A stretch of DNA of 24,874 nucleotides from a virus (taxonomy: Duplodnaviria; Caudoviricetes): IMG/VR virus record IMGVR_UViG_3300046328_000416, positions 1-24,874 of that record, one strand, 5' to 3'. The notes under the pieces were generated by a model. That model searched no databases and had not been told where the DNA came from. It saw only the letters and a program-made list of their open reading frames with translations. The position numbers and the translations under genes are program-made. The number at the start of each line of letters is the position of its first letter. Position 1 is the first letter of the stretch. This document shows, in pieces, positions 1-24,874 of this stretch.

Positions 1-453
1 GGGCCTAGGGTTGATCTGTTTGGTCAACCTGTTTTGCCGTTGCGGGAACGGCGTGGGCGGCCTTCATATGCAAAAACCTATGAAAATCAACGGTTTGTAG
101 AGGTTCGGGCCGCTGCTGGTTGGTCACAAGAGGTGATCGCGGCTGATATGGGCATTGATGCGGACACTTTGCGGAAACATTTTTCGGTGGAACTGCAATC
201 TGGGGCTTACAAAGTGCGCGGTGAGATGTTGGATATTTTGCGCCAGCGCGCCCGCGATGGTCACGTGCCGTCTGTGCGGGCCTTGGTTGACATGATTGAT
301 GCCAATTCAACCCCCACACCAAGGGGCCGCGTTGCGAAACCGGATGCCAGCAAAGACCTTGTAGAGGGTAAAAAGGCCGCGCGGTTGCGTGAGGCAAACC
401 AAAAGCCGGATGAATACGGCAATCTTTACGATAAACTGAACACCGCGCACTGA
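1..453 (+). CDS. terS: Terminase small subunit with HTH, probably 5'-truncated by the window edge
   Basis: Frame is open from base 1 (GPRVDLFGQPVLPLRERRGRPSY...). HTH-like segment WSQEVIAADMGIDADTLRKHFSVEL. Stop overlaps the TerL start (TGATG). Confidence 0.8.
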   Translation, partial: GPRVDLFGQPVLPLRERRGRPSYAKTYENQRFVEVRAAAGWSQEVIAADMGIDADTLRKHFSVELQSGAYKVRGEMLDILRQRARDGHVPSVRALVDMIDANSTPTPRGRVAKPDASKDLVEGKKAARLREANQKPDEYGNLYDKLNTAH

Positions 454-2198
454 TGCTGGATGGTCTGTCGTTCGCTTGTCCTGATTGGGAGGCGAAACTT
501 GCGGCCGGGCAAACGCCCATTCCTGACATTCCCGTCAATGATGTCTATGCCGATGTCGCGGTGGCGCTGTTCAACAAGTTGCGGATCCCGGATGTGCCGG
601 GCCAGCCCACGATGGGTGAGGCTGCGGGCGACTGGGTGCGCGATATTGTGCGCGCGGCCTTTGGCTGTGTGTCGCTGGTCGATGATCCAAAGCGGGTGGG
701 CGGCAAGAAACTGATCCGGCACGTGGGTGAGTTGTTCAACCTGGTGCCAAAAAAGAACGCCAAGACCACAAACGCAGGCGCCATCGGCCTTGTCTGGTTG
801 CAGCTGAACCGCACACCCAATGCGAATGGGGTGGTGATCGGTCCAACCCAAGAGGTTGCGGACACCTGTTTTGCGCAAATGGCGCAAATGATTGAACTGG
901 ATGACTATCTGCGCAAGCGGTTTCGGGTGATTGAACACCGTAAGACGATCATTGACATGGCGATTGATGAGGCCACCGGCAGGCCGCGCAATGCCAAACT
1001 GCGGGTCAAGTCCTTTGACCCCAAAGTGGTCACGGGCGGCATTCCTGCCTTTGCCATTCTGGACGAACTGCACGTCATGGCGGAATCGCATTATGCCAGC
1101 CGGGTGATCGGCCAAATTCGGGGCGGCATGGTGACCAACAGCGAAAGCCTGTTGATCATCATCACCACCCAATCGGAAAACCGCCCCAGCGGCGTGTTCA
1201 AGACCGAATTGGACTATGCCCGCGCGGTGCGTGATGGACGGGTGACGCAATCGGTGCGGATGTTGCCAGTTTTGTATGAGTTTTCGGAGGCGGTTCAGGC
1301 ATCGCCAGACCAGAAGTGGAAAGACCCAAGTATCTGGTATCAGGTGATGCCAAATCTGGGTCTGTCGCTGGATTTGCGGCGGATGATTGATGAATTTCAG
1401 CAGGCCCGCGACAAAGGCCAAAGCAATGTCATCGAATGGGCCAGCCAGCATCTGAACATTCAGGTGGGCATGGGCATGCATGATGACCGTTGGTCGGGTG
1501 CGGATTTCTGGAAAGGGGCCGCACAGCCCGGTTTGACCTTGGATGAAATCATTGCCACATCGGATGTTTGCACATTCGGCGGTGATGGTGGCGGTCTGGA
1601 TGACTTGATGTCGATGGGTGTTATTGGGCGTCACCGTGAAACACGGGTTTGGCGGTTTTGGGCGCGCGCCTGGGCTGACCCGATTGTGTTTGATCGGCGC
1701 AAGCAGCTTTCGGAAACCTTGCGTGGATTTGTCAAAGACGGCGATCTGGTGATCGGCGATTTGAATGCGGCCGAGGTGGAAATCACCGCAATCTGCAAGC
1801 GGTTGTCAGAGGCAGGGCTGTTGCCAGAAAAAGACGGCATCGGCCTTGACCCCTTTGGCATCGCCAGCCTGCTGGATCATCTTGGACTGGCTGGATTGGG
1901 TGAGACGATCACCGGCATCGGGCAAGGATACAAGCTGGGCCCCGCCATTCAAACGCTGCCACGCATGTTGAAAGACCGCAAACTGATCCACTGCGATCAA
2001 CCGCTTGTCGCGTGGGCCGTGGGCAACGTGAAAACGGTCATCCGGGGCAGCAACACATTGATTGAAAAAAAGGAGGCTGGCGTGACGAAGATTGATCCGG
2101 TGATTGCCATGCTGAACGCCGCGATGCTGATGCTGCGCGATCCAGAGGCTGCGATAACGGGTTCCTATTTGGACGATAACGAATTGCTGGTGCTCTGA
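453..2198 (+). CDS. terL: Terminase large subunit
   Basis: 581 aa. Walker A-like VPKKNAKTT, Walker B AILDELH, motif III IITT, nuclease acidic motif GGDGGGLDDL and C-terminal KIDPVIA. Confidence 0.95.
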   Translation: MLDGLSFACPDWEAKLAAGQTPIPDIPVNDVYADVAVALFNKLRIPDVPGQPTMGEAAGDWVRDIVRAAFGCVSLVDDPKRVGGKKLIRHVGELFNLVPKKNAKTTNAGAIGLVWLQLNRTPNANGVVIGPTQEVADTCFAQMAQMIELDDYLRKRFRVIEHRKTIIDMAIDEATGRPRNAKLRVKSFDPKVVTGGIPAFAILDELHVMAESHYASRVIGQIRGGMVTNSESLLIIITTQSENRPSGVFKTELDYARAVRDGRVTQSVRMLPVLYEFSEAVQASPDQKWKDPSIWYQVMPNLGLSLDLRRMIDEFQQARDKGQSNVIEWASQHLNIQVGMGMHDDRWSGADFWKGAAQPGLTLDEIIATSDVCTFGGDGGGLDDLMSMGVIGRHRETRVWRFWARAWADPIVFDRRKQLSETLRGFVKDGDLVIGDLNAAEVEITAICKRLSEAGLLPEKDGIGLDPFGIASLLDHLGLAGLGETITGIGQGYKLGPAIQTLPRMLKDRKLIHCDQPLVAWAVGNVKTVIRGSNTLIEKKEAGVTKIDPVIAMLNAAMLMLRDPEAAITGSYLDDNELLVL

Positions 2199-3421
2199 TG
2201 TTTGGATTTTTGCGCAAGTCGCAAACGCAGACGATTAACCAGCTGGCGGCGGCTTGGGTTGGTTGGACTTCTGCGGCGGGCAGTTCGGTCACCGTGCAAA
2301 ATTCGGTCGACGTGACGGCGGTTTTTTGTGCGGCGCGGGTGATTGCCGAAGGTATTGCGCAAATGCCTGTGCGTGTCGTTGAAGATCAGTTTGCAGATGG
2401 AAGTGATCTGCAAACCTTGCGCATTCGGCGTGACCACTGGGCGCACAAACTTTTGGCCATCAAGCCAAATCATTGGCAGACAAGCTATGAATTCCGCGAG
2501 GGGATGATTTTCTCAGCGGCTTTGGGCGCGGGCGCTGTCGCGATCAAAAGCACAGTTCGCGGTGAAGTGCGCGAGTTGCTACCCGTACCGCCGGGGGCAT
2601 GGGGAATTGAACAACTGGCCGACTGGTCGCTGCGTATTCGCATTGATTACAGCGACAAAACGCACGGATATTTTGGGCTAAACGAGGTTTTCTATTTGCG
2701 CGGGCCATCACTTGACGGTTTTTCCGCGCTTCCCGCAGTCAAGCAGGCGCGGCAAGCAATTGGCCTGTCGCGGGCGCTGGAAGCGCAGCAAGCACAGTTG
2801 GCAGGCAACGGGGGAAAACCATCCGGGGTGCTATCATTTGTTCAGCCATTGCGGACTGAGACAAAAGAAAAACTTAAGGAGACATGGCAATCGAAATTTG
2901 GTTTTGGGGGTGAGGGTGGTATCGCCATTTTGGACGGTGATGCCAAGTTCCAATCCATGACTATGACGAGCGTCGATGCGCAGTACATCGAAACCCGGCG
3001 CATGCAGATCGAAGAGGTTGCGCGCGCGTTCCGGGTTCAGCCTATCATGTTGATGCAGGCGGATAAGGCCGCGACGTTTGCCAGTGCTGAACAGATGTTT
3101 CGCAATCATGTGATCCACACCTTGGGGCCATGGATTGCGCGATTTGAAGAGGCGGCGGCGCGCGACATTCTGGGCCATGCAGAGGGGCTTCGCGTTGATC
3201 TTGACGAACGCAATTTGCTGCGCGGTGATTTCAAGGACCAAGCGGAATACTACGCCAAGGCACTTGGCGCGGGCGGAACGCCGGCATGGATGACGCAAGA
3301 CGAGGTGCGCGCAGAAATTGGGCTTAATCCAATGGGCGGTGCTGCGGCCGAGTTGTCTGCCGGATCAATGAACTCTGCGGCTTTACCGAAGGAAAAGGGC
3401 CCCACAAATGAAACCGAATAG
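2198..3421 (+). CDS. Portal protein, HK97 family
   Basis: 407 aa following TerL. Motifs AVFCAARVIAEGIAQMP, PNHWQTSYEF, GGKPSGVL, DAQYIETRRMQIEEVARAFRV, MTQDEVRAEIGLNP. Confidence 0.95.
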   Translation: MFGFLRKSQTQTINQLAAAWVGWTSAAGSSVTVQNSVDVTAVFCAARVIAEGIAQMPVRVVEDQFADGSDLQTLRIRRDHWAHKLLAIKPNHWQTSYEFREGMIFSAALGAGAVAIKSTVRGEVRELLPVPPGAWGIEQLADWSLRIRIDYSDKTHGYFGLNEVFYLRGPSLDGFSALPAVKQARQAIGLSRALEAQQAQLAGNGGKPSGVLSFVQPLRTETKEKLKETWQSKFGFGGEGGIAILDGDAKFQSMTMTSVDAQYIETRRMQIEEVARAFRVQPIMLMQADKAATFASAEQMFRNHVIHTLGPWIARFEEAAARDILGHAEGLRVDLDERNLLRGDFKDQAEYYAKALGAGGTPAWMTQDEVRAEIGLNPMGGAAAELSAGSMNSAALPKEKGPTNETE

Positions 3422-4073
3422 CCTTGTTATCGAAGGTAAAGCCGTTGGCTTGGCCAGCAAGACGGACAGCGGCGTTATCGAGGGGTATGCGTCGTTGTTT
3501 GGCGTCGTTGATGACGGCGGTGATTGCGTCATGCCGGGGGCTTACACCGCATCCTTAAAAAAAATGAAGTCTGATGGTCGCAGTGTGAAAATGCTTTGGC
3601 AGCACGATCCGTCGCAGCCCATTGGGGTTTGGGATGAGGTCCGTGAAGACGACAAGGGCCTTTGGGTGAAAGGTCGCATCTTGCCTGATGTCGAAAAGGG
3701 GCGTGAGGCGACTGCGCTTTTGGACGCGGGCGCTATTGACGGGCTGTCCATTGGCTATCGCACGATCAATTCGGCGCGTGGCAGCAAGGGTGAACGCAAG
3801 CTGCTTGAAGTGGAGATTTGGGAAGTGTCGTTGGTGACGTTCCCGATGCTGCGCAGCGCCCGTGTGGCAGCTAAGGCCGCAGAGGAATTTTCATCCGGTA
3901 ATGTGGCCGCGATGAAACGAGAACTGGAAGACTACCTGCGTGAGGCAGGCTTTTCCATCACAGAGGCCAAAGGCGGCGCGTCCGCTTTGGCTGCGAAGAT
4001 CGGGGCCATGCGTGAGGCTGGCACGGGCGTTGACGAACTTATTGCGTCCCTGATGGCACGCGGCAATCTTTGA
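3408..4073 (+). CDS. Prohead maturation protease, HK97 family
   Basis: IEGYASLFGVVD, MLWQHD (catalytic His), GLSIGY (catalytic Ser), EVSLVTFPM. Lies between portal and capsid genes. Confidence 0.95.
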   Translation: MKPNSLVIEGKAVGLASKTDSGVIEGYASLFGVVDDGGDCVMPGAYTASLKKMKSDGRSVKMLWQHDPSQPIGVWDEVREDDKGLWVKGRILPDVEKGREATALLDAGAIDGLSIGYRTINSARGSKGERKLLEVEIWEVSLVTFPMLRSARVAAKAAEEFSSGNVAAMKRELEDYLREAGFSITEAKGGASALAAKIGAMREAGTGVDELIASLMARGNL

Positions 4074-4095
4074 ACCCATGACATAGGAGTCCAGC

Positions 4096-5358
4096 ATGGA
4101 CCTTTTGGAACTTAAGAAGTCTCTTGACGTATCGAACGACAAGATTGAAATGACCCTGACGGCGTTGCGCGGCGAGGTCGAAGGTGCCAAGTCGAAAGAC
4201 GTTTTGCACGAAACCAAAATGGGCAAGATCGAAGTCGATCTGGCCGCATCGTTGAAGGTTTCCCAGGACATTGCCCTGCAGATGAAGGCTATGGATGACC
4301 GCCTGACCGAGGCGGAAACCAAAGCTGCGCGTCCTGGTGGCAAGCCCGCCAATAAGGACGCGGACGAATACAAGGGCGCGTTCACGAACTACCTGCGTAA
4401 TCCGATGGATCCGCAGGTTCAGCAAAAGATGTATGATCTTTCGCGCAAAGCCGCAGATGTGCGCACCTCCACCGGCGCGTCCGGTGGTTTTGCTTTGCCA
4501 GAAGAGATTTCAGCCGACATCGCGCGCCAAGTTATGGATATCAGCGCCATTCGTTCAATTGCCCGCGTCGTCCAAGTCGGGACACCGGACTATAAGGAAC
4601 TGGTTGATCTGAACGGGTTTGGTACGGAATGGGTCGGCGAAACCGGAGTGCGGGCTGTCACAAACACCCCGAATATCGGTGAAGTCGCGCCGACATTTGG
4701 TAGCCTTGTGGCAAAGCCAGAAGCAACGATTGAATCGCTTGAAGACCTGTTTTTCAATGTTGAATCGTGGCTTTCAAGTTCGGCCGTCGACCACTTCGCC
4801 CAAGGCGAAGGGTTGGCCTTTGTTTCTGGCGATGGCACCAACAAACCTACAGGGTTTTTGGCTGGTCCTGCCCCGCTTGCTACGGCTGACGCAGTGCGCG
4901 CGTTTGGTACACTGCAATATGTCCCAACTGGTCAGGCGGCGGCGCTTGCAACCAATGCGTTTGATACCTTCAAGGATATCAGCTTTACCCTGAAAGGCGA
5001 TTATCGCAAGAATGGTCGTTGGGTTATGAACTCGCTGACCTTGGCTGCGCTGTCCAAGGTAAAAGACACGCAGGGCGTTTACCTTTTGCAGCGGTCTGTG
5101 GCAGAAGGCACGCCATACACCCTTGAAGGTTACGGCATCACCATTGCGGAAGACATGCCGATCATTGCGGCAAACGCCTTCCCAGTGGCCTTTGGCGACT
5201 TCGCGCGGGGCTATCTTATCGCAGACCGCGTTGGAATGTCGATCATTCGCGATGAAGTGACCAAGCCGGGTTATGTGCGCTACATCATGCGCCGTCGCCT
5301 TGGCGGCAAGGTCAAAGACACCAACGCGATCAAGCTGTTGAAGATCGCTGCGTCCTGA
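4096..5358 (+). CDS. Major capsid protein, HK97 fold, with N-terminal coiled-coil delta domain
   Basis: 420 aa with RBS AGGAG. Motifs GGFALPEE, AFVSGDGTNKPTGFL, WVMNS, FGDFARGYLIADR, RRLGGKVKD. Confidence 0.95.
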   Translation: MDLLELKKSLDVSNDKIEMTLTALRGEVEGAKSKDVLHETKMGKIEVDLAASLKVSQDIALQMKAMDDRLTEAETKAARPGGKPANKDADEYKGAFTNYLRNPMDPQVQQKMYDLSRKAADVRTSTGASGGFALPEEISADIARQVMDISAIRSIARVVQVGTPDYKELVDLNGFGTEWVGETGVRAVTNTPNIGEVAPTFGSLVAKPEATIESLEDLFFNVESWLSSSAVDHFAQGEGLAFVSGDGTNKPTGFLAGPAPLATADAVRAFGTLQYVPTGQAAALATNAFDTFKDISFTLKGDYRKNGRWVMNSLTLAALSKVKDTQGVYLLQRSVAEGTPYTLEGYGITIAEDMPIIAANAFPVAFGDFARGYLIADRVGMSIIRDEVTKPGYVRYIMRRRLGGKVKDTNAIKLLKIAAS

Positions 5359-5381
5359 TTTCGCGCGAAACGTAAACCAAT

Positions 5382-5408
5382 GGGGGGGGCGAAAGTCGCC
5401 CCCTTCTC
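5382..5408 (+). terminator. GC-rich hairpin after the capsid gene; weak intrinsic terminator or mRNA-stabilising stem
   Basis: GGGGGGGGC-GAAA-GTCGCCCCC stem (one mismatch, one G-T pair, GNRA loop) followed by a short TTCTC tract. Confidence 0.55.
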
Positions 5409-5439
5409 GCTGACCTTCCCAAAATAATTGAGGTAGCCA

Positions 5440-5814
5440 ATGCCGTTCATTGCTGATCGGGTATACGACAACGGATTGACCGTGTTGGACACCGAGGCCA
5501 CGCATCTTTATCTGTGTTCGCTTGAGCCAACCACATTCACGCAAGCGACGGTCACCAACGCTTTGGGCAGCAAGTCGCTGGCGGCTGGTGATGTGACGCT
5601 GGCTGCGGGCGCGCCCAATGGTCGGCAGGCGGGCGTTCTGGCGTTGACCGCTGGGGCCGTTTCGGCCACGGGCACCGCCACGCATTATGCGATTGTGGAT
5701 TTCACCAACTCGCGCCTGCTGGCAACGGCGGCGCTGAGTGCATCGCAGGCGGTGACCAGCGGCAACACATTCACCACCACCGCATTCACCATCCGCATTC
5801 CAGCGGCGGTTTAA
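5440..5814 (+). CDS. Small beta-rich putative virion protein (head or neck fibre/decoration subunit?)
   Basis: 124 aa with strong RBS GAGG, Ala/Thr/Gly-rich, C-terminal GTATHYAIVD...AVTSGNTFT...FTIRIP. Lies directly after the capsid gene. Confidence 0.6.
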   Translation: MPFIADRVYDNGLTVLDTEATHLYLCSLEPTTFTQATVTNALGSKSLAAGDVTLAAGAPNGRQAGVLALTAGAVSATGTATHYAIVDFTNSRLLATAALSASQAVTSGNTFTTTAFTIRIPAAV

Positions 5815-5815
5815 C

Positions 5816-6601
5816 ATGGCAATCACAACGGTTGACGGATTCACCGGGGCTGCGCGTCAGTATCCAGCCTATGTCAAAACCGCCACGCGGACGGTTATCG
5901 CCGGAAACTGGTTCACGCTGTTTGATCTGGCAGGTCAGCCTGGTGCGGGTGTTTTGGCGGGAACATCGGTCGCGGCTGGTGTGGTCCCGGTCGCGGGTGG
6001 CGCTGGTTTCCCGAATATCGTCTCAATCGCGGATTCTGGATATCTTTCTGGGGTTCAATTCGGGTCAAGTGTGGCATGCAGGTTGTCCCTATTTGATCTT
6101 TTGTGGAAAGCCGGGGCCTATCCGTTCAATGCCGCACAAGCGCTGACGGGTCAGCCATCGTTTGCAGCGCGTGTTCCGGGGGCAAACTACGCCGTCACTT
6201 CCATCTGGATTGAGGCTGTGACTGCCTTTACGGGCATTCCAACCTTTACCATCACCTATACCAATCAGAGCGGGGTTGCGGGCCGCACGGCAACGATTGC
6301 CGCTGCGAGCGCCCTAACACTTGGTCGAATGCTGCAAATTCCGCTGCAATCTGGCGACACTGGTGTTCAGCTGATCACAAACGTGACTTGCACCGTCGCG
6401 ACAGTTGGAACCTTTAATGTCCTGGTGATGCGCGCGTTGTGGTCAGGTCGTGTTCGCGCCGCGAATGACGGCGGAAATGACAACATGGTGGCGACTGGAT
6501 TGCCGCCAATGTTCAGTACCACAGCCCTATATTTGGCCGTGGCGGCTGACGCGACATCGAGCGGTAACCCTGAGTTGAGGCTGACGGTCAGCGATGGCTA
6601 A
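5816..6601 (+). CDS. Hypothetical putative virion protein
   Basis: 261 aa, beta-strand-like composition, 1 nt after the previous stop and overlapping the next gene. Confidence 0.6.
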   Translation: MAITTVDGFTGAARQYPAYVKTATRTVIAGNWFTLFDLAGQPGAGVLAGTSVAAGVVPVAGGAGFPNIVSIADSGYLSGVQFGSSVACRLSLFDLLWKAGAYPFNAAQALTGQPSFAARVPGANYAVTSIWIEAVTAFTGIPTFTITYTNQSGVAGRTATIAAASALTLGRMLQIPLQSGDTGVQLITNVTCTVATVGTFNVLVMRALWSGRVRAANDGGNDNMVATGLPPMFSTTALYLAVAADATSSGNPELRLTVSDG

Positions 6602-7589
6602 CCTGTCGTTCGATCCCTTCAATCGTTCGCCGTTTGAGGGGTTTGGTTTAGGAACGACAGCCGCAGTTGCGGTTTTGGAAGATACCTCGTTTGACGCTGC
6701 GGTGGCAGGCCCGGCAATCCCTGTCGGATTAATCGCTGGTGCGCCTGTTGTGGGTGGTGCAACGGTTGGTCAGGTTCACGCGCTGGCCCCTGCCAGTCTG
6801 GCGGCGGCGGCACCTGTTGTGGGTCAAACAACGCTGGGTGGCGCGGTCGGTGTTGTTCCTGTCGGATTGCTGGCAGGTGCGCCTGTTGTTGGTGCTGCGA
6901 CGGTTGGTCAGGTTCATGCGCTGGCCCATGCCATTCTGGCGGCGGCGGCACCTGTTGTGGGTCAACCCGCGCTGGGTGGCGCGGTCGGTGTTGTTCCTGT
7001 CGGATTGCTGGCAGCTGCGCCTGTTGTTGGTGCTGCAACCTTCGGTCAGGTTCACGCGCTGGCCCCTGCCAATCTGGCGGCGGCGGCACCTGTTGTGGGT
7101 CAAACCACGCTGGGTGGCGCTGTTGGTGTTGTTCCTGTCGGATTGCTGGCAGCTGCGCCTGTTGTTGGTGCTGCGACGGTTGGTCAGGTCCATGCGGTGA
7201 GTGTGGCCAATATGGCCGCTGGTGCGCCTGTTGTGGGTCAAACTGCGCTGGGTGGTGCTGTCGGTGTGCTTCCGGTTGGACTGGCCGCTGGTGCGCCTGT
7301 TGTAGGCGCTGTGACGGTTGGTCAGGTTCATGCGGTGATTGCCGCCAATCTGGTTACGGGTGCGCCCATTCTGACTTTGGTCACCGTCAATGGGCAGCTG
7401 ATTGGCCCGAGTGCCGTGCGCGCCGAATATCTTGGCAGTGCAGCAGAAAATGAACGTGAGACACCACACGGTATGGACCGCATGAGCCCGTTGGTATCGC
7501 AGCGGGTTTTGCCAGTTGGCGATCAGCGCCGTGCCGTGCAAGCAGCTGGTGTGGGACGAAATAGAATGGCCGGGGGGGCGCACAGATGA
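6594..7589 (+). CDS. Ala/Val/Gly/Pro-rich tandem-repeat protein (putative fibre or scaffold)
   Basis: 331 aa containing about ten 23-aa units alternating as A/B pairs. ATGA overlap with the head-tail connector gene. Confidence 0.7.
   Translation: MANLSFDPFNRSPFEGFGLGTTAAVAVLEDTSFDAAVAGPAIPVGLIAGAPVVGGATVGQVHALAPASLAAAAPVVGQTTLGGAVGVVPVGLLAGAPVVGAATVGQVHALAHAILAAAAPVVGQPALGGAVGVVPVGLLAAAPVVGAATFGQVHALAPANLAAAAPVVGQTTLGGAVGVVPVGLLAAAPVVGAATVGQVHAVSVANMAAGAPVVGQTALGGAVGVLPVGLAAGAPVVGAVTVGQVHAVIAANLVTGAPILTLVTVNGQLIGPSAVRAEYLGSAAENERETPHGMDRMSPLVSQRVLPVGDQRRAVQAAGVGRNRMAGGAHR
6720..7400 (+). repeat. Coding tandem repeat with a 138-bp period (two 69-bp subunits), about 5 copies
   Basis: Unit starts (CCTGTCGGA or CCGGTTGGA) at 6720, 6858, 6996, 7134 and 7272, exactly 138 bp apart. 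Confidence 0.95.
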
Positions 7590-8137
7590 GCCTAACATTG
7601 ATCACGCCGCCCATTGACCCTGTGGTCAGCGTGGACGAAATCAAAGCAACTGCCCGCGTGCTGCATGCGGACGAAGATGTTTTGCTGACGCAATTGGTTG
7701 CGGCAGCGGTGTCACATTTGGACGGGTATAACGGGGTTCTGGGTCTGTGTCTGGCGGCGCAAACGTGGGAATTGACCTATGATGTTTTCCCCTGTGGCGC
7801 GTTAAAGTTGCCGCTTGGCCCGGTGATGTCCATCGTTTCGGTGTCTTATCTGGACGCCGCTGGTGTGTTGCAGGTGATGAATCCTATTGAATATCAGGTC
7901 GACACCACTGACGGCGAAGGATGGGTTGTTCCAGTTGCCGATTGGCCCGCCACGGGCAGTTTTGTGAACGCCGCGCGCATTCGATATATCGCAGGTCACG
8001 CGGTCGTGCCGCCCGCCTTAAAGGTCGCGGTGCGCATGTTGGCCGCGCATTGGTACGCCAACCGCGAAGGGCAGGGGGTATTTCCGCCCGCTGTCGATGC
8101 GCTGATCCAGCCATTCCGCAAGCTGTGGATGGCATAG
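7586..8137 (+). CDS. Head-tail connector (adaptor) protein, phiE125 gp8 / HK97 gp6-like
   Basis: PVVSVDEIKATARV...EDVLLTQLVAAA, LAAQTW, VPPALKVAVRMLAAHWYANRE. Confidence 0.9.
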   Translation: MSLTLITPPIDPVVSVDEIKATARVLHADEDVLLTQLVAAAVSHLDGYNGVLGLCLAAQTWELTYDVFPCGALKLPLGPVMSIVSVSYLDAAGVLQVMNPIEYQVDTTDGEGWVVPVADWPATGSFVNAARIRYIAGHAVVPPALKVAVRMLAAHWYANREGQGVFPPAVDALIQPFRKLWMA

Positions 8138-8175
8138 TCTAGTCCCGTTTTTTAACACAACTTGGAGGCCAAACC

Positions 8176-8697
8176 ATGGCATTGAATGTTCGCACGAATG
8201 CAGCCTGGACGTTTTTGGAAACGGGCACGCCTGATCCTGGTGCTGCGCAGTTTTCCGGGGTTCTGGAGCATATCCTTGAATTTACCACCGGCACGGCGGC
8301 GTTTCAGGCCGATCTGATCTATGTCAAAGAACGCACTGTTTTGTCGGGCGCGAATGATGACATTGACTTGTCTGGTGTCTTGGTGCGCCCGTTGGGTGGT
8401 ACGCTGACCGCCGTCGAAATCGTTGGAATTTTCATCATCAACGCCCCGTCTTATGGCGGTGTGGCCAACACCACCAACCTGACCATGGGTGCCGGCACCA
8501 ACCCTGTCGTGGGCTATCTGGGAGGCACCGCACCCACCATCGGGCCTATCCGCCCGAATGGCATGCGCATGTTGCTGGAAACCGATGTGGCGGGTCTGTG
8601 CCCGGTTGTCGCGGCCACGGGTGACATTTTGCGCATCGCCAACAGTGCGGGCGCATCGGCCACCTACCGCATCGCCATTCTGGCCCGCAGCGTCTAA
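8176..8697 (+). CDS. Hypothetical putative structural protein in the neck region
   Basis: 173 aa with strong RBS GGAGG, beta-rich, located between the connector and head-closure genes. Confidence 0.6.
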   Translation: MALNVRTNAAWTFLETGTPDPGAAQFSGVLEHILEFTTGTAAFQADLIYVKERTVLSGANDDIDLSGVLVRPLGGTLTAVEIVGIFIINAPSYGGVANTTNLTMGAGTNPVVGYLGGTAPTIGPIRPNGMRMLLETDVAGLCPVVAATGDILRIANSAGASATYRIAILARSV

Positions 8698-8708
8698 TCG
8701 CGGGTCGG

Positions 8709-9059
8709 GTGATGCATTCAACAGCCATGGCGGGGCCAATGAATTTCAAGCTGGCGTTTGATGCGCCCTTTCCTGTGTCAAACGGCATGGGCGGGGTGAC
8801 AGACGGCTGGATTGAACGCCATGTCTGTTGGGGGGCGTTGACGTTTTTGCGCGGCGGTGAGGTTGTGATGGGTGCGCGCCTTGCGGGCAGGCAACCCGTG
8901 GTGGTGACCTTGCGCGATTGTGCGCCCGCGCGGCTGATTGAAACTGATTGGCGCATGCGCGATTTGCGCAGCGGCGTGGCCTATAACATCCGCACGATCA
9001 TCGCCAGTGATGACCGCGCCACATGGCAGCTGACATGCGAAAGCGGGGTAGCGCTGTGA
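8709..9059 (+). CDS. Head-closure / head-tail adaptor protein, SPP1 gp16-like; start uncertain
   Basis: AFDAP...NGMGGVTDGW, GEVVMGARLAGRQPVVVTLR, DWRMRDLRSGVAYNIR. Confidence 0.85.
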   Translation: MMHSTAMAGPMNFKLAFDAPFPVSNGMGGVTDGWIERHVCWGALTFLRGGEVVMGARLAGRQPVVVTLRDCAPARLIETDWRMRDLRSGVAYNIRTIIASDDRATWQLTCESGVAL

Positions 9060-9457
9060 GTATTTCGACGGCGTTGCAAACCTTGATTTTTCAACGGTTG
9101 ACCGGGTTTGCGGGTGTCACCGCATTGGTGGGTGCGCGGGTTTATGACCATCCGTCAAAAGATGTGGTTTACCCCTATATCAGTTTCGGGGCGTCTGACT
9201 ATCAACCCGAGGATTATGATTGCATCGCGGCGCGCACTGAAACCCAGCAAATCGACATCTGGTCGCGCAAGCAGGATGGCAAGCGCGAATGCAAGACCAT
9301 CGTCGATGCGGTTAAAGCTGCGCTGCACGGCTATGCGGCAAACCCGGTCGAGGGCGCTTTGGTCGATATGCGGGTGACCATGGTGCGGGTGATGGATGAT
9401 CCTGACGGCATCACCAGCCACGGTGTCATTCAATTGGAAATGCTGGTCGAGGAATAG
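9056..9457 (+). CDS. Tail terminator / completion protein, DUF3168-like
   Basis: GTG start overlapping the previous stop. LQTLIFQRL...LVGARVYDHP...YPYISFG, QIDIWSR, DPDGITSHGV. Confidence 0.9.
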   Translation: MSISTALQTLIFQRLTGFAGVTALVGARVYDHPSKDVVYPYISFGASDYQPEDYDCIAARTETQQIDIWSRKQDGKRECKTIVDAVKAALHGYAANPVEGALVDMRVTMVRVMDDPDGITSHGVIQLEMLVEE

Positions 9458-9459
9458 CC

Positions 9460-9897
9460 ATGGCTGTGCAGGGTTTGGACAAGTTGATGCGCAAAATGGC
9501 GCTGATCCCCAGTAAAGTGCTGCAAGAAGTGCGCTATTCAATGGAGCGATCGGCAACGGAAATGACCGATATGATGCGGCGTCTGGTGCCGGTTGAACAC
9601 GGAGTTCTGCGCGATTCCATTGGGTGGACCTGGGGCGATGCGCCCAAGGGTTCGATGGTGATCGGGCAGGTCAAAAGCGGCAAAAACAAGGGCGATGCGG
9701 TGGGGCGGATGACCATCACCATTTATGCCGGGGGCAAGAGCGGCCGGGGCACAGATGCCTATTACGCTTGGTGGCAAGAGGTGGGCACAGTGAACATGGC
9801 GGCAAACCCGTTCTTTTTCCCCAGCTACCGCGCGCTGCGCAGCAAAGCCAAAGGCGGGATTACGCGCGCCGTCAAAAAGGGCATGAAGGCATCATGA
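9460..9897 (+). CDS. HK97 gp10-family tail-completion protein
   Basis: VQGLDKL, LVPVEHGVLRDSI, YAWWQEVGTVNMAANPFFFP. Confidence 0.9.
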   Translation: MAVQGLDKLMRKMALIPSKVLQEVRYSMERSATEMTDMMRRLVPVEHGVLRDSIGWTWGDAPKGSMVIGQVKSGKNKGDAVGRMTITIYAGGKSGRGTDAYYAWWQEVGTVNMAANPFFFPSYRALRSKAKGGITRAVKKGMKAS

Positions 9898-10076
9898 AGG
9901 CGATCTTTTCCCAAGTGTTTCACTGGTCGCGCCCCCAAAGCCCGGTCGGATTTGCCGCATTTCCATCGCCCGCGGTACAGACCTTTCCGCATGATTTTAT
10001 TGAGGCGGCAATTGCGGCGGGTGCTGCGGTTGCCGCGCCAGATCGCAAAGCAGTTGCGAAAGATGACAAAGCCTAA
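9894..10076 (+). CDS. Small hypothetical protein (60 aa)
   Basis: ATGA overlap with the gp10-like stop. MKAIFSQVFHWSRP...IEAAIAAGAA; this is the C-terminal part of track ORF 9624-10076. Confidence 0.65.
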   Translation: MKAIFSQVFHWSRPQSPVGFAAFPSPAVQTFPHDFIEAAIAAGAAVAAPDRKAVAKDDKA

Positions 10077-10084
10077 CCCCTGAA

Positions 10085-10130
10085 CATCGGCCACTTGGCC
10101 GGATGACATGACCGCGCTTGCGGTCCTTTT
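10085..10130 (+). terminator. Twin hairpins upstream of the tail tube gene, the second terminator-like
   Basis: CGGCC-ACTT-GGCCG (10088-10101) and GACCGC-GCTT-GCGGTC (10110-10125) followed by CTTTT. Confidence 0.5.
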
Positions 10131-10147
10131 GACATGGAGAAACCAAG

Positions 10148-10591
10148 ATGGCTGTAGCGATCACCGAAAGCTTTGCAGAAATGGTGTTGGAGGTGGAAAC
10201 CACCACGCCCGGTGTTTACACCAAATTGTGCGGCATGATTGATGTCGAGGTATCGCGCAAGGCCAGCGTCGACACCAGTGAGGTGCCCGATTGCGCCGAT
10301 GAAACCTTGCCTTTGGCCATCGCGCGTGAAGTGCGCAGCGTTGAGGTCACGCTTTCGGCGTCGGGGGTTTGGGCGCAATCGTCCAACAAGATCATGTCGG
10401 ATTGGTTCTATTCCAGTGCCGCGAAAAACGTTCGGGTGCGCAACACCAAGGCATCGGTGGGCGACCCTGAAACCGAATATGGCCCGGCACTGCTGACCAT
10501 GTTGAAGGATGATCGCAAAAAAGGGTCCAAGGTTGGGCGCGAAATTGCCATCGAATTTGATGGTGTGCCGTTGCGGTCGAACAAGGTTTGA
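10148..10591 (+). CDS. Major tail (tube) protein
   Basis: 147 aa with RBS GGAG. YTKLCG, VDTSEVPDCADE, SASGVWA, IEFDG. Lies before the chaperone and tape measure genes. Confidence 0.9.
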   Translation: MAVAITESFAEMVLEVETTTPGVYTKLCGMIDVEVSRKASVDTSEVPDCADETLPLAIAREVRSVEVTLSASGVWAQSSNKIMSDWFYSSAAKNVRVRNTKASVGDPETEYGPALLTMLKDDRKKGSKVGREIAIEFDGVPLRSNKV

Positions 10592-10593
10592 TC

Positions 10594-11013
10594 ATGGCTG
10601 GCAAGGTCAAACTTGATTGGGTTGGCGGCGCGCATCAATTTGCCCTTGATCTGGGTGGATTGCGCGCGCTGCAGGATGCCTGCAACGCGGGCCCGCAAGA
10701 GGTGTTGATGCGTCTGATCAATCAGACCTGGCGCGTTGACGATCTGGTTGAGGTCGTCAGCCAAGGTCTGATCGGCGGCGGCATGGGGCGCAGCGATGCA
10801 ATGGCCCATGTTCTGCGGATGATTGATTTGCATGGCCTGCTGAAACTGGTGTCTGTCGCCACGTTTGTTCTTACATCGGCTTTGGTCGGAGAGGCTGATG
10901 ATCCGGTGGGGGAGCAAGCGGGGGTGGCGGTGCCCCCGGTAAATGGAAATTCAGCGCCATCTACGGATCCGGGGCCGCAGCCGGATTCACTCCCCGCGAC
11001 ATTGACCGAATGA
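10594..11013 (+). CDS. Tail assembly chaperone, GTA gp10-like (lambda gpG analogue)
   Basis: WVGGAHQFALDLGGLRALQDACNAGP, WRVDDLVEVVSQGLIGGGM. Lies between the tube and tape measure genes. Confidence 0.85.
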   Translation: MAGKVKLDWVGGAHQFALDLGGLRALQDACNAGPQEVLMRLINQTWRVDDLVEVVSQGLIGGGMGRSDAMAHVLRMIDLHGLLKLVSVATFVLTSALVGEADDPVGEQAGVAVPPVNGNSAPSTDPGPQPDSLPATLTE

Positions 11014-11159
11014 CTGTGTGGGAATTTGCCGCAGTGATGGAGGGGTTCCGTAAATTCAACGGTGTCCAGCCTGCAAAGCCTGCGTCGGAATCCCACGTTA
11101 CCGAAAAAAATGCTCATGACTGGGCAGCATCACTAGGCATAGAAGGGTTTGACGCATGA
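10908..11159 (+). CDS. -1 frameshift extension of the tail chaperone (gpGT analogue)
   Basis: The -1 frame opens just before GGGGGAG (10908-10914) and reads ...KWKFSAIYGSGAAAGFTPRDIDRMTVWEFAAVMEGF...GIEGFDA to TGA at 11157-11159, which overlaps the tape measure ATG. Confidence 0.75.
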   Translation, partial: GGASGGGGAPGKWKFSAIYGSGAAAGFTPRDIDRMTVWEFAAVMEGFRKFNGVQPAKPASESHVTEKNAHDWAASLGIEGFDA

Positions 11160-13267
11160 GTGACGAAAGCAAACTCATCGTCAGGCTTGAGGCGCAGACG
11201 GCGCAACTGACCAAGGCCATGGCCGGGGCGTCTGCGACGGTCAAGCAACGGATGCGCGAAATTGACGACCAGCTGGTCAAGTCAAACCGCAAGGTTTCGG
11301 ACGGACTGGTGCGGTCTGCGCGCAGCTATTCCGAAGGCGCGCGCAGTATGAGCACCTTTGGCCGGTCGGTGCAAAACACGTCATATCAGATTGGTGACTT
11401 TGCCGTGCAGGTCGCGGGCGGCACGTCTGCATCCCGCGCCATGGCACAGCAGTTGCCCCAATTGCTGGGTGGGTTCGGGGTGTTTGGTGCGGTTGCGGGT
11501 GCGGCGGCAGCAATTCTTTTGCCGCTGGCGGCGAATCTGTTCGATGCGGTAGAACCGGCGCAGGCGTTGAGAACAGCCATCACTGAATTGAATGAAGCGA
11601 TGAGCGCGCTGCGCAGCGCGGACACGGAGGCGAATGCCCCGACAGAGGATTTGGTTGCGCAGTACGGTGCGCAGGCGGAACAAGCCAAACGGGTTTTGGA
11701 TATCAAACGCGAGATTGCTGTTTTGGAAGCAGGAAGCGCGCTTGGCAAAGCGCAAGGCGCATCTGCGGCAGCGTTCGGTGCCGCAAAGGAACTGAAAGGC
11801 TTTTCCGTTGAAAAGCTAAAAGAATACCATGCGGCAGTTTCTGCGGCACTTATTGAGCAACAAGCGCTAGTAGTGGCAAACGAAAATTTCGGCACTATCA
11901 CATCACAGGCTGATGAAGATGCCCTCAACAGATTGCGTGAGCGCGGCATCGCAAATGAAAATGCGATTTGGCAACTTAACGAATACAGGGTGGCAATCGC
12001 AGAAATCACCACGGCCTATGGCCTGACCGAAGAGGCGGCAATGGGTCTTGCTGTCGCTGCCGCAGAAGTGCGCGATGCGGACACCACAGAAGAGCGCAGC
12101 GCGGCCACGCGGGCGCTGGCGGAATACATTTATCAAGCGACAGATGGTTTGAAAGAAGCATCAACTGAGACGCGCACCCTGTATGATCAGCTGTTGGACG
12201 CGGTAAAAGCCGGGTTGGATTTGTCAGCTATGAATATCGCAGGACCAATTAGCTTTGCGGCGGGCGAGGCAGCGCGCCTTGCAACAAACTTGCGCGCGGC
12301 ATCGCTCAACTATGGCAAAATTCAGAACCGTGGCGAAAGCGGGCCGGATGGTGCGCAACGTGCAGCCGTCGACGCGATGCCAAATGTAACTGGCACGTTG
12401 GCATCTGGGGCAGCTGGTGCGCGCACGACTATTGCCAACAGCGGTACTGGCGGTGGCGGTGGTGCGACAAAGGAGTCGCTGTTTTCCGCCAACGACAAGA
12501 AAATTCAGCAAATTCAGCGAGAAATCGCCATGTTGGGGCAGTCAGCGCAAGTTGTTGCGTCGTTGCAGGCGAAGTGGGAATTGCTGGACCGTGCCAAAAA
12601 GGACGGTGCTGATCTGGACGCTGTGCAAGCTGGCACAGGGCGGACCTTGCGCGCCGAAATTGATTTACAGTCAGAGGCTGTTGGTCGGCTGACCGCAGAA
12701 ATGGCGGCGCAAAAGATCAACCGCGATGCGTTTGAAAAGGGCATTGACGGCGTGGCCAGTGCGATGTCGCAAGCGTTGTTGAACGGTGAAAGCCTGCGGG
12801 CCGGATTGGCCGAGGTGTTCAAAGGGATTGCGATGGATTTGATGAAGTCCGGCATTCGCCAAGGCTTGATGGGGTTGGTGGGTGGTCTTGGCAGTGGCGG
12901 CGGTTTGGGCGGCGGGGCAAAGCGCGGTGGCGGTTTGGGTGGCCTGTTAAGCGGTTTGCTGGGTGGCCTGCCATCCTTTGATGGTGGTGGCAGCACTGGC
13001 ACAGGGGCGCGGTCGGGCGGCGTTGATGGCAAGGGCGGTTTTCCGGCGATCCTTCATCCGGGCGAAGATGTTTGGGACAGAACCAAGAGCGGATTTGCGG
13101 GCACCGGCGGCGGTGCGCAGCGCGTTGAGGTTGAGGTGTTTGTGCGCAACAATGAAATCGGCGCCATCGCCCGAGAGGCTGGCATGCGCGGCGGGCAAAT
13201 GGCTGCCAACGCGGTGCGCAATGAAATCCCGTCAATCATGGACAATCATCAAAAGAGGCGCGGGTGA
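11156..13267 (+). CDS. Tail tape measure protein
   Basis: 703 aa, helical and Ala-rich. QIGDFAVQVAGGTS...AQQLPQLLG near the N-terminus and Gly-rich C-terminus with FDGGGSTG...GGVDGKGGFPAILHPGE. Confidence 0.92.
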   Translation: MSDESKLIVRLEAQTAQLTKAMAGASATVKQRMREIDDQLVKSNRKVSDGLVRSARSYSEGARSMSTFGRSVQNTSYQIGDFAVQVAGGTSASRAMAQQLPQLLGGFGVFGAVAGAAAAILLPLAANLFDAVEPAQALRTAITELNEAMSALRSADTEANAPTEDLVAQYGAQAEQAKRVLDIKREIAVLEAGSALGKAQGASAAAFGAAKELKGFSVEKLKEYHAAVSAALIEQQALVVANENFGTITSQADEDALNRLRERGIANENAIWQLNEYRVAIAEITTAYGLTEEAAMGLAVAAAEVRDADTTEERSAATRALAEYIYQATDGLKEASTETRTLYDQLLDAVKAGLDLSAMNIAGPISFAAGEAARLATNLRAASLNYGKIQNRGESGPDGAQRAAVDAMPNVTGTLASGAAGARTTIANSGTGGGGGATKESLFSANDKKIQQIQREIAMLGQSAQVVASLQAKWELLDRAKKDGADLDAVQAGTGRTLRAEIDLQSEAVGRLTAEMAAQKINRDAFEKGIDGVASAMSQALLNGESLRAGLAEVFKGIAMDLMKSGIRQGLMGLVGGLGSGGGLGGGAKRGGGLGGLLSGLLGGLPSFDGGGSTGTGARSGGVDGKGGFPAILHPGEDVWDRTKSGFAGTGGGAQRVEVEVFVRNNEIGAIAREAGMRGGQMAANAVRNEIPSIMDNHQKRRG

Positions 13268-13938
13268 TGCGGGTTTTGTTTCCCCACCAGTTGATCCAGC
13301 AAGGGGCCACGTTCACGGTGACGGGCCAGTCAAAGACGCCGCAGCAAAGTGTGGGCGGCGCGATGACCGTGATCGCGGCCATGGGCGCGCGCTGGACAGC
13401 GCAGGCCACATTCCTGATCAAGGGCGAGGCCGCGCATCTGGCGTATATGGCCTTTCTGGCGGGATTGGAGGGGCAGTTGGGCACAACCCTGTTGCCCTGT
13501 CTTGCGCGGTATCGCCCTGTTGACCGCGACGGCCATTTCGTCAATCGCAACACGGTGGGCGGCATCGCAAATGCGCAGACCTGGCAACACTTTGGTCTGA
13601 CCAATGCGCCGTCTTTGACCATGACCTTGGTTGCGGATGCCGCCCTGCGCGCCACACAAATCAAAGTGGCTGTTGACAATACAACAGGGCTGCGCCCGGG
13701 TCAGCGGTTTTCCATCGGTGAACGCTTGCACGAGGTGCAGTTGATGTGGGTGGATGGTCTTGGGGCGACAGTGCTGCAAATTCAGCCCCCCTTGCGGGTG
13801 GCCGCATTGGCTGGTGCGCAGCTGGTGTTGAATGCGCCCGTTTGCGTGATGCGCCGATCATCCGAAGATGACGGGACGTATGATCAATCCTTGGACCGCA
13901 TGCAAAGCGTGACCCATAGTTTTGTCGAGGCTGTTTGA
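13264..13938 (+). CDS. Putative distal tail protein
   Basis: 224 aa immediately after the tape measure gene (GTGA overlap). Contains LRPGQRFSIGERLHEV and IQPPLR. Assignment mainly by synteny. Confidence 0.65.
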   Translation: MMRVLFPHQLIQQGATFTVTGQSKTPQQSVGGAMTVIAAMGARWTAQATFLIKGEAAHLAYMAFLAGLEGQLGTTLLPCLARYRPVDRDGHFVNRNTVGGIANAQTWQHFGLTNAPSLTMTLVADAALRATQIKVAVDNTTGLRPGQRFSIGERLHEVQLMWVDGLGATVLQIQPPLRVAALAGAQLVLNAPVCVMRRSSEDDGTYDQSLDRMQSVTHSFVEAV

Positions 13939-14525
13939 TGACCGCACGTGATGATCTGTTGGCCATTCCAGACGAAATGCTCCGCAACGGCAGCATCGCC
14001 GAGGCCGTGTTGTGCTGGATGGATTTTGCCACCGGGGCCAAGCGCTGGTGGGCGGGGTTTGGCGATCTGGATCATGCGGGGTTTGTCTGGCAGGGCACAG
14101 GCGACACCATCGGTATCAGCGATTTGAACACCGACTATCAAATGAGTGCCGATCCGGTCACCTTTGATTTGGCCGCAACACCAGAAATGATCACGCTGGC
14201 GCAGACCAGCACATCGGCGGTGCGCGGGCGTGCAGTCATTGTCTATTCACAGTTGTTTTCGGCAACGGGCAGTCAAAGCGTGGGTCCATGGCAACCCATA
14301 GGATCGCCGTTTTCATTGTTTTCGGGCACAATGGGTCAAATGAACTATTCGGCCGAAGGGCCTGCAAACAGCAGGATCAGGTTGCAATGCGAGGGGCTGT
14401 GGGTGCGCAGAAACGCCCCGCCACGCGGATTGTTGACCGACCGCGACCAACAGGCGCGATTTGCTGGCGACAAGGGTTGTGAGCGCATGGCGATTTACAC
14501 CAATTATGAGCCGCGTTGGGTATGA
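13935..14525 (+). CDS. Putative tail-tip hub protein
   Basis: MDFATGAKRWWAGFGDL...WQGTG, TDRDQQARFAGDKG. Position in the tail-tip cluster. Start is 13935 (TTG) or 13938 (ATG). Confidence 0.65.
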   Translation: MMTARDDLLAIPDEMLRNGSIAEAVLCWMDFATGAKRWWAGFGDLDHAGFVWQGTGDTIGISDLNTDYQMSADPVTFDLAATPEMITLAQTSTSAVRGRAVIVYSQLFSATGSQSVGPWQPIGSPFSLFSGTMGQMNYSAEGPANSRIRLQCEGLWVRRNAPPRGLLTDRDQQARFAGDKGCERMAIYTNYEPRWV

Positions 14526-14908
14526 GGCCTGCTACTTGTGACGATATTCCCCGCATCACCGATATGGTTGAGCGACTGCAAGCGGCTGCGCAGATCCCGC
14601 AAGTCCCTGACCGCGCCCATACCCAAGCCAGCCTTGCGCGGCTGATCTTGCGCGACGATGCGATTGTCCTGGTCACAGACGCCGGGTTTATCGCGGGGTC
14701 GATTGAATACACGGTGATCAGCCCGGAGCCGATTGCAGTTGAACACGGCTGGTTTGCGGATGACCGCAGCGGCCTGCGCCTGTTGCGCGCCTTTGAGGCG
14801 TGGGCGGCGGCGCGGGGTGCCCGTGTGCGACTGTCCACTGGCGTGGCTGTCGGGCCTGACCTGGCGCGGCTGGGATATCGGCCTGTTGAAGTGGCGTGGG
14901 TGAAGTAA
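14522..14908 (+). CDS. GNAT-fold N-acetyltransferase-like protein
   Basis: MRPATCDDIPRI N-terminus, GLRLLRAFEAWAAARGA helix and LARLGYRP C-terminal motif. Coupled to both neighbours by ATGA and TAATG overlaps. Confidence 0.75.
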   Translation: MRPATCDDIPRITDMVERLQAAAQIPQVPDRAHTQASLARLILRDDAIVLVTDAGFIAGSIEYTVISPEPIAVEHGWFADDRSGLRLLRAFEAWAAARGARVRLSTGVAVGPDLARLGYRPVEVAWVK

Positions 14909-16935
14909 TGGCAGTCTTTTCGTTTATCATCGCCAGTTTGGGTGCTGCTGGGTTTACTGGGGCGGTGACAATCTTTGGTCTTTCGCCGCTGTTGTCAGCG
15001 GGCATCATTGCTGTTGGCAAATCGGTTTTGTGGAATGCTGTGGCCAAGGCGTTGCAGCCAAGTGCGCCGCGTGAGCAAGTGCAGGCGATGATTTCGCAAG
15101 CAGCTGGTCCGCGCATTCGCGGTTATGGCAAATATTTGTTGGGGGGCACGCGCGCGCTGTGGGAAGCTACGGGCGGCGTGTTGCATCAGGTCGTGATTTT
15201 CCATCACGGCGAGGTGTCGTCCATCGTCAGCTATGATGTCGACGGTGAGACGATTACCTTGGACGGAGCCGGTGCCGCGACATCTGGCCCGGCTGTTGGG
15301 TATCTGCAAATCAATGCCATCATCACCGGCGACGGTGGCAACCATGCCCCGGCGCTGGCGGCATTTCCGGTACTGTGGACGGCTGCGCACAAACTGACCG
15401 GGCTTGCGACCTATTACATTCGGATGACGGCACCGCCTTTGTCGCAAATGTCCAAGGTCTATCCGCGCCAAGCGCAAACGACAATTTCGGCGGTGGCAAA
15501 CCTTTCCAAGGTGCTGGACCCGCGCACCAGCATCACTGCATTTTCTGAACTGACCGGGCCATGCGCCTTGGATTTTCTGACGCATCCCGATGGCTACCGC
15601 ATCCCATTGGCGCAGATTGATCTGCCAAGTTTCTCTGCGTTTACCAATGTTTGCGATCAAGACCTGGCACTCAAGGCTGGTGGCACAGAAAAGCGGTATC
15701 GGGTGGGTGGGTACTATTCACTGGAAGATGCGCCCAAAGACACGTTGACCCGGATTTTGGCCACGGCTGATGCGCAATGCTATATGACCGCAGACGGCAA
15801 AGCAGGCGTGCTTGGGGGCAGTTGGTTGGCCCCTGATGTGACCATAGGCGCGGCTGACATTCTGGCCATCAGCCTGTCTGATGGGTTCGATGAGTTCAAG
15901 ACGTTCAACGTGCTGAAAGGCAAGTTCACATCGCCCGCGCATAGGTTTCAAGAAACCGAATGCGATGAGATGGTGGACAGCGTGGCCCTGTTGACCCAAG
16001 CCGAACGGGTTGAAACGATGGAGGTCGATATGTGTCCATCGGCTGCGCAGATGCGCAGGCTGATGAAGTCATTTGCCGAACGCAATGGCCGGGTTTGGCG
16101 GGGCACGATCAAGACCAATCTGGTGGGGATGAAAGCACGCTTTCCGCGCGGCGTCACACGCCACACCATCAATGTGGTTTACCCGGACATGGGGATAAAT
16201 GGCGAGTTTGAAGTTGTGTCGCATCAATACTCTGTCGGTGAAAAAACCTGCGTGATTGGCATCGAAAGTTTCACCAACCCCTACGGTTGGAACGCCGCAA
16301 CTGAAGAGGGCAACGCGCCCCCACCGTTGGCCGGGTTGGTTGCCGCCCCAGCGAGTACGCCAGTGCCATCCGGTCTGACCCTATCACAAGACGTGGGGAC
16401 GCTGAGTGCCAGCCAAAACGCCGCAAGGCTGGTCGCGCTGGTCAGCAATCCGGGCCGGGCCGATCTGCAGTTGCGCGCGGAATACAAAAAAACCGCCGAT
16501 TCGGTTTGGCAGCCGATGATAGCGGGCGTCGGCGATTTGCGCGCCTATTCGGCGTTTGTTGCAGACGGCGTGTCATATCAGGTCCGCGCGGCATGGCTGG
16601 GATATGATGTGTTTGGGTCAACTGTTTCGATCACGGCGGTTTCCAACCCTGTTGCACCTGCGGTGCCCACGTCATTCGCAAGCAGTCTTTCAGCCGGCAT
16701 CGTCACCCTGACATGGATAAACGGCGATGCGGGCTATTTCCGCACCCGCGTTTATAGGTCGGCGACGGTTGATTTCAACGATGCGTCCCTGATTGCCACA
16801 GTGACCGGGGTAGCGCTGCAATCATCCAGCCTTTCCAATTCGCCGGGTGCGGGCACGTGGCGATACTGGGTTGTGACCATCAACCCATCAAGCGTGGAAT
16901 CCGCCCCTGTTGGACCGCAGACCCAGACCGTTTAA
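14908..16935 (+). CDS. Tail tip / central fibre protein (gpJ-like) with C-terminal FN3-like domains
   Basis: 675 aa. PRIRGYG, KVLDPR, CALDFLTHPDG, C-terminal VTLTW...TRVYRS...YWVVTINPSSVES. Confidence 0.8.
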   Translation: MAVFSFIIASLGAAGFTGAVTIFGLSPLLSAGIIAVGKSVLWNAVAKALQPSAPREQVQAMISQAAGPRIRGYGKYLLGGTRALWEATGGVLHQVVIFHHGEVSSIVSYDVDGETITLDGAGAATSGPAVGYLQINAIITGDGGNHAPALAAFPVLWTAAHKLTGLATYYIRMTAPPLSQMSKVYPRQAQTTISAVANLSKVLDPRTSITAFSELTGPCALDFLTHPDGYRIPLAQIDLPSFSAFTNVCDQDLALKAGGTEKRYRVGGYYSLEDAPKDTLTRILATADAQCYMTADGKAGVLGGSWLAPDVTIGAADILAISLSDGFDEFKTFNVLKGKFTSPAHRFQETECDEMVDSVALLTQAERVETMEVDMCPSAAQMRRLMKSFAERNGRVWRGTIKTNLVGMKARFPRGVTRHTINVVYPDMGINGEFEVVSHQYSVGEKTCVIGIESFTNPYGWNAATEEGNAPPPLAGLVAAPASTPVPSGLTLSQDVGTLSASQNAARLVALVSNPGRADLQLRAEYKKTADSVWQPMIAGVGDLRAYSAFVADGVSYQVRAAWLGYDVFGSTVSITAVSNPVAPAVPTSFASSLSAGIVTLTWINGDAGYFRTRVYRSATVDFNDASLIATVTGVALQSSSLSNSPGAGTWRYWVVTINPSSVESAPVGPQTQTV

Positions 16936-16956
16936 TCAATATTCTTGGAGACTGAT

Positions 16957-19080
16957 ATGAGCGTTGCTGTAGACACCGCATTGCGCGATTTTGTCCGCTA
17001 CACAGGCGATGGCCTTCCAAACGCCCCGGTAGGGGCACCCTTGCCAATCGGTGATCCATCGTCTGGGGTGCACAATCCCAGCAAGGCAGAGTTGCGCAAT
17101 GCAATCGGCGGGGTTGCCGATCAGGCGGCGATGTCTGCGGCACAGGCAGCGGCCTACGGTGGGGTAGAGGTGGTCACATTTGCCCAGCTGGTGGCCCTGA
17201 CATCTGGGACGGTGTCGGTGGGCGACATCGTACGTGTCGCATCCATTGACGCAATTTATCAGCGTTTGGCTTCGGGCGGAAACTTAACGCATACTGCGTC
17301 AACACTTTCATGGACCGTATTCCCGACAGAGGACGGCCTTGATGTCCGCGCATTTGGGGCCGTTGGTGACGGTACGACAGATGACTCGCCATCTTTTCAG
17401 GCGGCGGTCAACGCGACACCGACCATCTTGGGGTCAGTGCATGGCGGCAATGCGAGTTTCCGCCTTGCTGCACCGATCACCATGTCGGGCAAGGTTGATC
17501 TGCGGATTTCCAATTGCAAAGTGCTTGGAAACGCCACGCGGTTTGCGGGCTATTTCAACGTATCAGGCAGTGACGGGGTTATATTCGACAACGTGACGTT
17601 CGATCACATGTTTGGCGTCGTGACCCAATTCTTGCCAGCGCATTATGCCTCTGGCAGTTTTAACGTTGGGGTCTACGGTACAACTTGCGGTGATGTGACG
17701 GTGATAAACAGTCGATTTGACAGGCTTTACACGCGGTCAATCAATCTGACGGGGGCTGGCAAACTGACCGTTCGCGGGTGTGCATTTACATCACCTGTGC
17801 AGAACCAGACCCAAATCTTGGATTATATTGCCATTTTGACATCGCGCGCACTGGAGGTGGTTGGCAACACGTTCCTAAGCGCGGCCACAACAAAGGATTT
17901 TGGCACGTGCGCGGTGGTCTATTCTGGCATCACCGAGGCAGTCTTGATCGCGGACAATGAAACAAATTGGTGCGGGCGCGACAACACCGGAACGCACCGC
18001 CTTGGTGTGTTCGATGGATATTTTGACGCCAAGAATGTGCGGATTTCGGGGAACCTATCGCGCAACTGTTTGGCGCAGTTCGTGCGCGCATCAGCAATTG
18101 AAAATCTGGAAATCATCGACAACATTGTTCACGTCGCGGCGGCGGCTGAAACTGGCTACAGCCTGATCAGCCTTGAGGGCGGCACGTTTACCGGAACCGG
18201 CGTTGCTATCCGAAACGCAAAAGTGAGCGGCAACATCATCAACGACCCTTCTTTGCGGTCTGCGGTCCATGTTCAGCTTGTCGCGTATGATTGGGGCGCG
18301 ACATCGAGAGATATCACCATCTCAAACAATACGTTTAGCGGGAGTGATGTCGCCATTCTGGTGGTTGGCCCGTACAACGGCATGAGGATTGAAAACAACG
18401 TGGCGCGCGGCGGGCCGGGACGGATCAACCTAAACAGTGAGAGCGGGGGCATTACACTGACGGCGGTGCAGGGGACGCAAATAAACGCACGAATGCGCGG
18501 GCTTCGGATTGCCGGAAACGACCTTGAATGCACGGGGACCGGGGCGGGGATTACTGTTTCAACCGACAAGACCCCGATCTTTACTGGCGCGATGATTGAC
18601 GGGGTTATCGAGGGAAACCGTGTTGTTAACCTTGCCGCAACTGGCGCGCAAGCCATTGTTGCAAACCCAAGAGGCACACCAAAGCTGGCAGAGATTTCCA
18701 TTCGCGGAAACTATACGCGCGGTTTTGACGTTGATATCTACCCCCGCGAATGCGCCACTGTCAGGGTTCTTAACAATGACGGGAACGGCATAACCGCACC
18801 ATATTCGTCGGATGCAACAAACGTTGTGGAACAGCGGCGTGGCAACAGCGGCAAGGCGGGCAGGCTCTTTGGAACAGCAACGCTTGTGGCTGGCGGGGCA
18901 GGGATCGGCAACACCGAAGTGCGCACCGATGATGCGGGTAAAATCATGATCACAAGAACCATTTCGGGCGGCACATTGGGCCACCTTGACGTGCATACAA
19001 TCGTGAACGCGACCAGCTTTCAGTTGCGTTCATCATCCGGCGCCGACACGTCGACGGTGTTTTGGGAGATCGTGCGATAA
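16957..19080 (+). CDS. Tailspike / receptor-binding protein with right-handed beta-helix (pectate-lyase-like, candidate depolymerase)
   Basis: RBS GGAG at 16947. DVRAFGAVGDGTTDDSPSFQAAVNA motif followed by many I-x-G/N-N beta-helix rungs. Confidence 0.85.
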   Translation: MSVAVDTALRDFVRYTGDGLPNAPVGAPLPIGDPSSGVHNPSKAELRNAIGGVADQAAMSAAQAAAYGGVEVVTFAQLVALTSGTVSVGDIVRVASIDAIYQRLASGGNLTHTASTLSWTVFPTEDGLDVRAFGAVGDGTTDDSPSFQAAVNATPTILGSVHGGNASFRLAAPITMSGKVDLRISNCKVLGNATRFAGYFNVSGSDGVIFDNVTFDHMFGVVTQFLPAHYASGSFNVGVYGTTCGDVTVINSRFDRLYTRSINLTGAGKLTVRGCAFTSPVQNQTQILDYIAILTSRALEVVGNTFLSAATTKDFGTCAVVYSGITEAVLIADNETNWCGRDNTGTHRLGVFDGYFDAKNVRISGNLSRNCLAQFVRASAIENLEIIDNIVHVAAAAETGYSLISLEGGTFTGTGVAIRNAKVSGNIINDPSLRSAVHVQLVAYDWGATSRDITISNNTFSGSDVAILVVGPYNGMRIENNVARGGPGRINLNSESGGITLTAVQGTQINARMRGLRIAGNDLECTGTGAGITVSTDKTPIFTGAMIDGVIEGNRVVNLAATGAQAIVANPRGTPKLAEISIRGNYTRGFDVDIYPRECATVRVLNNDGNGITAPYSSDATNVVEQRRGNSGKAGRLFGTATLVAGGAGIGNTEVRTDDAGKIMITRTISGGTLGHLDVHTIVNATSFQLRSSSGADTSTVFWEIVR

Positions 19081-19109
19081 ATGATGAATAGATTGGGGAT
19101 AATGTTGCC

Positions 19110-19499
19110 ATGAAAGACGCAGCTTTGCTGACCGCAAAAGACTGGTTAACCCTTGTTCTGTCTGGTCTTGGCATTTCATTCGCCCCGCACCTGTTTTTTG
19201 GCGGGGTCATTCTGGCCTTGGCCGGGGCATCGCTGGCCCGGTCATTTTCGCCAGAGCGTGATGAACGTGAATTGATCAGCGTCCTTTTGAGCGCGCTGAT
19301 CGTGGCGGTGATCAGCGCCGAGTTTGCCCAGATTTACATGCCCGCCTATCCACCCCAGCTGGTGATGTTCGTGGGCGGGTTTTGCAGTCGCTATGCGGTT
19401 GGCACAGCCCTGCGGGTGATGGGGCTGGTTGAAAAAAAGACAGAGCGAATTGTTGACGGCGCGATTGACAAGGTTTTGGGAAAGGATCCCGAAGAATGA
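19110..19499 (+). CDS. Putative holin
   Basis: 129 aa with several hydrophobic segments and a charged C-terminus. ATGA overlap with the endolysin gene. Confidence 0.7.
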   Translation: MKDAALLTAKDWLTLVLSGLGISFAPHLFFGGVILALAGASLARSFSPERDERELISVLLSALIVAVISAEFAQIYMPAYPPQLVMFVGGFCSRYAVGTALRVMGLVEKKTERIVDGAIDKVLGKDPEE

Positions 19500-20107
19500 A
19501 AACTGTCGCACAACTGACAGCGGAAATTCTGGCCCGTGAGGGTGGTTTTGTGAACGATCCAGATGATCCGGGCGGGGCCACAAACCACGGCGTCACCATC
19601 GGCACGATGCGCGCGCTTGGGGTGGATATCAACGGCGATGGCCGCATTGATGTGACCGATGTAAAAATCCTGCCTGTGGCGCGGGCGGCAGAAATCTACA
19701 TGCAGCACTATTTCTATAAACCTGGCATCGACAAGTTGCCGGTGCCGCTGCAAGGCGTGGTGTTCGATATGCACGTGAACGCCGGGGCCAATGCGATCAA
19801 GCTGTTACAGCGGTTCTTGATCGGGCTGGGGTTTCCGTGCGGGGTTGATGGCCAGATCGGGCGCCAAACCATCTATGCCGCCGAACTGGCCTACAAGGAG
19901 AAAGGCGCGGATATGGCTGATCTATATGCCATCGCGCGGCGCAACTATTACTATTCTTTGGCGGATTCGCGCCCCGCCAGCCGCAAATACGCGCGCCGCA
20001 AAGACGGTGGCAAGGGTGGTTGGATCATCCGGGCAGAGGATTTCATGCGGCCGGATTTGCGGCTGACCGATGCGCAACACCGGGCCCGCGTAGAAAATTG
20101 GCCGTGA
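19496..20107 (+). CDS. Endolysin, GH108 N-acetylmuramidase with peptidoglycan-binding domain
   Basis: Catalytic EGGFVNDPDDPGGATNHGVT, FDMHVNAG and VDGQIG motifs. Confidence 0.92.
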   Translation: MKTVAQLTAEILAREGGFVNDPDDPGGATNHGVTIGTMRALGVDINGDGRIDVTDVKILPVARAAEIYMQHYFYKPGIDKLPVPLQGVVFDMHVNAGANAIKLLQRFLIGLGFPCGVDGQIGRQTIYAAELAYKEKGADMADLYAIARRNYYYSLADSRPASRKYARRKDGGKGGWIIRAEDFMRPDLRLTDAQHRARVENWP

Positions 20108-20117
20108 GAGTGATGCA

Positions 20118-20438
20118 ATGATCTTGCTCTACCGCGCCCTTGCCATAGCGGCCTTTATCGGTGGGCTATGGCTGCACGGTTACACCAAGGGGGCCGCGTC
20201 TGTGCGCGCCGAATTGGCAGTGCAAACCGCACAGATGCAACAAGACATCATAGAGGCCAGCGCCCGTGCTGCGCGCGCCGGGGCTGCGCTGCAAGCCATG
20301 CGCGCGGCCAATGCCACAGCCCTAGAGGATTTCGAAAATGCGGCAATCAATGACAGCAATGCTGGCAATCGCCGGGTTGACCCTGACAGCTTGCGGCGAC
20401 TTCAAGCCCTTTTCGCGGGTAACCGTGCCGCCCCTTGA
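20118..20438 (+). CDS. Inner-membrane spanin, Rz-like
   Basis: Single N-terminal TM segment followed by an Ala-rich coiled coil. Follows the endolysin gene. Confidence 0.75.
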   Translation: MILLYRALAIAAFIGGLWLHGYTKGAASVRAELAVQTAQMQQDIIEASARAARAGAALQAMRAANATALEDFENAAINDSNAGNRRVDPDSLRRLQALFAGNRAAP

Positions 20439-20595
20439 TAGCGCCATCACAGCGCCATGTTTGGCCCCAGAGGCGGCGCTAGGGTCTGGTGACTGGTTGG
20501 TGGTGGCTGGCACCCTCGGCACGGCGCTGATTGAATGCGAGGCCAGCCGCGCGGCTGCGGTGGGGGCGTATCAGGGTGTGGCGGATGCGCTCTGA
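20338..20595 (+). CDS. Outer-membrane spanin lipoprotein, Rz1-like
   Basis: Signal peptide with lipobox LTAC (Cys19). Overlaps the i-spanin 3' end in another frame. Contains PPL...APC and a second Cys. Confidence 0.8.
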   Translation: MRQSMTAMLAIAGLTLTACGDFKPFSRVTVPPLDSAITAPCLAPEAALGSGDWLVVAGTLGTALIECEASRAAAVGAYQGVADAL

Positions 20596-21262
20596 CGAAG
20601 TGCAGCGCCAGGGCGTTTTGTTCGATGCGGAAAAGCGGGTTCTTGTCCACGGTGACAAAGAGTGCCGATTGAAGCGTGGACCATTACGGCTTTGCGTCTA
20701 TCTGATGCAAACACCTGGTGTCATAAGAACAAGAGAGCAAATTCTTGACGTGATGCACGGCGAAGGGTTCGATATTTTCGACAGAACTGTTGATAGTTAT
20801 GTTAAACGCGCACGTATGCAGATCATACCTGCCTTCGGATTTGACCCAATCAAGACGGACTATCGCGTTGGATATTATTGGGATGCTGGGGGCTCACAAG
20901 TAGCGGTGACATCCCGACCAGATACAGAGGTTTGGTGTGATCACGAACTGCGTTTGGTGATGCGGGGTTCGAAGCAATGCCGCCTTACGGCAAGGGAATT
21001 TGATATATGTGCTATCTTGTCAGCCCGACCGGGTGTGGTGAAATCGCGCGCCTTCTTCATTAACGAGTTCTATCGTGGGTGGAATCCGGCAAAAGACACT
21101 GTAATTGACAGTTTCGTCCAGCGGACACGAAGGAAGATGGAACGCGATCTTGGTGTTGACCCAATTAAGACCAGCTATGGTTTTGGCTATTATTGGGAAA
21201 ATCTGGCGACAGGTGTGCCCGCGTCATCTGCGCAGCGCGCCGGAAATGCCAGATATTACTAG
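20585..21262 (+). CDS. Receiver-less transcription factor with two tandem OmpR/PhoB-type winged-helix DNA-binding domains
   Basis: Domain 1: PGVIRTREQILDVMHG...DRTVDSYVKRAR...IKTDYRVGYYW. Domain 2: LTAREFDICAILSARPGVVKSR...VIDSFVQRTRRKM...IKTSYGFGYYW. The ATG at 20585 is preferred over 20531. Confidence 0.88.
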   Translation: MRSDEVQRQGVLFDAEKRVLVHGDKECRLKRGPLRLCVYLMQTPGVIRTREQILDVMHGEGFDIFDRTVDSYVKRARMQIIPAFGFDPIKTDYRVGYYWDAGGSQVAVTSRPDTEVWCDHELRLVMRGSKQCRLTAREFDICAILSARPGVVKSRAFFINEFYRGWNPAKDTVIDSFVQRTRRKMERDLGVDPIKTSYGFGYYWENLATGVPASSAQRAGNARYY

Positions 21263-21299
21263 TCCACAACCCGCGCGGATTCGGTTTACAGTCGCCACG

Positions 21300-21312
21300 T
21301 AACCCATTGATT
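21300..21312 (-). promoter_or_regulatory. IHF-consensus site in the left attP arm
   Basis: Reverse complement AATCAATGGGTTA matches WATCAANNNNTTR. Confidence 0.65.
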
Positions 21313-21373
21313 CCAAACACCACCAAATGAGGCTAGTTTACACATATTTGCCAATGATTTCAGCGCAAAGGTT

Positions 21374-21422
21374 CTGATTTGTAATCAGGGGGTCTCGGGT
21401 TCAAATCCTGATGGGGGCACCA
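21374..21422 (+). other. attP: attP core: 3' half of a tRNA-Thr(TGT) gene
   Basis: CTGA-TTTGTAA-TCAG anticodon arm, T arm TCGGG-TTCAAAT-CCTGA, acceptor strand TGGGGGC-A-CCA. No D arm or 5' acceptor strand upstream. Lies 60 bp from the integrase stop. Confidence 0.9.
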
Positions 21423-21426
21423 TTTA

Positions 21427-21439
21427 AATCAATGGCTTA
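21427..21439 (+). promoter_or_regulatory. IHF-consensus site in the right attP arm
   Basis: AATCAATGGCTTA matches WATCAANNNNTTR. Confidence 0.65.
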
Positions 21440-21454
21440 GCAGGTTGGCGGTTT

Positions 21455-21489
21455 AACCGTTTACAGGCTTTCGGTAAACCGTTTACAGG
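21455..21489 (+). repeat. 13-bp direct repeat, probable integrase arm-type sites
   Basis: AACCGTTTACAGG at 21455-21467 and 21477-21489. The GTTTACA core also occurs at 21284-21290 and 21336-21342. Confidence 0.7.
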
Positions 21490-22529
21490 TCCGTTGCCAT
21501 TCTGTGCTTTTCCAGCTTTGCAATGGCCGATTCCCCGAGCGCCAAATCGCGGCTGAAATAGTGCTTGTCGAGGATGCTTTCCACGTCTTTCAGATTATGG
21601 CCGGTGATGGTCGCAATCTCAGGAACTGAGCAACCGGCTGCGGCAAGGCGCGAAACTGCTGTGCCGCGAAAGTCGTGAAACGTCAGGCCCGTAACCCCGG
21701 CTGCGGCGCATGTCTTGCCAAAGCTGGTTTTAAAACCGTCGCTGGTCCACGGTGTTGCGCGCTGTGTTGCGCAAATCGTGACCGTCTTGCGCGTTAGCTT
21801 GGCCGCGTCCAATACCCCCCGCAATTCGGCTGCAATCTTGATGGTCAGGTGACGCCCTGTTTTCGATTGCCGCAAGCGGATGAACTCCCCATCGTATGCC
21901 GCCCATGTCAGGCGCAAGATATCGCCCTGTCGTTGCCCGGTCCATAATGCGATCTGACACGGCAACGCGACGGCTGTGGACGCCTTGGCGAATAGCGCGC
22001 CCAACGTGTCGTCACGCCAGACATTCGCGGCCCTGCCTGCGCTGTGCAGCCTGCCGGGTCGTTCGCACGGGTTGGCCACGATCTTGCGGCGGTCATAGGC
22101 CCATGCCATGACCTTCGACAGGACCGAAAACGCGTAATCAGCGGCCCGCGTCCCTGTGACGGCCAGCCCGTCCCGCCATTCCAGAAAATCGCCACGAATA
22201 AGCGGGTCGTTGATTGCGGCAATTGGCAAGTCGCCAAACTCGGCCTCAATCTTGCGAATGTATCGGGCGTATTCCTTGCGTGTGGTTTCGGCCAGTGCGG
22301 TGAAATCCGTTGTCGATCGGTAACTGTCAATCAGCCCTTGCAGCGTGGCCTTGCCCTTGATCGGCTTATCGCGGGTGGCTGTGAGCGCGTGAAACTCTGC
22401 GATGAATTGCGGGGTTCCGGGTTCAGCTTCAATCTTTGGCCCGCCCCGCCATGCGTAGAAGTGCAGGGAGTGACCGCCCCCGGAGAGGCGGCGTTTAACC
22501 TTGTGGATTCCCTTGAGATCGACTTGCAC
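21483..22529 (-). CDS. int: Tyrosine integrase
   Basis: Catalytic set R (TGQRQGD), K (QSKTG), HxxR (FHDFR), H (TGH), Y (KHY). Probable GTG start at 22529 with GGAAGG upstream; the track ORF extends to 22652. Confidence 0.95.
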   Translation of the reverse strand: MQVDLKGIHKVKRRLSGGGHSLHFYAWRGGPKIEAEPGTPQFIAEFHALTATRDKPIKGKATLQGLIDSYRSTTDFTALAETTRKEYARYIRKIEAEFGDLPIAAINDPLIRGDFLEWRDGLAVTGTRAADYAFSVLSKVMAWAYDRRKIVANPCERPGRLHSAGRAANVWRDDTLGALFAKASTAVALPCQIALWTGQRQGDILRLTWAAYDGEFIRLRQSKTGRHLTIKIAAELRGVLDAAKLTRKTVTICATQRATPWTSDGFKTSFGKTCAAAGVTGLTFHDFRGTAVSRLAAAGCSVPEIATITGHNLKDVESILDKHYFSRDLALGESAIAKLEKHRMATDL

Positions 22530-22701
22530 GGCTGGCCTTCCACGCCTCACGGGCGTTTGCGGGTTCGGATTCTTGGACTGTATGCCATAGCCTGATGCTC
22601 CCGTCGCTGGTGATTTCTGATCTGACAACGGGAAGCCCCCCGGCGATTGCACCTTTGACGGCGCGGGTTAGGTCGGATTGGCGGAATGCAGCGCGGGTCA
22701 T
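22495..22701 (-). CDS. Putative excisionase / recombination directionality factor (68 aa)
   Basis: MTRAAFRQSDLTRAVKGAIAGGLPVVRSEITSDGSIRL; small and basic, overlaps the int start, RBS GAAAGG. Function inferred from position. Confidence 0.6.
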   Translation of the reverse strand: MTRAAFRQSDLTRAVKGAIAGGLPVVRSEITSDGSIRLWHTVQESEPANAREAWKASRASRSQGNPQG

Positions 22702-22826
22702 GTTGCGCCTTTCACCAACTGCAATGCGGGCAAGTACAGCGCCCGGCGCAGGTCGCGCGGCATCGTTGCCAGCGTCCCAAGCCGACGACCAAGACGTGCT
22801 TCGATTATCTGACGGGCAGTCATCAT
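22698..22826 (-). CDS. Small hypothetical protein (42 aa), absent from the ORF track
   Basis: MMTARQIIEARLGRRLGTLATMPRDLRRALYLPALQLVKGAT. ATGA overlaps at both ends, filling the gap exactly. Confidence 0.65.
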   Translation of the reverse strand: MMTARQIIEARLGRRLGTLATMPRDLRRALYLPALQLVKGAT

Positions 22827-23026
22827 TCACCGCCTTTCGTGAATGGGGCGAGGGTGGCGCGAAGGTTGCGTTCAAGATCGCCTTTGTCATTGCACAGGTC
22901 CATGTATTGCAACTGTGCTTTAGCCGCCTCCACCAGCGCCAGCACCTCTGGCAGTTGCATCGCTGCGGCAAGCAGTTCGGCGGGGGTATCGAGGGCGGAC
23001 ATAGTGAGGTCTTCTTTGTTGGTCAT
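22823..23026 (-). CDS. Hypothetical protein (67 aa)
   Basis: MTNKEDLTMS...PEVLALVEAAK...LRATLAPFTKGGE. ATGA overlaps on both sides. Confidence 0.7.
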   Translation of the reverse strand: MTNKEDLTMSALDTPAELLAAAMQLPEVLALVEAAKAQLQYMDLCNDKGDLERNLRATLAPFTKGGE

Positions 23027-23229
23027 AGCGTCGTCTTCCCGTGCTTCGATGTGCAGTAACCGCAAAGCCAGTCATGATGCTCTTCATCGCGGATTTTGGT
23101 CCAACCGTTCTTTTTTGCGTAAGTCGCCATTTCTGATCTTGGAACTCGGTCGGAAAGAAGGAAGCGCCCTGCAATCGTGCTAGAGCAAGAACGGCAAACC
23201 AACTCGGTCCAAACAAAAGACCCCATCAT
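23023..23229 (-). CDS. Small Zn-finger-like protein
   Basis: CRSC...GW...CGYC. Coupled to both neighbours. Confidence 0.7.
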   Translation of the reverse strand: MMGSFVWTELVCRSCSSTIAGRFLLSDRVPRSEMATYAKKNGWTKIRDEEHHDWLCGYCTSKHGKTTL

Positions 23230-23540
23230 TCACCGCCTTTCGTGAACATGGCTAGGGCGGCGCGCAGGGTTATGATATCGGTGCGACCGATTGCCCCCGC
23301 GACAGGAACGCCGTTTCTGATTGTTGCGTGTGCAAACGGGCGACACGCCTCCAACAGCGCCAACACCTCTGGAGAGTTGGGGCGGGTGTTCCATACGGCT
23401 ACGGCCATCTCTTTAGTTGCGTCATCACCCTGCGCACGGCAATCCGTACAAACAACATAGGAACATCCCACCATTTCGACATTTGCGAGATATGGTTTGC
23501 CCCCACAAAACGGGCATGGCTTGAGTTCAGGCGCGGTCAT
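23226..23540 (-). CDS. Lar-family restriction-alleviation-like Zn-ribbon protein with C-terminal extension
   Basis: ELKPCPFCGG...VVCTDCRAQG...AVAVWNTR signature. Confidence 0.82.
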   Translation of the reverse strand: MTAPELKPCPFCGGKPYLANVEMVGCSYVVCTDCRAQGDDATKEMAVAVWNTRPNSPEVLALLEACRPFAHATIRNGVPVAGAIGRTDIITLRAALAMFTKGGE

Positions 23541-24078
23541 TGTGCTTCCCCCAGTGTGTGGTGCGGGCCTCTGCTAGGCATTTCTCAATTTTCCCGTGTG
23601 GATCATCAAGCCCACACGCAACATCCGCGCAGGCAACAAACCAATCGGCGCACGTTATGGCGTCAATGCAGAATATTGGCGTGGCGTAGCCCATGACTAC
23701 GTATAGTGCATCATCCAGCAATTTCACCCGCGCCCAGCCCTTTTCGGTGCGCGCCAATGCGTCATCACGTTCCGCTGTCAGCCGCGCAATCTCTGCGGCT
23801 TGTTCGATGATCGCCGTTTCCATCTCAGGGACGCGGGCGATGCGGCGGGCGTTGGCTGCCTGATCGGCATCCATCCCAAAAGATGACGGAACAACTACGA
23901 GAGCGATAGTCATTCCATAATGACCGACAGCCGACCAGCATAGACCACTTCCGTTGTCGTCCTCCCGGTCAACAGAATAATCCTCCGCATCTTCAATTTT
24001 TGCAGCATCATCTGTCCACGGCCCCGGCGTTCCGGCTTCACGGTCTGCCACCAGTGCGGCGAGTTGTTCGGGGGTCAT
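23527..24078 (-). CDS. Ead/Ea22-like early protein
   Basis: LAAL...AGTPGPW N-terminus, ANARRIARVP motif, then a coiled coil (AAEIARLTAERDDA). Confidence 0.65.
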   Translation of the reverse strand: MTPEQLAALVADREAGTPGPWTDDAAKIEDAEDYSVDREDDNGSGLCWSAVGHYGMTIALVVVPSSFGMDADQAANARRIARVPEMETAIIEQAAEIARLTAERDDALARTEKGWARVKLLDDALYVVMGYATPIFCIDAITCADWFVACADVACGLDDPHGKIEKCLAEARTTHWGKHNDRA

Positions 24079-24251
24079 TTGCGTTTCCTTTGTCTCGCCT
24101 CAAAAGCGCGGCGTTCCTTGCGGTTGCTGTGCGCGGAAAGCTGATAGGCCGCCGCGTCCAGTTCCTCGCGTTCGCGTTCGTGACCTCGCATCTTCATTTC
24201 TGCGATAGCTTTCGCGCGCTGGATCATCATCTCTTGCGATTTGTCGTCCAT
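24075..24251 (-). CDS. Small basic hypothetical protein (58 aa)
   Basis: MDDKSQEMM...NRKERRAFEARQRKRK. TGATG and ATGA overlaps with neighbours. Confidence 0.65.
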   Translation of the reverse strand: MDDKSQEMMIQRAKAIAEMKMRGHEREREELDAAAYQLSAHSNRKERRAFEARQRKRK

Positions 24252-24448
24252 CAAATTAGCCCCTTTTCCAAAGCCAACCATTCAGTCAGCGTAACTGTGA
24301 CAATTCCAGACACGCCCGTTTCCTCAATTTCGATCTGACTTCGAGCCAGCCAAACCGCCTTTGATTTATCGCCGTCATGGAACAGGACAGCTTTTTCAGT
24401 TTTGGCTTCAATCGCACCGTCAATATCAATCACGTCACTTTTCATCAC
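24251..24448 (-). CDS. Hypothetical phage protein (65 aa)
   Basis: ATGA overlap and RBS GAGGTG. Sequence TEKAVLFHDG...VWLARSQIE...EWLALEKGLI. Confidence 0.75.
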   Translation of the reverse strand: MMKSDVIDIDGAIEAKTEKAVLFHDGDKSKAVWLARSQIEIEETGVSGIVTVTLTEWLALEKGLI

Positions 24449-24687
24449 TTCACCTCATATCCGGGCCGCATTTGCAGCGTGTTGCGCCAATCCGGCTCAC
24501 TCCCTCTGTCGAATTTGATGTGGTTGATTAGGATGCCCTCGCCCCCGCTCTGCCAATACTGAGACCCACATTCGGGTCGCAGAGTGTAGGCAGCCCAATC
24601 ACCGTCACCATCCATCGCCACCGCAACGACCTCATCCGTGAAAATCTCCCACGGAATAACCGCCTGCCGGATTGGTTCGGGTGTCAT
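24445..24687 (-). CDS. Hypothetical phage protein (80 aa)
   Basis: ATG at 24687 overlaps the upstream stop. AVAMDGDGDWAAYTLRP...DWRNTLQMRP. Confidence 0.7.
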   Translation of the reverse strand: MTPEPIRQAVIPWEIFTDEVVAVAMDGDGDWAAYTLRPECGSQYWQSGGEGILINHIKFDRGSEPDWRNTLQMRPGYEVK

Positions 24688-24874
24688 GCTGCTGATCCTT
24701 TGTTGATGCGCGTATCGCCGCCCCATTGCATGGCCATCGCGTTGGCAATGCCCTGAAAGGTGCGGCTGCGCAGGCGGGCGCGGTCTTTGCCGGGGCTGGC
24801 GCGGTGGATTGCGGACCATTGGGCGTGGGTGGCGGGGTCGGTTGTCTTGGTGGGCGGGGTTAGGCGGTTGGTGG
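24684..24874 (-). CDS. C-terminus of a putative phage DNA cytosine methyltransferase, truncated by the window edge
   Basis: Manual translation gives TNRLTPPTKTTDPATHAQWSAIHRASPGKDRARLRSRTFQGIANAMAMQWGGDTRINKGSAA*. RSRTFQGIANAMAMQWG resembles the recalled C-terminal motif of a phage C5-methyltransferase family. The catalytic motifs lie outside the window. Confidence 0.65.
   Translation of the reverse strand, partial: TNRLTPPTKTTDPATHAQWSAIHRASPGKDRARLRSRTFQGIANAMAMQWGGDTRINKGSAA

Follow-up and report, generated by a model that had tools for sequence, protein, structure and literature searches.

The OmpR/PhoB regulators form the largest class of bacterial response regulators, and their DNA binding normally needs dimerization driven by phosphorylation. 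PhoB binds direct repeats with two of its domains arranged head-to-tail. Receiver-less activators of the OmpR family are also known, among them ToxR, TcpP, CadC and the SARPs, in which an OmpR-type winged helix works without phosphorylation. These act as oligomers and couple a single winged helix either to a sensor in the membrane or periplasm or to a BTAD/NTPase module. A different arrangement is found in the MarA/SoxS/Rob-type proteins, which are monomers with two helix-turn-helix units, bind an asymmetric bipartite site and are controlled by amount rather than by a ligand.

P0001, a protein that consists of two winged helices and nothing else, is encoded by a temperate, HK97-like phage with DNA present in freshwater metagenomes. 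Its gene lies in a window of 24,874 nucleotides, the whole stretch of DNA analysed here. PhoB dimerization needs the phosphorylated receiver, whereas P0001 has no receiver and carries its DNA-reading units in one chain; the two units are 36% identical (65.9 bits), so their half-sites may differ. The short covalent linker between them would fix a PhoB-like head-to-tail arrangement. By analogy P0001 resembles the MarA/SoxS/Rob-type proteins in having one chain with two DNA-reading units, although those have the unrelated AraC-family fold and are not phage-borne. The literature titles and abstracts searched mention neither tandem OmpR-type units in a single chain nor phage-borne receiver-less OmpR-type proteins.

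Two winged helices in one chain

The full-length protein matches PF00486 (Trans_reg_C) in two stretches with E 1.3e-25 and 89.7 bits; no second Pfam family appears at E <= 1, and Response_reg (PF00072) is absent. As separate halves, both exceed the PF00486 gathering cut-off of 26.2 bits, with 45.9 bits (E 6.1e-12) for residues 1-105 and 47.5 bits (E 1.9e-12) for residues 106-225. Only 8 residues precede domain 1 in the family-HMM envelope. The scan thus bears out the initial annotation, which had described two OmpR/PhoB-type domains and no receiver; the linker it quoted is found at residues 100-112 and its quoted motifs are also present. It had further stated that the window holds no kinase gene, and in Pfam searches HisKA, HATPase_c and Response_reg have no match in the 32 window ORFs scanned, nor in the 33 ORFs of an extra 16.5 kb from a longer record of the same phage (54% complete by CheckV; 65 ORFs scanned in total). 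PADLOC reports nothing for P0001 or six neighbouring ORFs.

The AlphaFold2 model of P0001 (mean pLDDT 86.5, pTM 0.66) shows a winged-helix unit of β-sheet, three helices and C-terminal hairpin twice over, joined by a linker of low confidence (mean pLDDT 66 for residues 101-110). The top Foldseek matches are chains of the PhoB effector domain (1gxp: E 7.7e-7, TM by target 0.82-0.84), and both folds match. TM by query is never above 0.40 among the matches listed, which cover about the top 50 ranks with some chains of the same entry omitted, so no listed structure matches both domains well. ToxR (8b4d) stands at rank 48. The fold is the same as that of the Escherichia coli PhoB effector domain (1gxp, 1gxq, 1qqi) at a sequence identity of about 24%, and domain 1 aligns with 1gxp/1qqi over 94 residues without a gap. 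The top solved relative of domain 2 by sequence is BaeR (4b09, 38.9 bits).

The recognition-helix arginines of both domains, R75, R77, R180 and R182, are invariant in a six-sequence alignment (A1), and R77 and R182 are still invariant in one of nine sequences (A2). The recognition helix of domain 1 is the more conserved and that of domain 2 the more variable. In 8 of 9 relatives the linker is 17 residues long, in the remaining one 16, and only 2 to 10 of these 16-17 residues are identical to P0001. Constant length with varying sequence fits a fixed spacing of half-sites. The Trp-Cys-Asp that opens domain 2 is invariant.

From these features P0001 is predicted, with moderate confidence, to need neither phosphorylation nor dimerization and to bind two adjacent half-sites as one chain, and it is likely a constitutive transcription regulator. 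The linker would keep its domains in the head-to-tail order that paired PhoB effector domains adopt on a pho box, a geometry taken from PhoB-DNA structures, and the bipartite DNA site would span about 20-22 bp. The anchor half would be read by domain 1, and the other half, which would differ between phages, by domain 2. The "pre-dimerised" regulator of the initial annotation therefore survives in part: a phosphorylation-independent binder of two half-sites is reasonable and fits the linker length, but the proposed derivation from ChvI and CtrA is not supported, as described below. A natural covalent tandem of effector domains in a temperate phage would show how control by phosphorylation and dimerization gets bypassed. 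A further use would be as a compact scaffold of two modules for reading asymmetric sites of ~20 bp, an idea that is directly testable because the linker length is conserved and the recognition helices are unevenly conserved.

The gene between lysis genes and attP

The order of features is holin-endolysin-Rz-Rz1, gene, attP, integrase (Table 1), in agreement with the earlier placement of the gene between lysis genes and attP. The signal Cys of the Rz1-like ORF fits a lipobox, and the tRNA-like piece of attP is a good match to the Rfam model from the anticodon arm through the 3' end.

Table 1. Features around the double winged-helix gene, in window coordinates
Feature	Position	Strand	Basis or remark
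Holin-like ORF (putative)	19110-19499		Just upstream of endolysin; position and hydrophobic segments only
Endolysin, GH108 + PG_binding_3	19496..20107	+	Pfam E 2.8e-25 and 7.1e-15
Rz-like ORF	20118-20438		Weak PHROG spanin matches, E 0.003 to 0.008
Rz1-like outer-membrane spanin lipoprotein	20338..20595	+	Embedded in/overlapping Rz-like ORF; N-terminal signal ending in Cys
Double winged-helix gene (P0001, 225 aa, receiver-less)	20585..21262	+	ORF, translation, Pfam, AF2
Domain 1 (residues 9-102; Pfam core 25-98)	20609..20890	+	Family-HMM envelope, Trans_reg_C 45.9 bits
Linker (residues 100-116)	20882..20932	+	Last Trp of domain 1 to Trp-Cys-Asp of domain 2
Domain 2 (residues 114-207; Pfam core 131-203)	20924..21205	+	Family-HMM envelope, Trans_reg_C 47.5 bits
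attP region with tRNA-Thr(UGU)-like 3' part at about 21372-22	21263..21482	+	Rfam tRNA 22 bits, E 0.025
GTTTACA, four same-strand copies	21284, 21336, 21459, 21481		attP region, both arms
Inverted pair	21300-12 / 21427-39		attP region
Tyrosine integrase	21483..22652	-	Pfam Phage_integrase E 1e-12; convergent with double winged-helix gene

The first 11 bases of the double winged-helix gene are also the last 11 of the Rz1-like ORF. Consensus scans found no sigma-70-type promoter upstream, this being the single promoter type scanned and possibly not that of the host, and no intrinsic terminator downstream. Because of the overlap with Rz1, co-expression with the late lysis genes is predicted, barring a promoter within Rz/Rz1. 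Together the overlap and the lack of promoter and terminator matches argue against a classic moron layout and would speak against expression in the lysogen. The GC content is 0.49-0.52 across the gene vs 0.57-0.65 in the flanks, and between related phages the gene diverges faster than the flanks do.

Related phages keep the gene at the same place. A contig of 7,430 bases (X12, record 14) covers 20166-22689 at ~92% identity with the gene in position. Another of 5,162 bases (X4, record 9) keeps the flanks at 88-95% identity and carries, where 20599-21277 would be, a different stretch of 612 letters; this stretch fits the size of the 203-aa relatives P0004 and P0005, as would be expected of a diverged allele. 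Loose ends in X3, when translated and compared by eye, give the C-terminus of P0005. Among the contigs of 8 runs, every related contig that bridges the slot carries the gene or a stretch of diverged-allele size, and an empty slot with Rz1 joined directly to attP was not seen. With this constant presence, it looks more like a core phage gene than optional cargo.

The closest relatives of the two domains outside the family are single-domain Trans_reg_C proteins of 93-127 residues on phage and metagenome contigs (P0011-P0017), with 41-45% identity. They fall in the same clade and have in common with P0001 a C-terminal hairpin signature ending Gly-Tyr-x-Trp. Unlike P0001 they have one domain and would have to dimerize or bind singly; we know of no studied function for any of them. 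At least one, P0014, is phage-borne and lies in a late operon: in three IMG/VR contigs of a Mu-like phage it overlaps the ORF that comes before the Mu-type portal gene.

The late-operon setting of P0014, the nearest single-domain relative with a known context, is one of several observations that would suit a protein acting on the phage's own DNA, either as a late regulator that shuts early or integrase genes or tunes late genes, or as an architectural or directionality factor at attP. The overlap with Rz1, with no promoter or terminator found, and the constant position in related phages point the same way, as do the distance of 1-110 bases from the P arm of attP, the convergence with int, and the failure of Pfam to show an excisionase family among the int-adjacent ORFs scanned. 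We nevertheless consider this alternative possible rather than probable, since low GC and faster divergence suit an accessory gene better, ordinary switch regulators are already present as two HTH_3 repressor-like genes elsewhere in the phage, Pfam shows nothing excisionase-like in P0001, and the attP repeats have another explanation. Given the HTH_3 genes, the double winged-helix protein would not be the main switch.

The attP repeats were weighed as candidate sites for P0001. GTTTACA occurs 5 times in the window vs 1.3 expected, a count reached in 0 of 100 shuffles, and across the remaining 16.5 kb of the phage only attP carries it; the 13-mer repeat has a spacing of 22 bp. One 7-mer on both attP arms is the usual pattern of integrase arm-type sites, and the 13-mer and 7-mer repeats, present on both arms, are better read in that way. 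Within each 22-bp unit, conservation extends over only ~13 bases, which leaves no second half-site. Two observations also speak against a role as excisionase or recombination directionality factor: Pfam gives only Trans_reg_C, and the repeats lie on both arms, not one.

For the bipartite-site regulator favoured above, the low GC, the slot adjacent to attP and the divergence in excess of the flanks make us lean slightly to host promoters as its targets, with an accessory function. If the targets are indeed host promoters, the protein would represent a new way for a phage to control transcription in its host; with phage sites as targets, it would be an extra class of regulator for late or att-site control in temperate phages. 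A far-reaching version of the former, which we think unlikely, is a natural single-chain "dimer" of the OmpR/PhoB DNA-binding domain, in which a conserved anchor domain, a rapidly changing second domain and a linker of constant length make up a modular and always-on reader of bipartite sites that each phage variant re-aims at host promoters, bypassing two-component signalling and reprogramming the lysogen or infected cell.

The heptamer TCTGTCA is also over-represented, with 6 copies in the early region vs 1.17 expected, a count matched in 0 of 200 shuffles. A 14-base palindrome beside an HTH_3 gene contains one of the copies, and the motif is more likely a phage repressor operator than a target of P0001.

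Origin of the domains

A domain tree of 175 rows and ~95 columns was built from the family and the best 150 hits. All 16 family domains fall inside a 56-row clade with SH-aLRT 92. Its other rows are 35 stand-alone single-domain proteins and 5 short others, with 0 receiver-bearing. The tree of a subset of 43 rows has a branch of support 96 that splits the family and the singles from all 21 response-regulator rows. When domains 1 and 2 were constrained as one clade, the likelihood was 4.6 log units above that of the free-search tree; the best tree pairs the two domains as sisters, which suggests an internal duplication. Single P0014 was placed as the sister of domain 2 with support 87.

BLAST comparisons show the same neighbourhood. 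The top non-family matches are singles (83.6 bits for domain 1, 77.0 bits for domain 2), and domain-to-domain scores of 73.6 to 75.9 bits exceed those to any response regulator (64.3 and 65.1 bits). In the ESM Atlas, the nearest clusters consist of proteins of 121-127 residues with Trans_reg_C only. We infer that a small stand-alone winged-helix gene, of the sort seen on phage and metagenome contigs, was probably duplicated and fused to give the protein, rather than a host response regulator being captured.

Other proteins repeat OmpR-type winged helices in one chain, and some of them lack a receiver. P0041, P0065 and P0074 have two domains and no receiver; P0019 and P0073 have a receiver plus two; P0049 has three plus a STAND NTPase, P0095 has four and P0081 has eight. 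They are not close kin, with 25-34% identity and 14 to 50 bits on the family HMM, and 0 of their 18 tree rows lie inside the 56-row clade of the family. To our knowledge none of them comes from a phage. The tandem Trans_reg_C architecture as such is not unique, being already present, unstudied, in databases.

The initial annotation had likened the domains to ChvI and CtrA. In a mimic of that kind each domain would have been captured from one of these regulators, and the protein would occupy their boxes as a constitutive activator or competitor and rewire envelope or cell-cycle regulons of an alphaproteobacterial host. CtrA-like paralogues do lead the receiver-bearing hits of domain 2 (65.1 and 64.7 bits), but these reach only 172 and 185 bits on the NCBIfam CtrA model (NF045991, cut-off 350). 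On that model domain 2 itself scores 35 bits and domain 1 is absent among the matches listed; the top NCBIfam models are PhoB for domain 1 (45.1 bits) and BaeR for domain 2 (46.1 bits). The CtrA-like clade (support 99) is distant from the family in the free trees. In the subset tree the nearest response-regulator group, with a joint node of support 83, consists of P0007, P0027 and P0073, which we take to be ChvI-like, there being no ChvI model in NCBIfam. Domain 1, however, scores 52.8 bits to the best ChvI-like row and 23.9 bits to a CtrA-like row, compared with 83.6 bits to a stand-alone single.

The AU test rejects neither grouping, with p 0.476 for domain 1 with the ChvI-like rows and p 0.207 for domain 2 with the CtrA-like rows (lnL lower by 12.7). 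The domain phylogeny does not support ChvI/CtrA descent, as it places both domains in a clade free of receivers, and by pairwise score the two are closer to each other than to any response regulator. Concerning the host, capsid and portal searches gave matches of <=41% identity only, spread over many phyla. Searched against a plasmid collection, the portal matches Azospirillum replicons best (37% identity), which hints weakly at an alphaproteobacterial host and would suit the mimic; the DNA comes from freshwater metagenomes, and the searches did not assign it to a host, in Rhodobacterales or elsewhere. On balance the mimic is very unlikely.

A small family and its surroundings

The family is tiny: a search of 1.84 billion proteins gave 2 representatives with E below 1e-30. 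It seems highly implausible that the gene is merely carried along, decaying or neutral, as a duplicated DNA-binding domain that no longer has a function: it outpaces its flanks in divergence and its C-terminal tail varies among relatives, in one of which a different frame runs into the attP arm, but the frame is intact in 9 of 9 relatives, the nine-sequence alignment has 39 invariant columns (recognition-helix and hairpin residues included), the linker keeps its length and the two domains score alike in Pfam.

Wider searches added little to the family. In a cultured-phage collection, 4 of 50,697 records gave matches, all weak and single-domain, and a search of viral contigs recovered only the same phage. 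Scans of genome contigs yielded 0 relatives among 50 and 0 among 81 candidate stretches. A search with P0011 alone gave no match. A scan of metagenome contigs returned 4 loci, none of them kin of the family. In 3 of these 4 the match is the C-terminal end of an ORF of 215-245 residues that is followed by one of 440-531 residues, apparently the layout of ordinary two-component pairs.

Architecture and fold of the double winged-helix protein

The protein P0001 matches a single Pfam family at E <= 1, Trans_reg_C (PF00486; E 1.3e-25), over two stretches. Scanned separately, its halves score 45.9 and 47.5 bits (cut-off 26.2 bits), and no receiver domain was found in P0001 by Pfam at E <= 1. The two OmpR/PhoB-type domains without a receiver described in the initial annotation are thus present, and the linker and motifs quoted there were all located in the translation. 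The AlphaFold2 model, computed from a 34-row alignment (mean pLDDT 86.5, pTM 0.66), consists of two units, each with a beta-sheet, three helices and a hairpin. Confidence is low in residues 1-7, the linker block (mean 66) and the final ~10 residues. Foldseek against the PDB gave its top rank to 1gxp chains of the PhoB effector domain (E 7.7e-7, TM by target 0.82-0.84). No solved chain fits both domains well among the matches listed (about the top 50 ranks, some same-entry chains omitted), TM by query being at most 0.40. The sequence alignment of the N-terminal domain 1 with the PhoB effector domain needs no gaps, and the C-terminal domain 2 is nearest by sequence to BaeR.

Between the final Trp of domain 1 and the Trp-Cys-Asp that is invariant in domain 2, the linker measures 17 residues in eight of nine relatives and 16 in the other. 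Just 2 to 10 linker positions are identical to P0001. Conserved length with varied sequence matches the prediction of a spacing constraint. The recognition helix keeps 9-15 of 15 residues across relatives in domain 1 and 5-13 of 15 in domain 2. In the 1gxp work, two PhoB effector domains reportedly sit head-to-tail on the pho box. With this arrangement as the model, one P0001 chain would bind two adjacent half-sites head-to-tail. The covalent link would stand in for phosphorylation-driven dimerisation, so that the protein is proposed to be active whenever made. The balance tips slightly toward this general mechanism.

The extreme C-terminus of P0001 carries a short Arg/Gly/Asn/Arg/Tyr-rich motif, common to P0001, P0002 and the 55%-identical P0009 and absent from the relatives P0003-P0006. 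It lies in a region of low model confidence and may serve as a short tag for interaction or degradation.

Genomic setting and role

The window is a linear IMG/VR virus record, estimated to be 36% complete. A 37.7-kb record, G001, encodes P0001 unchanged at the corresponding position; it appears to represent the same phage over a greater length. Its extra 16.5 kb contain two HTH_3 repressor-like genes, an HD-domain gene, a DUF2303 gene and an HNH endonuclease. Pfam scans found no kinase among the 32 window ORFs, as originally noted, and neither kinase nor receiver among 33 ORFs of the extra DNA. PADLOC gave no match. The 711-aa tail protein probably serves as a tailspike that depolymerises polysaccharide, and the host may accordingly be capsulated or coated with EPS.

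Features of the window and of related loci
Feature	Position	Strand	Basis or remark
Large terminase, portal, S78 protease, HK97-type capsid, head-tail and tail genes			Pfam, 32 ORFs
711-aa tail protein, right-handed beta-helix tailspike, K1-lyase-like C-terminus	16945-19080		Pfam
Holin-like ORF	directly before endolysin		from position
GH108 endolysin	19496-20107		Pfam
Rz-like ORF	after endolysin		weak PHROG spanin hits
Rz1-like lipoprotein ORF	20338-20595		overlaps Rz-like ORF
Double winged-helix gene (P0001)	20585-21262	+	225 residues
P0001 C-terminus, residues 208-225	21205-21262
DNA matched by P0003 C-terminus	21263-21302		contains first arm-site copy
7-base core, four copies	21284-21487	+	two either side of tRNA-like piece
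Inverted pair	21300-12 / 21427-39
tRNA-like piece	~21372-22		Rfam tRNA 22 bits, E 0.025
13-base repeat, two copies	21455, 21477		22 bp apart
Tyrosine integrase	21483-22652	-	Pfam
Lar-like restriction-alleviation gene	23226-23540	-	among early genes adjoining integrase
TCTGTCA copy inside 14-base palindrome; 24-base unit repeated 25 bp apart	L005 6290-6346, 1876-1916
P0014 gene	L012 5986-6312		also in L011, L013
Streptomyces plasmid tblastn match	L020 4001-4612		NZ_CP137525.1

The slot between lysis genes and attP proposed initially is borne out by the ORF order and by a tRNA-like piece between the stops of the double winged-helix and integrase genes. This piece fits well from the anticodon arm through the 3' end, and its 5' part is unpaired; the anticodon as read is UGU (Thr). 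A tRNA 3' piece beside an integrase is typical of an attP core. As the early genes run on past the integrase, the arrangement of the record is that of the phage (attP) and not of a prophage.

The 7-base core of the 13-base repeat occurs five times in the window versus 1.3 expected (none of 100 shuffles reaches five) and is absent from the other 16.5 kb of the phage. The inverted pair fits what we take to be the IHF consensus. The repeats are probably integrase arm-type and bending-protein sites, accounted for without P0001. They were considered as P0001 sites and rejected: with just ~13 bases per 22-bp unit conserved there is no second half-site, and the 7-mer on both arms reads as integrase arm sites.

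The C-terminal 12 residues of P0003 match, at 11 of 12 positions, an other-frame translation of the window DNA past the P0001 gene stop. This DNA has thus hardly changed between phages with only 66% identity in their winged-helix proteins, and the gene end differs by frame. In the 16.5-kb early region of L005, the G001 locus, the 7-mer TCTGTCA occurs six times versus 1.17 expected (0 of 200 shuffles reach six), one copy lying in a 14-base palindrome, and a divergent intergenic region beside an HTH_3 gene has a 24-base unit repeated 25 bp apart. Together with the palindrome, these are probably operators of the phage repressor.

The stretch recurs in freshwater metagenomes: contigs of runs belonging to 17 studies carry it, two of these runs are perhaps its source, and contigs of eight runs were compared with the window. 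A 7,430-base contig (X12) covers 20166-22689 with 212 differences in 2,524 bases and the gene in place; another (X9) covers 20870-21425 at ~92% identity. A 5,162-base contig (X4) matches 19100-20598 and 21278-21423 at 88-95% identity, with 612 other letters between in place of 679. The 67-base shortfall fits the 22-residue gap between P0001 and the 203-aa relatives P0004/P0005 (62-65% identity). Two loose ends in a further run (X3) translate, by eye, to the P0005 C-terminus. Thus the gene holds its place in related phages and changes far more quickly than the DNA on either side. An empty slot was seen in none of the contigs of the eight runs, which carries no proof of absence.

A related stand-alone single-domain protein, P0014 (103 aa, one Trans_reg_C), is encoded in three IMG/VR contigs of Mu-like phage. 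Its gene lies downstream of a lysozyme and a GTA-type holin and overlaps the start of a 551-aa ORF, followed by Mu-type portal and MuF genes. At least part of the clade of such singles is therefore phage-borne, in late operons. The P0014 gene sits where a packaging or late-control gene would.

The double winged-helix gene has a GC content of 0.49-0.52 versus 0.57-0.65 around it. This composition, the slot adjoining attP and the fast divergence would suit an accessory, host-directed role. Other features would suit a phage-directed or late role: the gene starts 11 bases upstream of the Rz1 stop, no sigma-70-type promoter was found upstream, the gene is present throughout and the related single lies in a late operon. 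No intrinsic terminator was found downstream. A purely phage-directed role is possible but doubtful.

Origin of the two domains

The initial annotation likened the domains to those of ChvI and CtrA, and descent from these regulators was put to the test. A quick IQ-TREE domain tree (95 columns) was built from 175 rows of >= 75 residues, cut from 160 proteins (the family and the top-150 hits with extra domains); P0006, with a truncated domain 1, was omitted. Family domains 1 and 2 form clades of 8 rows each (support 98 and 96), both inside a 56-row clade (support 92) with 35 singles and five short others. No receiver-bearing or other tandem row of the 175-row tree falls in this clade. P0014 is sister of domain 2 (support 87).

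A hand-chosen 43-row subset combined five rows of each family domain with 12 singles and 21 response-regulator rows. The last included PhoB rows (NCBIfam cut-off passed), CtrA-like rows (172 to 339 bits, below the cut-off of 350) and rows that we take to be ChvI-like, NCBIfam offering no ChvI model. A support-96 branch parts the family domains and singles from all 21. Of the response-regulator groups, the ChvI-like clade (support 98) comes closest to the family domains (joint node 83), and the CtrA-like clade (support 99) is distant from them. Forcing domains 1 and 2 into one clade gave a tree 4.6 units better than the free search.

BLAST bit scores give the same picture. Domain 1 scores 83.6 with the best single, 73.6 with family domain 2 and 64.3 with the best response regulator (PhoB 58.9, ChvI-like 52.8, CtrA-like 23.9). 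Domain 2 scores 77.0 with the best single, 75.9 with family domain 1 and 65.1 with the best response regulator, a CtrA-like paralogue (ChvI-like 57.8, PhoB 46.6). The top NCBIfam model is PhoB for domain 1 and BaeR for domain 2; the CtrA model reaches 35 bits. On these comparisons, a stand-alone winged helix of phage type putatively gave rise to P0001 by internal duplication.

AU tests on the subset (~95 columns) reject neither domain 1 with ChvI-like rows (lnL lower by 2.1, p 0.476) nor domain 2 with CtrA-like rows (lower by 12.7, p 0.207), but the trees and BLAST place both domains with the singles, and the ChvI/CtrA mimic as first stated is improbable. The striking claim, hijack of the ChvI and CtrA regulons, is not supported. 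That P0001 lacks a function is very improbable.

Relatives and tandem architectures

A word-indexed search of 5.8 billion clusters gave 7 hits among 200 candidates, five of them family members (169-225 aa, 54-92% identity). HMMER on 1.84 billion representatives gave 897 hits at E <= 0.001, 14 at <= 1e-10 and 2 at <= 1e-30, P0009 (55%) and P0010 (48%). Next come 93-113-aa proteins with one winged helix and nothing more (41-45% identity); response regulators rank lower. With two such matches and singles next, the close family is very small. In the ESM Atlas, the nearest clusters (615, 50 and 53 members) hold proteins of 121-127 aa with Trans_reg_C and no other domain.

P0001 is not alone among the hits in having a tandem architecture. 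Two Trans_reg_C domains without a receiver occur in P0041, P0065 and P0074, a receiver with two in P0019 and P0073, three with a STAND NTPase and TPR repeats in P0049, four in P0095 and eight in P0081. No literature on multi-domain or phage-borne Trans_reg_C proteins was found, as judged by titles and abstract openings. The parts of P0001 are known, multi-domain Trans_reg_C proteins exist but are unstudied, and the phage-borne tandem with a fixed linker adds a variation on that theme.

The Streptomyces plasmid match covers 92% of the P0001 query at 29% identity. The annotated CDS (116 aa) spans the second half alone, and the locus may be an unannotated or broken tandem.
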